The notes below the pieces were generated by a model, which was not told where the DNA came from, made no database searches, and saw nothing but the letters and a program-made list of their open reading frames with translations. Below are positions 1-64,000 of a stretch of 64,000 bases of DNA, in pieces. The number at the start of each line of letters is the position of its first letter. The stretch's first letter is position 1. A program made the translations under genes and the position numbers. Source of the stretch: a virus (taxonomy: Duplodnaviria; Caudoviricetes); the IMG/VR virus record IMGVR_UViG_2974508059_000001, positions 64,001 through 128,000 of that record; one strand, written 5' to 3'.

Positions 1-5
1 ATCTG

Positions 6-737
6 GTGATTCCCGATTCCATTACCTTCTTGGAGGTGTTTGATTACATTCAGGAAAAGTATGGGGTGTATTCGAAAGGGCTAGGCGTGTTCCAGTATTT
101 CAATAACTGGTTCTTGTTTAGACCTTACGATGAAACCAAGTTTAACAAGGCCGGATTGAAACTGGTGGTGATGAACCTGCCGCGTGAACGCTCGGCGAAC
201 ATTGACCGGACGTTACACAGCGAAGCCAGTGTGCGGTATATCATCACCGGCGGTGATACGCTCTCAGAGGACGTGCAAGACCAGAACGCTCTGAATCAGG
301 GCACCGGTTATCGGGTGGGGTCGCTAAGGGCCTTAGACGGCCGTACAAGCTCGTTTACGCCGGGTGAGGTATCGAAGACTACACCGGACAAGTTCGTGTC
401 GCAGGCTGCCCCTAATAAGCACGCCTCCGGCATGGTTAACGCTCCGGTACTCAAGAAGCATTACGCTGACCACGACAAAGACATTCGCTCCAAGCTTGCT
501 ATGCAGGATGGGCGGATTGTGAAGGTGACGTGGAACCAGTCAATGCCGAACATTGTGTACCCGGGCATGCCGGTGAAGTTTATGTATGCCAACGACGTGG
601 GAATGTACACCCGCTTTGGCACCGTATTGGGTGAGGTCTATCACGCCTCGGTGGATGGGCAGACGTTAGCGTCCGGTCGCTTTAACAGTCAGACCGAACT
701 GACGCTGTGGCTCTCCAACTCAAAAATAACAAACTGA
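6..737 (+). CDS. C-terminal part of conserved jumbo-phage virion protein (baseplate-hub-like), truncated at window edge
   Basis: ORF open from the window start; beta-rich C-terminus (IVYPGMPVKFMY...G.VLG) resembling hub-type proteins. Confidence 0.45.
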   Translation: MIPDSITFLEVFDYIQEKYGVYSKGLGVFQYFNNWFLFRPYDETKFNKAGLKLVVMNLPRERSANIDRTLHSEASVRYIITGGDTLSEDVQDQNALNQGTGYRVGSLRALDGRTSSFTPGEVSKTTPDKFVSQAAPNKHASGMVNAPVLKKHYADHDKDIRSKLAMQDGRIVKVTWNQSMPNIVYPGMPVKFMYANDVGMYTRFGTVLGEVYHASVDGQTLASGRFNSQTELTLWLSNSKITN

Positions 738-749
738 TGTTCTACTATG
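725..749 (+). promoter_or_regulatory. Putative phage middle/late promoter (class II: WWWTAC-N15-TATG)
   Basis: aataac-N15-tatg, 30 nt upstream of ORF 780. Confidence 0.4.
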
Positions 750-779
750 ACACTAACACCCCTTAAGGATTGATAAACC

Positions 780-1580
780 ATGAGTAACAACAACGTTTAT
801 TCCATGCGCATGTCTGGCCAAGTGATTCAGGCTATCGATAACTACGAAGCGAATCATTTCTCTAAACCGTCTAAGCTGTTCCCACGCATCAGTAAAGTCC
901 TGCCGCAAACTGGCGAAGTGGCGTTGATGTATGTGATGGCCACCTCCATCGATAAACGTGTGGTGATTGTCTATACCCACGACGGTGTTGAAAGCGGCAA
1001 AGAGCTGACCATTGATGAACCGGGTTCACTGGGTAACCTGCTGTTCTTACATGCCATGACGACGGCCACCTGTGCACAGGCGCTGTCGCTGCAATACGGT
1101 TTCGGCTACGCGTATGCGTTTGCGCAGAAACTGGCAGAGGGATTAGTGGCGGGCGATACCACCACCTACCCACGTTACGTTGACCGCATCACCCCGAACA
1201 TGCTGACGGACGATCTGCAGTTTGATATGTTCCGCTTTACCATGGTCGGTGCCGCCCGCGATGAAGAGTACACCGGTGCCCTGCGTGCGGTGGTGCGTTA
1301 CACCGCGCTGCCGTGTGCGTCAGATGTCTCTACCAACTTCCGTGAAGTGTGGCCGGTTATCCGTCTGGGGCACTACGTGACCTTCAACTCGTACATTCCG
1401 TTCGATGCACAGATTCTGGGCCCGTTCGATAATGCCTCGATTCTGCCGGCAGCGAAGCGTTACGGTCTGACCTGCGACGAAGCCGTGGAAGTGATTGATG
1501 AAAACGACCGCATCAACATCTCCATCAAAAACGGCCTCGACCAGAACCCTGAGTTCGAAACGCTGACGTTTGGCGGCTAA
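780..1580 (+). CDS. Hypothetical phage protein (266 aa)
   Basis: Long ORF, TAAGGA RBS, followed by a terminator. Confidence 0.8.
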   Translation: MSNNNVYSMRMSGQVIQAIDNYEANHFSKPSKLFPRISKVLPQTGEVALMYVMATSIDKRVVIVYTHDGVESGKELTIDEPGSLGNLLFLHAMTTATCAQALSLQYGFGYAYAFAQKLAEGLVAGDTTTYPRYVDRITPNMLTDDLQFDMFRFTMVGAARDEEYTGALRAVVRYTALPCASDVSTNFREVWPVIRLGHYVTFNSYIPFDAQILGPFDNASILPAAKRYGLTCDEAVEVIDENDRINISIKNGLDQNPEFETLTFGG

Positions 1581-1586
1581 GGTTTA

Positions 1587-1624
1587 CCTCCTTTCCTTCG
1601 GGAAGGGAGGATTCCTTCTTTTTT
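1587..1624 (+). terminator. Rho-independent terminator
   Basis: cctcctttcc-TTCG-ggaagggagg followed by a T-rich tail. Confidence 0.85.
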
Positions 1625-1744
1625 ACGCCTAGGCGTTATTCTACGAGTATAACCTGTGCGAATCGAATCATCATAGCCGTTAACCACAAAACGCCTTAGA
1701 ACGCGTTACAGAGCGTCTATGGGCCTTACTTCGAACGCATGAAA

Positions 1745-1768
1745 TTTCAGATAGATATTACTAAGGTG
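1745..1768 (+). promoter_or_regulatory. Putative early (virion RNAP) promoter, class I
   Basis: tttcagatagatattactaaggtg; same motif at 7 sites; contains ATATTAC, like phiKZ early promoters. Confidence 0.7.
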
Positions 1769-1819
1769 AACGAATACATTAATCGTTCTACATCGACTAT
1801 CTAACTGTAAGGAATAATC

Positions 1820-2200
1820 ATGTCTAAAGTAATCTCTACTGAAATGAAAGCTCTGGTTAAGTCTTCCCCGTTCTATCTGATGATGCTGCTTTGCGCTAAA
1901 GATTCTGGTGTGGAAGAAACCATCGATGCCATCAAAGCTTGGGAAGAGCAGAACATGCCTAAGCTGCTTGACGTGATGAACCTGCCAGATGCTGAGGTAC
2001 CACACGAAGCCAAGCTGATTGCGTTAGTTTATAATTCAAAGTTCAGTCGCCCGTTTGAAGCAGACGACCTGCACGGCATGATTGACGAGTTCTTGGCACG
2101 CGTTGATGCCACGCCGGAACTGGCTGAAGAAGAGCTGAAGCCGTATGGTTCAGCCCGTGCTTATTACACCGCGAAGAAAGCAGAGTTCGCTAACGTCTAA
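1820..2200 (+). CDS. Hypothetical early protein (126 aa)
   Basis: TAAGGA RBS, first gene after the class I promoter. Confidence 0.8.
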   Translation: MSKVISTEMKALVKSSPFYLMMLLCAKDSGVEETIDAIKAWEEQNMPKLLDVMNLPDAEVPHEAKLIALVYNSKFSRPFEADDLHGMIDEFLARVDATPELAEEELKPYGSARAYYTAKKAEFANV

Positions 2201-2209
2201 GGAAACGCT

Positions 2210-2392
2210 ATGACAATCTCAGGAGTAGGCTCAAGCTATGGTTACGAATCGAAGCGTGTCACTCCTGAGGAGCGTCATGCACGTATCCAAGCCCGTATCA
2301 ACATGCTGACCATTGAACTGGCAGCGGCTAAGACCCGTGGTGATATGGCAGAAGTGTCCCGTATCGCTGCACTCATTGCTGAACTAAAATAA
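2210..2392 (+). CDS. Small helical-hairpin (UVR-like) protein (60 aa)
   Basis: TAAGGA RBS; C-terminal L..EL..A...GD..EV..I...I.EL pattern. Confidence 0.65.
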   Translation: MTISGVGSSYGYESKRVTPEERHARIQARINMLTIELAAAKTRGDMAEVSRIAALIAELK

Positions 2393-2415
2393 TCGACTAT
2401 TCAAAGAGGCCCATT

Positions 2416-2559
2416 ATGTTAACTCGTAACCACCTGAAAGCTATCGCCGGCATCGTTCTGTTTGTCGCTGTTGCGTGCTCTATCATCACTGTCAATAACG
2501 ATTACAACCATTGTGTTGACTTAGGCAACTCTGCAGCCCAGTGCACAGGACGTGGCTAA
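2416..2559 (+). CDS. Small single-TM membrane protein (47 aa), not in ORF track
   Basis: GAGG RBS; MLTRNHLKAIAGIVLFVAVACSIITVNNDYNHCVDLGNSAAQCTGRG; fills the gap exactly. Confidence 0.7.
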   Translation: MLTRNHLKAIAGIVLFVAVACSIITVNNDYNHCVDLGNSAAQCTGRG

Positions 2560-2560
2560 G

Positions 2561-2746
2561 ATGACTTTCTCTGACGCACAGTTCAACGAGTTCTTAACTA
2601 ACCCACGCATCAAACGTGAGTGGGATAACCTGTCCAACGGTGCAACGCATCGTCAGCAGGATGAGCAGGCAGTCCGTGTGACTGCCCAAGTATTCGCCGT
2701 AGACATGATGGGCAACGTAAGCCCACTGGAGCAATATAATGACTGA
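2561..2746 (+). CDS. Hypothetical protein (about 61 aa)
   Basis: ATG 1 nt after the previous stop (alternative GTG at 2552); overlaps the next gene. Confidence 0.65.
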   Translation: MTFSDAQFNEFLTNPRIKREWDNLSNGATHRQQDEQAVRVTAQVFAVDMMGNVSPLEQYND

Positions 2747-3080
2747 AGAAAACAAAGGCACTATTGAGACCCGTGGCCTTGAAAGCGAGTCCGACCCACA
2801 ATGGTGGAAAGGTGGCGATGTTGAGGGAACACACAAACCCAGCCCGGAGCTGGAGAAGCTGTTAAAGGATGAAGGTCCGATTACCCTCGGGCCAACTGCG
2901 CGGTTCCTTTCGCAGATTCAGAACAGTGAAGGCACGGAAGCGGCAGCAGCCCTTCTGAAAGCCTTCGACCACCATGACGGTACCCGCATGCTCCTGAACC
3001 CGAAAAAGCGCAAGGAGAGTCCGGCTACCCGGAAGTATCGTAATGTCATGAGCGGCCTTATCGCTCGTGCTGCTAAGTAA
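2739..3080 (+). CDS. Hypothetical protein with basic C-terminus
   Basis: GGAG RBS, followed by a terminator. Confidence 0.75.
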   Translation: MTEENKGTIETRGLESESDPQWWKGGDVEGTHKPSPELEKLLKDEGPITLGPTARFLSQIQNSEGTEAAAALLKAFDHHDGTRMLLNPKKRKESPATRKYRNVMSGLIARAAK

Positions 3081-3089
3081 CAACCAACG

Positions 3090-3115
3090 GCCACCTTCGG
3101 GTGGCTTTCTTTTTT
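3090..3115 (+). terminator. Rho-independent terminator
   Basis: gccacc-TTCG-ggtggc followed by a T-run. Confidence 0.85.
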
Positions 3116-3132
3116 CTCGTAAGGAGTATTAC

Positions 3133-4155
3133 ATGTCAACTATCGAAAACGCATTCCCGGGCTTTATTCTCGTCTCTCCTGAACACACCCTGTTGGCAGG
3201 GGCTAACTACGAAACTCTCGCCAAAGTCGAACCCGACCTGTGGGAAGTCAAACGCGCGTTCCACAACGGTAAAGAAGCCGTCTCTGTCTACCATCGCGGT
3301 GACCTGTTCCATCACCAGTATAACTACGAGCAGTCTGGTGTGAAGACCATGCCCATCAGTGCGATTATCCACGCACAGGCGTATGTCATCACTGCCGGTG
3401 GTGACGTGCAAACCATCCGCAACGATGTAGAAGCCCTGAACGTGCTGGCCCGTAAGGTTATCCCAGATCTCGACCTCCAAGACCAGGGTCGTGCGCAGGA
3501 ATGGGCAAAGAAAGAATTCAATGACCCCATTACCGCGGCTGATGAATTCTATCACACTTGCATGGGCTTCATGATGGACAACCTGCGTAAGTGGAAACAC
3601 AAAGACGGCCTGGTTATCACACAGCGCATGTTGTGGGGCATCCAGTCCACCGGCTTCACTATCTCAATGAAGCACGAAGATGACAAGATTGAATTCAATC
3701 GTAAATACGAGTTCTTGTCTGACTTCACCGGGTCGATGCAAGAAGAGGTGAAAGCCTTCACCGAGCTGCTACTGACCATGGGCTGGATTAGCGCCAGCCC
3801 AGACCCGATTGACATTGAGCGTCTGCGCAAAGAACGTATTGCCCGTAACTTCGTCAACCACCACCACAACGTTGAGCAGAGCCTCAAGCACAAGACACTG
3901 ACTTCTGAGTGTCGTACTGCAGAGTCATTCGCTAACCTGCCACCGGCCATGCGCGAAGAGGCGATGGAAGCCGCCCGTAACGTGAACGTTGAAGACGCTT
4001 ACCCCTCCATACCCGAGCAAGAACGGTTACAGCTGCGCCGTAATATTCTCGGGCGTATCGCTGAGTTAGAAGCCGCACCTGCGGATACGGAAAATGAAAA
4101 GACCTTGCGCGATGCAGCAATCCGCGAGCTGAACGACGCGCTTACTCGCGTGTAA
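3133..4155 (+). CDS. Hypothetical protein (340 aa)
   Basis: TAAGGAG RBS before ATG 3133. Confidence 0.8.
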   Translation: MSTIENAFPGFILVSPEHTLLAGANYETLAKVEPDLWEVKRAFHNGKEAVSVYHRGDLFHHQYNYEQSGVKTMPISAIIHAQAYVITAGGDVQTIRNDVEALNVLARKVIPDLDLQDQGRAQEWAKKEFNDPITAADEFYHTCMGFMMDNLRKWKHKDGLVITQRMLWGIQSTGFTISMKHEDDKIEFNRKYEFLSDFTGSMQEEVKAFTELLLTMGWISASPDPIDIERLRKERIARNFVNHHHNVEQSLKHKTLTSECRTAESFANLPPAMREEAMEAARNVNVEDAYPSIPEQERLQLRRNILGRIAELEAAPADTENEKTLRDAAIRELNDALTRV

Positions 4156-4170
4156 GCAAATAAAATAACC

Positions 4171-4205
4171 ACCCCTACCCGAAAGAGTAGGGGTTCTTTC
4201 TTTTT
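4171..4205 (+). terminator. Rho-independent terminator
   Basis: acccctac..GAAA..gtaggggt followed by a T-run. Confidence 0.8.
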
Positions 4206-4220
4206 GTAAGGAGCAATAGA

Positions 4221-4913
4221 ATGAGCGAGTTTAACCTCGGTAAGTTTTGGAACACGGTTCAAGCTAAATACTACGTTGACGAAACTGACAACCTGTTCGT
4301 CTCAGAGAGTCAGCTCTATGAGCTGGCGGGTCGCTACGTGGAGGAGCATGACTTAACGGCACTGGTCGTGACCTTTGAAGGCACAACGGTTTACGAGCGC
4401 GTAATCCACGGCGGTCCCCTCAGCACTCCAGAGATGATGGAGGCCTGCTATTCAACCGTGGCAGCTGCGATGCACAGTGCATTGTTGAGCACGTGGGACG
4501 CCAAAGCCCGCGATAACTACCTGCGTGACCTGTTCACTATCGTGCGCCAGATTAACGTCAATGCGCCAGACGAAGAAGTACAGGAACTGTTGCGCCGCAT
4601 TAAGCCTGAGAGCGATAGCGTTGATTGCGCACCCGACGGCATTTACTGGAACAGCGCGCACTATATCCGTAAGTTCTTCCCGGACAACGATTCGCTCCCA
4701 CCGGTACAATTCTCCAACGGGGAGATGTTATTCCTGATTCGTCCGATGTACGACGAGCATCAGGTCGAAGTCCTGACCATGGCCTTCCGCAACGATTTAA
4801 GCCTGCAAGGGCGCAAGCTTATGGCTTGGTACATGCATTACGAAGAAGACCTTCAGCAGCTCATTGATGAGTTCAAAGAGAGCGTTGATAAGCTCGGCTG
4901 GAAGTTGGTCTAA
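4221..4913 (+). CDS. Hypothetical protein (230 aa)
   Basis: TAAGGAG RBS. Confidence 0.8.
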   Translation: MSEFNLGKFWNTVQAKYYVDETDNLFVSESQLYELAGRYVEEHDLTALVVTFEGTTVYERVIHGGPLSTPEMMEACYSTVAAAMHSALLSTWDAKARDNYLRDLFTIVRQINVNAPDEEVQELLRRIKPESDSVDCAPDGIYWNSAHYIRKFFPDNDSLPPVQFSNGEMLFLIRPMYDEHQVEVLTMAFRNDLSLQGRKLMAWYMHYEEDLQQLIDEFKESVDKLGWKLV

Positions 4914-4921
4914 TTAATAAG

Positions 4922-4950
4922 CAGTGTCCTTCGGGGCACTGTTTTTTTTT
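4922..4950 (+). terminator. Rho-independent terminator
   Basis: cagtgtcc-TTCG-gggcactg followed by T9. Confidence 0.85.
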
Positions 4951-4969
4951 GTTTATTTTTTTTTTGCAT

Positions 4970-5006
4970 GAAAAAGAAAAAGCACCCCCACCGATTGGCA
5001 GGGGTG
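4970..5006 (-). terminator. Possible minus-strand terminator
   Basis: cacccc...ggggtg hairpin preceded by an A-run. Confidence 0.5.
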
Positions 5007-5115
5007 AATATCCGAGCAAGACAAGATCGATTTTCATGTTGTGGATTACCGGATAGTAACCCATATAATCGCCCAGACAAATTAGTATGCATTCCCTACA
5101 GCCATGGAGTTTCAA

Positions 5116-5568
5116 ATGATCCCGTCTATTTTATTACACGCTTCCGCCTATCACTCATCGGATCTTGCACCAGGTTTTAAGCGCACCCATGAGCTTGTCA
5201 AATGGGATGATACGGAAAGCAACGAATGGCTATATGCAGGCGTTGATAGACTTGACGTGTTGCTACAGGGGTATGGTGGCTATATGGAGCGGGCGTATAA
5301 CTCCACACGTTTACAAGTGAACGGTAGGCGGGTCACCGTGTGGTTTGACGAGCTACCCGAGGATGTCGCACCACCGACCATTTATCTTTATACCGTCAGT
5401 CCCGATGAATCAGACGGGTGGGTGCCGGTGGGGAATAAAATAAATACCCATTTCAAAGAATACAAAACGAAGAATACGGTGCACTATAAAAAGGTGGAGG
5501 AGGTACGTATGGACGCGAGGTGGTTTACAAATCAGGGCTTCCGACTTACACACAAACAAAACAAATAA
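5116..5568 (+). CDS. Hypothetical protein, possible ADP-ribosyltransferase (Arr-like) fold
   Basis: GGAG RBS; LLHAS..L.PG...SN..LY...IYLYTV...EYKT..VEEV motif order. Confidence 0.45.
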   Translation: MIPSILLHASAYHSSDLAPGFKRTHELVKWDDTESNEWLYAGVDRLDVLLQGYGGYMERAYNSTRLQVNGRRVTVWFDELPEDVAPPTIYLYTVSPDESDGWVPVGNKINTHFKEYKTKNTVHYKKVEEVRMDARWFTNQGFRLTHKQNK

Positions 5569-5594
5569 GTTATCAGGGCGGCACATCTAAACCA

Positions 5595-5616
5595 CCCGAG
5601 AGCCTTGGCTCTCGGG
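5595..5616. terminator. Hairpin between convergent genes
   Basis: cccgagagcc-tt-ggctctcggg perfect inverted repeat. Confidence 0.6.
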
Positions 5617-5622
5617 CAGCTG

Positions 5623-7194
5623 TTAGAACAAATCGTCGCCCATGCCACCGGTAAAGTGGTTGATTGAGGAGGCGGAGACTTTGTTTTCTTTATCTACATC
5701 CCAAGGAAGGATGCCTACGTCATGGAATGGCAACACACAGTAGTGATGCTTTTCATGGGTATCGATAATGGTGCGGTGTTTCCCTCGTTGCACCTCGAGG
5801 TAGCTGCGTCCGTTGACGACACGCTTGTTGAAGAACATTTCGCCGTCAGCCTCGTTATCAAGGCTGGTACAGTTGTCGTAGAGACCACGACCTGGAAGAC
5901 TCTTACAGAATCCTACTGGGTCAAGCGCTTTCGCTTGTTTACCCGCTGGTGAAATTTGGTGCGGTGCTAATGCAAAGCCTTTCTGACGGATAACCATGAT
6001 GTTACGCACGATACGGTAAATCTCTTTGATGTCCGTACCGGCAATGCCGTTACCGTGGCCAGCTTTGTTAATCGTGCCGAAGTAATCGCCACGCAACCCA
6101 ACGACGTGGAACCCGCGTGTTTTCAGGTCCGAGATAATGTCATTGAGGTAATGAACTTTGAAGTCAGTGTTGGTGTGTTTCTGGAACACGTAGTCCCAAC
6201 CGTTCTGACGAATCTTGCCACACAGGTAATCAGACATGCCCTGCGTGTGTGCTTCTTTCTCGAGGTCTGTTGCAGTCTCCGGCATAATCAGCGACGGGGC
6301 AACACCTTCGTAGTGACCATACACTGCCTGATAACCGTAGGCAATGTTAACGTCGAGTTCGTTTTCAAACGACAAGTCTAAGATAACCGGCGTTAATGTT
6401 CCCGGTACGTCAAGCATCACTGAACCCGGGTCATTGAAGATAGGGATAGACAGTGAGGTCAACAGACTGAACAGTGACTTACAGTTAAAGGGCAGGGCCG
6501 GCTGTAACCACAGCTCTTCGGTAATCCCTTTGTTACAACCCAGCATGTTGTTGATATCTTGCCAACCGGTACGCAGACCGTTACCTGCTGCTTTACGGTT
6601 GATGCTACCAAAAACTTTTACGAACGGTGCGGTGTTATTTGTGACGAGCTCATTGACTAGGCTTGGAATCTTATTATGAGCGCGTTCACCGAACGCTGAT
6701 AGCGAGTTCTTAAGTTCGCTCAGTGCTGTGGTGACATCAATACGGGTTTCTGTTCCATTAACAGCGCCCCAAGCACGACCCAGTTGTTGCTTAAGTGCAA
6801 CACCTTGGATAACTTGACGCATCTGGAAGTAATAGGAGGCGACAAGCTTACGACGGTACTCTTGTAGCGCTTCTTCTTCGGCAGGCACGTCCTCACCTTC
6901 TTCTTTCAGGAAGTCGGTTATCGTATCGTATAGAGGACGCATTTGTGTTGTGGCCAGTCGAAGACGCTTCATGACAACGTGGTGGTCGTACTCGACACCG
7001 CTGTCAATGATAGATGTGATGATATCCTTGATTTCGATTAGGGCAGACCTTTCGTCCCCCTCTTCGACATAGTCAGGTAACCTAGCTTCTAGCAGTATTC
7101 TTCTTATGACGTCGTGGTCAATGACCGGGTCGTTAAGAAGGCTCTCCGCATGTAGCGTCGCTAAGGCTGTTATCAACATCATTTTACTATTCAT
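5623..7194 (-). CDS. dnaB: DnaB-like replicative helicase (phiKZ gp118-like)
   Basis: GLRTGWQDINNML, degenerate Walker A ALPFNCKS, LSFENE, DY Walker B, PHQIS, QRGKHR; lies divergent from the capsid operon. Confidence 0.85.
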   Translation of the reverse strand: MNSKMMLITALATLHAESLLNDPVIDHDVIRRILLEARLPDYVEEGDERSALIEIKDIITSIIDSGVEYDHHVVMKRLRLATTQMRPLYDTITDFLKEEGEDVPAEEEALQEYRRKLVASYYFQMRQVIQGVALKQQLGRAWGAVNGTETRIDVTTALSELKNSLSAFGERAHNKIPSLVNELVTNNTAPFVKVFGSINRKAAGNGLRTGWQDINNMLGCNKGITEELWLQPALPFNCKSLFSLLTSLSIPIFNDPGSVMLDVPGTLTPVILDLSFENELDVNIAYGYQAVYGHYEGVAPSLIMPETATDLEKEAHTQGMSDYLCGKIRQNGWDYVFQKHTNTDFKVHYLNDIISDLKTRGFHVVGLRGDYFGTINKAGHGNGIAGTDIKEIYRIVRNIMVIRQKGFALAPHQISPAGKQAKALDPVGFCKSLPGRGLYDNCTSLDNEADGEMFFNKRVVNGRSYLEVQRGKHRTIIDTHEKHHYCVLPFHDVGILPWDVDKENKVSASSINHFTGGMGDDLF

Positions 7195-7207
7195 GGAGCA
7201 TCCTTCA

Positions 7208-7741
7208 ATGCGAATTCGTTTTTACCCATCGTGGGTGGATCAACCTAACATAGATAATGCGGCCGCCAGTAAAAAGTTAGAAGAGCTACAAGCGGAGTTC
7301 TTTAACTGGTTATATGACTGCCCGCAGGGGTTTAGTTCCAAGCTGTTACCGGAACAGTCTCCTGTCGCATTGTTTAAATCGTTTATGGCAGCAGACCCTG
7401 CTCCCATTAAATATTATGACCAAGTGCTTAACTTGGTTGAGAAAGGTACGGAAAGCTCGCTCGCCGATTTATATGGGCTAACGAGTTCCGCTGAGTTACG
7501 CTGGGTCTTCTCCCAACGTAATGATATGATTGTCGCCACGTTGTCAGAAGCGAAACCCCACCACTCACATGTGAGTTTTTCGATTGACGACGACAAGGCA
7601 GCAAAGAAGACGTTCTGCGCAGAACTTTTTAAATATGTGCGTACCAAGACTCGCGTCGTGGATGATTCGTTCAGCACTTCAACGCAGTTTGCTACACATC
7701 AGGTGCTGACGCAAATTTACGCATGTCATTTATTCAACTAG
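7208..7741 (+). CDS. Conserved protein preceding the major capsid gene (phiKZ gp119-like)
   Basis: GGAG RBS before ATG 7208; synteny. Confidence 0.65.
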   Translation: MRIRFYPSWVDQPNIDNAAASKKLEELQAEFFNWLYDCPQGFSSKLLPEQSPVALFKSFMAADPAPIKYYDQVLNLVEKGTESSLADLYGLTSSAELRWVFSQRNDMIVATLSEAKPHHSHVSFSIDDDKAAKKTFCAELFKYVRTKTRVVDDSFSTSTQFATHQVLTQIYACHLFN

Positions 7742-7747
7742 AGAATT

Positions 7748-10063
7748 GTGAAGATGATTAAAGATACTCGAATCACCCAGCTGGAGCAGCTTATCGACGC
7801 AGGCAATGCTCTGGTAATGTCGCACAAAGGCACTACTGCCGCCACTGACATGTGGAACCAGGTCGTTGCAGGCGAGTCAATCCGCCGTGCTAATAACGAT
7901 GCTTTCACCGTTACCCGCGATTCTGCACAGGTTAAATATAACTCTGTTAGCGGCAAGAAAATGGGCTTCGCAGCTCAGGTTGCATCAAACATGATTCTGG
8001 CAGCGTCGTCTGACCCAGAAGAGTTCGCAACCAAAGTTGCTACCGAATCAAGCAATGCCAAATACAACAGCTATATGGACGTTGCTTACCCGGGTAGCGC
8101 TGCTGGCGACGACTACGGCAAAAATCCATTCGTTGGTACCGAGTATTACACCAACAAAGATCTGGATAAAAACCTCGGTCTGACCTGGACTCTGAACGTT
8201 CGTGCACTGGAAACCCAGTCCAAGTTCGCAGAAACCCTGTTCCCAACCATCACCGTTGAAAGCAACGATGTTGGTATCACCGTGCGTACTAAAGTAACCA
8301 CGGTAACTCGCGGTGTTCTGAACGCCCTGCTGGCGAAAGACAGCGTGATCGATGACCGTCAGCCGCTGCATAACGCTCTGTCTAACCACAAAGTGCTGCA
8401 GGATGACGCAATCCGTATCGTTCCTTACGTAATGGAAGATGGCTCTAACGCCGAATTCTTCGTACCGGAAGATGTGATTGCCAACGAAACCGTTCGTCTG
8501 GGCCGCGTACCTGCGTACCCAACTAACTACCTGAGCTTCGACAAGCAACAGCTGAACCTGTTCCGCCTTGCCGCGCATCCGGGTATCGTTGCTGAAGGCT
8601 ACGACGAAACTGACGAAATCGCGCCGGGTGCTGCACTGGGCCAGATTCTGCTGTCAGTTCGTAAAGCTGGTGAAGATGTTAAAGACGGCTCACTGTTCAA
8701 ACTGACCACGCGCGACATGCAGTTCGCCAGCTTCCAGCGTCCTGCTGAAGGTGAAGGTCGTGAACTGATCCTGAACTTCCGTCACACCCTGTTCGCAATG
8801 AACGGCGAAACTCTGGATTGGCAGGGCAAAGCAATGCCTGCGCTGGAATCGCTGAAGCAGAACGACTACACCCTGCGTTACGTTGTTAACGTCACCATGA
8901 GCCTGTTCACTAACGGACAGCGTTCTGGCTGGGTAGAAATCACTGGTAAAACGCTGCGCGTTGATTCTGTGGTTGATGGTACCGGCATGTCTCTGCCTAT
9001 CGACAGCGGCTCTGTTAAAACCATCCTCGACAACATCAAAATCGATCTGGTCGGCTGGCGCTTCGATGGTACTCGTACCAACGAAAACCGGAGAACCCAG
9101 GGCTTGCTGCTGGACCCAGTTTGGGAACAGGAGAACTACAAGCTGCAGTACGGTTCACCAATCCTGACCAAATCACCGGTCGGTGTTGAGTACGACGACG
9201 CTGAGCGTCTGGATGACCTCGTTTCTGCGGTAAACATCCGTAACGAAATGCTGGCCATCACCCAGACCCTGAACTACACCGAAGCTGTTCGCGATGTGTT
9301 CAAAACCATGGTAACACAGTGGGATAAACCTGCTATCCGTGGTCTGGGTCGTCACTGGGTTGGCGCATGGTACAACGAAAGCGATTACGACGTCTCTAAA
9401 GTTATCCAGTCTCTGGATACTAAAGATGCGCTGATCAACGCCCGTCAGGGTCTGATGCAGCGTCTGGGTGACCAGGTGACCCGTGCGATTCAGGACAGCC
9501 GCTACATGCCGGCTCTGCGCCTGCTGACCGCTGATCCGAACGCCCTGCCAAAAGTTATCATCGCAACCGATGAACCAACTGCGGCAATGATGCTGCTGAG
9601 CACCGGTGAAACCCGTCTGCTGGGCGACCGCTACGACTTCGAAGTTATCACCACCAACGATGACCGCTGGCGTGTGAAGAACCAAGAAGACGGTAGCTGG
9701 ACTCGTCGTCTGCAGTGGATGCTGAAGGTTGCTAACGTTGAGGACGGTTCTTACTGCGTCCTGAACTGGGGTAACCACTTCTGGTCACCAATCATGGTTA
9801 CCAACATCAACATCCAGCGTAACGGTTCAACGTCTAAAGAACTGGCTGTGCAGCCGCGCAACGCGCACATCTGCCACTGCCCGATCACTGGCGTTATCTG
9901 GGTTAAAGGTATCACCAAATTCGTTGAAGAGCGTCTGGCGTACTTCGTCAACGTTATCGACGATGGCACCACCAACACCGGCGGCACTAACGCTGGTGAT
10001 GTTGGCGCAGGTACCACTGCTCCGGCTACCGGTAGCACCACTGCTCCAGCCACTGGTTCTTAA
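7748..10063 (+). CDS. Major capsid protein precursor (phiKZ gp120-like)
   Basis: 771 aa, strongly biased codons, Q..FAETLFPTI and TRTNENRRTQGLL motifs, propeptide with VAGES/VATES/VGTE sites, strong terminator, synteny. Confidence 0.9.
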   Translation: MKMIKDTRITQLEQLIDAGNALVMSHKGTTAATDMWNQVVAGESIRRANNDAFTVTRDSAQVKYNSVSGKKMGFAAQVASNMILAASSDPEEFATKVATESSNAKYNSYMDVAYPGSAAGDDYGKNPFVGTEYYTNKDLDKNLGLTWTLNVRALETQSKFAETLFPTITVESNDVGITVRTKVTTVTRGVLNALLAKDSVIDDRQPLHNALSNHKVLQDDAIRIVPYVMEDGSNAEFFVPEDVIANETVRLGRVPAYPTNYLSFDKQQLNLFRLAAHPGIVAEGYDETDEIAPGAALGQILLSVRKAGEDVKDGSLFKLTTRDMQFASFQRPAEGEGRELILNFRHTLFAMNGETLDWQGKAMPALESLKQNDYTLRYVVNVTMSLFTNGQRSGWVEITGKTLRVDSVVDGTGMSLPIDSGSVKTILDNIKIDLVGWRFDGTRTNENRRTQGLLLDPVWEQENYKLQYGSPILTKSPVGVEYDDAERLDDLVSAVNIRNEMLAITQTLNYTEAVRDVFKTMVTQWDKPAIRGLGRHWVGAWYNESDYDVSKVIQSLDTKDALINARQGLMQRLGDQVTRAIQDSRYMPALRLLTADPNALPKVIIATDEPTAAMMLLSTGETRLLGDRYDFEVITTNDDRWRVKNQEDGSWTRRLQWMLKVANVEDGSYCVLNWGNHFWSPIMVTNINIQRNGSTSKELAVQPRNAHICHCPITGVIWVKGITKFVEERLAYFVNVIDDGTTNTGGTNAGDVGAGTTAPATGSTTAPATGS
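10013..10060 (+). repeat. 24-bp imperfect tandem repeat (TTAPATGS x2) at the capsid C-terminus
   Basis: accactgctccggctaccggtagc / accactgctccagccactggttct. Confidence 0.8.
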
Positions 10064-10087
10064 TCAGTAGCTAAGCTGTGAAAAGAG

Positions 10088-10122
10088 ACCTACCTCCTTC
10101 GGGAGGTAGGTTTATCTTTTTT
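10088..10122 (+). terminator. Rho-independent terminator
   Basis: acctacctcc-TTCG-ggaggtaggt followed by a T-rich tail. Confidence 0.9.
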
Positions 10123-10133
10123 ATTTTATTTTT

Positions 10134-10157
10134 TTAGAGATAGATATTATCAATGTG
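10134..10157 (+). promoter_or_regulatory. Putative early promoter, class I
   Basis: ttagagatagatattatcaatgtg. Confidence 0.7.
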
Positions 10158-10187
10158 CATACCTCACATTTTCTAAGGATCTATTTC

Positions 10188-10880
10188 ATGAAACACGAAC
10201 GCCCTTATCTTCGTTTCCAACTTAACGATAAGATCGTCATCCGGCCACTGTGTGGCGGACGCGTATTCGAACTTGCTGGGAGTGTCGACCCCATCGACTA
10301 TCTCGACCAAAGAGAACGCAAGCACTGGCAGCCTGAAGTACGGTTGCGCCCGGTTGAAGTAGAGGCGCTAAAAGCATGGCTCTCGCTATATACCCCGTAC
10401 GAGAGTAAAACGCGCGGGCCAGATTCATTGACACTGTCAGGCGTTATCTTCGAAATAGATGGGGACAGTTATGAGCGCAAGTCGCTTAGTACCAATGCCA
10501 TTGAAGCGATGGAGGCGCTTGGGTTCAATAACGATAACCCATTCGAGTACGTCCCCAACCGGGGCTATTTCTACCATCGCGATCTCGGAATAAAGATAAT
10601 CAAATCCTCGGAAGGGGATGGGTGTTATCTGGTAGACGTTTTGCTGGACATAGAGCAGCGCTGGATTGGTAAAACAACGCTTAGTCAGTCTCAGGCATAC
10701 CTTCCGCTATCACATGCCGCTGTGACGCTTGCAGACCGCCTGATGGGCATCATTAGCATGCAGACTGCACCCGACAAAGGTTACGACGTGGTTTTACGCA
10801 ACGGTATCGGTGAACTGAGCCTGCTCCAAAGCACTGACCGTTTGGCCCTGTCCCAAATCGTAGAAGACTTAATTCGATAA
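10188..10880 (+). CDS. Hypothetical protein, paralog triplet member 1
   Basis: TAAGGA RBS; shares motifs with the next two ORFs. Confidence 0.75.
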   Translation: MKHERPYLRFQLNDKIVIRPLCGGRVFELAGSVDPIDYLDQRERKHWQPEVRLRPVEVEALKAWLSLYTPYESKTRGPDSLTLSGVIFEIDGDSYERKSLSTNAIEAMEALGFNNDNPFEYVPNRGYFYHRDLGIKIIKSSEGDGCYLVDVLLDIEQRWIGKTTLSQSQAYLPLSHAAVTLADRLMGIISMQTAPDKGYDVVLRNGIGELSLLQSTDRLALSQIVEDLIR

Positions 10881-10891
10881 GGAGTATTTAA

Positions 10892-11554
10892 ATGAAAGAG
10901 TTGTTTGATACCAATGCACACGCCATTCGTGAAATCGGCTACGACACAAAGACAAATGAACACTTTATTGAAATTGATGTTATCCGCATCGCCACCCCAG
11001 CACAGCATCGTATCGTCATTAGCGAGCCTGAGTACATCGCCCTCTGCGGCTGGATACAGCTCGCTTTAACGGCCGACCCGTACGTTTTGATTCAGGATTT
11101 TCCTATCACGCAACTCATCCTGCGTACGGTGTCCATTCGTATCCTTGATATCCGCCAAGACGCGAAGCGGATGCGTGAGGTCATTAGCGACACCTACGTA
11201 CAGCAAGAACGCTGGGAACGGTATTGCGTGGAAGAGCTGAACAAAGAAAAGCAGTTCTTCTGGGAACCGCCATACAAGCGTTTCGGCTTCCAGTACAACA
11301 ACGCCGGCAGCTTCATCTACTACACGCTGGAACGCGTTGCGGCTTGTCCACAGGTTGATACGGGCCATTTGCCTGACGTGGCAGAGAAGCTCGTTGACAT
11401 CGCACAATCGTCATTGTTCCCACGGGTGGACTACGAGTTGCAGTTACGCTGGCGTAACGGACAGACCGGTATTGATGCTGGCTATGCCACGGTTGCCCGT
11501 ATTGATAAGAATGCCATTCTGGCGATGGGCCGTTTATTAGGAGGTAAGAAATGA
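10892..11554 (+). CDS. Hypothetical protein, paralog triplet member 2
   Basis: TAAGGAG RBS. Confidence 0.8.
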   Translation: MKELFDTNAHAIREIGYDTKTNEHFIEIDVIRIATPAQHRIVISEPEYIALCGWIQLALTADPYVLIQDFPITQLILRTVSIRILDIRQDAKRMREVISDTYVQQERWERYCVEELNKEKQFFWEPPYKRFGFQYNNAGSFIYYTLERVAACPQVDTGHLPDVAEKLVDIAQSSLFPRVDYELQLRWRNGQTGIDAGYATVARIDKNAILAMGRLLGGKK

Positions 11555-12195
11555 GAAAGATAGCACTCTCAGAGATTGACAGTTTCGGTAAAAGTGAACA
11601 ACGGATGTCCTACTGCATCTTTCTTAATTCGAAAGGGCCGGACAGTGCGAACGGTAACAATGAGTTCATCAAAGTCACACCGGCTCAAGCCGATGCTCTG
11701 CACACCTTCCTAAAGGCCATGAACAATCCAGACGTCATTGTCAAGTTCCCAGAGTGGCGTACCCTTACCCTCGGCGATGTCCAGATCAGTGCAGTGGGTG
11801 ACCGCCATCCGATGGTGCAACCAATGAAGGAGCAGGACATCACCGTGGAGCACTATCGTCAATGGGCAAAGGAGATTATCCGCCGCTCGATGAATATCAG
11901 CTTCATGGAAGTCATCCGTTTGCCGAATGCTGGCTTTTTATCGGTAACCGGCGACTGGGCACTGTATCCCCGCGCCAACGACTTCGTACTCGCCTACCTG
12001 CGACCTGAGATGTCAGATGCTGCACCGCCCACTAACGTTGTGGCGTTGGGTGAAAGACTGCGGAAGATCGCTAAATCTGAGCTGGTAAAAGATGGGGAGC
12101 TCGTCCTCAAGAGTGATGGTTTCCATTGCGATCTGGGCCCCATTACCAACGCCGAACTTATCTACATCGCAGAAAGTATTCTCCCGCGTCAGTAG
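11551..12195 (+). CDS. Hypothetical protein, paralog triplet member 3
   Basis: AGGAGG RBS, ATGA overlap. Confidence 0.8.
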   Translation: MRKIALSEIDSFGKSEQRMSYCIFLNSKGPDSANGNNEFIKVTPAQADALHTFLKAMNNPDVIVKFPEWRTLTLGDVQISAVGDRHPMVQPMKEQDITVEHYRQWAKEIIRRSMNISFMEVIRLPNAGFLSVTGDWALYPRANDFVLAYLRPEMSDAAPPTNVVALGERLRKIAKSELVKDGELVLKSDGFHCDLGPITNAELIYIAESILPRQ

Positions 12196-12201
12196 ATTTA
12201 C

Positions 12202-12238
12202 CCCCTAACCCTTGCGGTTAGGGGTTCTTCTCTTTTTT
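12202..12238 (+). terminator. Rho-independent terminator
   Basis: cccctaacc-cttgc-ggttagggg followed by a T-rich tail. Confidence 0.8.
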
Positions 12239-12259
12239 ACATCAGCCGCACACTGTATG
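12235..12259 (+). promoter_or_regulatory. Putative middle/late promoter, class II
   Basis: ttttac-N15-tatg. Confidence 0.5.
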
Positions 12260-12279
12260 TGCGCTCACGTTGTAAAGAA

Positions 12280-12303
12280 AATGAGATAGATGTTATCTAG
12301 GTG
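12280..12303 (+). promoter_or_regulatory. Putative early promoter, class I (drives the nvRNAP subunit operon)
   Basis: aatgagatagatgttatctaggtg. Confidence 0.65.
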
Positions 12304-12333
12304 ATACTGTTGCACTATTTAACTGGATAGCCG

Positions 12334-13338
12334 ATGAATCGAATCGATTTAGACGTAGAGCCGAGCGTCGTGCCGACCCCTGTCAACGTCGGGGGCTTAG
12401 TGAAGTCCATGACCGTCATTAACAACACAGGCTTACCCATCTTCATGACTGACCCCACAGGCAGTCACGTGGTGATACATCCGAATCATGATGTCATCTC
12501 AATGGATTCCGTTGTGGTGTATGTCACGCATCGGGTGAGGAATGGGGGCGGTAACTTATCGGGCTTGCTCGATGATGTGCCACCAAAGCTTGCGGCGCAA
12601 ATGGTTGAGGATTTCAAACGTCGGGGCGAGTGTACTGTAATGTACACCATTGGTGAGATTGATGCACTGCTGCGGGGTGAGTTGTTGCTGATAAAGAAAC
12701 TCGGTGTGGGTTTCTCTATCAAACCTGTGGATGTCGATAAGACACCAGTGCGAACATCAATGCGAAACAAAGCAAGTTTGGTGTTGGGGGTAGTGGTGGT
12801 ACAAAAGCATGGCGATCCGAGAATCATTCGGCACGTGCGGTACTACACCACTGTCATCGCCGTTGAACCTATGCGCTCACGCTTCTTTGAAGAGGGCGTG
12901 TATCTGACCATCTCAGGTGGGGAATGTGTCGAAGAAGGCAGCATGCTACGCTTTGGGTTTGATGAGGCCATCTCACCGTTTCGGTGTTTTGAGACTCGTG
13001 AAGAAGCCAAGGCCTTCCGTTGGGAAGATGCACTGCCGGATATCCGTGATGCGAAGCGACAGCTGGAAACTCAGTTGTTGGAAAGTCAATCGCAGATGGA
13101 TGAACGTAAACAAGCCATGGAGCTTGAACACAAAACCCGCATGAATGATCTCGCTATCGAAAAAGAGAGGGTGGCTGCGTACTATCGCGACCGAGAACTA
13201 GAAACCAAACAGAAACAAGAAGAGCGCAAAGACCATTACGAGAGCAGGTCCCTAGTTCGCAAGGACGGCTCCGAAACTTTGAAAATGATACCAGCATTCC
13301 TTGCCGCCGGGCTTACGGTAGTGGGGTTGCTATTATAG
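12334..13338 (+). CDS. Conserved protein with C-terminal coiled coil and hydrophobic tail (phiKZ gp122-like)
   Basis: INNTGLPI N-terminus, coiled coil, YESRS..RKD.SE.LK..PA end; precedes the RNAP subunit. Confidence 0.7.
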   Translation: MNRIDLDVEPSVVPTPVNVGGLVKSMTVINNTGLPIFMTDPTGSHVVIHPNHDVISMDSVVVYVTHRVRNGGGNLSGLLDDVPPKLAAQMVEDFKRRGECTVMYTIGEIDALLRGELLLIKKLGVGFSIKPVDVDKTPVRTSMRNKASLVLGVVVVQKHGDPRIIRHVRYYTTVIAVEPMRSRFFEEGVYLTISGGECVEEGSMLRFGFDEAISPFRCFETREEAKAFRWEDALPDIRDAKRQLETQLLESQSQMDERKQAMELEHKTRMNDLAIEKERVAAYYRDRELETKQKQEERKDHYESRSLVRKDGSETLKMIPAFLAAGLTVVGLLL

Positions 13339-13349
13339 CGAGGTGACGC

Positions 13350-15119
13350 GTGTTTAAAGATGCCATACGACGACTTCAGGAGGATAAACGCATTGCTACG
13401 TTTAACCGTGCAGTTGCAGAAGGTGTAGGTTACACCCAAGCAAAGGACGGGATACACGAGCGTGTCAACACAATCCTTCGACGGGAACTAACCTACGACC
13501 GGGATAATAACCCACGTCTGCCAGAAGGGTTAGGTTATGTTGGCTATCGCTTTATGTCGCCTTTTGAATCATTCATCTTTAAAATCAGTCGACAAGACAG
13601 CCGCAGTGGCCGTGGTAAAGCACCGATTACAATTGCTGAAACCGATACGTACATGATTGGCGCTCGCTTCCGTATTCCGGGAGAAAGTAAAGTCTTGACT
13701 CGTCCGATGTATCTGCCGTTTATCCGTCGCGGTGGGTTGATGAATTACTGGGGCACAAGCTACCATGTTGCACCGGTTATCCACCAACCCGGGATCTGCC
13801 AAGAGCATAACGGCCTGTTTGTAAACTTCGACTTCACCCGCAAGGTGTCCCTGAAGTTTGGCAAGCACCCTGTGAAGATACTGGTGAATGGTCGCAAGGA
13901 AGAGTTGTACATTCCGGGCACATCGAACCTGTATACACCGAAGAACCCAACCGGGCACGACGCGGATGAAAAGCCGTTGGTGTACTGGCTGTTCGGTAAG
14001 TACGGTTTCACCGATGCTATCAAACGGTATACCGGCGTGGATGTGAAAATCATTCCAGCTTACACCATCCCGGAAGTGGACTTAGAAGAGAACGTCATTA
14101 TCTCTTCGGGTGCTGACCCGCGTGTGTCTCGTACGATTCAATACGCGCTTCAGTTGCCAGTGTCTGCTTTCCCGAACATGGATAAGCCACGTTGGGAGCA
14201 AGACGAGCACACCTTGCTGGTGATGTGTGGTGCCTTCTTTAAAGCAGCGCACTATTACGCCAGTAAGCAGAACAGTCGCAGTGGCTTGAGCCAACTGACC
14301 CCACTGTTCACCAAGCTCGATGAATTCTCGCAAGAAGAGGATGTGGCGAACCTGAACTCACCCGGCGTCTGGAAAGAAGTCTTGGGTCGCAGTATCATGG
14401 GAACCAAAACCTCGGATGTGGAATTGCATCGCAGTATGGCGACACACTTCGGCGAGTGTCCGCGTTACTTAAGCGACACGTTCCGCGGTGAGTTGATGGT
14501 GTCAGACCCGGATATCGATCCGGACATGGATACCTTCGACTTTTTAATGTACGCCACCAAGCTCATGATTCGTACCCGCCTGACTCGCCAAGACGACATC
14601 CCGTCGATGTTTGGCAAGCGTCTGACGGTGGTGGATTATCTGTTGCTTGGCACGCAGGGCTTTACCAGTACGGTATCCCGTATTCGTTGGAAGCTGGAAG
14701 GCTTGGATGATAAGTCATCTGAGAGTTGCGGCACCACGGTGAAAGGACACCTGAACAAAGACATCAACCACAATCTCGTTACGCGCAGTATCACCAGTAA
14801 CGGGGCCATCAGTTTCTTCAACGCGTCTACCGAATCCATGGTACTGGCTGTGTCAACGCATGCCATCAGCCAGACGGAAACGGATAACAAGAAGAAGAAA
14901 GGTGGTAAGACAGTTAACCTGAACGACCGTACGAAACACGCCAGTGCTTCCCATGCGGTGTGTGGTAACATCTACTACGTTCCGAAGTCAAGCCCGTACA
15001 AATACGGTATCCTCAACCAGTACATGCAGACATCACGTAATCTCGTGATGGGCTACAACCCGAAACTCGAAACCGTTGTCCGTGAAACACAGGACGATAT
15101 CTCGAAGATCGGTCGATAA
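13350..15119 (+). CDS. rpoB: Non-virion RNA polymerase beta-like subunit, N-terminal half (phiKZ gp123-like)
   Basis: PEGLGYVGYRFMSPFE, RPMYLPFIRRGGLM..G..Y...PV, SMFGKRL, H.SHA.CG...PKS.P...G.LN; synteny. Confidence 0.8.
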   Translation: MFKDAIRRLQEDKRIATFNRAVAEGVGYTQAKDGIHERVNTILRRELTYDRDNNPRLPEGLGYVGYRFMSPFESFIFKISRQDSRSGRGKAPITIAETDTYMIGARFRIPGESKVLTRPMYLPFIRRGGLMNYWGTSYHVAPVIHQPGICQEHNGLFVNFDFTRKVSLKFGKHPVKILVNGRKEELYIPGTSNLYTPKNPTGHDADEKPLVYWLFGKYGFTDAIKRYTGVDVKIIPAYTIPEVDLEENVIISSGADPRVSRTIQYALQLPVSAFPNMDKPRWEQDEHTLLVMCGAFFKAAHYYASKQNSRSGLSQLTPLFTKLDEFSQEEDVANLNSPGVWKEVLGRSIMGTKTSDVELHRSMATHFGECPRYLSDTFRGELMVSDPDIDPDMDTFDFLMYATKLMIRTRLTRQDDIPSMFGKRLTVVDYLLLGTQGFTSTVSRIRWKLEGLDDKSSESCGTTVKGHLNKDINHNLVTRSITSNGAISFFNASTESMVLAVSTHAISQTETDNKKKKGGKTVNLNDRTKHASASHAVCGNIYYVPKSSPYKYGILNQYMQTSRNLVMGYNPKLETVVRETQDDISKIGR

Positions 15120-15153
15120 ATAAAAACCTAATTTAAACCGCAAGGAGTAACAG

Positions 15154-16764
15154 ATGTCGAACGTAACTATGGAACAAATTCAGAATATCCTGCGTCAAGC
15201 AAAAGGCAATGATGCGGTGCTGGCAAAACTGCTGGAAGCGGCTACTGCCAAAAACATGCAACTGGGTGATGCTGCAAAGATCGCACATGCTATCGCACAG
15301 ATTGCACTGGCGAAAGGTGTGGATCAGAGCACGGCTATCAACTCGCTGGTTGATGCATTTAAGGCAGCGGTGTATCAGGGTCTGGTACAACGTGGCGAGC
15401 GTTTCCCGGATGCCAACCTGCACAACAGCTTAACCACCACGTTCAACAATGCCGTTGCGCTGATTAAGTCGCATCAGCAGAACAACGGTGGCGGTCTGTT
15501 AGGCGGTGGTAACACCGGTACCAGCATTCTGGGCGCACCGAACGGTGGTGGTGTGAGCGTGGCATTGGGCGGTGGCGGTGGTATCCCACTGACTGTTGAA
15601 CCTTCTGCTCCGTCCAACCCGAACTCGGAAGCAGGCTTGTCTGTGTTGACGTCTGGCAGTGTTCCTGCACCGACCCCAGCGCCAGTACAGCAGCCTACGG
15701 GTCACGACCTGCTGGCCACAGCACAGGTTGCCCCTTCTACGCAAAACGGCGCACAGTTGACGGTCCTGACCGGACAGTCTGACAACCGTGAGTTAAACGA
15801 CAGTGTCTTCAACGTGATGGACGATAACATGGAAAACTACGCAGCGCATGAATTAGAAGTGAAAGTTGAGCAGGTATCTAAACCCGCTAAACAAGCGAAC
15901 GCTGATGTGAAGTTGTTCACTGACGGCGGTAGCTGGCGTAAAGAGCTTGCTGACATCACTGAGAAAGATGCAAGCGCTGTGTACTTCGAAGATGCTGACA
16001 TTCTGGTGCGTCTGGATGAAGATGTGCGTACCTATTACGTGGGTCATGAAGATTCCGATCGCGATATGATTCGCAGCTTCTACGAAACACATCGTAATCT
16101 GATGTCGAATCTGTGCAAAGCACAGACCACTGACGATATCGATAAGCTCATTGCGCTGGTGCAGGGTGTGATTGCTACCCTGCGCAAGAATGCCGTCGAG
16201 CTGCATCAGAAAGTGAACGAAGGCAAGTTCAGCACCGTCACCACCGCCGGTGAAGTGCGTCGCTTTGTTAACAGCTATCTGTATCTGGTCGATATCCACG
16301 TTCACAATGCGCTGTCGATCATGACGCAGGGCGGCACTAAACTGCCAAACGGTCGTATCGTATCGCTGGAACGTAAAGCAGAAGATCTCGAATACTTCAC
16401 CACGAACGTATACGAATCCACTGTGGCGGAAAACGGTACCAGCACGGAAGAAGATTGGTTCCGTGAACTGCTGGAAATGGTTGCGGTGTCGCTGGGCAAA
16501 CACAGCGTGCGTTGTGAAGGCGAAGGCACAGTGCTGCTGTTGTCCCACACCATTGCAACCGTGGTTATTCCGGGCATGTATGCAGCGGTGGATAAGGATC
16601 ACACCATCGGCTCACACACACTGGCCTCAACGGCGGATGCTATCTCTGATATCTACGAAGAGCTCTACAAGCATAAGCCGGGTATGAACGTGGTGCTGGA
16701 AACGCCAACCTCGCGTCACCTGCTGCTGAGCAGTGGTGGTGTGGGCGCTGCCATCCGTTACTAA
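15154..16764 (+). CDS. Hypothetical protein with Gly/Pro-rich linker (536 aa)
   Basis: AAGGAG RBS; low-complexity region around aa 110-200. Confidence 0.8.
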   Translation: MSNVTMEQIQNILRQAKGNDAVLAKLLEAATAKNMQLGDAAKIAHAIAQIALAKGVDQSTAINSLVDAFKAAVYQGLVQRGERFPDANLHNSLTTTFNNAVALIKSHQQNNGGGLLGGGNTGTSILGAPNGGGVSVALGGGGGIPLTVEPSAPSNPNSEAGLSVLTSGSVPAPTPAPVQQPTGHDLLATAQVAPSTQNGAQLTVLTGQSDNRELNDSVFNVMDDNMENYAAHELEVKVEQVSKPAKQANADVKLFTDGGSWRKELADITEKDASAVYFEDADILVRLDEDVRTYYVGHEDSDRDMIRSFYETHRNLMSNLCKAQTTDDIDKLIALVQGVIATLRKNAVELHQKVNEGKFSTVTTAGEVRRFVNSYLYLVDIHVHNALSIMTQGGTKLPNGRIVSLERKAEDLEYFTTNVYESTVAENGTSTEEDWFRELLEMVAVSLGKHSVRCEGEGTVLLLSHTIATVVIPGMYAAVDKDHTIGSHTLASTADAISDIYEELYKHKPGMNVVLETPTSRHLLLSSGGVGAAIRY

Positions 16765-16771
16765 GTTAAAC

Positions 16772-16799
16772 AGGGAGACTTCGGTCTCCCTTTTCTTTT
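16772..16799 (+). terminator. Rho-independent terminator
   Basis: agggagac-TTCG-gtctccct followed by a T-run. Confidence 0.85.
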
Positions 16800-16822
16800 A
16801 TTTAATAGCAAGGAGTAATAAA

Positions 16823-17263
16823 ATGAACGAACTGCAGAAAGAGTTAATGAATGTGAATCCACTGTCAGCAACCTTTGGTGAGGCTGCGGGTGGTGTACGT
16901 ACCGCTATGATTCCTGATGAGAAACTTGCCGAGATGCTTGTCGATACAGACGGCAGCACCGACCGCGCAGAGAAGTTTGTGGAAGAACTGGTTCAGGACG
17001 GTCAGATGTTAACCCGCGAAGCCGCTGACAAAATGGCTGAAGGTTATCGCGAAGCTGCTCGCAATACTATACCGGGTCAGACACTGATGGTGGACAGCAT
17101 GGGTAGCCTGATTAGCCATGAGCAGGCAGCACAGATTGTCCAGGATGGTCGCTTCATTCCACCTGCCAAGACACTCAAGCAGAAACGCGCTGAGAAGGCC
17201 GCTAAGAAGCGCCAAGCGAAATACATGCGTAGCCAATACCGTCGCGAGATGGGCATGCTGTGA
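16823..17263 (+). CDS. Hypothetical protein with basic C-terminal helix
   Basis: AAGGAG RBS before ATG 16823. Confidence 0.8.
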   Translation: MNELQKELMNVNPLSATFGEAAGGVRTAMIPDEKLAEMLVDTDGSTDRAEKFVEELVQDGQMLTREAADKMAEGYREAARNTIPGQTLMVDSMGSLISHEQAAQIVQDGRFIPPAKTLKQKRAEKAAKKRQAKYMRSQYRREMGML

Positions 17264-17311
17264 ACGCCCCAGCCCTGTTTAAATGAACAGATACGACGTA
17301 AGGAGTAATGT

Positions 17312-17446
17312 GTGGACCCGGTAACGAAGTTCTTTTTGATTGTTTTCTGCGTGCTTTGTGCATTGGCAGGCTGTGTGTGGATCTGGCAGGAACATGGCTG
17401 GATGAAACGTATGGACAAACTCGTCCACGGGGATAAGAAGAGATGA
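17312..17446 (+). CDS. Small single-TM membrane protein (44 aa), not in ORF track
   Basis: TAAGGAG RBS, GTG start, MDPVTKFFLIVFCVLCALAGCVWIW...; ATGA overlap with the next ORF. Confidence 0.65.
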   Translation: MDPVTKFFLIVFCVLCALAGCVWIWQEHGWMKRMDKLVHGDKKR

Positions 17447-17607
17447 TAACACTCTTCTGTTGGTTCTACGGTCTTCTCACTGCCGCCACGCTTGTGGCCT
17501 GCTGTGTTGCGTTCATCAATGAACTCGAAGCAGAAATCCATAAGATGACCGACTTCGAGATCCGAATGGCGCGTCTGGGTTTTGTGCGTATTAAGGATAA
17601 GAAATGA
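17443..17607 (+). CDS. Small single-TM membrane protein (54 aa), not in ORF track
   Basis: MITLFCWFYGLLTAATLVACCVAFINE...; ATGA overlaps at both ends. Confidence 0.65.
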   Translation: MITLFCWFYGLLTAATLVACCVAFINELEAEIHKMTDFEIRMARLGFVRIKDKK

Positions 17608-17861
17608 AACGTCCACAATGGCGCGGCAAACGCCACGCGTATCTGAAGTTCCAACGTAAACAAGGTCTGCGTACCACTAAGAAGTATCTAACGTCGCCTT
17701 ACATTGTTCGGGGTAAGCATCGCGGCTCGATATCCGTTGACCCATCGGTGGTTCACGTGGTCGAGACAAGTAATACGCTCCACTTCGAAAGCGAAGTGGA
17801 TTTGCCGATCACAGTTAAGAGAATAGGACACCTGAATGAAAAAGGCTCAGTGGCGTGGTAA
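17604..17861 (+). CDS. Small basic protein (QWRGKRHAY family)
   Basis: TAAGGA RBS; N-terminus shared with the next ORF. Confidence 0.7.
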   Translation: MKRPQWRGKRHAYLKFQRKQGLRTTKKYLTSPYIVRGKHRGSISVDPSVVHVVETSNTLHFESEVDLPITVKRIGHLNEKGSVAW

Positions 17862-18039
17862 GCGACATGCTTACGAACAGTTCCAGTTAAAGCAAATCCA
17901 ACGGGTCTGGGTAGATTTCGTCGGGGGTGATTTTCACGAGGATACACCCGCCGAACAAATCTTGAGCAACGTGGGTATTCGGCTGGTTAAATCTGCTGAC
18001 GTGAAACTGTGTTCTGATCAGCACATCGGCAACAAATAA
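17836..18039 (+). CDS. Small protein (QWRGKRHAY family)
   Basis: AGGA RBS; N-terminus shared with the previous ORF. Confidence 0.7.
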   Translation: MKKAQWRGKRHAYEQFQLKQIQRVWVDFVGGDFHEDTPAEQILSNVGIRLVKSADVKLCSDQHIGNK

Positions 18040-18093
18040 AATAAAGTAACCCACCCCGAGGGGTGGGTACTTGCCACTGCTTTCTTTTTTTTT
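18038..18093. terminator. Bidirectional terminator between convergent units
   Basis: acccaccc-cgag-gggtgggt flanked by A-rich and T-rich runs. Confidence 0.7.
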
Positions 18094-18095
18094 GT

Positions 18096-20849
18096 TTACG
18101 CAGGCGGTTGAGTTGGGTCGTCTGCGTTCACTGTCGGTGCAGCGCCCGGTTCGCCCTCGGCATTGTCGTCTTCATCATTCTCATCATTGGCATTTTCATC
18201 CGTTGACTCGTCTGATTCATCACCCATGTCGAAGTCGTCTTCATCGCCGCCTTCAGAGAACATGTCATCATCCCCTCCAGCGTCACCACCGCCGGTGTCG
18301 TCATCACCAAATGACGAGGTACCGAAACCACCACCCGCCGCATCCGGGTCACCAGACTGTTTTGCAACGGTGTCCAGTTTACCTTTCACACGGGATGCCA
18401 ACTGCATCAGCATCTTGGTAGCAGACTGCTCTTCATCCGAGATAGTCTTGATAACGTCTTGACGTTTATCGTCGTCGTACACCAAGTCAAACATCTCGTT
18501 CTCAATGCCCTGTTGACGCAACCACTGGCGGGCGTAGAACGTCTTAACCATGTTCTTCACATCGTTAGCGTCCATCGCAATACCGGCGTTGTTCAGCGCA
18601 TTCACACGGTCTTCGGTCACCACCAAGTCAGCCAGTTTATCCCAGAACTCCATACGCTTATCAAACAGATCCATCTGCGATGCTGCAGCAGAGGTATCCG
18701 GTGGCGGCAGACGGGTCTGCATGCCGTTGATAAAGGCGCGCATGTATTCACTGATACGGGTCACCAGCTCAGTTCCGGTCTTACGTTCTGAATCGCTCAG
18801 GTAGTTCGCAATGATTTCAATCATCTTCGCTTGCAGGCGAGGTGAAGACTGAATGCCGTTGGTCACGTATCGGTTCAGTGGCTTTTCCAGAATCTCTTGC
18901 TTCTTCACAATCTGCTGGGTCACAATCAGTGACTTCGAGTAAATCTGTGAAGCGAACTCAAGGTTCTCTGGTGTCAACACGAGGTCTGGGTCAACACCGG
19001 CCAAGTGACAGGTACGACGCAGCAACTCTTGGTCAAACTCCATGTCCGGTTCTTTATAGTCCGGCGTGGTGTCGGAAACCGAGATTTTGTGTGACGAGTA
19101 GTGGTCGTTACCCTCAACGTTAAAGGCAATACCGGAGTTGGTTGCCATTGACCAGACATCCGACATATTCCCCCACATCGGCATACGGCGGTTGGTACCG
19201 TTCAGGATGTCTGACTTGATACGGTCAACGGCTTCTTTACCGTTCATCGCATCCGGTGACAGCGTGATGTCGTATTGCAGGTGACGGGCTGAGTTCAGAA
19301 CCGCCGCGTTCATCCCCGCGAACAACAACGCCATACGGATGGTCGAGATAACGAACGAGCGCTCAGTAATAGAAATACCGATACCGTTGTCATCAAAGTC
19401 GGTAGCGAAGTAACACAAGTTCTCAGCCGGGATATACACCACTTGGGTATAACGTTTCGCCAAGTGACGGGTTAACACCACACGACCAAACATTTCCGTG
19501 ATACCGATATCGAGCTCTACGCCACCTAGAGCCGGTGACAGCGCTTCAGCCAACTGACCCTCAGCTAACTCGCCAAAACGTGCTGTGAGGCGATTAGAGA
19601 TGTCTGGCGTCACTAACTGACCGTTACCCATGCCGAGGTTGGCACGGTTAATGATAGAATCGGTGGCACCGTCATTGTTGAGGTAGTTCATGAAGCTTGC
19701 ATCGCCATACATCGACGACTTCTCGTTCACAAAGTTACCGAGCTCATCGATGATGGTCAGGTAGCCGATTGGGTTCGCCGTGTCCCCTGCAATGATGACC
19801 GGCAACGTCGAGGCCGCTGGCAACTCACGCTCGATAAACTCAAGGTGGTTGTTGTCAGCCATGCTGATACGCGGAACCTCTGCGTACATCTGCTGCTCAG
19901 GGGTTTTATTGTACGTCTCATTTAAGTCACCGAGATTGAGCCAATTCTTCTTTTGCTCATTCGCATCCTTAAACTGATCCGCATCAAAGCGACCATTAAG
20001 ACCCCCGTTGACCTGTTCATATGCGGTCTGTTCTAACTGACCGTACAAGCTGCTACGGCTGTCTTCACGGGCTGCACGCTGGATAGTTTCGTGTGCCACC
20101 AAGATACGATCGTTGTCGGTAATCCCGATTTCGATGCTGGTACGCCCGCCCTTGATATCGGCTTCTTTCATGCCGAGCTCAGTGAACAACGGCTTCAGGT
20201 CAATGGTGATTTTCTGTGGGCCGTCTGGCACTTTGTTACGACGACTGAGGATACTCTCCAAACCGACTTTCTGCTCGCCTTCCGGTTTCAGACTGCCTAA
20301 GTGACCCTGTTGCTTTTCAAAGACTTCTTTGTACGTCTTGGTCGCTTTGGTGGACTCGGTACCTACACGGGCATCGGTGCCCTTGAGGTTGAACAACTCA
20401 TCAAAGCCGGCATCTGAAATAAACAGTACCGGGGTAGCCCCTTGGTCACGGTTGGCGTTGTAAAGCCACTTGTAGAGCTTCTTCGGTAACTGACGCTCAC
20501 GGTCGTTAAAGTCACGCACCACTTCAATCAAGTCCGCACGCAAGTCCAACGGGATGTCTGCGTCGTTGTCGTAAATGATGGTGGTGTTAATCAAGTCTTT
20601 TGTGGACAGGACAGACGAGGTTGCGATTGTAACAATCGTTTCCAACTCCGGTAACGCCTGAAAGATTTGTTTTGAGTTACGAACACTACGGAGACGTGAA
20701 GACGCGAATCCCATGAGTTCTGCACGGGTAGGTGTTGTACCACCCTCTTCACGCTTGCCACGCTGCTGGCCTTGGCTAGGGCTCGTTGTTTTACGCAGTA
20801 GCGCTTCAACGGCCGGGTCGCGTTCTACCAACTTCTTATTCTCGCTCAT
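18096..20849 (-). CDS. Portal protein (phiKZ gp129-like)
   Basis: About 917 aa; IFQALPELE...SSVLS.KD, P..PIGY...DE.G, VYIP.....YFA.D....G.G.S; acidic tail; opposite strand to neighbours as in phiKZ-like phages; GGAG RBS before ATG 20849. Confidence 0.8.
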   Translation of the reverse strand: MSENKKLVERDPAVEALLRKTTSPSQGQQRGKREEGGTTPTRAELMGFASSRLRSVRNSKQIFQALPELETIVTIATSSVLSTKDLINTTIIYDNDADIPLDLRADLIEVVRDFNDRERQLPKKLYKWLYNANRDQGATPVLFISDAGFDELFNLKGTDARVGTESTKATKTYKEVFEKQQGHLGSLKPEGEQKVGLESILSRRNKVPDGPQKITIDLKPLFTELGMKEADIKGGRTSIEIGITDNDRILVAHETIQRAAREDSRSSLYGQLEQTAYEQVNGGLNGRFDADQFKDANEQKKNWLNLGDLNETYNKTPEQQMYAEVPRISMADNNHLEFIERELPAASTLPVIIAGDTANPIGYLTIIDELGNFVNEKSSMYGDASFMNYLNNDGATDSIINRANLGMGNGQLVTPDISNRLTARFGELAEGQLAEALSPALGGVELDIGITEMFGRVVLTRHLAKRYTQVVYIPAENLCYFATDFDDNGIGISITERSFVISTIRMALLFAGMNAAVLNSARHLQYDITLSPDAMNGKEAVDRIKSDILNGTNRRMPMWGNMSDVWSMATNSGIAFNVEGNDHYSSHKISVSDTTPDYKEPDMEFDQELLRRTCHLAGVDPDLVLTPENLEFASQIYSKSLIVTQQIVKKQEILEKPLNRYVTNGIQSSPRLQAKMIEIIANYLSDSERKTGTELVTRISEYMRAFINGMQTRLPPPDTSAAASQMDLFDKRMEFWDKLADLVVTEDRVNALNNAGIAMDANDVKNMVKTFYARQWLRQQGIENEMFDLVYDDDKRQDVIKTISDEEQSATKMLMQLASRVKGKLDTVAKQSGDPDAAGGGFGTSSFGDDDTGGGDAGGDDDMFSEGGDEDDFDMGDESDESTDENANDENDEDDNAEGEPGAAPTVNADDPTQPPA

Positions 20850-20861
20850 CGGGGTCTCCGG

Positions 20862-23042
20862 ATGCAAAGGTTCAATATATTTCGTGACCAGAATATCGCA
20901 CTGGCGAAGTCGTTGATTTTCAAATCCGACATCATCGCCCAGCAGATGAATCTGGCTATTACAGAGAATGGCGGCACGGTCTTAAGCGACCGTTTCACAT
21001 GGCGTTATTACCAACACCTTGCAGGTATTCGTCATGAAACAGACAAGCCGTTGTTAATAAGGTCACTGGATACGAAAAAGGACATCGAGTTAACGCCGGC
21101 TAACATGGCGTTACATAAGAAAACCTCGAATGCTTATCGGGGTGACCCTGACACGTATATCGATGGTTTGATTGGCACCTACCCGGATTACGCTGTGTAT
21201 ATTCGTGGGGTGTTTAATCCCGTTCCTCTTTCTGTGTCGGTGCCCGCACGCGAATGCACTATCCTTTATTACAACAAGTCATTGGTGGAGCCGCAAGAAA
21301 CCTCGCTTATCACCCGAATGGAAGAATGGATTTATGCCGTTCACGTTCGCTGGATGGCCGAAGGGTGGCGGGTACACAATGATGCTTTTGTGCTGGCCTT
21401 TTACCTGAAACTGTTCCCACGCTTAGGGGCGGAGTTAATGGACCGCCGGTTGGAGAAAATCCACACCGTTGAAACCCATTCATTCCACGTCACCGAGTTC
21501 TTGGCCTCGCATCAGGAGCTGCACGAGTTTGTGCCCTACCTGACGAACAAGATGAAGTTTACGTTGTATCGCAACATCCGCTTCTGGGAACGCAACTCCG
21601 GGAAAAGCACCATCTTTGATTGGATGGTCGACACCCTGTTCACTGGCTGGTCAATGCCTGCGGTGTCCTACACCGTGAGTCAGAAGATTCACGACCCTAC
21701 CACAGGTAGTGACGATGATGTAAACCCACTTCCGATCGCCTATTCGAAGTCACTGAACTACGAAGAGCGTGACTCCGGTCGTGACTTGAATCTGTTGTCC
21801 ACGAACGATGTGATTCAGAAAGAGTACGGGCTGGCGTATGACAACGCCGAGTACCAGCAGGAGTACCAAGACGACCTCGACAGTCGTTTAGGCCTCACGC
21901 TGTATGCTGCGCAACCGACCAAGCTCGTGGAAGTGACCTCGATTGACCCGGAAGCTATCGAGCGCTGGGAGTTCACGCACCTGCTGTTCAACGAGTGGCT
22001 GCACTACACCGCGCGGGGCACGTACAACATCATGCACGAGGTGTTGAACCCGACTACCGGGGACACCATCAAAATCTCCACTAAAGAACTGCTGGCCTTG
22101 TATCTGTACGCCGGCTTCAAAGGCTTTAGTGGGGTGGCGCTGGAGAAGATTCCTGACTTCAATGCCATGGGGGTGCTGATTAAGCGCTGGGTGTCGGTCG
22201 AGGAAATGCACAACTACCTTATCCCAAGCTGGCCCGGTCGTTACGATCGCATGGTTTCTTACTTCGCAGACACACACTACGAGCAACTCACGCCAATTGA
22301 GAATGCCGAAGAGATGTATTCTGTGGCACAGACCATCATGCAGAACAAACGCCGTCGTTGGGTCTTTGCCGGTAACCGCAAAGTCTTAACGGAGAACGCT
22401 GCCGGTAAGCTGTTGTTCCAATACTTCTACCGCGACTACAAGTGTCCCCTGAATCTGAGTTACAAGTCTTACGACGAGTTCTTCAAGATTTACAATATCG
22501 ACTATACGTTGATATCGCAGGAGACATGGCAGGATATCGCGAAGGACGCCTTCAACCTCGGTACCGCGTTTGAATCCAGTGCGAGTATTTCGCAGGCTGA
22601 AATCCAACGGGCCATGGTGAAACTGATATCGAAGCTTGCCTCCTATACCGTGCACTTTGCGGCGAGGATGTCAAGTGATACCTTCGACGTCACCGACCCT
22701 ATCACCCCACTGATTGATGACATGTTACTGGCCGGTTCCGGCACGATTGATGTTGACCACACCCCGGCAACCGTTGTCAGTGTGAAGTCGAAGTCCCGTG
22801 CACACTGCGACACCGTGCTGGATGTGACCCCGTCAATCAAGACGTCTGTGCCAACGCGTATTCGTGCCACGATGAACGTGTTCATGGGCATTCAGGTCTC
22901 TACGAAGTCCAGCATCCGTGTCAACATCGAACAGCCACCGCTGGAGGTGACCGATGCTGAGTGGGAAAGCGGCGAGAAGACACTGACCCGTCGTGTCCGC
23001 CATCGTGACCTGCCCGGATTCACCACCGACAACTTAGAGTGA
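20862..23042 (+). CDS. Virion structural protein, probable baseplate component (phiKZ gp128-like)
   Basis: TWRYYQHLAG..H.TD..L.I.SLDT, HSFH..EFLASH, LYRNI......G motifs; divergent from the portal gene. Confidence 0.7.
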   Translation: MQRFNIFRDQNIALAKSLIFKSDIIAQQMNLAITENGGTVLSDRFTWRYYQHLAGIRHETDKPLLIRSLDTKKDIELTPANMALHKKTSNAYRGDPDTYIDGLIGTYPDYAVYIRGVFNPVPLSVSVPARECTILYYNKSLVEPQETSLITRMEEWIYAVHVRWMAEGWRVHNDAFVLAFYLKLFPRLGAELMDRRLEKIHTVETHSFHVTEFLASHQELHEFVPYLTNKMKFTLYRNIRFWERNSGKSTIFDWMVDTLFTGWSMPAVSYTVSQKIHDPTTGSDDDVNPLPIAYSKSLNYEERDSGRDLNLLSTNDVIQKEYGLAYDNAEYQQEYQDDLDSRLGLTLYAAQPTKLVEVTSIDPEAIERWEFTHLLFNEWLHYTARGTYNIMHEVLNPTTGDTIKISTKELLALYLYAGFKGFSGVALEKIPDFNAMGVLIKRWVSVEEMHNYLIPSWPGRYDRMVSYFADTHYEQLTPIENAEEMYSVAQTIMQNKRRRWVFAGNRKVLTENAAGKLLFQYFYRDYKCPLNLSYKSYDEFFKIYNIDYTLISQETWQDIAKDAFNLGTAFESSASISQAEIQRAMVKLISKLASYTVHFAARMSSDTFDVTDPITPLIDDMLLAGSGTIDVDHTPATVVSVKSKSRAHCDTVLDVTPSIKTSVPTRIRATMNVFMGIQVSTKSSIRVNIEQPPLEVTDAEWESGEKTLTRRVRHRDLPGFTTDNLE

Positions 23043-23049
23043 GAGGCTT

Positions 23050-23577
23050 ATGACGTACCGTGTGGATTTATCTAAAACCGCACCTGAGATTCTAATTAAC
23101 CGCATCAATTACGTGTTCGGCACATCTTATACTCCCGACCAACTCACCTTTGATTCGCGTGGTGCAGTGCCGCTGAGTATAGAAGAAGCCCGCCGTGAAG
23201 GTGTGGAATCGAAAGCAGCGGCGTACTATCGCAACGGGTACTCAGGTTCGCAGAACTTTGTCTTTACCCGCGGTGATTTGAACAAACTGTTGCGGGGTGT
23301 TGTGGTGCCGGTGCCTTTGGGTGCGGTAAAGTCCAGCGAAGAGTTGGCCCCCTACATCTTTGATGAGTTAGGTGTGAACCTCAACCCGCATCAAATCTTG
23401 ATTGAACCTATCCCTGAGGATGCAACCGACTTTACGGTGCGTCTGATACCACGTCATCTGTCGTTGAAGGGTACCATTGCTATTGAGTTCGTCGACCCTA
23501 CGCCGCGCAAGCTCAAAGTGCTTGTGTCCAAAACCGAACTTGATGGTTTTAGCTTTCCAGGAGAATTAAATGGCTAA
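23050..23577 (+). CDS. Virion protein, single domain of the tail fibre/baseplate paralog family
   Basis: L..RIN, F.R.DL, LVSKTELDGF shared with ORFs at 27869 and 57696-63782. Confidence 0.6.
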   Translation: MTYRVDLSKTAPEILINRINYVFGTSYTPDQLTFDSRGAVPLSIEEARREGVESKAAAYYRNGYSGSQNFVFTRGDLNKLLRGVVVPVPLGAVKSSEELAPYIFDELGVNLNPHQILIEPIPEDATDFTVRLIPRHLSLKGTIAIEFVDPTPRKLKVLVSKTELDGFSFPGELNG

Positions 23578-24457
23578 CAGTAAAGTCTATGACGGCAAGA
23601 TTAACACGGTGACGCTGAGCGCCATGCGCTTGACGTCTGCACTGCTTTGTGGTGCACCGGTTAAGTACCCGCAGAAGTCCACGTTGAATGAACACCTCAA
23701 CCTGATGACGGCGAAAATACCTGACCCAACAGCCCGTCCGACCATCAAGTACATGTGTATCGGTATCAAAGGCCACACGGCTGAACTGGCAGATGACGAC
23801 ATCTACGACTTCGTCCCGCTTGGGAAGAAAGCCTCGTACTCGGGCATGTACAAAGCCATGCCGTTTGTGCTGCGCCGCATGGACAACGACCTTTCGGATG
23901 CCCAGCGTGCCAACTACGCTTTCCGTACCAAGCTCACCCTCGGTGGCGTAGACTACTGGGCGTACTACCTGAAACGTATCGACATGCGTTCGGTGGAAAC
24001 CACCGACTACGATATCCGTCGTGAGAACGGTGAAGAGCGCGTTGACCTGTTTAACTACACCGACAACGAGCTGTACCCAACGCCGGGGACCCTGCCGGAG
24101 TTCAACTACGACGATGACACCACCGTTGAGTTGCCGGATGGCCGTTACGCGAAATCCAACGTGGAACTGCGTATCGGCTGGAACGACTTCGATGTGCAGG
24201 AATACATGAACGTCTGTGCTATCATGCGCGGCAGTTCACAGTCTTCTATCGTGTCCGAAATCGCGGTGTGCTCAGGCCTTGACGCTGTTGAGTCAGGTGA
24301 GTCTGCTACCGGGTCGAAGTTCAGTTATGACGAAGCGATTGGTGTGCAGGTGATGTACTACATCGACCTCTATGCCAACCTTGCCGTAACCAACGACAAC
24401 CTTGAGCTGACCATCAACATCGGCCAGACCGTGCCATTCTGGTTAGGCCCGAACTGA
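23570..24457 (+). CDS. Conserved virion (baseplate-associated) protein
   Basis: STLNE, Y.CIG..GH, PFVLR..DNDL....R..Y..R, AYYLKR, SEIAVCSG.D motifs typical of phiKZ-like core proteins. Confidence 0.65.
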   Translation: MANSKVYDGKINTVTLSAMRLTSALLCGAPVKYPQKSTLNEHLNLMTAKIPDPTARPTIKYMCIGIKGHTAELADDDIYDFVPLGKKASYSGMYKAMPFVLRRMDNDLSDAQRANYAFRTKLTLGGVDYWAYYLKRIDMRSVETTDYDIRRENGEERVDLFNYTDNELYPTPGTLPEFNYDDDTTVELPDGRYAKSNVELRIGWNDFDVQEYMNVCAIMRGSSQSSIVSEIAVCSGLDAVESGESATGSKFSYDEAIGVQVMYYIDLYANLAVTNDNLELTINIGQTVPFWLGPN

Positions 24458-25110
24458 TGCTGATACCCGAACCGCGGTTTCCCGATAACTCGGTTCGAAT
24501 CTGTGCTGTTGACCCCGGTACCTCGTATCTGGGTCTGGCGGTGTTGGACTGGGTGTACGGTGAGCCACAGGCAGAAGTGGTCTGGGCAGGTACCTTGCAC
24601 GCAGTTGACCCGACGCATCAAAACAGCCATTCTGAGGTGTGCGGTAAACGTGACGCCCGAATGGCAAAGTTGCAACAGGGTTACGCAGAGTTCCTGCGTA
24701 TCTCACGGCCAACCTTCTGTTGTACTGAAACACCGTTCATGCAGCGACTGAAACTCTCGGCTTACGAGTCGGGGGTTGAGCTTCAACAGATGCTGCGGAC
24801 AACGTTGTTTGAGATCTTCCCGGAAAAGTGGCTCCATGGGTTCAATCCCATTATTGTGAAGTCCTACGTAGGTGTTGAAGCGAAGGGTACGGATAAAACG
24901 CACATGTTTAATGCCGTGACCAAGCTTTACGCTAACCACACGTTAATCGACCTGACGGCTCTTGATGAGCACTCAATCGATGCCGTCGCGGTTGGCAACA
25001 TCTTTGTCCGCACTTCACTCTTATCACTAAACAGTCTGCTCCCGCCTCGTGAGAAGAAGCCTAAAGCGCCGAAGGGCTCACGGCGGAGAAGTAGACGCCG
25101 GAGGAAGTGA
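24457..25110 (+). CDS. ruvC: RuvC-like Holliday junction resolvase
   Basis: ICAVDPGT, ETPF, P..VK..VG, DEHSIDAVAVG; Arg-rich tail. Confidence 0.85.
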   Translation: MLIPEPRFPDNSVRICAVDPGTSYLGLAVLDWVYGEPQAEVVWAGTLHAVDPTHQNSHSEVCGKRDARMAKLQQGYAEFLRISRPTFCCTETPFMQRLKLSAYESGVELQQMLRTTLFEIFPEKWLHGFNPIIVKSYVGVEAKGTDKTHMFNAVTKLYANHTLIDLTALDEHSIDAVAVGNIFVRTSLLSLNSLLPPREKKPKAPKGSRRRSRRRRK

Positions 25111-25655
25111 CCATGACCCAATCCTTGCAAACCGCAGCGCCTGCATTACTGGATACCCTGATTCAAGCCGGTGACCGTGTGTTATCACCGGATGAAGCCT
25201 CGCGTGTTCAGGATGCTGCACTGGCCATTGGTGCCGCTGCTGTTAACACCGCGCTTCCTGCGAACTCTATCCTTGCTTCACTGCGTCCGCTGTTAGTGGA
25301 CAAAGTCGGGGTGATGGCAGAAGCGTTTGAAAAGCTGGCGGTGGACTCCTTAGAGGGGATGGATACAAAGTACAGCAAGGAAACCGTGATGACCTTATAC
25401 CCAACGCTCCTGTCGGGTCAGAAACTGTTGATTTGGTTTCTGGCGTTGGCACTGGTGGCCTTCACAGGCGTTGCGCTTTGGGATGTACTACAGCAGCCAC
25501 AGGTTGACCGAACGGATGTGCTTCTGACGGTGCTCGTACCACTCGGCGGGTTGATTGCTTTTGCAGCGGTGCCAATTAAAACATTGGCGTACAGCTCACT
25601 GGCGATTACGGCTAAAGTGGTGGAACACAAGATGAACAAAGCGTCCACCAAGTAA
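25107..25655 (+). CDS. Membrane protein with two C-terminal TM helices
   Basis: LLIWFLALALVAFTGVALW and VLLTVLVPLGGLIAFAAVPI. Confidence 0.7.
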   Translation: MTMTQSLQTAAPALLDTLIQAGDRVLSPDEASRVQDAALAIGAAAVNTALPANSILASLRPLLVDKVGVMAEAFEKLAVDSLEGMDTKYSKETVMTLYPTLLSGQKLLIWFLALALVAFTGVALWDVLQQPQVDRTDVLLTVLVPLGGLIAFAAVPIKTLAYSSLAITAKVVEHKMNKASTK

Positions 25656-25659
25656 GACC

Positions 25660-25698
25660 GTCGAGTCCTTCGGGACTCGACTTCTTTTATTTCTTTTT
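25660..25698 (+). terminator. Rho-independent terminator
   Basis: gtcgagtcc-TTCG-ggactcgac followed by a T-rich tail. Confidence 0.85.
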
Positions 25699-25744
25699 AC
25701 ATTTTGACGTCTTTATGTGTATTTTCACCTCAAGGGCAGCTCCC

Positions 25745-26437
25745 ATGGATTTAAAATTTGACAGACGTGCGATACTGATACCGGTGGCCGGACTCGCCGC
25801 AGGCATCGCAAACGGCGACACGTACCGCTACCGTGAAGACCAACGCAAGGCCATGGTCGAGTGCCTGCTGCGTGACGTATTAGAAGAGAGCGGGGGTCGG
25901 GAAGATGCGCACACTCTTTCGACGCCCCGTGGTAAACTGGGTCGGCATTACTTTGAACTCAGCCGCTACTACGAAGAAGACAACCCGTCTTCCGAGGTCT
26001 GCAACGCCTACAACCGCTCGGTGATTAAAGCCCGCATCAAAGCACTGCTCGCCAAACACAGTCTCTATGAGGCGTGTGTTGCCGAAGACCAGTCTGTTGT
26101 GAATAGCATCAGTGCTGGCTACACCGTGACATGGTTCGGGAAAAAGGGGAAACACCTGCCGTTGCAACACAAACACATTGTGGTGACGTGGGTGAGACCA
26201 AGGCTGGATTACCAGTCTATGGATGTGACGACTTTTATTGAACGTGTTATTACAGCGCTCGGAAAGAAATATCCACGCGAGCAGGTAAAGCAGACAGTAC
26301 ATGCGATACCGCTTGGCGTCTTACTCAGTTCTTATCCACACGGTGCGATGGCGGAAGACCTTCGCGAACATCCGTACCAAACGTGGGATGGACTATTACA
26401 GTTCGTGACTTCACGACTGAAAGGGGGTTTAAAATGA
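25745..26437 (+). CDS. Hypothetical protein (230 aa)
   Basis: AAGGG RBS before ATG 25745. Confidence 0.7.
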   Translation: MDLKFDRRAILIPVAGLAAGIANGDTYRYREDQRKAMVECLLRDVLEESGGREDAHTLSTPRGKLGRHYFELSRYYEEDNPSSEVCNAYNRSVIKARIKALLAKHSLYEACVAEDQSVVNSISAGYTVTWFGKKGKHLPLQHKHIVVTWVRPRLDYQSMDVTTFIERVITALGKKYPREQVKQTVHAIPLGVLLSSYPHGAMAEDLREHPYQTWDGLLQFVTSRLKGGLK

Positions 26438-26913
26438 TTGTGATGTCTATCGAGATTGACAAAATCTCACCCGACGTGTATCCGGAGCTGGCTGAGTTCC
26501 TTGCCGATGCCAACAGCATTCGCAAAGAACCCTTGCAGGTCTTGATGGCCGTCGAAGATGACATCGTGCACGGGATGGTGATTTACGAACCGGGTAACAT
26601 CGTTTACCTGTACGTGGTCCCGGAATCCCGTCGCAGTGGTGTGGCGCGTTTCCTTGTGAAGCACGTTGCCTCACAGTCGCCGGGTAAGCAGATGACGGCG
26701 ATAGTCAATCCCGACGCGGTCGATGCCCAGTGTTTCTTTTTGCAGAACGGTTGGCGAATAGAGAATTGGTTCAAAGGCCTCGATGATAAGTGGTATTTCC
26801 GTATGACGACTAAGGCGACACAACCGGCTCAGTCCCCGCCGGTTGAAGTAGGATTGGCCCGGTTTGCGAAGACGGTTCCAATCTTTATTTCGGTGGGTAA
26901 CAAAATAATATAA
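26434..26913 (+). CDS. GNAT family acetyltransferase
   Basis: LYVVPESRRSGVARFL (motif A); A.CFF..NGW (motif B). Confidence 0.85.
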   Translation: MIVMSIEIDKISPDVYPELAEFLADANSIRKEPLQVLMAVEDDIVHGMVIYEPGNIVYLYVVPESRRSGVARFLVKHVASQSPGKQMTAIVNPDAVDAQCFFLQNGWRIENWFKGLDDKWYFRMTTKATQPAQSPPVEVGLARFAKTVPIFISVGNKII

Positions 26914-26927
26914 AACTCACGGGAAGT

Positions 26928-27422
26928 ATGAAAATGCAGCGTGTCGTCTATGAAACACGTCAACAGTGTGATAGCGGTGTGGAAGTTATCTGCGTTACTG
27001 AAAAGATAGCCGATTGTGACCTTGACCTTATTCGGTCGACCGTCCGCGGTCAGCCTGTCAAGATAATCCAAAGCACCGCCCTTAAAATTGCTTTACCTAA
27101 ATCTACACCAGCAATACGACCTAGTCGAAAGGCAGACTACCAAGCCCTGAGACAGCACTTCCTTAAACACTATCGCCGCTCGCTCTGGAAGGACGTGGTG
27201 ATGATGTTGGTGGATGAGTTTATCAAGGACTTGGAATGGGAAGTGATTTTAGCCGGTTCCGGCTTTAAGAGCAAACCGCCTGCCTATCACTGGGAACGTT
27301 TCAAAAAACAGTACCTCAAAACGATGCCAAACTGCCGCTACACGTGGAGCACCCGTAACATGCTCCCCCGACTAGAGGAGCAGCCTTGGCTTCAAGCTTA
27401 CCTGAAAGAGGATAAAAATTGA
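26928..27422 (+). CDS. Hypothetical protein (164 aa)
   Basis: ORF in operon. Confidence 0.7.
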   Translation: MKMQRVVYETRQQCDSGVEVICVTEKIADCDLDLIRSTVRGQPVKIIQSTALKIALPKSTPAIRPSRKADYQALRQHFLKHYRRSLWKDVVMMLVDEFIKDLEWEVILAGSGFKSKPPAYHWERFKKQYLKTMPNCRYTWSTRNMLPRLEEQPWLQAYLKEDKN

Positions 27423-27814
27423 TGCGTTCTGTATTGGCTGTTTTGCTGTTATTGGTATTTTCTCAGACTGCACATGCGGACTTCAATCCAAGTGAGATGC
27501 TGGGATACCAGCCTAACAGTCCCGACGAACCGAAAGTCAAATTCGAAGCGACCGACCGTGCGCGTACGGTAGCGGAAGGCGGGGATTTTGCCGTTGTCAA
27601 CTTCGGAAAAACAGACACCTGCCCGGGCGGTGGCTTTTACTTGGTAAACACCAAACGTAAAATCTACCAGTTCATCGACGCGGGGAGTTGTTATGAGAAC
27701 GTACGTGCAGACCTCTCGACGCCGCCGACTTCAATGAAGACGATTGCGACGCAAGTTCTCACGTTCTATATTGGCAAAACCATTATAGCCCGCTACCCGC
27801 TCTACGGGTACTGA
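27419..27814 (+). CDS. Secreted/periplasmic protein with Sec signal peptide
   Basis: MRSVLAVLLLLVFSQTAHA|DF; two Cys residues. Confidence 0.75.
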   Translation: MMRSVLAVLLLLVFSQTAHADFNPSEMLGYQPNSPDEPKVKFEATDRARTVAEGGDFAVVNFGKTDTCPGGGFYLVNTKRKIYQFIDAGSCYENVRADLSTPPTSMKTIATQVLTFYIGKTIIARYPLYGY

Positions 27815-27820
27815 CCGTCT

Positions 27821-27856
27821 CCCTGCTTACTTCGGTAGGCAGGGGGCTTTTCTTTT
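27821..27856 (+). terminator. Rho-independent terminator
   Basis: ccctgcttac-TTCG-gtaggcaggg followed by a T-run. Confidence 0.8.
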
Positions 27857-27868
27857 CGGAGCCGGACT

Positions 27869-28954
27869 ATGACTTTTATCATTACCCGCACCCGAACACA
27901 CCAACAGTCGCTATTGGATTTGGTGAACTATGCCAATGACGATACGATCGATACGCCTTTGACGGTAGCGAACACCGGTATCACAAAGCGTGGGGAACTC
28001 TACCCGGGTGTTTACGGGCTGCGACTCACTAACCTGTCGAAGGAAGACGACACGGTCGATGTGCAACACACCAAGATTCAACTCGGTGATATCCTCCTCT
28101 TTAGCAAGGCAGACTTAAGTTGGTTCAACCCGCTTAACGTTCCGTCAAGCAACCGGGTGTGGGACAATGCTGCACAGGCGATGGTTGAGAATGCCATTGC
28201 CAAAATGGGCTTTAACATCAGTAAAATCTTTACCCCACCGAATGCGTGTTTCGTCACGTACAACACGGATGAAAGCGGGTGGTTCATTACGTTTCGTTGT
28301 GACTCGTTCGTGTTTGAAGAAGTATTTCTCTATCGCCTGCCGCACTACTTCGGCGAGTTTGTAACGAACAAAGATTTGGTGGGTTTTCAGTTCAATCCAG
28401 TGGGGAGCACGGAGCCACCCATTCCAGATGCGTATCCTGTGGTGTTTACGAAAGCGCCGTGGGATTTATTGATTGGGCTGGTTAACTTTGAGAACGGTTT
28501 CACGTTTGATAAGAACCAGTTTGCATGGAAGGACTTAACAGTCCTGAGCACGCCATCAGTGAAAGGCGGGGATACCGGCATCGATTTAGATTTGCTGGCT
28601 GAGCCTTCGGAGGTAATAGAAGACTGGGTGACCTTTACGTACAAACGTATGGCCCTGTCTGCGGTGTGGCCAAAGACACCGGTGTTAACCACGGCAGAGG
28701 TGGGGTTCAATCGCAATGACCGCACCATCGATGTCCCGACGTTAATCGCCACACTGGCAGGCCGCTTCTACCTCGACCAAAGCAACTATGGATTCACGTT
28801 TGATTACCTCAAACGTCGGGTAACGATTACCGCACTCAGCACCAACGTCGCCTTTACGGGGAGCGTACAGCTTACTGTTGCTATCACGATAGGGTTGGCC
28901 GAACTGGTGACGGTGCGGATGTTAAACGGCTTTGAGCCGGGCAAGTTTTACTGA
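27869..28954 (+). CDS. Virion tail fibre/baseplate family protein with two tandem domains
   Basis: LLDLVN..N ... KDLVGF repeated as LIGLVN.EN ... RMLNGF. Confidence 0.65.
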   Translation: MTFIITRTRTHQQSLLDLVNYANDDTIDTPLTVANTGITKRGELYPGVYGLRLTNLSKEDDTVDVQHTKIQLGDILLFSKADLSWFNPLNVPSSNRVWDNAAQAMVENAIAKMGFNISKIFTPPNACFVTYNTDESGWFITFRCDSFVFEEVFLYRLPHYFGEFVTNKDLVGFQFNPVGSTEPPIPDAYPVVFTKAPWDLLIGLVNFENGFTFDKNQFAWKDLTVLSTPSVKGGDTGIDLDLLAEPSEVIEDWVTFTYKRMALSAVWPKTPVLTTAEVGFNRNDRTIDVPTLIATLAGRFYLDQSNYGFTFDYLKRRVTITALSTNVAFTGSVQLTVAITIGLAELVTVRMLNGFEPGKFY

Positions 28955-28962
28955 CGTGCCCC

Positions 28963-29000
28963 TACCCTCTCTTCGGAGGGGGTAAAACCTCTTATTTTTT
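28963..29000 (+). terminator. Rho-independent terminator
   Basis: taccctctc-TTCG-gagggggta. Confidence 0.7.
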
Positions 29001-29035
29001 GCGTCACCCGCGTTGGTTATAGGAGGTACGCAACC

Positions 29036-29602
29036 ATGAAAAAATATAAACTGGCTATTATTGGCTCACGTGAGACCGATCAAGAAACCATGCAAGAAAT
29101 GTATGCCCAATTACTGGCCGGTATTAATATCCTGTTGGAGAAAGGGTACGACCTTGAAATCACAAGCGGCGGCTGCTGGAAAGGTCCCGACCAGTTGCAG
29201 TTTATGCTGGCCCGGTACTTTAAAGGCGACCCCCGCCTGACCTTTATTTGTTATCTCCCCGATGACAAGAAGCTGTGGCTGAAAGAAAAGAACCCGTTTG
29301 TGGACTTCCGGGTAATTGAGCAAACTCCGCTGTATCAGGAGATTGTACGTTCGCTGCACCCGGCACCCGATTACCTGAATGACTGGGCGCACAAACTGCA
29401 CGGACGTAACTTGAATATCATTATGGGTGATGATTTGCACACGCCATCGGATGCTGTGTACTACTCAGCACCGATCAATAAGCAAGGCAACCCAACTGGC
29501 GGTACGTTTATGGGCGTACAATACGCGAAGTCCGTCAACGTCCCAACCTTCCATCACGCAAACCAAGGCCAAGACTGGCTGGCGTCCTTGCGTTTATTAT
29601 GA
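29036..29602 (+). CDS. SLOG/DprA(Smf)-like Rossmann-fold protein
   Basis: AIIGSRET, TSGGC.KGPD, HGRN..I.G.DL..P, GGT..G..YA....VP. Confidence 0.75.
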   Translation: MKKYKLAIIGSRETDQETMQEMYAQLLAGINILLEKGYDLEITSGGCWKGPDQLQFMLARYFKGDPRLTFICYLPDDKKLWLKEKNPFVDFRVIEQTPLYQEIVRSLHPAPDYLNDWAHKLHGRNLNIIMGDDLHTPSDAVYYSAPINKQGNPTGGTFMGVQYAKSVNVPTFHHANQGQDWLASLRLL

Positions 29603-29618
29603 TTCCTCTGAGGCACAC

Positions 29619-29882
29619 ATGCAATCAACATCTCTGCTGCAAAGATTGAAGGAGGCGTTCTGTCCGCCCCCGCCTAAACCTGCGCCGATTCAACAGCCGG
29701 TCGAATGGCAAGGGACGGAGAAGGAGTTCTTCGAGTATCTGGATAAACGTGACTTCCTGTCCGTGCCGGATAATGCAGAACGTCCACGCGTGATTAACTA
29801 CGTAGACGGGAAGACCAACGAGCTGTTCGCCGTTGCCGTCCGCTGGCCAAATCGTTATTACTACTATTTAATCGAAACCTGA
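29619..29882 (+). CDS. Hypothetical protein (87 aa)
   Basis: GAGG RBS before ATG 29619. Confidence 0.65.
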   Translation: MQSTSLLQRLKEAFCPPPPKPAPIQQPVEWQGTEKEFFEYLDKRDFLSVPDNAERPRVINYVDGKTNELFAVAVRWPNRYYYYLIET

Positions 29883-29903
29883 TAACGGTTCGAGGGTAGA
29901 CTC

Positions 29904-30902
29904 ATGTCATTAGAACAAGATTTTGAAACGTTGTGGGAGAACTACGATACCGTGGTCGCACTCGAGTCTATCGGTGTGGGTATTGACAACCCTGCAATCC
30001 AGTCTATCGCCAAGCGCTGGGGGTTAGATGATGTGGTGTTAGTGGCGGGCGAATCTGCTCGTGATAAAACACCTAAGAAAACCTCTTCTCTGTTGGCGCA
30101 AGTCTTCAATGACTTTGCTGGCTTCTTCGGTACCCGTTATGTGGAACTCCTGAAGAAGATGAACAACCAAGCAGACCTGTTGGAGAAGCACGCCACTGAC
30201 ATGGAATCGCGCCTGAATAAAATCAGTGCGTTGCATGCCCATGAAGTGCCAAGCGGTAGTTGGACATCCAAAGTCTGTTTTGAAGACCTGCCCAATTTCA
30301 AAGAGTGCATTAAGCTTGCGAACTCTGCTGATGGGTTAGAAGCCGTGGTGAAGCAGTACACGGTTCTGACCCGCCAGATTGTGTTCTCGCCGGTGATTGA
30401 CCGCCGTAAGATGGAGAACGGGGAGCTGACCAAAATTGGTTACAGTTCCAACGCCGCTATCCATCGTGCGTCAGGGTATTTAGGTCGCCTTGGTGAGGCA
30501 GATGTTCAAGCCCGTCCACTGGCTGGCAATGTGATTGTTGTCACCCGGGGTGAAGGCGAGAAGGGCAAGGTGCAGTTTGCCGTGGCGCACGGTGGCGATT
30601 ACAAAGGTGAGATTCCCTCGCTGGAGCTGTCCGAGTGTAAGAAGGCACTGGGCGCAGTTCGTACCATCGCTAAAACGCTGCGTAATCGCGGTGCGAAGAA
30701 TGGCGTGTTTGGTTACAGCGGCATCTACGAAGAAATCGAGAAGATGAAAGCGGGGCTCAAACAGCACGAAGGTGCCGAGCTGCGTCTGGCCACCCTGCGT
30801 TACAAAAACGCACTGGAACTCGAGAATGCATTCACTACCGCACTTGACCGTGTCGGTGATGGTTTAATTAACTGGGTAGCCGCAAGTATTAAAGCCGGTT
30901 AG
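29904..30902 (+). CDS. Internal head (ejection-type) protein, paralog A
   Basis: Propeptide with VALES/VAGES sites; paralog of the next ORF (WTSKVC, GNVI.V, GDY). Confidence 0.7.
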   Translation: MSLEQDFETLWENYDTVVALESIGVGIDNPAIQSIAKRWGLDDVVLVAGESARDKTPKKTSSLLAQVFNDFAGFFGTRYVELLKKMNNQADLLEKHATDMESRLNKISALHAHEVPSGSWTSKVCFEDLPNFKECIKLANSADGLEAVVKQYTVLTRQIVFSPVIDRRKMENGELTKIGYSSNAAIHRASGYLGRLGEADVQARPLAGNVIVVTRGEGEKGKVQFAVAHGGDYKGEIPSLELSECKKALGAVRTIAKTLRNRGAKNGVFGYSGIYEEIEKMKAGLKQHEGAELRLATLRYKNALELENAFTTALDRVGDGLINWVAASIKAG

Positions 30903-30914
30903 TAGGAGACGACG

Positions 30915-32057
30915 ATGTCAGCGCTCGAGAAAGATTTGGAAATCCTGAACGACGATTGGGATCGTTTAGTGGCATTAGAAGCACTGGGCGCTGGCCCCGA
31001 CTATCCTGCGATTGCGGCGATTCGTCAACGGTGGTGTTTGTCAGACGACACAGGCCACTTTGTTGCCGGTGAATCTAACGCCATGGAACGGGCCCAAGTC
31101 TTACACGACGAGGCCCGGTTCGGCAGTATCCGTAACGTCTATACCCGTAAAGCCGCAGGGGCGGTTGGTAAAGGCGTGGCAAACGTCGCCGGTGCTGCCG
31201 GACGGGTTGCTGGGAAAGGTGTGAAAGCGGCCGGTGTTGCAGCGGGTCGCACATCCCATCAGCTGGCCATGCGTTTTGTGGACTTCGCCGATGAGCTGGC
31301 CAAAGATACCACGAAGAAAATCAAACACGTGGTGAACAAGGCAACCCTTTTAGAAAACCAATTGCACAAGCTCCGCAAGGCCCTCAGTGAGGCAGGCGAG
31401 TTAGGCAAGGGGACGGTGGAAGCCGGTAAGTGGACTTCGAAGGTGTGCGTTGAGGATAAAGTCGACCTCGACAAGACCATTGAGTTTACCAACCACACCA
31501 AGGCGATTGAAGCCCGTGTCGATGAGTTCACGGTGCATGTCCGTAGCGTGATGAAAGGCAAGAAGGAAATGGAGGACGGGACGGTTGCTAAACTGGGTCG
31601 GTCAACCAACTGGGCGGTCAAGCGCGCATCGGGTATCATTGGTATCGTGAGCCCTGCGAAAGAAATCACCGCAACCTGTTTCGGTGGGAACGTGATTATC
31701 GTTGAGCGCATTAACGGTAACATTACCTACGCGGTCGCCAAAGACGGTGACTACGGGCACACCATGCCTGCCCTGTCTAAGGCAGATTGCGAACGGGCGT
31801 TGGACGGTGCTGAGAAAGCCATTGAAACATTACGGGCACTCGGCGTGAAACGCAAAATCACCGGCTTTACGGCCGTGGATGAAGAAGCAGAAGCGCTGAA
31901 GGCTGACCTCAAGAACGTGGCCCTGAAAGACCTGCGGCGTGCCACGGGCTACTACAAGTCCGCCATGGCACTGAACGACGGGTTTGTCACCGCGATGGTT
32001 CGCTCAACCGAGGGTCTTCTGGAGTACGTCCGCCAGTCTATCAAGGAGGGGCAATGA
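30915..32057 (+). CDS. Internal head (ejection-type) protein, paralog B
   Basis: VALEA/VAGES sites; same motifs as the previous ORF. Confidence 0.7.
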   Translation: MSALEKDLEILNDDWDRLVALEALGAGPDYPAIAAIRQRWCLSDDTGHFVAGESNAMERAQVLHDEARFGSIRNVYTRKAAGAVGKGVANVAGAAGRVAGKGVKAAGVAAGRTSHQLAMRFVDFADELAKDTTKKIKHVVNKATLLENQLHKLRKALSEAGELGKGTVEAGKWTSKVCVEDKVDLDKTIEFTNHTKAIEARVDEFTVHVRSVMKGKKEMEDGTVAKLGRSTNWAVKRASGIIGIVSPAKEITATCFGGNVIIVERINGNITYAVAKDGDYGHTMPALSKADCERALDGAEKAIETLRALGVKRKITGFTAVDEEAEALKADLKNVALKDLRRATGYYKSAMALNDGFVTAMVRSTEGLLEYVRQSIKEGQ

Positions 32058-32521
32058 TTATTAAAGTTGCCCTTTCGGTTACGTCACCACTTGGGAAGAA
32101 GTACCAAGACCAGATACTCACGCAGTATCGAAGTCTGTTTGCGACGATGCAACCGTTGGTCAAAGAAATCAACGGGCGTCACGCATACCGCCAGTTCGGG
32201 AGTCTCGCTGCAAAGTGGGGTCCCGGGGAATGCATGGCATTGGCGATTGATGAGTCAACGGAAACGTTGCTCGGTTTTCTACATTTCTCATACAGCACCT
32301 CAGGGGATCGGTTCCTCTGGATTCACAACTTCTTCGTGTCTGAATCAGAACGGGGACGGGGGACAGGCAAGGCATTAATGGAGTGGACGCAAAACTACGG
32401 CCGGACAAAAGGCTGTCAGTGGGCACAACTCTATGTGTTGGACAATAACACCTCCGCACAACGCCTGTATGAATCCATGGGCTTTCAAACCGAGAACCGG
32501 GGTATGACTCTGGAGCTCTAA
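32054..32521 (+). CDS. GNAT family acetyltransferase
   Basis: FFVSESERGRGTGKALM; L.V...N..A.RLY..MGF. Confidence 0.9.
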   Translation: MIIKVALSVTSPLGKKYQDQILTQYRSLFATMQPLVKEINGRHAYRQFGSLAAKWGPGECMALAIDESTETLLGFLHFSYSTSGDRFLWIHNFFVSESERGRGTGKALMEWTQNYGRTKGCQWAQLYVLDNNTSAQRLYESMGFQTENRGMTLEL

Positions 32522-32522
32522 C

Positions 32523-33113
32523 ATGACACAGTTTCGCACGGTACCGCACCACAGTGGTCAACGGTTTACGTTTGGTATCAAACGCTTTGCTATTCCCCAT
32601 CGTCCGGGTTGGAAAACCGTTCGGGCCATGGGACAGTTCTGGCGTTTGCCACCGGGTCTTTCGCAGTACCTAACGGATGACGATGTACAACGGTTGGCCA
32701 CCACCTGTGATGCACGACAGCGTGCGAGCTTTGAGGTCGTGTGCCAAGCAACAGAGATGCGCAAGACGTGTAATGCGTGTGAGCAGGGGATTTACTGGAC
32801 GGGGCAGAAAGCGTTCCAAGTCGGGGCAGTCGATGACACCGCCAAGGTGACACCGTGGCACGGTGAAATCAACGGGGTTATCTTTACAGGCATTCGCATC
32901 ACCACCGGTGAGCATGATTACCTGTTGGCCACCGACAAAGACGTTCCCATGGCCACGTTCTACAAATACCTGATGTTCTACTCCCACTACATTTCAAAGC
33001 GGTCTTTGACCACCACTGATGCGGGCTACTCAATTAGCAGACTGCCCTATCGATCGGACAAGAGGCTGGAGAAATGTTCTATCGAGACCTTGAGCGCTTT
33101 GCCGAAGCATTAA
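32523..33113 (+). CDS. Hypothetical protein (196 aa)
   Basis: GGAG RBS, operon position. Confidence 0.7.
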   Translation: MTQFRTVPHHSGQRFTFGIKRFAIPHRPGWKTVRAMGQFWRLPPGLSQYLTDDDVQRLATTCDARQRASFEVVCQATEMRKTCNACEQGIYWTGQKAFQVGAVDDTAKVTPWHGEINGVIFTGIRITTGEHDYLLATDKDVPMATFYKYLMFYSHYISKRSLTTTDAGYSISRLPYRSDKRLEKCSIETLSALPKH

Positions 33114-33451
33114 ACCGGCAAGATTTAGCTAAGGACGGCAAATTGCACGATGTGATTTACGTCCTTGAACACGTTGACGATGCACCCCGGGTTGCGGTGT
33201 CCTGCGAACCGTGTGGGGCCGGTGTAAACCGGGTGTGTCTGAGTGTCCGTTCTGCCCACGGTGAGATTGTATTGAACTTTCGCGCTGACCACGAATATCT
33301 GTTGGTGCTGCGTTCTTATATCCGTCAGCCTGACCACGATAACAGTCTTATCGTGCGATGGTGTGATGACTACCAAGGGTTTGGCTTCCCACTCGAGGCC
33401 CACAAACGCACGGTATATGAGTTCGTCCGTGCTGTTGTTAACGGCTTTTAG
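33074..33451 (+). CDS. Hypothetical protein (125 aa)
   Basis: GGAG RBS. Confidence 0.7.
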   Translation: MFYRDLERFAEALNRQDLAKDGKLHDVIYVLEHVDDAPRVAVSCEPCGAGVNRVCLSVRSAHGEIVLNFRADHEYLLVLRSYIRQPDHDNSLIVRWCDDYQGFGFPLEAHKRTVYEFVRAVVNGF

Positions 33452-33459
33452 GAGGGAAG

Positions 33460-34050
33460 ATGATACTCGACTCGATTATTTTAATCGCCAACAAATCTGT
33501 AACGACCAAAAAAGAAATCCCTCCGACCGTTGCCGTTCATCGTGGACGCTATAAGCGACTCTACCACATCGCAACCGTTGTGGAGATTGCCTGCAAAGTT
33601 GCCAAAATGAAACGCCCACCGTCGTCAAGGGATTTCAACCGTGTTAAAGGTATCCTGCACAAAGCGATTTGTGTGATTCATCAAAAGCGTCACAAATCAC
33701 CTTACCGTGGTTTGCTGCGCACCCCACAGGAGGTTCCCATGACCCGTGAGGGAATTGTGGACTTGCGTGAGAAGACGTGTAACGTTGTTGGGTTAGCCCG
33801 TCAGCGTCTGACGTCGATTATCAACGAAACCAAAAGTCCAGCCAGTCTGCAAGAAGCCACCGCCGCCATCGAACTGATGAAAACCGCGGAGCTTGTGATT
33901 GTAGAGACCGACATCCAGTCGTATCGTCTGCAGCACTACCTTGCTGAACGCGGACTGCTCCCGTTAGTCATCACCAGTGAAAAGGCCGTCGGTCTTGACA
34001 TGCCCGCCACCGATGATGATTGGTCTGAGCCCACCGTTGATCTTCAGTAA
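33460..34050 (+). CDS. Hypothetical protein (196 aa)
   Basis: AGGAGG RBS; internal AGGAGG-ATG at about 33739 may be a second start. Confidence 0.7.
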   Translation: MILDSIILIANKSVTTKKEIPPTVAVHRGRYKRLYHIATVVEIACKVAKMKRPPSSRDFNRVKGILHKAICVIHQKRHKSPYRGLLRTPQEVPMTREGIVDLREKTCNVVGLARQRLTSIINETKSPASLQEATAAIELMKTAELVIVETDIQSYRLQHYLAERGLLPLVITSEKAVGLDMPATDDDWSEPTVDLQ

Positions 34051-34055
34051 CAGTC

Positions 34056-34090
34056 TCCACCTCTTCGGAGGTGGAATTGTTATTTTCTTT
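34056..34090 (+). terminator. Rho-independent terminator
   Basis: tccacctc-TTCG-gaggtgga. Confidence 0.75.
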
Positions 34091-34162
34091 AGTCCCAACA
34101 TCAATTACAGATGTTGCCTATAATTTGACCAATCCGCAGCAGTGAATACGGAAATAAACAAC

Positions 34163-34792
34163 GTGAGAAAAATAGTTTCTTGGGACGGGCCCGACTATGC
34201 AGGCAAAACGTTCCTGCGTAAGAAAGTGCAAGCCATGTTAGAAGTCTTGGGCTACACGGTGAAGGCTTACGGTAACCCCCGCACAGATTCTCCCACTGGG
34301 CAAGAGGCACGTCGTCTCCTGCTCCAGTCTGCCTCGAGTGAACGTGTCGCAGAAGCCATGGTTGCGGATTTTCAAGCAACCCTAAACGCGCCTGAAAATC
34401 AGGACGTGGACTTCTTGTTCATGGACCACTTCCTCGCGAGTACCACAGTCCATCAGGGTGAAGCCGGTAAGGTGGCTGCTTTCCGTTCAGGCATTATCGA
34501 ACAGATGGCACCGCCCCACGTATTCGTCTCGTTAGATGTAGACTACAACACAGCAATGAAGCGCGCTCGTCAGAGACGCGCACAAGAAGGTAAGCCGTGG
34601 GAGGACGATGTCCTGACCTACAAATACACTCAGAACGAGGAGTCATGGAATGGGTTGCGCGATAAGTTTCGCTTCGCCCTGCACATCCTGACCGAAGGGG
34701 GTAACCGGTGTAACCACATCGCGATGCCGTCCGGGGAAATCGGCCCGAGTGATATTGCAAAGTTAGTCCATGAGCTGACCCGAGATAAATAG
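34163..34792 (+). CDS. tmk: Thymidylate (dTMP) kinase
   Basis: P-loop SWDGPDYAGKT, P.....G...R..L, DHF..ST..HQG, P.....LDV....A..R. Confidence 0.8.
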   Translation: MRKIVSWDGPDYAGKTFLRKKVQAMLEVLGYTVKAYGNPRTDSPTGQEARRLLLQSASSERVAEAMVADFQATLNAPENQDVDFLFMDHFLASTTVHQGEAGKVAAFRSGIIEQMAPPHVFVSLDVDYNTAMKRARQRRAQEGKPWEDDVLTYKYTQNEESWNGLRDKFRFALHILTEGGNRCNHIAMPSGEIGPSDIAKLVHELTRDK

Positions 34793-34798
34793 CAGCAC

Positions 34799-34831
34799 CC
34801 CCTACTCTTTGGAGTAGGGGTCTTTTCTTTT
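34799..34831 (+). terminator. Rho-independent terminator
   Basis: cccctactc-tttg-gagtagggg followed by a T-run. Confidence 0.85.
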
Positions 34832-34843
34832 CATCCTAAAAAT

Positions 34844-34867
34844 TTACAGGTAGATATTATCATTGTG
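34844..34867 (+). promoter_or_regulatory. Putative early promoter, class I
   Basis: ttacaggtagatattatcattgtg. Confidence 0.7.
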
Positions 34868-34943
34868 AGTATTAAGCAATCACTTGATTAATGCCGACAA
34901 AAAGGAAATAAAAAAGATGAGAACATAACAGAGGAGAAATATC

Positions 34944-35330
34944 ATGTTCTATTTAATGAAAGAAAGTGTTGTAGAGTTTATTGTAAAATTGCGCGTTGCG
35001 CATTGGGTAAGGAAACACGGTTGCAGTTTTCGTAATGTGGTAAGTTACCACAAAAACGGATATGTTCGTCCACTGGTTCCGCAGTTTCATCAGGGCCGTG
35101 TGAAGTTCGATGAAGAAGCGTATCAGAAGCTGTGTAAGATATTGCACCGCAAAGTTACTGTGGACACATGGGAAATTGATATACCGGACAGTGAAACTAA
35201 AACCAAAATCCATCCGGTTACAACCCCGTGTGTGGCTATCCCCGCTTGGCTGGTGACAGGTGAAGTGCGTGACTTCGGTCGCAAGCACCACGGCCAGATT
35301 TACATCCCGCTTTACAAAGACGTTATTTAA
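34944..35330 (+). CDS. Hypothetical early protein, paralog of 35389
   Basis: GAGGAG RBS; FRN, TTPC.AI.A, IYIPLY motifs. Confidence 0.8.
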   Translation: MFYLMKESVVEFIVKLRVAHWVRKHGCSFRNVVSYHKNGYVRPLVPQFHQGRVKFDEEAYQKLCKILHRKVTVDTWEIDIPDSETKTKIHPVTTPCVAIPAWLVTGEVRDFGRKHHGQIYIPLYKDVI

Positions 35331-35336
35331 GCTGTG

Positions 35337-35366
35337 GGGAACATCCGTTTGGGTGTTCCCTTTTTT
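35337..35366 (+). terminator. Rho-independent terminator
   Basis: gggaacatcc-gttt-gggtgttccc followed by T6. Confidence 0.8.
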
Positions 35367-35388
35367 CAATTAAAAGTAAGGAGTAATC

Positions 35389-35799
35389 ATGATAGCCACA
35401 TTTGTAAAAGAGACCTTCTCAGAAGGCCTGAGCGAAGCGATGCAAAACTACGCCATCAATCGTTTAGTCGTAAAGTATGCCCAACCCTTTCGTAACGACT
35501 GCGCACAAGGTGCGTGGTCAGAACTGACACGTGACGAATGGCCACACCTGACACACCGTGGTGGGGAATTCCATGCCCGCTTTAACATCGCCGCTTACGA
35601 GAAGTTTGAATCTGTATTAGGTCGCGGCATTCCGATTGTGTCGTGGGAGTGCGTTGGTAACGAGTGCGACGTGTTGAAAGAACCTAATGGTCGCACCACG
35701 CCGTGCATCGCGATAAACGCAGGGTACCTGACCGAAGCGAATCTGCGTCTGGGCCGCCAAGTGAAACACTATATCTACATCCCGCTGTATACCCGCTAA
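35389..35799 (+). CDS. Hypothetical early protein, paralog of 34944
   Basis: TAAGGAG RBS; same motifs. Confidence 0.8.
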   Translation: MIATFVKETFSEGLSEAMQNYAINRLVVKYAQPFRNDCAQGAWSELTRDEWPHLTHRGGEFHARFNIAAYEKFESVLGRGIPIVSWECVGNECDVLKEPNGRTTPCIAINAGYLTEANLRLGRQVKHYIYIPLYTR

Positions 35800-35823
35800 C
35801 TGAAACTTGTAAGGAGTAATCTC

Positions 35824-36174
35824 ATGGCTAAACGTATCAAATGTGTTGACCTGAATCGCGCAAAGAACCAGTTCTTAAACCAGCTGTCTTTGGTGATTGC
35901 CCGCTTGAACTACAAACACACCCAGCGTGAAATCGCAGCGGTCTGTGGTGTTTCCACCTCCATCATCAGTAACATCAAGAACGACAAGAAAGACATGGTG
36001 TCGCTCGACGCGTTGATGACGGTTGCGAAGAAGCTTGGTTTAGACTTCGAAGTTGCCCTGCGCAACAAAGATAACCAAACCCAAGTGCGTGTGCATGTGG
36101 AGTCAGCTTTAGAATACCAGACCCGTATCAAAGGGGCAGGGTTCAAAGTCCACCACGAACTGCGTTTACACTAA
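35824..36174 (+). CDS. XRE-family helix-turn-helix DNA-binding protein
   Basis: TQREIAAVCGVSTSIISNIKN...VSLDALM.VA..LGL. Confidence 0.85.
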   Translation: MAKRIKCVDLNRAKNQFLNQLSLVIARLNYKHTQREIAAVCGVSTSIISNIKNDKKDMVSLDALMTVAKKLGLDFEVALRNKDNQTQVRVHVESALEYQTRIKGAGFKVHHELRLH

Positions 36175-36183
36175 GGGCCAATC

Positions 36184-36474
36184 ATGGGATTGTCAGCAGA
36201 GACCAAACGGATAAAAATGGAAGGTATTCGCGTTGCCTTACAGAGAAGCCGGACAAAGTTGGATGAAGAGATGGCCAAGCTTCCTGCTACGGGCATTATT
36301 CCGTTTGATACGGTTCCGCACTTTAACGAAATCAACCGACTACTGGTGCGTATTCGTAATCTGAACATCGCCCTAGCGTATCTTGCGGGGATTCCAAATG
36401 GCGTTCAAGCGTTAGCGTATAAAGTCACTGCACCGCGTATCTCGCAAGTGGTGAAAGCTGTGTTAAAGATGTAG
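36184..36474 (+). CDS. Hypothetical protein (96 aa)
   Basis: ORF in operon. Confidence 0.7.
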   Translation: MGLSAETKRIKMEGIRVALQRSRTKLDEEMAKLPATGIIPFDTVPHFNEINRLLVRIRNLNIALAYLAGIPNGVQALAYKVTAPRISQVVKAVLKM

Positions 36475-36535
36475 TAGAAAATGGGGGCCTAAACCGCCCC
36501 CGCTTCTTTTTTTATTCTTTTTAATGGAGTCCGTA

Positions 36536-36994
36536 ATGGAAGACAATCTTGAATACAGATACCACGGTTTCGGTCATTCGCCGGAGTATAAAGTCTGGTG
36601 GTCCATGCGCGAACGGTGCACTAACCCAGAAGACCCGGCGTGGGATAAATATGGCGGGGCAGGTATCGGGTGCTCTGAAGGGTGGAAAAAGTCCGTTGCG
36701 TTATTCATGCACGACATGGGCCTTCGCCCCTCCGATAAACACACCCTAGAGAGAATCGACAACAGCAAAGGATACAGCAAGGAGAATTGTCGCTGGGCCA
36801 CGCGTAAAGAACAGGCGAGAAATAGACGCAGTAATGTCTTTGTTGAGTATAAAGGTGAGAAGTGGTATTTGACAGACGCCGCTAAAGACATGGGGATGTC
36901 TTATCAGAATCTACAGAAGCATTTAAGAAAGGGCAGGACAGCAGACGAAATAGCCGCCACATGGAAGAAAAAGTACAAGTGCGAACGAAAATGA
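36536..36994 (+). CDS. Free-standing HNH-type homing endonuclease
   Basis: Y..W..M..RC.NP......YGG.GI, TLERIDNSKGY...NCRWAT..EQ..N; A-rich codon usage. Confidence 0.85.
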   Translation: MEDNLEYRYHGFGHSPEYKVWWSMRERCTNPEDPAWDKYGGAGIGCSEGWKKSVALFMHDMGLRPSDKHTLERIDNSKGYSKENCRWATRKEQARNRRSNVFVEYKGEKWYLTDAAKDMGMSYQNLQKHLRKGRTADEIAATWKKKYKCERK

Positions 36995-37018
36995 TTTCAG
37001 ATAGATATAATCATCATG
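36995..37018 (+). promoter_or_regulatory. Putative early promoter, class I
   Basis: tttcagatagatataatcatcatg. Confidence 0.7.
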
Positions 37019-37069
37019 AGAGAATACTAATACTCTCTTATAATCCACTTAAACAAAAGGAAATTTATC

Positions 37070-37375
37070 ATGGGCTTATTATCTAAACTGTTCGGCGAAG
37101 AAACCACCACCACTTCTGTTAAGAATCCACTGGACAACACTATCGTTGTTGACAAAGACCTTGGCTTCTTTGCTGAAGAAGTTGCACGTATCGGTGTTGC
37201 ATTATCTCATGCACACTCTCGTAGCGACAGCCGCAAAATGGCACGCTGCTTAGCGGCACTGCGCTTACTGCGCGAAATGAACGAAGACTCTGGTTTCCAG
37301 TTGGCAATGCCTAAGAACCTGAGCAAATATCGTATGCGTAAAGCACGCGGCGATTTCCCTTTCCTGAATGTATAA
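37070..37375 (+). CDS. Hypothetical early protein (101 aa)
   Basis: AAGGA RBS, biased codons. Confidence 0.8.
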   Translation: MGLLSKLFGEETTTTSVKNPLDNTIVVDKDLGFFAEEVARIGVALSHAHSRSDSRKMARCLAALRLLREMNEDSGFQLAMPKNLSKYRMRKARGDFPFLNV

Positions 37376-37403
37376 ACTAATCATCCCCCTCAAGGAGTTC
37401 ACC

Positions 37404-37610
37404 ATGTTTAATGCAGTTCTGTCCATCGTCAGCCGTTTCACCACTAAAGAAGTAGTAGAAGTTGCTGCTCCCGTTGTGGAGCCGCGCCCGGAGAATTTCG
37501 GCGTGCGTCTGGCTGTGCTGTGCACAGACCTGCATCAAGCAATGGCTGATAACCGCTGGAAGGATGTCGAAGTTCTGCGCAAGCAGATTGACGCCCTTCT
37601 GGGTAAATAA
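37404..37610 (+). CDS. Small protein with UVR-like helical hairpin
   Basis: AAGGAG RBS; L..L..DL..A.....W..V..LR.QI..L. Confidence 0.7.
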   Translation: MFNAVLSIVSRFTTKEVVEVAAPVVEPRPENFGVRLAVLCTDLHQAMADNRWKDVEVLRKQIDALLGK

Positions 37611-37614
37611 AAGA

Positions 37615-37640
37615 GGCACCTTCGGGTGCCCTTATTTTTT
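37615..37640 (+). terminator. Rho-independent terminator
   Basis: ggcacc-TTCG-ggtgcc followed by a T-run. Confidence 0.85.
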
Positions 37641-37665
37641 CTGTAAATTGTAAGGAGTAATCACA

Positions 37666-38298
37666 ATGGATAATAACCAAACCAAGCGTATAGGTAATCG
37701 TCGTAGCAACCTGCCGATTGTGGGAGAGGTGGTGTATATAAGGGGTCTTCTTACAGAAGATTCTTTTGACCCTGCGAAAATTGAAAAGCGTGGCGGTGTC
37801 GTTAAGATGCTGGACTACAAAACAGGCGTTCATCTCCGTTTGTACCGGAAAGCCGTGGACTACATGCTCTCTCTGGCAGAGTTCGCGGACGGCTATAAAG
37901 CTGTCGGCATGGAATCCACTGTGGCGGTATCGGATTACTCAGCTCACATCGAGCAGCTTTTCGAGGCACTCGAGGCTGTCGAAACTGTGTCCGAAGGCAT
38001 TCCAACCACCCTTGCGGAGTCTGCGCAAGAAAACGTCCCCGGGTCAGAAAAGCAGCCAGCATTAACGTTGGAACTGGCGGAGGTGATGGCGTGGCTGAAT
38101 AACCCTAATGCGGTTAACGGCTTAACCCTAGAACAGGTCTTGGAACTGACCCAAGCGCTCCAAATGCAACTTGGCTACATCGTCGGGAAAGTTGGACTGT
38201 TGCATAACGAAGCGACGCGTCCCGAGCGTACCAGTTCACTGCTCGGCGGTAGTTCCCTACTCAGCCCTTGCGGTAGTAGCCAATCTTTTAGACTCTAA
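37666..38298 (+). CDS. Hypothetical protein (210 aa)
   Basis: TAAGGAG RBS. Confidence 0.8.
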   Translation: MDNNQTKRIGNRRSNLPIVGEVVYIRGLLTEDSFDPAKIEKRGGVVKMLDYKTGVHLRLYRKAVDYMLSLAEFADGYKAVGMESTVAVSDYSAHIEQLFEALEAVETVSEGIPTTLAESAQENVPGSEKQPALTLELAEVMAWLNNPNAVNGLTLEQVLELTQALQMQLGYIVGKVGLLHNEATRPERTSSLLGGSSLLSPCGSSQSFRL

Positions 38299-38334
38299 TA
38301 GACCCATCGACCTTTTATCCGTAAGGAGTAATCT

Positions 38335-38982
38335 ATGTTAACACCAGTCCAGTCTCTGTTAGATGTAACGTACGCCCCTGCCATCGCTGGCATGAAAGAT
38401 GGCGTAGAGCAATTTTTGACAACCGTCGAGAGCGTGCCTTTCGACCAGTTTGCGTATCTGAACGAAGACTTTGAAGTTGAGCAGCTCGCCATCTGCTTCT
38501 TGGATGCAGACGTTGTCAGTGTGGTTATCCAAGGGGGCTTAGATAAAGCGGCCATTAAGTCACTGACCAACTACTACACCAACGCCGTTGCGGTGCGTGT
38601 GTACTACAGCGATCAAGAAGATTTCCCGAAAGGCGATGACTGGTCTGTAGAGGGCCTGTCGTTCCTGATGGACAATCCACCGTTTGACGAATCCCTCCCA
38701 GCGTTCGAAGCGACGCAGGACGATGTGTTCGTTACCATCAAAGTCGGCGACAAGGCCATGCTCGGTACCCTGCTCAGCGACCTCAATACGTTCTCGGTCA
38801 TGGCAACCGGTGAATACCAGCCTGAGATGGAAAACGAACTGAAAGTGGCGATGGCTTATTGTAATGGGCAAGAGTGTCGCTTACTGGTACAAGCGTATCA
38901 CAACTCATGGATAAAGCCGATGCTGGACATGGGCTTTGAAGCAAACCGCTGGATTCTCAAGGCTGACTTCAACCACCTCTGA
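38335..38982 (+). CDS. Acidic protein, possible degenerate tandem-GNAT fold
   Basis: TAAGGAG RBS; ends L.V...H.......MGF, like GNAT motif B. Confidence 0.5.
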   Translation: MLTPVQSLLDVTYAPAIAGMKDGVEQFLTTVESVPFDQFAYLNEDFEVEQLAICFLDADVVSVVIQGGLDKAAIKSLTNYYTNAVAVRVYYSDQEDFPKGDDWSVEGLSFLMDNPPFDESLPAFEATQDDVFVTIKVGDKAMLGTLLSDLNTFSVMATGEYQPEMENELKVAMAYCNGQECRLLVQAYHNSWIKPMLDMGFEANRWILKADFNHL

Positions 38983-39062
38983 TAATTTACAGCACCTACC
39001 GATGTTATAGCCGCCGCTGTCCGGTTAAAGACAGCCCCAACCTTAATTGAGAGAAAATAGAA

Positions 39063-39824
39063 ATGGCTAAAGTATTTGCGACCTACCAAGAGATGCAGCA
39101 GACAGTTGATGTCATGGCAACGATGATTTCCATCAACCACAAACGTCGGCTGGTTTTTTATCGTGAGAAAGCAACCAACCATTCTGTGCGCACCATCCGT
39201 ACCGCAATTATTGATCTGACAACAGACGTGGTCACGCCATTGCAGGCCTCGTTTAAGATGGACGGTCCGACCAATGCTCCATTGACCCCAATGGCGAAAT
39301 GGAAAGGGTTTCGTCATGCCTTCTCTAGGTTCTTCTTTACGCGTATTGCTCGTAAACCGGAGTTGTTGTTACTGGCGAACAACCGTGACCTCAACTTACT
39401 GGTAACGGAGCTGCCTGAGTTAGCGTATCTGTTGGAATTCAACAAATACCTGAAACGGGCCTGCTTCACGCACATCGCAGCAGAAGACATGGAGAGCAAG
39501 GACGGTTGGCCGACCTACTTTACGTGGTCATCAACGCACCGCCATCAACACAGTGTCCGCCAGATACTCGTAGGGCGTACACTGAAATGGCGTGGCAATG
39601 GTGTCAGCAGCAGTCTGCCGCATGTCAACGTTGAGGTTAATATCTCAAAGTACGGCATCACGGCGAAAGACATCGGTAAGATTCAATACCTGAGTTTTGC
39701 CTTGACCTATCCGGTTGCAGATTGGCCAAAGATTGACGATTTACTGCAAGACCCGCAGATTGAGCCACTGGTTGACCTGTGGTTATGTCCGCGTATTACT
39801 ATCGAGCCGAAGCACGCCGGTTAA
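39063..39824 (+). CDS. Hypothetical protein, paralog of 39856
   Basis: FF..IA.KP..L and W.K..D.L..P.I motifs. Confidence 0.75.
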   Translation: MAKVFATYQEMQQTVDVMATMISINHKRRLVFYREKATNHSVRTIRTAIIDLTTDVVTPLQASFKMDGPTNAPLTPMAKWKGFRHAFSRFFFTRIARKPELLLLANNRDLNLLVTELPELAYLLEFNKYLKRACFTHIAAEDMESKDGWPTYFTWSSTHRHQHSVRQILVGRTLKWRGNGVSSSLPHVNVEVNISKYGITAKDIGKIQYLSFALTYPVADWPKIDDLLQDPQIEPLVDLWLCPRITIEPKHAG

Positions 39825-39855
39825 AGCGTGACCCTTACTCATTGGAGATAAAAGA

Positions 39856-40530
39856 ATGGCAACACTGGATTTCGTTAAGAAAGGTATGGCGATTGAAGAA
39901 CTGACAAAGAAGCCGAGCGTGGTAGAGCACCCTGAACTCCCAACGATTATGATGGCGGGACAGAAGCTGCTTCTGCTGAGCGACTCCGTTGCTAACATCC
40001 ACTTCATTGTGGCGGAAGCCGGCGGCTTTGTTACGCGTGTCTTCAACCGGGTAAAGCCTGTGGCTGATGGAAAGGCCACGCTCCTTATCTATCGTCAAAT
40101 CATTCGCGACGAACGCGGCATGTACTTCTTTAAAGTCTTGGCCAGTAAGCCTAAGGCGTTGGAAGCTTTCATGAAGCAAGACCAGCAGGGACTGATTGCA
40201 GCTTCACCGCTGTTCTACGGTCTGTGCCGGGCGTACGTGGAATCAGGACAACACCGCATCAGCGGTTTAGACACACGCGAACAGTGGTCTGCCCCGCAAT
40301 GGGTGGGTTCGCTGCGGGGTGAAGTGGCCGGGAAAGCCATTAACTTCAAACGCACCGTGGGTTATCGTCCTGCAACCAAAGATACACGTGTTGTCTATCG
40401 CTTCGAAGGCGCATTCGGAATGACCCTGACCTTAGCGCAGGACTTACCGGGTGTGTCGTGGAGCAAAGCTGCGGACTATTTAGCGTTGCCGAAAGTCACG
40501 GCAATTCTCAAAGAGTTCTACGAGCTGTAA
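39856..40530 (+). CDS. Hypothetical protein, paralog of 39063
   Basis: GGAG RBS; FF..LA.KP..L and W.K..D.L..P.V motifs. Confidence 0.75.
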   Translation: MATLDFVKKGMAIEELTKKPSVVEHPELPTIMMAGQKLLLLSDSVANIHFIVAEAGGFVTRVFNRVKPVADGKATLLIYRQIIRDERGMYFFKVLASKPKALEAFMKQDQQGLIAASPLFYGLCRAYVESGQHRISGLDTREQWSAPQWVGSLRGEVAGKAINFKRTVGYRPATKDTRVVYRFEGAFGMTLTLAQDLPGVSWSKAADYLALPKVTAILKEFYEL

Positions 40531-40535
40531 TAAGC

Positions 40536-40570
40536 AGGCCACCTTCGGGTGGTCTTTTTCTTTTATTTTT
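40536..40570 (+). terminator. Rho-independent terminator
   Basis: aggccacc-TTCG-ggtggtct followed by a T-run. Confidence 0.85.
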
Positions 40571-40591
40571 ACACTAACTCCCGAATGTATG
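40567..40591 (+). promoter_or_regulatory. Putative middle/late promoter, class II
   Basis: ttttac-N15-tatg. Confidence 0.5.
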
Positions 40592-40623
40592 TATCACGCT
40601 CATTATAATCTCAGGAGTCATTC

Positions 40624-41577
40624 ATGCCCATTATTCGACTGTCAGTCGGTGTGCTAAAAACCCAAGAGTTTGCACATCTGGCCGATAACCCCAAACTGTG
40701 GATGCGACTTAAGTCGCACGTTAAAGATGACGACATGCGCGTCTATGCCTTGGTTACCGCCGGTGGCATTCCCCAAGCTTACGCGGTGTGCAGTTACACC
40801 AGTGGGTCTACGTCGCTGCTGTGCAGTTACTTCGAAGACCTTATCCCGGCCAGCATTAACCGTCCGTTCTGGTTGGCGCTACTCGACTACACCGGCTTTG
40901 ACGTTCTGCGTATCGTTGCCCCGAACGACACCATCGGTGAAATCGTTAAGGGTTACGAGTTCAAACTGGTTGAAGAGATGTGGGTCGGTAACGTTACACC
41001 GTACCGTGGCTTCCCGGTCTCGGAGAACATCCACAGTGTCTCTGGTGATGCGTTCTATAAGCTCAGCACCGAAGATGTGGAAGACCTGCACAAACTCATC
41101 TGGGCGGCAACTGTCGCTGAAATTAATACCGATGTCTTGGAACGCCGTCTCACGCAGATGGTGCCCAACGGTATGGATGAAGTGCTGGGACGCACCGGGG
41201 ATTACCACTACGAAGTGTTTGTGCTGCGTGAACCCGAGCTGAAGAATAAAATCATTGGCTTTGCCTACTGCCACAAACTCGAACCGGGTTATATTGCGGT
41301 TGGGGGTCTAGGTGTTGCACAGGAGCACCAGAACAAACGTCACGGGCGTAAGCTTGCGGCGGCGGTATTGGCCCACGCCTCGGGGATGACCGATCAGGTG
41401 TACGCAACGGTGTTGTCGCAGAACCATGCGTCACGTCATCTGTTTGCGGATATCCTAAAGTTCAAACCGGTGATGTCCGTTTACGGCATCAGTCGCAACG
41501 AAGTGGATAAGCCTGTACCGCACGTAACCAAGGTCGCTGCTGAGAAGCGCGCCAAACAGATGCTGGGACTGTTATAG
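40624..41577 (+). CDS. Tandem-domain GNAT acetyltransferase
   Basis: C-domain IIGFA, LGVAQEHQNKRHGRKL (motif A), V...N.AS..LF. Confidence 0.8.
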   Translation: MPIIRLSVGVLKTQEFAHLADNPKLWMRLKSHVKDDDMRVYALVTAGGIPQAYAVCSYTSGSTSLLCSYFEDLIPASINRPFWLALLDYTGFDVLRIVAPNDTIGEIVKGYEFKLVEEMWVGNVTPYRGFPVSENIHSVSGDAFYKLSTEDVEDLHKLIWAATVAEINTDVLERRLTQMVPNGMDEVLGRTGDYHYEVFVLREPELKNKIIGFAYCHKLEPGYIAVGGLGVAQEHQNKRHGRKLAAAVLAHASGMTDQVYATVLSQNHASRHLFADILKFKPVMSVYGISRNEVDKPVPHVTKVAAEKRAKQMLGLL

Positions 41578-41656
41578 TCCGAAGGCACGGCTAACTATTA
41601 TAAAAGGGTGAGCGACGCTCTGGATAGCTTACAGGGCGTCTGACGAGGTATTTCGG

Positions 41657-42478
41657 ATGAAGCGATCGTTTATAAAATGGATGGGGGGTAAATCCCGTGT
41701 AATGGATGCGCTGAAGCACCATCTTCCCAAGGGGGACGTGTTCATTGAACCGTTCGTTGGCGGTGGGTCCGTGTTTCTGAACACCGACTATCCTGAATAC
41801 ATTTTGGCCGATTCAAATCCTGACCTTATTCAGTTAATGGAAGTTGCCGCATACCAGCCGGCGTTGTTAATTGAGCAAGCGAAGGTGTTGTTCGGCGGTG
41901 GTGAACGTGATGATTACATGGCGCACCGCAAGGCCTTTAATACCCGGGACGGGGAGCCGCACGTCAGGGCTGCCATGTTCCTGTATTTGAATCGCCATGG
42001 TTACAACGGTCTGTGCCGTTACAATAAATCTGGGGGGTATAACGTTCCGTACGGTCGCCACCCCAGTAAGCCGTATCTGCCCGAGAAGGAGATTCTCGAA
42101 TTTGCAGAGAAAGTGAAGAAAGGAAAGGTGACTTTCTTGTGTGCTGACTTTCAGCAGACGGTTGCACTCGCACAACAGCAGAATAAGCGTAAGGTCGTCA
42201 TCTATTGTGATCCGCCTTACGTACCCAGTAGCAAAACATCTTCCTTTGCGCAGTACCACAAAAACGAATTTGGTCAAGCCGAGCACCGTGCATTAGCCAA
42301 CGTGCTGATGGACGCCAGACGCTCGGGGGCCAAAGTGGTATTGTCAAACTCCGATACCGTTCTGACCCGCGATATCTATCACGGCTTTACCTTTCACACG
42401 GTAGAAGTCGGTAGACACATGGCGGCGAAGAAAGAGAAACGGGGTAAAGTAATTGAAGTGATTGCAACGCTATTCTGA
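41657..42478 (+). CDS. dam: DNA adenine methyltransferase (Dam-like)
   Basis: FIKWMGGK, IEPFVGGGSV, FLYLNR.GYNGLCRYN..G.YNVPYG, YCDPPY, LSNSD. Confidence 0.95.
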   Translation: MKRSFIKWMGGKSRVMDALKHHLPKGDVFIEPFVGGGSVFLNTDYPEYILADSNPDLIQLMEVAAYQPALLIEQAKVLFGGGERDDYMAHRKAFNTRDGEPHVRAAMFLYLNRHGYNGLCRYNKSGGYNVPYGRHPSKPYLPEKEILEFAEKVKKGKVTFLCADFQQTVALAQQQNKRKVVIYCDPPYVPSSKTSSFAQYHKNEFGQAEHRALANVLMDARRSGAKVVLSNSDTVLTRDIYHGFTFHTVEVGRHMAAKKEKRGKVIEVIATLF

Positions 42479-42481
42479 GAG

Positions 42482-43318
42482 GTGCCTATGCGAGTTTATG
42501 ATTTACGCGACCAAACCACACACCGTGAGAAGGTGAACTTCAACGGAGCAACGACCATGATAGGCAGTGTCTATCGGGCCGTCCAACACTTACTGGCGGG
42601 CAAGCTGGTGAGTTCGGAAGTGTTCCTTGTGGTCACCCGGGGTAACAACGCACAGATGATGTTCACCTGTGACCGTGATAACCGCTGTCTGTATATCCAC
42701 GGTGTGACACCTTTGGCGGACACGCCTTTTACAAATTGGAAGACACTGCTGAAGCACCTTGAGTGTGAGGTCGTGGATGTGACGTGTAACCCGCACGATT
42801 ATGAACGGCACGACGATTGCAGGAAGATGGGGTTGGTCAATGTCAGTCAGCGCGTCAAGATAGCGGTGGCGCGTCAAGCACCCCTGCCGGAGATGGTGTA
42901 CTGGCGATTGGATGAAATCAACCTCACGCAATCTGTCGAGCTTGGGCGCATTGCGCTGAACCGTTCGGGTAAGTTTGGTCAGTCCCTGCTTGAGGGCTTA
43001 GCCCTTGGCAATACCACCGGCGTTGTGGTACCCAATGATGCAGGCGACATCGTTGGGGCGCTGTTGTATGTTGATGGCGAAAAGGAAATTCAATCGGAGG
43101 GCGTCATCATTAATGCGGCCGCAGGTACCCCTGTGTACGTGCAGTGGTTTATGTTATTGATGAATGCTTTTATACGTGAAGCTAAGCGGTTACGTAAACC
43201 GGCTATCGCCTCCTTTGCTCCGGCAATCGATGTGAAAGTACCGATACCGCATGTTGAGACTACAGTTGTCACCGTCCACTTCGGTTTGGCTGGACGGGAG
43301 GCAGGCGCAGTCTTTTAG
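42482..43318 (+). CDS. Hypothetical protein, possible degenerate tandem-GNAT fold
   Basis: GDIVGALLY beta-hairpin, LM..FI.EAK.L..P; N-domain ends ..KMGL. Confidence 0.5.
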   Translation: MPMRVYDLRDQTTHREKVNFNGATTMIGSVYRAVQHLLAGKLVSSEVFLVVTRGNNAQMMFTCDRDNRCLYIHGVTPLADTPFTNWKTLLKHLECEVVDVTCNPHDYERHDDCRKMGLVNVSQRVKIAVARQAPLPEMVYWRLDEINLTQSVELGRIALNRSGKFGQSLLEGLALGNTTGVVVPNDAGDIVGALLYVDGEKEIQSEGVIINAAAGTPVYVQWFMLLMNAFIREAKRLRKPAIASFAPAIDVKVPIPHVETTVVTVHFGLAGREAGAVF

Positions 43319-43327
43319 GAGAGACTG

Positions 43328-44065
43328 ATGATTAATGATATCACCGAGCAGGTTCTGCGTGGTGAGGGCATCGACCCTCAGTACGTGGATATGGTCAACG
43401 CGTGGCTCGCGCTGCCCGTTGAGCAGAAGACTGAAAAGCGTGTCTTCATTATCGCCAAAAACCGTTTGATGTTTATGGTTATCGACCGGGAGTTCTTAGT
43501 GGGTACTGTACAACAGTACATTGCCCTTAATGACGGCCCGGCGGATATGACGATGCTACCGGCGTATTTAGGTTTGCGTGAGATTCACCTTTATACCCAA
43601 CAGCCGTCACTCTATGAACCAGACGGATGGCGATTAAGCCGGGTTATCATGACGAAAGAAACCGGGTTCTCTACCTCGTTTCCTGTTTCTGTTGAGACGA
43701 ACGCAGTGCTCAGTGAAAACGAGTTATGGGATTTCTTAGTGCTGATGCGAGAACAAGGTCAGACGGAAGTGCTAAGAATGCTCGGCGAAGGTACGGCGTG
43801 TATCCATGTTTACCGTGATGGGTTAGAACGTGGGTTCATTGTAACAAACGTTGAGGGGCCACTGGGTCTCTTGGCAATGGTAGGCGAAGGTATACCGGCG
43901 TTCGACGCACTTATTCGGGCGTTTGACTATATTGCGGGTCAGCGGGGCTTTGGCACCGTCGCAGGCACTTACGGCAACCCCTTACTGGGTGTCGCTGCAG
44001 AAATTGGGTATGTACCCACACTCACCACTGTCATCCTGACAGACCATTTAACAGAGAAGGAGTAA
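43328..44065 (+). CDS. Hypothetical protein, possible degenerate tandem-GNAT fold
   Basis: LGLREIHLYT...LYE..GW; DG..RGFI...ALI.A....A..RG......N......EIGY. Confidence 0.5.
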   Translation: MINDITEQVLRGEGIDPQYVDMVNAWLALPVEQKTEKRVFIIAKNRLMFMVIDREFLVGTVQQYIALNDGPADMTMLPAYLGLREIHLYTQQPSLYEPDGWRLSRVIMTKETGFSTSFPVSVETNAVLSENELWDFLVLMREQGQTEVLRMLGEGTACIHVYRDGLERGFIVTNVEGPLGLLAMVGEGIPAFDALIRAFDYIAGQRGFGTVAGTYGNPLLGVAAEIGYVPTLTTVILTDHLTEKE

Positions 44066-44067
44066 TA

Positions 44068-44346
44068 ATGCAGATCAATCGTCGTTTAGCAAAAAACAAA
44101 GACATCGTTTATGAAGTTAAAGACGGTAACGATGTCGCGTTCCACGGTTTAGTTGACGTCAACACGCGTCGCTTACACATCGTGGTACCCGAAACTGTGA
44201 CACGCGGTATTGAGCGCGCTGTGGTTAAGCTTGTTGCGAAAGCCAAGCATCGGGATGGGATTCTCAGTGAGTACACCACTCACGAGTTTTCTGAGTTTGT
44301 TGAAGAAGGCGGTGAAACGCTGATTAAGCAGGCAGTCGCTGTTTAA
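44068..44346 (+). CDS. Small protein, possible GNAT-like fragment
   Basis: AAGGAG RBS; LHIVVPETVTRGIERAVV. Confidence 0.5.
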   Translation: MQINRRLAKNKDIVYEVKDGNDVAFHGLVDVNTRRLHIVVPETVTRGIERAVVKLVAKAKHRDGILSEYTTHEFSEFVEEGGETLIKQAVAV

Positions 44347-44379
44347 TTGTATGACCCTACAACTGTTCGAGGTTAGACC

Positions 44380-44838
44380 ATGAAAGTAATCGAACTTGAG
44401 CAGCTGCCACAGCATGACTTCGACCAAGGCCTCCGTGACCAAACGGGCGTCACTGGCGAACAATTCTGTTCGACCTATAACGAAGTCATCACCGGTGAAC
44501 CTCTGGACGACGAGCACATGTCGCGTTTTGAGAAATCACTGGTGGGGGCGCTGAACGAGCGTGCGGGTGCGGTTGCACTTCTGCACGAACTGGCCTTTTC
44601 GGATATCGATCCGTATAACGCAAGGCTGATTCTGGAAAAGGGTGTTGTCCCCGCGGATGAGATTCTTGACAAGGCAGCGGTATTGCGGGCCAACATCGAC
44701 GAGCTTATCGAGGACTATCTGCCTCAGTTAGCCGAGCTCGAGGTTACTGGCGAAGGCGACAATGTCCGTCAACGCTTAGCCCGTTATGTCATCGCATCGA
44801 TTCTGTTTGACGATCGCGAAGAAGAAAACGGCGACTGA
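44380..44838 (+). CDS. Acidic hypothetical protein (152 aa)
   Basis: GAGG RBS; D/E-rich. Confidence 0.75.
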   Translation: MKVIELEQLPQHDFDQGLRDQTGVTGEQFCSTYNEVITGEPLDDEHMSRFEKSLVGALNERAGAVALLHELAFSDIDPYNARLILEKGVVPADEILDKAAVLRANIDELIEDYLPQLAELEVTGEGDNVRQRLARYVIASILFDDREEENGD

Positions 44839-44843
44839 GAATG

Positions 44844-44878
44844 ACCCCTTACCGCAAGGTAGGGGGTTTTCTTTTTTT
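44844..44878 (+). terminator. Rho-independent terminator
   Basis: accccttacc-GCAA-ggtagggggt followed by a T-run. Confidence 0.85.
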
Positions 44879-44899
44879 ACACTGCACGTCCTCTTTATG
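44875..44899 (+). promoter_or_regulatory. Putative middle/late promoter, class II
   Basis: ttttac-N15-tatg. Confidence 0.5.
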
Positions 44900-44928
44900 T
44901 ACAACAACTGAAACGGAGTAATAACCCC

Positions 44929-45255
44929 ATGTGGTTAAGCGCTATCAATCGTGACCTCACGAAATATAAGAACACCACCCTGTCTTCAACTGGCGACCAG
45001 GGTCAAGAAATCGAAGTTGGTCTGGGCTACGTCACTGGGATGGAAGAAGGCCAGTATGTGGTAGAAGACGACCAGCAGAACGAGTTTTTGCTGTTCCACC
45101 CTGAGGTGGACGTCTCTGAGATTAAGCCTCCGTGTGCGGTTGCGTCGTGGCAAGACCCGTCGAACAACGAATGGATGTGGGCGGTTGCAGAAGTCACCAG
45201 TCCGTCAACCTTCAAAATCGTGGGCAAGCACCATGTCGAACCTGAACCGCATTGA
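44929..45255 (+). CDS. Hypothetical protein (108 aa)
   Basis: GGAG RBS. Confidence 0.75.
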   Translation: MWLSAINRDLTKYKNTTLSSTGDQGQEIEVGLGYVTGMEEGQYVVEDDQQNEFLLFHPEVDVSEIKPPCAVASWQDPSNNEWMWAVAEVTSPSTFKIVGKHHVEPEPH

Positions 45256-45559
45256 GTTAGGGGCCGACTGCGATGCAACGCTTCGTGCACGTGTCGCAGC
45301 GTTTGGTCCGCCGTTAGGGCAATCGCTTGAGTGTCGTGGCTTCTACGCGGAGTGCATTGATTTTGACCGGGAGAACGTAACGTTCCGCCCGCGTGACAGC
45401 GGGGATGAGTTTACCCTGCCAACGTCGGTGTTCGCGTATATCCCCTGTGTTGGGGCCGTGACGTATATCGACCGGGTGCATCATCGGGTGCTGATTCATA
45501 TCCCGGACAGTCCGTCCATCGTCGATGGCATCTCCGGCTTTTCTCGCGAACGCACATAA
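45233..45559 (+). CDS. Hypothetical protein (108 aa)
   Basis: Overlapping start at ATG 45233, followed by a hairpin. Confidence 0.7.
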   Translation: MSNLNRIELGADCDATLRARVAAFGPPLGQSLECRGFYAECIDFDRENVTFRPRDSGDEFTLPTSVFAYIPCVGAVTYIDRVHHRVLIHIPDSPSIVDGISGFSRERT

Positions 45560-45562
45560 CCT

Positions 45563-45590
45563 GACTCCCTACCCGCAAAGGTAGGGAGTC
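45563..45590 (+). terminator. Hairpin/terminator
   Basis: gactccctacc-cgcaaa-ggtagggagtc. Confidence 0.75.
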
Positions 45591-45599
45591 TGTATTTCA

Positions 45600-45623
45600 T
45601 TTCAGATAGATATTATTTTCACG
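45600..45623 (+). promoter_or_regulatory. Putative early promoter, class I
   Basis: tttcagatagatattattttcacg. Confidence 0.65.
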
Positions 45624-45652
45624 AACCCATCCTTTCACTCTCAGGAGTCAGC

Positions 45653-45916
45653 ATGTTTACTCGTTACAATGTCGTGGGCAAGAAAGGCTCACACCTTAAA
45701 CTCGAAGAACGCTTAGGCGTTACTGAGAAACCGCGCGAATTAAAGACGCGGGAAATTGATATCCCCAACCACGCCTACAGCAAAGTGGCACTGGGTGATG
45801 TACTGGCACTTCCAACCGAACTCGACACCGGTTCTGAGGTGTGGGCAACCGCTGATATTCAGCACAGTCCCCACGCCATGACCCGTCAGTTCCCATTAAT
45901 GCGTCGGGGTATGTAA
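45653..45916 (+). CDS. Hypothetical protein (87 aa)
   Basis: AGGAG RBS. Confidence 0.75.
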   Translation: MFTRYNVVGKKGSHLKLEERLGVTEKPRELKTREIDIPNHAYSKVALGDVLALPTELDTGSEVWATADIQHSPHAMTRQFPLMRRGM

Positions 45917-46386
45917 TGGACTTTGCAGTTGTTAGTACCGACACTATCGTTCGGATGAAGAAAGCTGCAGCCATTACGTTGGCGACTGAACGACTCATCG
46001 ACAAGAACATCGCTGCGCACTGTGAACTGTTAAACAAAGTTTCAGGTGTGGCGACCGTCTACTCCTGCGAGGGCCATCTAACCCAAGAAGACGGCTTGCC
46101 ACGCCGGCCGTATATCATGATGGCCTGCACCCGTCAGGGTTTGCCTTTCGTGGAAGCTTTAATGAAAGCCGCGCTGGACGACCCTACCTACGCGGTCTGT
46201 CGTTGTGAAGTGACTTTGGCGGAACTGCCGTGGGTTGAAAACAGTCAGGGGTACGAGTATGAACCCCAAGACTTTTACTACGCGTGGATACTGCGGGGTG
46301 ACACGTCAGACCACCACATGTTAATGAGTCAGATTCGCGAGCACTGGCTTGTTGCCATTAACAACACCATCAAACAATTTTCATAA
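45916..46386 (+). CDS. TYW3-like protein, paralog 1
   Basis: ID.NI......LN...GVATVYSCEGH. Confidence 0.55.
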   Translation: MDFAVVSTDTIVRMKKAAAITLATERLIDKNIAAHCELLNKVSGVATVYSCEGHLTQEDGLPRRPYIMMACTRQGLPFVEALMKAALDDPTYAVCRCEVTLAELPWVENSQGYEYEPQDFYYAWILRGDTSDHHMLMSQIREHWLVAINNTIKQFS

Positions 46387-46395
46387 GGACCGACG

Positions 46396-46848
46396 ATGTT
46401 TGCCAATACCACAGTCAGTGATGAGATGCTGGCCTTCTTCTCTTCCCGCACACAAGCGCAGTTAACGACCGGTGGTGTCATTGATATCCCGATGGTGCCT
46501 GTGATTGAAAGTCTTAACCAGTTACCACATGTCGCCACTGTGCTCTGCTGTGGCGGGCACATCCGTGTGGAGAATGGCAAACGGCGTACACGAACGCCCC
46601 ACCACGTTATGCTCGTGGTGGATGCAGTGGGTTATGCAACCTTAGAGCGCATTTACCGTCTCTGGCAGGAGACCGAATACGCAGACAATATCCATCTCTG
46701 TGTCTCCCGGTTATTGCACATGCGGGAAAGTGGCTTTAAAGGGTATTACCCAGTGTGGAAGTTTCAACTTAACCTGCGCCCTGAACCTGAAGTTATTGAG
46801 GGAATGTGCAAGGCGTGGGTGCGTATCGCTAATGCCTGTAAGGAATAA
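46396..46848 (+). CDS. TYW3-like protein, paralog 2
   Basis: ID..M.PV...LN.LP.VATVLCCGGH. Confidence 0.55.
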   Translation: MFANTTVSDEMLAFFSSRTQAQLTTGGVIDIPMVPVIESLNQLPHVATVLCCGGHIRVENGKRRTRTPHHVMLVVDAVGYATLERIYRLWQETEYADNIHLCVSRLLHMRESGFKGYYPVWKFQLNLRPEPEVIEGMCKAWVRIANACKE

Positions 46849-46859
46849 TCCTCTGTATT

Positions 46860-46890
46860 GCTAGCCTCTGGGGCTAGCTTTCTTCTTTTT
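46860..46890 (+). terminator. Rho-independent terminator
   Basis: gctagcct-ctg-gggctagc followed by a T-rich tail. Confidence 0.75.
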
Positions 46891-46956
46891 ATTCGCAAAA
46901 ATAATAGTCCCGTTTTTCACGTATTAGACGTTTCTAATGTAAGGAGAATATACGCA

Positions 46957-47580
46957 ATGGCAACCCCAAAGAAACGTAATAAAAAGTACAACCGTGTGAA
47001 GTCCATGGACAACATCGCACTCAGCGCTGCACAGAACGCCCTGAACCGTATCGCCTTCGTGGGCAGCTCTATCCGACCGCTTGCCCCTTATGGCGGGCGG
47101 TCTTTTCAATTAACATCAACCGGCAACATGCGCATCGCCGTGGCTGAGATTCTGACTTCGTCGCTGTTCGAAGAAGCACGGGATTGGCGGGCATGGATTC
47201 TGCATCTGTATCAGGACGGTGAAGCGATTACTGCTGAGAGCATGCGCTTGCTGCTGCCGGAATACACGTTGGCGGACTTCACTGAGCACGCTGACTTCCT
47301 TATCGAACAAACCCGCGATAAAGAACAGGTGCACTACGGCTATGCCGTCTTTGCCTCCCCGACCGACAAGTTCGATTTGGACGCCATGGATGAAGGCCTC
47401 ACGGAGAACTTCATGCACTCCGGTATCCTCGACAAGTCTCAGCACTTAACGCCTGAAGAGCACAAGGTGGATAAGGCTTTGATGCTGGCAAAGATTGTGG
47501 GTTATCAGACCAAGTTTGATCTCACCCGCAAGCACAAAGTGGAAGTGTCCGAAAGCTACGTTAAAACCCACGAAGAATAA
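46957..47580 (+). CDS. Hypothetical protein with basic N-terminus
   Basis: TAAGGAG RBS before ATG 46957. Confidence 0.8.
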   Translation: MATPKKRNKKYNRVKSMDNIALSAAQNALNRIAFVGSSIRPLAPYGGRSFQLTSTGNMRIAVAEILTSSLFEEARDWRAWILHLYQDGEAITAESMRLLLPEYTLADFTEHADFLIEQTRDKEQVHYGYAVFASPTDKFDLDAMDEGLTENFMHSGILDKSQHLTPEEHKVDKALMLAKIVGYQTKFDLTRKHKVEVSESYVKTHEE

Positions 47581-47621
47581 CGGTTCGTATTACAACTCAA
47601 TTACCCACAAGGATTAATCTC

Positions 47622-48059
47622 ATGGTCGCGAAAATTAAAGTAATCAAAACTGAAGAAGTAAAACATATCGCCAACGGTATTCTGTTGGAGCGTCCGCTGT
47701 CGGACTTCGCTAATCCCGACGATCTTCAATCCGCGTTCCGTCGTCTGGTGCGGGGGCTGCTCTACTGCGAAAAAGGTGTGCCGGATACCTCTGGCATGAA
47801 CGCCTTTGATGCACTGTTTCGAGTGAAAACCATCGAGCCCGATCGCGTCTGTGGTTCCATCGTTGATGCCACGGTCGACGTGGTGGATAACAAGGTTGTG
47901 GTGCGGGGTACCTTTGTCCCGGCCGGGCCATTGAAAGAGATGGCAAAGGTCGCGATGGATATCCTCGATGAGCTGCCACTGGTTCCGCGCTACGTGTTGA
48001 ACTACGACGGCAAAATTGCATCGGTTGAGACGTGGGACCTGCTGGACCTGCAGGGATGA
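47622..48059 (+). CDS. Hypothetical protein (145 aa)
   Basis: AAGGA RBS. Confidence 0.75.
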   Translation: MVAKIKVIKTEEVKHIANGILLERPLSDFANPDDLQSAFRRLVRGLLYCEKGVPDTSGMNAFDALFRVKTIEPDRVCGSIVDATVDVVDNKVVVRGTFVPAGPLKEMAKVAMDILDELPLVPRYVLNYDGKIASVETWDLLDLQG

Positions 48060-48259
48060 ATCCGCTTCAAATCTGGGGCGTAGTTGTCTACGCCATCTTC
48101 TCCTTTGTGATGGCGCTCGCACTGATGTCGCTTGCGCCACGCTATAAGCCGGGAAGACTACTCCCGATTGTTCTCTTCTACCTCGCCGTGATTGCTGTAT
48201 TAACTGCCGGCGGGTATCTTTTTGGTTGGTACGTCTTAAGTGGATTAAAGGTGGATTAA
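48056..48259 (+). CDS. Small two-TM membrane protein
   Basis: ATGA overlap; two hydrophobic helices. Confidence 0.75.
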   Translation: MNPLQIWGVVVYAIFSFVMALALMSLAPRYKPGRLLPIVLFYLAVIAVLTAGGYLFGWYVLSGLKVD

Positions 48260-49245
48260 TGCCGACGTATATTGCATTAACTGGCGGGTTGGATTCAACG
48301 TGGTGTTTGGTCAACGGTAAGAAGGCTGGAAACAGTCTGGAGCCTGTGGTGTTTAACATGGGCAACGGCATCAACGCGGTTATCATTGAGTATCTGTTGG
48401 GTCGTGAAATGGTACGTCGTCTCTGGAAGGATAAAAAAGGTGACGTGATGCCCCACCATGCGTGGGGTAAGCAAAAGCTCGGCGGGTACATTTTCACTAA
48501 CAACAATACGCCGACCATGCGCATGATTCAACAGGGGCGGGTGGTCAATGGTCTGGCACGGGTTGCCTGCGATGATAGCCGTATACGTGACCCGATTCAT
48601 TGTATCGTTGGCTGGCATCGGGATGACGCGTTCGAGAACAACGGTGAGTACGGTGATTGGTCACTGGACGACTACAGTAAGCTCAAGCAGTTGTTTGAAT
48701 TGCAATGCTACTTTGCAGACACGGGTCGCCGTATTCAGCCGCTGGCCACCCCGGCGTGGGATAAGCCGAAGATTGACATGTGGAGCGAGTTACCGGACGA
48801 CCTTCGCCCACTGGTCACGGTTCACTGGCATAACGCGTTAAGCATTGTCTATTCGGACAAACGCAAGGAGTTGCTGATTTGTGCCCAGCCGACGTATTTC
48901 TCACACAAGGTTAATGAGTACATCGCGTTGGGTATTGACCCAACCGCCGCGTGGATAATCAAAGCGGATAACAACCTTCTGCGTGAACTTGCTGCCCCGC
49001 TGTTTAAAGAGGATGTGTTACCGCTGGCTGTCAAGCACATGCTGAATGAAGTACCGGCGGGTGCTATCGCGAATATGGAAAAAGTCCATATCAGCGACAA
49101 CATCACTATCAACCAAACTTACCCACACACCCGCTGGAGCGTCGAAGGTGAATCAATCTTACGTGAGTTTAAAGAAGACATGGAAGCGGCTTATGACGCT
49201 GCTCTTCAAAAAGAAAAAGCCACAACAGCCCAAGCGGACGCTTGA
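48259..49245 (+). CDS. QueC-like PP-loop (adenine nucleotide alpha hydrolase) protein
   Basis: YIALTGGLDST PP-loop; GW..DD; TP....K..M; no C-terminal Zn-Cys cluster. Confidence 0.6.
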   Translation: MPTYIALTGGLDSTWCLVNGKKAGNSLEPVVFNMGNGINAVIIEYLLGREMVRRLWKDKKGDVMPHHAWGKQKLGGYIFTNNNTPTMRMIQQGRVVNGLARVACDDSRIRDPIHCIVGWHRDDAFENNGEYGDWSLDDYSKLKQLFELQCYFADTGRRIQPLATPAWDKPKIDMWSELPDDLRPLVTVHWHNALSIVYSDKRKELLICAQPTYFSHKVNEYIALGIDPTAAWIIKADNNLLRELAAPLFKEDVLPLAVKHMLNEVPAGAIANMEKVHISDNITINQTYPHTRWSVEGESILREFKEDMEAAYDAALQKEKATTAQADA

Positions 49246-49681
49246 TGATATCGTTCGTGAGTTGTTCGATTCCGAAGACCGGGACATCCCGGCTTTTGCT
49301 TCCGCCATGGGCATGTCCGTGCCTGATTTGTACTTTGCCGTGAAAGACCCACATCTACGTGGGAACATCAAAGGCTTTGCAGGGCAGGAAGCAAAAATCA
49401 TTATCAACGAACGGAACGATCGCCTCATCTTTGGTCGCAACGCCGTCCTCGTCAGCATGCCCGATCGGGGCAACTTGCGTTTCGAGAACCTCGAAGAGGG
49501 GATTGACCACCTTCGCCGCATGGCAAAACCGGACACACCGATTAAGATGTTCCCACACGATGTCAAAGAGCACACTGTGATGTTCTCGCTGACTGACGTG
49601 AAGGGCGACGCGGCTTTGGGCGTAATCTCGCAGCTCTCTAAAGCGCAGTTCGAGAAAATACTGGAAAGGTTCAAGGGGTAG
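49193..49681 (+). CDS. Hypothetical protein (162 aa)
   Basis: Likely start at ATG 49193, overlapping the upstream gene. Confidence 0.65.
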   Translation: MTLLFKKKKPQQPKRTLDDIVRELFDSEDRDIPAFASAMGMSVPDLYFAVKDPHLRGNIKGFAGQEAKIIINERNDRLIFGRNAVLVSMPDRGNLRFENLEEGIDHLRRMAKPDTPIKMFPHDVKEHTVMFSLTDVKGDAALGVISQLSKAQFEKILERFKG

Positions 49682-49683
49682 CA

Positions 49684-51426
49684 ATGAAAATACTGGTGAG
49701 CTTGCCGGAGATGACGCCATCAGATTTTGTGGCGTTGTTTGATAAGCACGTTTACGGGCAGGAACAGGCCAAGAAGATGCTGGCCATTGCCCTGCGTAAC
49801 CGCTACCGCACGTCGCTCTTACTCGGGCAAGACCGCTTTAGCGTGAACAAGCAGAACGTGTTATTGCACGGCCCGACGGGTACCGGTAAGACGGCCCTGA
49901 TTCGTGTGTTACGCAAAGACCTCGAATTGCCGGTGCTGGAGTTCGACATGACATCCTTTACGGAGTCGGGCTACGTCGGGCGTAGCATCGAAGAAATTGG
50001 CAAGGAGCTGAGGGAGCTGACCAAAGGCCTGAAGATTCCGAACTGGTATCTCGAAGCGCACGGTCAGCCCATTAACAAAGAGCCGGAAAGGAAGTACACC
50101 CGGGCGGAGTTAGAGGAACTGCAAAGGCAGGAGCTGCGCAACGACATGCAGGAGCGGGACGAACACCGTAAGCGTTTCAATGAAGCGTACAACGCCGCCT
50201 TGGACGAACTCAAGGCATCGGGTGTGCTGGATATCGAAAAGCACGGTACGTACCTCAGCGTCTACTATTACCGCTGCCTGTTGTTAGGACTTTACCGCTC
50301 TAACCACATTGAGGATGTATCGGGGCTGCAAGAACTCACCACGCTTAACATCGATGGTCTGGATTTCGGTGCTGTGTTTAAGGATACGGCCCGTTTGAAA
50401 GAGTTGTCCGATCTGGAGAACAGTGATGAAGAGCTCAGCGAAATGGGTGAGGCGGAACTCGAAGCGGAAGTGGCAGCCATCATGGCGCGGTTACTCAGGA
50501 CAATGGGTCCAATTGAGTCTGAGTTTATTGAGCTGGGTCGTCGTTACATGAACAGCTATCCGTCCATGGCAACGGCCCCTCACGAAACGTGGGCACAGTT
50601 CGCTGACCAGTTTGAGGAAAGTGATGATGCGTTGCGGCCCATCGGTTTCAGAGCGGTACGTGTGGAAGACCCTGAACTGCACGCCCTGACCTTGTTGCAT
50701 AGCGACATTGAGCTTGCAGAGAAACAGCTCACCACCTGTGACGATTTTTCACACTACGTTGACGACGACCTCTGGGTGCTGCCGAAGTTTGAGCAGTTAA
50801 GTAAGGAAGCCATTGAAGCGCAAGAAAAGAGCGACAGCCCGAAACGACGTATCGACCCCAAGTCGTTTGTGGAGAACTTCGCGGTGGTATTCTTAGATGA
50901 GATTGACAAACTCATTGAAGAAGACACGACCCGAACCCACGTCTCGCGTTCTGGGGTACAGCGCAGTTTATTGAAGATGGTCGAAGGCGGAACCTACCAC
51001 GGTATCGACACCACAAATATCTTGTTCGTGGCCGCGGGCGCGTTTGCCATTTCTCCTATCAGTAAACTGATGCCGGAGCTGCAAGGTCGTTTCCCACTGC
51101 GGGGCCGGCTGAACGCACTGGACGCCGATGCGTTTGTGCACATCTGTAAGATGACGGGCAGTGAGTTCCAAGGTCACATCGCGCTGATGCGTACTGAGAA
51201 TGTTCAGGTCAAGTACGACATGGACACGTATCAAGTGATTGCTGAACGCACCCTTGCCCAAAACATGGTGGACAATCTCGGTGCCCGACGTCTGGGTGCG
51301 GTGATTAATGCCATCTTCCAACCTGCTATGTACGAGCCGGAGAAATACCGTCAAAACGGTTTTGATATCCGCGGTGAAACCTTACGAGCCTTGAGTAAAA
51401 CAGATGACGGAAAACAAAAGCATTAG
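49684..51426 (+). CDS. hslU: HslU/ClpY-like AAA+ ATPase
   Basis: MTP.......DKHV.GQ..AK..LAIALRNR.R, GPTGTGKT, FTE.GYVGR, VFLDEIDK, SR.GVQR.LL..VEG, PELQGRFP, NLGARRL. Confidence 0.9.
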   Translation: MKILVSLPEMTPSDFVALFDKHVYGQEQAKKMLAIALRNRYRTSLLLGQDRFSVNKQNVLLHGPTGTGKTALIRVLRKDLELPVLEFDMTSFTESGYVGRSIEEIGKELRELTKGLKIPNWYLEAHGQPINKEPERKYTRAELEELQRQELRNDMQERDEHRKRFNEAYNAALDELKASGVLDIEKHGTYLSVYYYRCLLLGLYRSNHIEDVSGLQELTTLNIDGLDFGAVFKDTARLKELSDLENSDEELSEMGEAELEAEVAAIMARLLRTMGPIESEFIELGRRYMNSYPSMATAPHETWAQFADQFEESDDALRPIGFRAVRVEDPELHALTLLHSDIELAEKQLTTCDDFSHYVDDDLWVLPKFEQLSKEAIEAQEKSDSPKRRIDPKSFVENFAVVFLDEIDKLIEEDTTRTHVSRSGVQRSLLKMVEGGTYHGIDTTNILFVAAGAFAISPISKLMPELQGRFPLRGRLNALDADAFVHICKMTGSEFQGHIALMRTENVQVKYDMDTYQVIAERTLAQNMVDNLGARRLGAVINAIFQPAMYEPEKYRQNGFDIRGETLRALSKTDDGKQKH

Positions 51427-51730
51427 TCAGGAAGAAGCTGTAATCGAGTTGCAAAGCAACTTCGACAGACTGAAGGAGCAGGCTAAGGATGGACACTCTC
51501 CGCTGTATCTCGTATACACCGGTGACGTGGGGGCCGTCGTCCATCCCAAGACGTGGGTAATGCGTGACGTGCTTGGCCAGCGGACGATTCTCGGCAAATC
51601 GATCGCCATGGTGCCAGCGCCCGAAGAACGGACGTTGTACATCTTGGAATACGAGACAGGAGCGAAGTTAGGTGAGATTACCAACCCACCTTTAGACCTG
51701 CTCAATGAACTCACTGGGCTTTCAACGTGA
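51404..51730 (+). CDS. Hypothetical protein (108 aa)
   Basis: Overlaps the hslU-like stop. Confidence 0.7.
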   Translation: MTENKSISQEEAVIELQSNFDRLKEQAKDGHSPLYLVYTGDVGAVVHPKTWVMRDVLGQRTILGKSIAMVPAPEERTLYILEYETGAKLGEITNPPLDLLNELTGLST

Positions 51731-51756
51731 GGAAACCTTAACCTTTAGGAGTGTGT

Positions 51757-52137
51757 ATGTCAGCCTTACGAGTATGGACAATTCAGATGGGCCAGTGGCG
51801 TAAAGCCGTGGAGAAAGACATACCCCTCCTGAATATTACAATCAAGTCCGGTGAAGCTATCTTTGCACCGGACTGGGATTTCTTGATGACGTATAAAGAT
51901 TCCGCCAAAACCCCCGAGGATGAACGCATTTACACTCGGGCGTATGCCGCGAAGATTAACCGTAAACTCAAAGAATTCCCGAATAAGTTTTCAGATATAT
52001 TTAATAACAGTGAGATAGCCTTAGCCTGTTATTGTCCGGCCGGTGAATTCTGTCATCGGCATTTGTTTGTCAAAGTCCTACAACAGCTCGGTAAGCAACT
52101 CGGTAGAGAAGTTATTTACATGGGCGAAATCACTTAA
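51757..52137 (+). CDS. DUF488-like protein
   Basis: FAPDW, Y...Y, IALACYC...FCHRHL. Confidence 0.65.
   Translation: MSALRVWTIQMGQWRKAVEKDIPLLNITIKSGEAIFAPDWDFLMTYKDSAKTPEDERIYTRAYAAKINRKLKEFPNKFSDIFNNSEIALACYCPAGEFCHRHLFVKVLQQLGKQLGREVIYMGEIT
51989..52012 (+). promoter_or_regulatory. Putative intragenic early promoter, class I
   Basis: tttcagatatatttaataacagtg in an AT-rich patch about 150 nt upstream of ORF 52164. Confidence 0.45.
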
Positions 52138-52163
52138 TTGCAACACCGTAAGGAGTAATAGAA

Positions 52164-52760
52164 ATGCGCGTTAAGAAAGTTATCCACGTGCCGATTGTTA
52201 ACATCGTCAATACCCCGGACACGCTGCACAAAGATGGTGAACGTAATGTCATGCTCACTAAACAACATTTTGAAAGGGTTGAACGCCTGAAAGCGGAAGG
52301 GCATCCCGTCGAGGGATACACCGTGCATTATGTTCCCGTGGCCGGAAGTGACATGGGCTTTGCGCTGACGGCGACATTAACGTTGCTGTGTCTTAAGCCC
52401 AACGATGCCGAAGCATTAATTCTTTATAAGGCGCTTGAAGAATCGTTTAAATACGCCGCGATTCGCGGTAACACGACTTCCATCTGGACCGGGCAAGCAG
52501 CGGCAATCCTTAACAAATACGCCACCCAAGTCAGCGGTACAATCATGAAGTCGCTGACCGACGAAAGGATGGTTGATAAGATTGCCAAACCGTGGATGGT
52601 GCGCGAACCGTCCGGCTTCGATCGTAAGCAACGTCGCCCGCAGTCGAACCTCCCCGTTCTGACCATTGAATTACCCATCGGTGAAGAGTCTACCGGTGCT
52701 CGTCACCATATCGCCCTGCACCTCGAGCAGATTGGCTACGCTGTTAAATTCAAAAACTAA
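52164..52760 (+). CDS. Hypothetical protein (198 aa)
   Basis: TAAGGAG RBS. Confidence 0.8.
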   Translation: MRVKKVIHVPIVNIVNTPDTLHKDGERNVMLTKQHFERVERLKAEGHPVEGYTVHYVPVAGSDMGFALTATLTLLCLKPNDAEALILYKALEESFKYAAIRGNTTSIWTGQAAAILNKYATQVSGTIMKSLTDERMVDKIAKPWMVREPSGFDRKQRRPQSNLPVLTIELPIGEESTGARHHIALHLEQIGYAVKFKN

Positions 52761-52773
52761 GTAAGGATTAATC

Positions 52774-53088
52774 ATGAAAACTGAACAAGTAAGCAAAATT
52801 GAAGAAGTTATCGACACCGCGCTGGCAGATGCTAATAAGCCTATCACCGCTGTCGGTATTGTTGCCCGCCATTTTGGTGCGAGCATTGAAAAGCGTAAAG
52901 CACCGAAAATCTTTGTGCGCTCTGAGCTGCCGTTGACCCACGACGAAGCGGCCCGCGTAGCTGAAGCACTGGAGGCCGAAGGTTTCGAATGGGAAATCGC
53001 TGGCGCTACCCTTAACCCTATCGAAGTATCGGACAACGTCGTACGTCGTTCGAAGTCGGTTCCCCGCATTAAACGAGGTGCGAAATGA
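52774..53088 (+). CDS. Hypothetical protein (104 aa)
   Basis: TAAGGA RBS. Confidence 0.75.
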   Translation: MKTEQVSKIEEVIDTALADANKPITAVGIVARHFGASIEKRKAPKIFVRSELPLTHDEAARVAEALEAEGFEWEIAGATLNPIEVSDNVVRRSKSVPRIKRGAK

Positions 53089-53612
53089 ACACCGCGCAAT
53101 TAAACTGTTTTACCAAACGTGAACGTACTGAACTGATTCGCATCACCCGCGGTCAGCAGGTTAACGACAGCTTCAATATCGACCCGAAGAAGCTTGCCAT
53201 CGCCAAGCACTTCCCGGAAGTGGAATGGGACATTGAGTTCTTCCGTCTGCAGGCCTTTACGAACGCCTTAACTCAGATGGCGAACTACAACAGCGCGAAA
53301 GTACCGGCGTGGACGTGGCATATTCGTCACACCCCGTCGTCCATCTGCGATCGTCAGTCCGGTGAGATGGTTAACGTCAAACCGATTGCCCATCCGCGCT
53401 ATATGGATCAGTTCATCGAGCTCATTGCCAAGACCCCTCTCTCCTCAATCGATGCCTATTGCGACATCATTAAAGAGATTGGCCACCCAAGCATCAAGTG
53501 CATCGGGTCGGACACCGCTGACAAGAACGGGCACTTTACGCGCCTGTCGTGGATTGCGGGTCCGTACAACAATGAGAACCTCCTTTATCTGGATCGGAAC
53601 CGTCACGCATGA
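53085..53612 (+). CDS. Hypothetical protein (175 aa)
   Basis: GAGG RBS, ATGA overlap. Confidence 0.75.
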   Translation: MNTAQLNCFTKRERTELIRITRGQQVNDSFNIDPKKLAIAKHFPEVEWDIEFFRLQAFTNALTQMANYNSAKVPAWTWHIRHTPSSICDRQSGEMVNVKPIAHPRYMDQFIELIAKTPLSSIDAYCDIIKEIGHPSIKCIGSDTADKNGHFTRLSWIAGPYNNENLLYLDRNRHA

Positions 53613-53908
53613 AACCGTTAGAGATGACGCAGAAGGAGCTTTTAGACCATCTGCTCTACGGCGGGAAAGTAGAAGACACGCGGGAGTGGGCTGATGCACT
53701 CCTGATGTCTCTTATTCCTGCGCGCAGTAATCACTACGAAATCGCGGTACTGGGAGAAGAGTATTGTTTTCGTACCAAAGACCGCGAATACGAAATCCAG
53801 CGCGTTCCCGCCACCGTCGGCGGGGTGTTGTTGTTGGCCGCTAACCAACTCACGTTCATCGAGGTGGCGTTGAACTATTACGCCACCGGTGGACAAAGGG
53901 GGTTCTAA
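53609..53908 (+). CDS. Hypothetical protein (99 aa)
   Basis: ATGA overlap. Confidence 0.7.
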   Translation: MKPLEMTQKELLDHLLYGGKVEDTREWADALLMSLIPARSNHYEIAVLGEEYCFRTKDREYEIQRVPATVGGVLLLAANQLTFIEVALNYYATGGQRGF

Positions 53909-53928
53909 GGTAAACCCGGAGAGAAATT

Positions 53929-54267
53929 ATGTTCGGTTGGTTCCGACATTACAAACAGTTAAAGGAAGAGCACGCCGTGTTAACCGAGACCACGGAGTTT
54001 CAGGCTCAACTGATCGACGTGCTTCGTGAACAGGTAAAAGCAGCCACCGGTCTCGCGAACACACAGCGCAACACCATAGACCTGCTGAGCAAGAACCGCG
54101 ACATAAATGAGCGGACACTTGATCTGGTGTTGACCATACTCGCCACCGCAGTCTACGAGCGACGTGACCCACTTGACGCCATTGGTCGGGTGTTTAGAGC
54201 GATGTCACCAAAAACCTGTGCTCGGGTTGCAAAATTAATATTAGCTGAAAGGAGTAATAAATGTTAA
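53929..54267 (+). CDS. Coiled-coil hypothetical protein
   Basis: GGAG RBS; heptad pattern. Confidence 0.7.
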   Translation: MFGWFRHYKQLKEEHAVLTETTEFQAQLIDVLREQVKAATGLANTQRNTIDLLSKNRDINERTLDLVLTILATAVYERRDPLDAIGRVFRAMSPKTCARVAKLILAERSNKC

Positions 54268-55436
54268 AACCACGCAAGACCCGTAAGAACCGTGCTCAAA
54301 TAACGTTCCGTGAAGACGGGGGAACTACTTACTACTCCCCGAACTGCAAACCCCTGAAGCACACTAAGGAACAAATTGATACCCTGGCGAAAATAGTCTT
54401 GCAACGTCCCGCCAGCATTTGGTACGGCTTGCGTGCGATACAAGGGCACAACAACCGACCGGACTATCCGTATCATGCTTTACGGGCAATGTCGGAGAAA
54501 GAATGGAACTTCCATTGGCAATGGAAAGCCTTATCGCGCGCCGCACATGTTGACCAAGTGGAACAGTGTGCTCTTCGTGACGAAGTTAACCCACTGGACT
54601 GGTCTTGGCAGCCTGAGTTCCTGCAAAACTTGGATTACCTCACCCGCAAGGCGTCGCTGACCGATTACCTAATTGGCTTCGACCCGGGCCGTCCTGAAGG
54701 TTCAGCGATGGCGATGGTGGTCAAAGGTCGTCAGCCGGGGCTGTTCTCCGCAGACGCTATTCGTACTGGTAAATCGGACTGGCAGTTACACGCTGCAATA
54801 GCGCAAGGGCCAGATGCGGTGAAGGAACTTATCGCACAGCGCCTTGCTAAGCTGCCTGACACGGAGATGCCTCTCAACCGTGAACGTTGGGCGGGACTGA
54901 TAGATGAGAACCAGCCCGTGGCAAAGGCATCGCGGATGCCACTACCAGCAGGCAGACTCAAGATGTCGCGTGAGTTTGTCGTCTCAGAGAACAGCCTCGA
55001 GCGCGGGGGTTTTGAACACACGGTGGGCGGCAACAAACCTATCGGTGTTCACCTCAAGCAGTCCGTGCCGGTCCTGAATAATCCTGAACTCGTAGGGGTT
55101 GACCCTTATTCCCCAGACTTAACGACTGAGCAGAAAGCGGCCATCGTTGCAGAAGCCAAAATTAACTCAGCTTACTTCTTCAGTATTCTAAGAAACCCAG
55201 CACCAGACGGGAGCAGAACCACGCCGTTCACGGACGTTGAGAAGCAAGAGATTCAACTGCATTACGAGTATCACCACCCCTACCACAACCTCGATGTCTC
55301 CACGAAGTATTACTTCCCGGTCATTCCATCGGATGAAGTGTTTGCATTTCCGGGTCGCGGCATGACGCCGTTCACGCCACAGCATGACCCTGACCATCTG
55401 AATCTGCCACTGGGTTCTAAACTCGAAGACGAATAA
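54261..55436 (+). CDS. Hypothetical protein carrying terminase-large-subunit-like segments
   Basis: AAGGAG RBS; LNNPELVGVDPYSPDLTTEQK..I..E...N..YFF..R.P; YLIGFDPG; KGRQPG. Confidence 0.6.
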   Translation: MLKPRKTRKNRAQITFREDGGTTYYSPNCKPLKHTKEQIDTLAKIVLQRPASIWYGLRAIQGHNNRPDYPYHALRAMSEKEWNFHWQWKALSRAAHVDQVEQCALRDEVNPLDWSWQPEFLQNLDYLTRKASLTDYLIGFDPGRPEGSAMAMVVKGRQPGLFSADAIRTGKSDWQLHAAIAQGPDAVKELIAQRLAKLPDTEMPLNRERWAGLIDENQPVAKASRMPLPAGRLKMSREFVVSENSLERGGFEHTVGGNKPIGVHLKQSVPVLNNPELVGVDPYSPDLTTEQKAAIVAEAKINSAYFFSILRNPAPDGSRTTPFTDVEKQEIQLHYEYHHPYHNLDVSTKYYFPVIPSDEVFAFPGRGMTPFTPQHDPDHLNLPLGSKLEDE

Positions 55437-55445
55437 AAAAGAAGC

Positions 55446-55477
55446 GGTAGCCTTAGGGCTACCCTCTTTTATTTTTT
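55446..55477 (+). terminator. Rho-independent terminator
   Basis: ggtagcc-ttag-ggctacc followed by a T-rich tail. Confidence 0.8.
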
Positions 55478-55636
55478 GGCCCTAAATCAAATACGTTCAG
55501 CCGCCCTACTTTCTTTTTTTATTTCTGGTGAGGCCCCGTGTCAACCCGGTAATGGTTTACGCACACCCCTGTATATTTTTTTGCCTATGGCGAGAGTGCC
55601 ACCTACACCACACCAATGTAAAATGAGGACATCCCC

Positions 55637-57535
55637 ATGGCTGGACAATCTGTCCCTGCTCCAAAAGCGCTTGATTTAACCGCGTCCATTGTGGGCGGAA
55701 CCGTTCTCTTAAACAAAGATGGCTTTATCTACGAAATGCCACTGTCTGCCCTGTTGCAGAAATTCGATTTAGCAGCGGAAGATGGCCTGGGCCAAATTGG
55801 CCGTTGTGCAACCGTTGCCAACCTGCGCAAAATGGAACCCAAGACACCGGGTCAGCGCATTGACATTGCTGAATACGCACCGGGCAGCAAAAACGGTGGC
55901 GGTTACTTCTTCTACGATGCAGATGACAAAACGTCAAAAGACGATGGTGGCTTCTGTATCGTTACCCCAAAAGGCGCTCGTTGGAAGCGCGACATCGGAC
56001 ACATCGGTGCACTGAACGTCACCCACTTCGGGGCTATCCCGGATGGTAAGACTGACTGTATCGATGCCGTTAACAAGATGTGGGCGTTCTCCAAAGCAAA
56101 CTTGATTCAGTTGGGTATTCAGTTCCCGTCTGGCAAGTTCTTCCTGTCTAAGTTCGCACAGGCCAGTGAAGTGGGTTACTTCCGTGTTGTTGGCTTTAAC
56201 AGCACCAACGCGTTTGGTTACTTCAACACCACGACCATCTATTCCGATGACCAAGATGAGTTCGTGTTTGATGTGAATGCGCGCCGGACTGAAATCAGCG
56301 GAATCGAATTCAACGGTCAAATCGATTTGGGTAACAAGCAGTACCGTTGCTCGAAGAAAGGTTTCTTCCGTAACGTCGATCCGGGCGGCCAGTATATCCG
56401 TGTCTCGAACTTCATGAGCTCATGGGTTGGCGGCACAAGCTTTGACATGCTGGACAACCTCGACACCAAGTTCGATCAGTTCTACGCCTCTCGGTGTACG
56501 GGTACCGTCCTGAAAGGGCGTCCGTCGTTCCGTGATGCAGGCGGTTGGAACCACCTGACTGCTATCGAGCTGACCAACTTCAACATGCAGTATTGTACTG
56601 GCAACCTCGTGTTCGACCTGCCACGCGCAACCCAGTCCCTGATTCGTAACGGCTGGATTGAACACTGTGAGTTCCCGGGTAACCTGTCTGATGGCCAGTG
56701 GCAGATTGACTCGTTCTCCATGGAAGACTGTGACAACCCAATGCAGGTGCAGAATGCCCGCTTGGTGCGTTTCGCAACCAACCTGCAAGGCAAGTCTAAC
56801 TGGGATGCCAACAGCGGTGAAAGCGGCTGGAAGGAAATCTCTGCCTACGAGTACGGCATGACGGACATCCACAACCACGGTATCAAAACCGACGGTTCGG
56901 TGCAGGCCGGTTACTACGGCTCACTGGTGAAGATGGACAACAACACCGGTGCTGCGCAGTGGTTCCATGCCTGCTGGGTGAAACCGGTTTCCATTGGTGA
57001 CACTATCCAACTGCGGATGTTTGGTACACAGGCGTACAGCGGGAACAAAATTGATAACGATGTTATCAGTGGCGGCCGCCAGTCCGGTGGCTATGCAGAC
57101 GTGTTCATCAAAGTCCTGCAAGACTCGTCTCTGGCGATTCAGTGGGACGGGGTTGGTAGTTGTCCGATTCTGGATGTGCGTTCTGACAACAGCAAAGGTT
57201 CAACCAACATCTACGTGAAAGTGGCGGCATGGTCACGTAACGTCGGTGTGGAGTGCTACACCACCAGTAAGACCCGTTTCGAAGCGGGTATCCGTTTCCA
57301 GATTCAGCGCAAAGGCGTGAAGGTCGACGAAGCGGCAATTACCGGTGACGCATTCCCGACTGTCCCAACGGGCATGACCCTCGGTACCAAAAACGGCATC
57401 GGTTGGAACGGTCAGGGCGACCTGCTGATGAAGTTCGAACTGCAGAACGGGTATCTGCCTGTGAAGATTCAGTCTCCGTCTTCCGGTAAGATTACCCAAG
57501 GTTACATCAAGGTAGAGACCTCTTTACCTAAGTAA
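55637..57535 (+). CDS. Tailspike-fold / EPS-modifying protein, AmsF/WceF-like beta-helix
   Basis: G...IGRC..V..LR..EP...GQ.I, GGG.F.YD..D....DDGG..IVT..GARWKR, LNVTHFGA.PDGKTD, FPSGKF, W.H.TAIEL.NFN.Q. Confidence 0.7.
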   Translation: MAGQSVPAPKALDLTASIVGGTVLLNKDGFIYEMPLSALLQKFDLAAEDGLGQIGRCATVANLRKMEPKTPGQRIDIAEYAPGSKNGGGYFFYDADDKTSKDDGGFCIVTPKGARWKRDIGHIGALNVTHFGAIPDGKTDCIDAVNKMWAFSKANLIQLGIQFPSGKFFLSKFAQASEVGYFRVVGFNSTNAFGYFNTTTIYSDDQDEFVFDVNARRTEISGIEFNGQIDLGNKQYRCSKKGFFRNVDPGGQYIRVSNFMSSWVGGTSFDMLDNLDTKFDQFYASRCTGTVLKGRPSFRDAGGWNHLTAIELTNFNMQYCTGNLVFDLPRATQSLIRNGWIEHCEFPGNLSDGQWQIDSFSMEDCDNPMQVQNARLVRFATNLQGKSNWDANSGESGWKEISAYEYGMTDIHNHGIKTDGSVQAGYYGSLVKMDNNTGAAQWFHACWVKPVSIGDTIQLRMFGTQAYSGNKIDNDVISGGRQSGGYADVFIKVLQDSSLAIQWDGVGSCPILDVRSDNSKGSTNIYVKVAAWSRNVGVECYTTSKTRFEAGIRFQIQRKGVKVDEAAITGDAFPTVPTGMTLGTKNGIGWNGQGDLLMKFELQNGYLPVKIQSPSSGKITQGYIKVETSLPK

Positions 57536-57539
57536 TCTG

Positions 57540-57574
57540 GTGAGACCCCTTCGGGGGTCTCACTTTTCTTTTTT
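57540..57574 (+). terminator. Rho-independent terminator
   Basis: gtgagacccc-TTCG-ggggtctcac followed by a T-run. Confidence 0.9.
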
Positions 57575-57576
57575 GT

Positions 57577-57601
57577 CTCTACGTTATCTTTCTGTTATAT
57601 G
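57577..57601 (+). promoter_or_regulatory. Putative middle/late promoter, class II
   Basis: ctctac-N15-tatg upstream of the tail gene array. Confidence 0.4.
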
Positions 57602-57695
57602 TCAAAGTATCAGTAGGGGCTTACCGATTTATTATGCTGGCAGGAGGGTTACGGCAGACGCTGTAGCCTTTGGAAACCTTAACCGAGTTAACGCG

Positions 57696-58496
57696 ATGTC
57701 TATTACCTCCAAAGAGAATCTGCTAAAACTCATCAACGAAGAATGTCAGATTAGCCCTGCGCTAACTTTCAACGACGTTGATATTTCTCTGCCGGAAGTG
57801 GTGTCCGTCGACGGTCGCGATTCGAGTGTGGTGTTAACGTCCAAGATAAAAGATGATGAGGGGTCTCAGGTTGAGGTCTTTTACCATCGCCGTCCCTTAC
57901 CGGACTATATCAAAAACAACAACACTTTTGGTGACGAAGATATTGCGTCTGCGCATGACATTCTCACTGCGATTAATGATCGTTTCGGCCTCAACATTCT
58001 TCCTGACGATGTGGAAGATACGCCGCGCTCCGGCAATGCAATAACGTTGACAGCAGAACCTCTCTCCCACGAGTGGCGAGGTGATGTTGTCATTCAACTT
58101 AAACCGGCGGTTCAACTGAACTCCGTGTTGACCAACACGCAACTGGATGGCTTGCAATACCCAGACCATCAGGATGCGTTAACCGTGGGCCAAGCCTACA
58201 TCTATTCTCGTGACACCGATTTTAGTCACATCAAGAAATTCCTTAACACCCTTGCGGTTGGGCTGGATTTAGATGACACCGCGATGGCAGAGCAGGTTAA
58301 CAAATGTGTGCCAGAACTGTGGGTGTCAGAAGATGCTCCAGCGGCGTACAACTTCCGTGATGCCACTGTGGTGTTTGTCGGTGAACCAAAAGACCGTGTT
58401 GGGGCGAACACCGCCTTTACCAACGTGGTATCGATTGCGCTCTCTGACAAGTGTACGAACTTCCAAGGCGTCCTTAACTTACACTTTAACAACTAG
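57696..58496 (+). CDS. Tail fibre/baseplate paralog 1
   Basis: LL.LIN, Y.R..L, IN.RFGL, TQLDGLQYP, GQAYIYS, C.NFQG.L.LHFN. Confidence 0.75.
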   Translation: MSITSKENLLKLINEECQISPALTFNDVDISLPEVVSVDGRDSSVVLTSKIKDDEGSQVEVFYHRRPLPDYIKNNNTFGDEDIASAHDILTAINDRFGLNILPDDVEDTPRSGNAITLTAEPLSHEWRGDVVIQLKPAVQLNSVLTNTQLDGLQYPDHQDALTVGQAYIYSRDTDFSHIKKFLNTLAVGLDLDDTAMAEQVNKCVPELWVSEDAPAAYNFRDATVVFVGEPKDRVGANTAFTNVVSIALSDKCTNFQGVLNLHFNN

Positions 58497-58506
58497 GAGG
58501 GTCTAG

Positions 58507-59340
58507 GTGTCTATTTACGATAAACCCTCGAAAGGGATGTTGTTAGAGGCCATCAACGTTCAGAACGGGACATCGTTAACGTGGAATCAGATTGCTGCGG
58601 GCTTCCCGGAGAAAATCAGTACCCCGTTAGCGCCCCGCGATACCCGTGTCTTAATCTACGGGTTGAACGGTGGTGGGTACAAGGGCAACGTCACCATTGA
58701 ATACAACCGCATTGACTTTGCGGTGCTGTTCCGTAATGTGATTCCGGTTGTCGTCACGAACCCCGTTGCGAAGCTCTCTGACCTGCTGCCTTTCTTAAAT
58801 AAGAAATACGGCCTGTCGTTAACCGCCGATGATATCGTTGACCGGTCTGTGGCGGATTTAGGAGAGAGCTGGATTCTGCCGGTGCAGATAAAGTCGGGTA
58901 ACCTTGCATGGCAAACCGATTTCAATCTGCGCTTTGCAAAGTTCTTCCCGAACCTGAAAGACGTTGTGACCGACGTGGACTTGACTGCCATCGTTGCCCC
59001 GTTTGAAGCCGGGCTTAAGCCCCATGCGGAATACGTGGCCTACGGCTATGACTACACCGAGATTGCCAGCACCTTTAATAATGATTGGACAACCAATCGG
59101 GTGCTGACACAGGCGGATGTGGATGTGCTGAATGGCGTGGTACCGTTGAAGTTTGCGTTGGTAACGGGTGCGAATGCACAGGCGGGTCAAATCGCCTTAG
59201 CCGGTGCCCGGTTAGCAGGCTCAGTGGGGATTACGCCCAACGACCGTTACGACCAAGGTTACTCGCGGGCGTTCTTGATTACCTTGGCCGCCGACAGTAA
59301 CTACACCGGTCAGTTAATCCTCCACTACACACCGAAGTAG
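58507..59340 (+). CDS. Tail fibre/baseplate paralog 2
   Basis: LL.AIN..N, YNRIDF..LF, LN.KYGL, G.LILHY. Confidence 0.75.
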   Translation: MSIYDKPSKGMLLEAINVQNGTSLTWNQIAAGFPEKISTPLAPRDTRVLIYGLNGGGYKGNVTIEYNRIDFAVLFRNVIPVVVTNPVAKLSDLLPFLNKKYGLSLTADDIVDRSVADLGESWILPVQIKSGNLAWQTDFNLRFAKFFPNLKDVVTDVDLTAIVAPFEAGLKPHAEYVAYGYDYTEIASTFNNDWTTNRVLTQADVDVLNGVVPLKFALVTGANAQAGQIALAGARLAGSVGITPNDRYDQGYSRAFLITLAADSNYTGQLILHYTPK

Positions 59341-59348
59341 GAACTATT

Positions 59349-60194
59349 ATGCCACTGTTAGCGACCGCTGAAGAGATTATCTTAGCCGAGCTGAACACCG
59401 AGAACCACCTCGACTTAAAAGTCGCTGACGTGCTTTACGGTGAGCCTCAGATTCCGACTTCGGCTGAGGACTTGGCACTCGCCAACGGGCACAACTCGAT
59501 GGTGCGTATCCAAGCGCTCGCCACTGCCAATGCGGTGGGTGCCACCACGGTGTTTTACGACCGTGTAGACTTTGGGGTCATGTTCACCGACCTTGATGGA
59601 CTACAGCCGTTGCGTGTCCCTGCTCGTCTGGACAGTGTCTTTACTTCTCACGATATCGTGAGTTTGATTAACCAGTATTACGGACTGCGTCTACGGCCCA
59701 CCGATGTGGAGATGACCTACATCGACCGCACGAACTGGACGGTACAGCTCACGGCCACCAATACCTCCTTAGGGTGGATTGGTACGCAAGAGGTACAGCT
59801 CCTGCCGGGTGATGCGTTACTGCCGGGTAACTTCGATGCTAAAGAAGTGGAACCGTTTTCGTATCCGTATTTCAACACCAGAGTCGGTCAGGGGGCGGTC
59901 TACTCCTATCCTTGGCGTTTTGATGATTACGCAGCCGAGTTTAAAGCCGGGGGACTCAACCTCACCCAAGCGCGACTCGCTGCTATTCTGAAAACGGTGA
60001 CTGGCGACAGTTGGTTAGTCTACCGCAGCCCGATAAACTACAACCTCAAAGAGGCCACGGTGGTTTATAACGGAAAGAACAGCGCAGACTTACCGACCAA
60101 TCCGTCAGTTGATAACGTCTTGGTTATCGAACTGTCTTTGTATTGCCTCAACCTTGGCGGACGTTTGTATCTCCACTACAACGACCCTGACTAA
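59349..60194 (+). CDS. Tail fibre/baseplate paralog 3
   Basis: YDRVDF, IN.YYGL, GQG.VYSY, C.NLGG.LYLHYN. Confidence 0.75.
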   Translation: MPLLATAEEIILAELNTENHLDLKVADVLYGEPQIPTSAEDLALANGHNSMVRIQALATANAVGATTVFYDRVDFGVMFTDLDGLQPLRVPARLDSVFTSHDIVSLINQYYGLRLRPTDVEMTYIDRTNWTVQLTATNTSLGWIGTQEVQLLPGDALLPGNFDAKEVEPFSYPYFNTRVGQGAVYSYPWRFDDYAAEFKAGGLNLTQARLAAILKTVTGDSWLVYRSPINYNLKEATVVYNGKNSADLPTNPSVDNVLVIELSLYCLNLGGRLYLHYNDPD

Positions 60195-60214
60195 TCCCGA
60201 TAAAGGAAGTTAGA

Positions 60215-61141
60215 ATGAAACCTTTAAACAAAACCTCCGACCTCTTGGTTCTGGACTTCATTAACGAAAAGAACGTCGATGCGGATTTGGAACTCTCCAA
60301 AGTCCTGCTGGGGACCCCAGTGGTCAACGACGGCGATGACTCAGCTGACCGTAACACCAAAATGGTGGTAACGGCACGTAAGAACTCTGGTCTGGTCGGT
60401 ACGCAGGGCGTGACCTATTCCCGTCTGGCCGGCGAAGCGCTGTTCCGTAACGTGACCGCGTACATCGATGTGAAAACACCGAAGACCACCGCTGACCTGC
60501 TGGATAAGCTGAATGCCCAATACGGCCTGAAGCTGACCGTGGACGACATCGTGCCAGCGAACATCCCGGACAACACCAACCCACCGGTGACTGACCCGGA
60601 TGCACCAGACCCAGCGCCGGTTGATCACACCCTGACCTTCAAAGATGACTGCTACGCGTTCCTTGGCACCATCCCACTGAAAATCGGTGCGAAGCCACAG
60701 GTCGGTGAGCGTCTGTCTCTGGTTATCACCCAAACCCAGCTCGACGGTCTGCAGTATCCGGATGAGAAGTCTGATACCAAAGGTCAGGCGTACATCTACT
60801 CGTACGGTATCGACGCTACCCCAATTGCGGCCTTCCTGAAAGCGCAAGCAGTGGCGACACTGGCTGATGACTCTGCGTTCGCGACCGAGCTGAACAAAGT
60901 GGTGCCTGAGCTGTGGGTTGATAAAGAGACCGCAGAAGACTACAACCTGCACAGTGCGGCAGTGACCTACAACGGCCCAACCGTTAACCAAGTGCCTGAT
61001 CCAAACAGCACCACGGGTGGCACGATTGACCAACCGGTCGAAGGTGCGAACACGGACTTCAACAGCATCCTGAAACTGGAACTGTCTGATACCCTGTGCT
61101 CTAACTTCCAAGGTGAGCTGTTCCTGCACTATAACGCCTAA
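60215..61141 (+). CDS. Tail fibre/baseplate paralog 4 (likely the most abundant)
   Basis: Closest to paralog 1; biased codons; own terminator. Confidence 0.75.
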   Translation: MKPLNKTSDLLVLDFINEKNVDADLELSKVLLGTPVVNDGDDSADRNTKMVVTARKNSGLVGTQGVTYSRLAGEALFRNVTAYIDVKTPKTTADLLDKLNAQYGLKLTVDDIVPANIPDNTNPPVTDPDAPDPAPVDHTLTFKDDCYAFLGTIPLKIGAKPQVGERLSLVITQTQLDGLQYPDEKSDTKGQAYIYSYGIDATPIAAFLKAQAVATLADDSAFATELNKVVPELWVDKETAEDYNLHSAAVTYNGPTVNQVPDPNSTTGGTIDQPVEGANTDFNSILKLELSDTLCSNFQGELFLHYNA

Positions 61142-61151
61142 TAGGTGTCTG

Positions 61152-61194
61152 ACTAGGGGGAGGGATTCCTCCTCCTAGTTTACCCTTCTTTTTT
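61152..61194 (+). terminator. Rho-independent terminator
   Basis: actagggggagg-gatt-cctcctcctagt followed by a T-rich tail. Confidence 0.75.
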
Positions 61195-61215
61195 AGACCT
61201 GCCGAGGAGGCTATT

Positions 61216-62052
61216 ATGGCGTTATATAGTCTGTCTCAGCGACAGTATTTGTACAACGCGATTAACGCGGAGAGTCCCGGCGCGATTGCACCGATGGGGC
61301 TGGACAATGCCTTGATTGGCACACCGAAGGCGATTCCAGCAACGGCCAGTGGTGCCAATACCGAGATTACCGTACGCGGTCGTCAAGGTCGTGGCTACGT
61401 TGGGGCACAAACCTTCCGCTATAAACGTCTGTCGCTGAACGACTTGTTCAAAAACATGACCCCGACGATCAACGCACCCGATGCGTACGGTCCCCTGTAC
61501 ACCGATGCGAAGAAACTCGCGTTCGCACAGAACCTCAATGGTCGTTACGGGCTGAATCTGGTGAAGGAAGACATTCCTGACCAGTACGTGTATTTGAACG
61601 TCAGCAACACCTTACAGGTAAAAGCAACCTGTATCCAGTACACCGGTTCGATTACGTTCATGTCCATCAAAGGCAAGAACAATCTCGAGGACTTGGTGGT
61701 TAACGACATTCTGGATGAACTGCACCACCCGTCCGATGTCAGTCTTGGGAAACTGTCAGCGTCGCTGCTCAGCTACGGCCACGACTTTACCAATGAACCG
61801 CAGGTGATGATGAACATGACCAACGGTCGACTCGACGTTGGGGTGAACGACACCTCGGGGGCCACGGCGAATCTGATGGCGGTGCTGGTAAATCACGGAT
61901 TGCCGGCGTTTGACACCACCGGGGCCTCCATCAAGCGTATGTTACCGACCGCGGATAAGCGGGGTAACACGATGTACGATAACCTGCTGGTGATAACCGG
62001 CGTGAATGACATCCATGTTGACGGCGACTGGCTGCTGCATTACAACAATTAG
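61216..62052 (+). CDS. Tail fibre/baseplate paralog 5
   Basis: AIN, NTEI, GY.G..T..YKRL.L..LF, LN.RYGL, LLHYN. Confidence 0.75.
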   Translation: MALYSLSQRQYLYNAINAESPGAIAPMGLDNALIGTPKAIPATASGANTEITVRGRQGRGYVGAQTFRYKRLSLNDLFKNMTPTINAPDAYGPLYTDAKKLAFAQNLNGRYGLNLVKEDIPDQYVYLNVSNTLQVKATCIQYTGSITFMSIKGKNNLEDLVVNDILDELHHPSDVSLGKLSASLLSYGHDFTNEPQVMMNMTNGRLDVGVNDTSGATANLMAVLVNHGLPAFDTTGASIKRMLPTADKRGNTMYDNLLVITGVNDIHVDGDWLLHYNN

Positions 62053-62063
62053 GAATAACGCGA

Positions 62064-62951
62064 ATGGCAATCTATCAAGATTCAGCGACGGTGCTATTGG
62101 CAGCAATCAACAGCGCCAACTCGCTCACCATCAAAGCCACGGACTTTGTCTACAGTGCCCCGAAAGATATTCGTGGAACGGATAAAGGCGACAGTACGGG
62201 CAAAAACACCCAGATTAAAATCACCGCGGACGGTGTGGCTGGGTCAGCATGGTCTGGTAAGAAAAGTGTCTGCTATAACCGCCTGCGGATTGAAGACATC
62301 GCGGTGCTGTTGGGTAACACCTTAGCCATTGGGCCGAGCAACGACACCCTGTTTGCCGCCTTGGTGGGTTTAAACCAGCGCTACGGGTTTGTGTTTGCAC
62401 AGTCAGATTTGGTCGATGCACAAATCGAGTGGAACTCGGAGAAGACCAGCGGGAAAGTGCTGGTAAGGGCGAACGCATCTTCCATCGGCTGGATTGGTCA
62501 ATACCAGTTCAACGTGGTGAAAGGTGATGAGACCTTGGTGTCCTCGGTAACGACGACGGTACTGACCGGTCTGAAGTACCCGAACGGCCAGATGGGCTCC
62601 GAGTCGGTTACGGCGACGATGGCTCAAGTCTACTCTTACCCGTTCAACTTCTCAGCGTATCGCGACCAGTTGTTAGCCTTCCAGAAAGGCGTGTTGACCG
62701 GTACACCGCTGACCGACATGACCAACATCCTGAAAGCCATCACAGGCAACCCATGGGTGGCAACCAGCGCTTCCGCTTGGGGTCTGGCTGGGGCAGAAGT
62801 GCTCAGCACCGGTCTGAACGATGCGGTTACTCTGCCGACCAACAGCAAGTACAAATACGTGCTGGCGCTCAAACTCCCTGCCACGACGACGCACATTGCC
62901 GGTACGATGTATCTGCAGTTCAACGACGTGGACGACCCGAACGAGGTGTAA
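62064..62951 (+). CDS. Tail fibre/baseplate paralog 6
   Basis: LL.AIN..N, NT.I, YNRL, LN.RYG, GLKYP, AQVYSY, G..YLQFN. Confidence 0.75.
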   Translation: MAIYQDSATVLLAAINSANSLTIKATDFVYSAPKDIRGTDKGDSTGKNTQIKITADGVAGSAWSGKKSVCYNRLRIEDIAVLLGNTLAIGPSNDTLFAALVGLNQRYGFVFAQSDLVDAQIEWNSEKTSGKVLVRANASSIGWIGQYQFNVVKGDETLVSSVTTTVLTGLKYPNGQMGSESVTATMAQVYSYPFNFSAYRDQLLAFQKGVLTGTPLTDMTNILKAITGNPWVATSASAWGLAGAEVLSTGLNDAVTLPTNSKYKYVLALKLPATTTHIAGTMYLQFNDVDDPNEV

Positions 62952-62954
62952 TCA

Positions 62955-63782
62955 ATGCTCAACTACGCGAAACCGTCGAACGAACTGGTGTTCGACCTTA
63001 TTAACCGCGACAACCCGGGGCTGCCGATTAAGGCATCCGTCGATAACTGCATTGTTGAGAAACTCACCACGGTCACCGCTAACGCTGCGAACAACTTCCG
63101 TAACACGAAGGCGCGTCTGCGGGGTGTGCAGGGGTCTGGGTTCCGTGACCAAATCACCGTGTACTACGACCGTGTTGATATCGGTCGGCTGTTACCGTGG
63201 TCGAACTCCACCTACGCCCAGTTTGTTACCTTCACGGCACCGAACATCCACAACGCCCTGTCGGTTATCTTCGACATGTACGGCATTAACTTCGGTACCA
63301 TGGACTTGGTTAACAACAGCATGGGTGGGGTGTCAACGCCGAGTTACAACGCCAACGTTTACTTCCAGACGTTGCCTAACTCCCCGGCGTATATCGGCAC
63401 CGTGCTGATGCGTTTCAGTCGCGGTTTACCGGTGTTGGATACCTCGGTAACAGTGGAGGTGATTCCTGCGCTGTCACAACCGGTTGACCCCGCGTTGAAT
63501 AAGAAGTGCGTGGATATGCTGACGTACGGTATCGACTTCACAGCGTATAAAAACCTGTTGACGGTCGATTCCTCAGGTCTGCCACAGTGGGGTGGCTTAC
63601 GTGCCATTCTGGACTCACTGGGTATCCCGGCGTACAGTGCGCCGGTGTCCAGTAACTTGGTGCAGGATGTCCCGACCAGCAGTGCGCAGTTTGCCAACAA
63701 GGACTACGACCGTGTGGTCATCCAAACCGGCATTGACGAAGCCGGTATAAAGGGTAACGCCTACTATCACTACAATAGTTAA
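62955..63782 (+). CDS. Tail fibre/baseplate paralog 7
   Basis: LINRDNP, RNT, YDRVD, TYGIDF, G.AYYHYN. Confidence 0.75.
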   Translation: MLNYAKPSNELVFDLINRDNPGLPIKASVDNCIVEKLTTVTANAANNFRNTKARLRGVQGSGFRDQITVYYDRVDIGRLLPWSNSTYAQFVTFTAPNIHNALSVIFDMYGINFGTMDLVNNSMGGVSTPSYNANVYFQTLPNSPAYIGTVLMRFSRGLPVLDTSVTVEVIPALSQPVDPALNKKCVDMLTYGIDFTAYKNLLTVDSSGLPQWGGLRAILDSLGIPAYSAPVSSNLVQDVPTSSAQFANKDYDRVVIQTGIDEAGIKGNAYYHYNS

Positions 63783-63785
63783 CAC

Positions 63786-63812
63786 AAGGCCCTTCGGGGC
63801 CTTTTCTTTTTT
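63786..63812 (+). terminator. Rho-independent terminator
   Basis: aaggccc-TTCG-gggcctt followed by a T-run. Confidence 0.85.
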
Positions 63813-63832
63813 GATGGCGGGTAGGAGCCGAT

Positions 63833-64000
63833 ATGCAATTCTATTCGAAGGCAGCATTGCAGCTGGTCTACGATCAGGTGAATCGGGATAACCCCGGGTT
63901 GCCGGCAGTGCTGTCCCCCGATAACGCTGCTATCACGACCGGTCCAACTGCAGTGAGCGTTGGTCAGTTCGGACGTAACACCCGGGCGACGTTCACTGCG
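63833..64000 (+). CDS. Tail fibre/baseplate paralog 8 (partial, runs off window)
   Basis: AGGAG RBS; MQFYSK...LVYDQVNRDNPGLP...GRNT, like paralog 7. Confidence 0.7.
   Translation, partial: MQFYSKAALQLVYDQVNRDNPGLPAVLSPDNAAITTGPTAVSVGQFGRNTRATFTA

Follow-up and report, generated by a model that had tools for sequence, protein, structure and literature searches.

The locus examined here raises the question of whether an open reading frame with pieces reminiscent of a phage large terminase (TerL) encodes a terminase, a part of one, or a protein of another kind. The window (the whole stretch of DNA that we analysed, 64,000 nucleotides) corresponds to bases 64001-128000 of a 244,950-bp virus record that is about 99% complete, and the relatives of the source phage are Erwinia and Salmonella phiKZ-like jumbo phages. 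An initial annotation, made from the letters alone, had described the product of this frame, here called P0001, as a mosaic of terminase signature motifs. The limits that it gave for the frame (Table 1) and for two peptides within it (residues 272-317 at 55074-55211 and residues 136-163 at 54666-54749) are exact.

Table 1. Features of the P0001 gene and of its immediate surroundings, in window coordinates.
Feature	Residues	Position	Strand	Remarks
Upstream gene		53929..54267	+	112 aa; helical, weakly coiled-coil-like product; 3' end overlaps the P0001 start by 7 nt
P0001, whole ORF	1-391	54261..55436	+	Open, 391 aa, stop codon included; very probably a lineage-restricted chimeric accessory protein
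N-terminal basic module A	1-79	54261..54497	+	pI 10.1; MLKPRKTRKNRAQ...
Conserved orphan core	80-202	54498..54866	+	FHWQWK, IGxDPGRPEG..V.KGR.PG, KSD.QLH..GP.AVK.L; low AF2 confidence
Possible vestige of the TerL nuclease beta1-beta2 hairpin	126-156	54636..54728	+	hhalign; suggestive only
Variable middle region	203-258	54867..55034	+	Indels among family members
TerL-derived segment	259-350	55035..55310	+	Paralog of TerL residues 33-120, as judged by alignment; three helices and the strand preceding Walker A; no P-loop
Acidic Pro/Gly-rich C-terminal tail	351-391	55311..55433	+	pI 4.5; most constrained part of P0001
Intrinsic terminator-like hairpin and T-run		55446..55477	+	GGTAGCC-TTAG-GGCTACC; 10 nt past the P0001 stop codon

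A Pfam search of P0001 gave no match. Among the PHROGs, residues 270-323 align with positions 101-155 of phrog_2, the terminase large subunit (E 4.5e-6), and BLASTP aligns residues 272-350 with residues 46-120 of the TerL encoded by the same phage (39% identity, E 5e-12). Profile-profile comparison (hhalign) of the P0001 family with a TerL profile extends the match to the N-terminal side, placing residues 259-324 on TerL 33-98 (probability 97.9, E 5.7e-13). The similarity to the N-termini of phiKZ-type large terminases that the initial annotation had proposed is real, and it greatly exceeds chance expectation. When P0001 was compared by tblastn with 50,697 phage records, 157 were matched, nearly all at TerL genes; these matches, which reach the terminase loci of about 150 jumbo phages, always involve residues ~257-350. 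Conversely, a TerL HMM run over the entire genome matches TerL itself and window positions 55035-55268, and nothing else. The alignment with TerL ends exactly where the Walker A motif would start, and P0001 continues from there with YFPVIPSDE.

The AF2 model of P0001, derived from a six-sequence alignment, has an overall pLDDT of 42.7 and is unusable outside residues 270-340. Its confident part (pLDDT 70-83) consists only of the helices 289-301, 303-311 and 325-338, which correspond to the TerL helices 63-75, 77-84 and 101-111; the TerL strand that leads into the P-loop (115-119) also belongs to the stretch matched by the segment. Four residues that are invariant in TerL (W78, R82, E83 and G102) are all replaced in P0001, and a helix-loop is invariant within the P0001 family (L.N.E...DP....LT.EQKAAI..EAK.N..YF). 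On the strength of these alignments, residues 259-350 are a true, diverged and catalytically dead paralog of the TerL segment that lies just before Walker A.

A complete TerL of 702 residues is encoded by the same phage at G000:C1:236257-238365, 118 kb from the P0001 gene. It carries the Walker A motif RQHGKT at 121-127, and its AF2 model (pLDDT 85) has T4 gp17 (3cpe) as top Foldseek match, with an E value of 1e-21. Because this TerL possesses its own N-terminal segment, we rejected the idea that P0001 is an exon of a split or intron-interrupted terL. A recent copy of the phage's own terL was discarded as well, since the segment is 39% identical to own and foreign TerLs alike and the family forms a single long-stemmed clade. 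As for the catalytic parts, the Walker A P-loop (RQxGKT after strand beta1) is not present in P0001, which has no conserved GK[ST], and neither BLASTP nor hhalign aligns any of it to TerL 121-346, where Walker B, the catalytic carboxylates and the ATPase core were sought. The RNase H-like nuclease domain is represented by a marginal 29-column match to its first hairpin, and P0001 residues 156-246 resemble TerL 428-702 no better than chance, 38 of 60 shuffles reaching their score. The helical segment that precedes Walker A is the only TerL feature found in P0001, and no complete terminase domain is present, as the initial annotation had also stated. No small terminase (TerS) family of Pfam or PHROGs is matched either, and the size of the family, about ten members with shortened forms in close relatives, is contrary to an essential TerS. 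P0001 is neither a terminase nor a small terminase nor a split terL exon.

Two further resemblances had been proposed in the N-terminal part, namely GxDPG as the first-Asp strand of the terminase nuclease and KxRQxG as Walker A. The best profile-profile match of this part is indeed to the nuclease domain, residues 126-155 falling on TerL 398-427, its first beta-hairpin (IGFDPGRPEG-SAMAMVV against IGLDTSEAVGRDAIAMSIV). A four-member profile of residues 1-271 scored 24.3 against TerL in a scripted run and 25.4 in the comparison tool, with a null of 16.5 +/- 2.8 (99th percentile 24.35; 1 of 150 shuffles reached 25.4). An eight-member profile of the N-terminal part scored 26.6 with a null of 16.2 +/- 2.7 (99th percentile 24.3, highest of 100 shuffles 27.6); cut to residues 81-160, it scored 27.7 with a null of 13.9 +/- 2.6, and none of 60 shuffles was as high. 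All these nulls were column shuffles of the profile, which are lenient because shuffling destroys strand periodicity. The match scores above nearly all of its shuffles (for the eight-member profile, 1 of 100 was as high), but its HH probability is only 2-3%, and Asp141, the Asp of GxDPG, has been replaced in the member from pEa_SNUABM_11 as well as in P0130 and P0132. That residues 126-155 are a vestigial nuclease hairpin is possible, and we entertain it tentatively from the profile comparison. The Walker A reading was rejected for KGRQPG and for TGKSD: there is no conserved GK[ST] P-loop, the sole BLASTP alignment to the TerL Walker A region (P0001 residues 119-177) has an E value of 1.4, and G170 of TGKSD is an Arg in the Kwan, pEa_SNUABM_11 and P0130 relatives. 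We also rejected a tandem-duplication junction, in which a nuclease part would be followed by an N-terminal part, as it has only the 29-column hairpin match in its favour. Residues 1-80 show no similarity to any part of TerL.

Residues 1-271 have no relatives outside the family in Pfam, PHROGs, NCBIfam, PADLOC, PDB sequences or the ESM Atlas, and an exhaustive profile search of the same residues against 1.84 billion representative proteins returned only six, all of them family members. At the N-terminus the family uses two paralogous modules, A and B (MLKPKKRKARTQ...), the second replacing the first in some relatives. The window gene joins A to the body of the protein and P0004 joins B to it; in others a small ORF encoding A is followed by a gene with B and the body, module A being there a separate ORF of 74-77 residues upstream of a B-type gene. 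Across the family, stand-alone copies of the N-module measure 72-77 residues. In the middle region the homolog from phage Kwan has a 31-residue insertion relative to P0001, with the same stretch present in the pEa_SNUABM_11 homolog, and P0005 and P0006 have a 12-residue deletion. A piece of the C-terminal end persists even in the deletion form P0134, whose 114 residues include the first few of the tail together with the stretch just before it.

All members of the family occupy one genomic slot, after a run of small genes of unknown function and directly upstream of a Phage_tail_beta/EPS-depolymerase gene (55637-57535 in the window), beyond which lies an array of DUF7941 virion-protein paralogs. 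The overlap with the upstream gene recurs in relatives that have the long form. The P0001 gene is the final member of a long co-directional gene chain that ends at a strong terminator; as read from its sequence, this hairpin closes the transcription unit ahead of the depolymerase gene. In SPN3US and Stratton unrelated small ORFs occupy the equivalent stretch, between a conserved 99-aa gene and the virion-paralog array downstream, so the slot of P0001 is a variable region. Stratton gp149 (417 aa), which has a similar position, was considered as a P0001 homolog and is unrelated. For the expression class of P0001, a sigma-70 promoter scan was uninformative for this type of phage. In a k-mer search we noticed AGATAGAT at five intergenic spots, none of them directly upstream of the P0001 gene.

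We assembled the family from the profile search of 1.84e9 proteins, a homolog search and IMG/VR. Long forms of 387-431 residues comprise P0001-P0007, P0131 and L006, with P0002-P0007 being 47-99% identical to P0001. Three related lineages have reduced forms that do not include the TerL-like part: P0130 (298 aa), P0132 (199 aa) and P0134, in which the N-module is joined to the C-terminal end. The only part common to all members is the N-terminal module, the 80-202 core being kept except in the shortest forms, and in pEa_SNUABM_11 the family gene has a split arrangement. Since the phage with P0130 is a close relative, with a TerL (P0012) 86% identical to that of the source phage, any role of P0001 in packaging must be dispensable.

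The dN/dS values (Nei-Gojobori, own script) are 0.2-0.35 for the whole gene, 0.16-0.30 for the TerL-like part and 0.07-0.16 for the C-terminal tail, which indicates that the long forms encode a working protein under purifying selection. Between the window gene and P0004, dS is about 2.7 in residues 1-79, 0.12 in residues 80-202 and 0.43-0.56 beyond; this contrast along the gene points to module exchange and to the P0001 gene being itself a recombinational mosaic. A tree built on the 92-column segment groups the family as one clade (100/100) with a stem of 1.5 changes per site, attached within an unresolved cluster of Erwinia/Salmonella-type TerLs, and a single long-stemmed clade of this kind suggests one old capture of TerL sequence. 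Taken together, P0001 is very probably a non-enzymatic chimera, made of an orphan N-terminal part of ~258 residues (the basic module plus the conserved core) and a dead copy of TerL residues ~33-120, and with the same high probability it is an accessory protein that occurs only in a small group of related Erwinia-type phiKZ-like jumbo phages.

To look for similar cases, we used residues 30-125 of the source phage's TerL as a tblastn query. It matched 331 places in 320 phage records, and three of the records with extra matches were examined. Vibrio phage vB_pir03 encodes a 321-residue protein (QNI21149.1) that hhalign aligns to TerL 16-178 (probability 99.6, E 1e-24); it has a degenerate Walker A, RQRGRS, and is otherwise found only in phage C-ZP2022. 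In Vibrio phage Yong XC31, the N-terminal part of a 336-aa ORF is matched by the same TerL query (E 6.9e-12), and here Walker A is intact (GRQDGKT). These two cases and the P0001 family show that truncated TerL paralogs arise repeatedly in phiKZ-like phages. Among the cases seen, reduction has gone furthest in the P0001 family, which alone is chimeric.

What could such a protein do? Our best guess, and a tentative one, is that P0001 is an accessory protein that uses a TerL-derived interaction module. The captured piece would imitate the N-terminal face of TerL in contacts with other proteins, and P0001 would dock on whatever that face contacts, be it another TerL subunit or a DNA-recognition or packaging cofactor. 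By docking, it would tune or interfere with the assembly of the packaging motor, while being itself dispensable and not a core subunit of the packaging machinery. This reading best fits a dispensable, lineage-restricted and recombining gene that is under selection and carries a non-catalytic TerL surface, and it is drawn by analogy with phage lambda, in which gpA uses its N-terminal ~48 residues to bind the small subunit, gpNu1. It is also compatible with the alternative offered in the initial annotation, a packaging regulator that competes for terminase partners. Against an interaction module counts the fact that in TerL this stretch belongs to the ATPase N-subdomain and is no known autonomous domain, as does the low AF2 confidence for the rest of P0001, and the conservation of the segment could reflect its own folding needs only.

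Nearly as likely is that the TerL-like part is an evolutionary by-product: illegitimate recombination would have put ~90 terL codons into an unrelated accessory gene, where they serve as structural filler in a protein whose function (host takeover, virion accessory or other) is unconnected to terminase and packaging. The region around the gene is indeed variable and rich in clade-specific ORFs, and the gene itself shows intragenic mosaicism and swapping of N-modules; the segment has been lost in several lineages and, where present, has lost the TerL-invariant residues, while it is the N-terminal module, with the core in all but the shortest forms, that the members share. Where the segment is kept, however, it is under purifying selection and few parts of the protein are as invariant as its helix-loop, and the independent truncated paralogs found in other jumbo phages hint that such pieces are put to use repeatedly. 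A broader version of the interaction-module reading, which we think unlikely, would make truncated TerL-derived proteins recurrent 'packaging-motor mimics' of nucleus-forming jumbo phages, whose N-terminal TerL surface would engage a TerL-binding factor and thereby blunt a host sensor or sabotage the terminase of a rival.

Rivalry between phages also underlies another reading, one that we consider doubtful, in which P0001 would be a weapon of interference, a dominant-negative TerL fragment that poisons the motor assembly of co-infecting related jumbo phages and to which the phage's own TerL is insensitive. Co-infecting nucleus-forming jumbo phages are known to compete, the gene is accessory, fast-evolving and patchy, with module exchange, and the segment is as close to the TerL of SPN3US as to the phage's own (39% identity in both cases). 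Yet there is no sign that the own TerL has diverged at the matching surface.

The initial annotation had favoured an immune decoy, in which P0001 would titrate or block Avs1-3, Upx or another terminase sensor through its terminase-like motifs. Terminase-sensing systems are widespread (PMC13601566, PMC12931631), P0001 does have a genuine TerL-derived surface, and an accessory gene with such a distribution would suit an arms race. Nevertheless, the TerL features reported to be recognised by Avs3, Avs2 and Upx are the ATPase core (the Walker motifs with bound ATP) or unfolded core strands and, for Avs3, also the folded nuclease (PMC13601566), while Avs5 senses a different jumbo-phage protein (PMC12931631). 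P0001 has neither Walker A nor Walker B, has lost the TerL-invariant W78, R82, E83 and G102, and has at most a vestigial nuclease hairpin without a conserved Asp, so the features read by Avs2, Avs3 and Upx are absent from it and the decoy reading finds no support. Moreover, binding of a ligand normally activates Avs: vs.8 of phage T4, which is related to the ATPase of that phage's terminase, activates EcAvs2 and is toxic together with it (PMC13601566). P0001 matches nothing in PADLOC and resembles no other known protein family, and we regard the decoy as very improbable. Equally improbable is a functionless, decaying remnant, for truncated and internally deleted forms in relatives, the split arrangement in pEa_SNUABM_11 and the low AF2 confidence are outweighed by dN/dS values that lie at 0.2-0.3 throughout the gene and fall below 0.16 in its tail (with dS of ~0.5-1.8 in unsaturated pairs) and by intact frames of 387-431 residues in at least seven lineages.

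If P0001 does carry an interaction module, it bears on how TerL is recruited and regulated in phiKZ-like phages. We know of no small terminase homolog across this group. For SPN3US in particular none has been reported, TerL being the only homolog of the T4 packaging enzymes found (PMC5694885). The conservation of a TerL N-terminal segment in non-enzymatic form, seen here and, as longer TerL paralogs, in two Vibrio jumbo phages, marks a likely interaction surface and would offer a handle for finding the partners of TerL. If no such interaction exists, P0001 is merely another chimeric phage ORFan.

Among the known systems close to P0001 are the 419-residue protein of Erwinia phage vB_EamM_Kwan (P0007) and the 431-residue protein of pEa_SNUABM_11 (QXO09584.1), which are true members of the family, with the same slot and the same architecture; their overall identity is 35-47%, their middle region has an extra insertion and their tail is shorter. 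The Kwan protein is annotated in the database as 'putative terminase large subunit', a misleading label, since it rests only on a fragment of 90 residues; through this label, a real partial TerL paralog had been mis-annotated. With TerL itself (phiKZ-like, T4 gp17-type, phrog_2), P0001 shares the homology of its residues 259-350 to TerL 33-120, but it does not have Walker A, Walker B, the coupling motif or a functional nuclease domain, it is 391 residues long instead of 702, and 258 unrelated residues precede its TerL-like piece, which stands C-terminally. The Vibrio paralogs of pir03 and Yong XC31 resemble it in being a second, short TerL-derived gene beside a complete TerL in a phiKZ-like jumbo phage; in them, however, the TerL-like part comes first, Walker A is included and there is no orphan N-terminal part, and they are of independent origin and located at a different genomic place. 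T4 vs.8 is likewise a partial TerL paralog encoded beside the real terminase (PMC13601566), but whereas vs.8 retains a full ATPase fold, Walker A and B included, P0001 has kept only the segment that precedes Walker A.

The ORF studied (P0001) is the last of a run of small genes that begins with a gene for a DUF488-N3a protein, and the same DUF488-N3a gene is carried by all the relatives examined. Between this accessory gene chain and the depolymerase gene that follows stands a terminator-like hairpin, with an A-run on one side and a T-run on the other. The depolymerase gene has an upstream region of its own, of 200 bp, and its counterparts in the relatives match Pfam Phage_tail_beta; 3' of it lie at least five DUF7941/phrog_1037 virion-protein paralogs.

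P0001 opens with a basic module of about 75 residues, of which two paralogous versions (A and B) were found among the loci carrying this family. Some relatives encode version A as a small separate ORF, directly 5' of a gene beginning with version B, while in others a single version is fused to the body of the gene. These arrangements are a series of tandem duplication, fusion and loss.

An exact octamer, AGATAGAT, occurs on the coding strand of five intergenic regions (the expectation for a 7-mer being about 0.2-0.3). It is a possible promoter element of phages of this group, although P0001 has no copy directly upstream.

Coordinates of the features described (L003, L004 and L006, relatives carrying the P0001 family; L007, locus of the phage's own TerL; L020 and L024, Vibrio phage loci)
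Feature	Location	Strand	Details
Octamer AGATAGAT	window 1749, 10138, 12284, 36999, 45604	+	
N-terminal module copies	window 54261-54497; L006:3001-3225; L004:753-977; L003:6001-6234		
DUF488-N3a protein gene	window 51751-52137		128 aa; PF22751, E 1e-8
Hairpin	window 55446-55477		perfect 7-bp, GC-rich; scores as terminator on both strands
Gene after P0001	window 55637-57535		phrog_4250 'EPS depolymerase', E 9e-243
Genuine TerL	G000:C1:236257-238365 (L007:458-2563)		outside the window
vB_pir03 short TerL paralog	L020:1438-2403 = MT811961.1 188001-188966		321 aa
Yong XC31 short TerL paralog	L024:871-1881	minus	MK308674.1; 336 aa

The genuine large terminase (TerL) of the phage matched no Pfam family at E <=0.1 except for a spurious coiled-coil one. 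Its predicted fold is confidently that of a T4 gp17-like terminase, with a C-terminal helical tail of about 80 residues beyond the nuclease domain.

The search with the N-terminal segment of this TerL gave matches at 331 places, in 320 phage records in total. Two phiKZ-like jumbo phages of Vibrio, vB_pir03 and Yong XC31, each encode a short N-terminal TerL paralog besides a full TerL; the Walker A motif is degenerate in the former paralog (RQRGRS) and intact in the latter (GRQDGKT).
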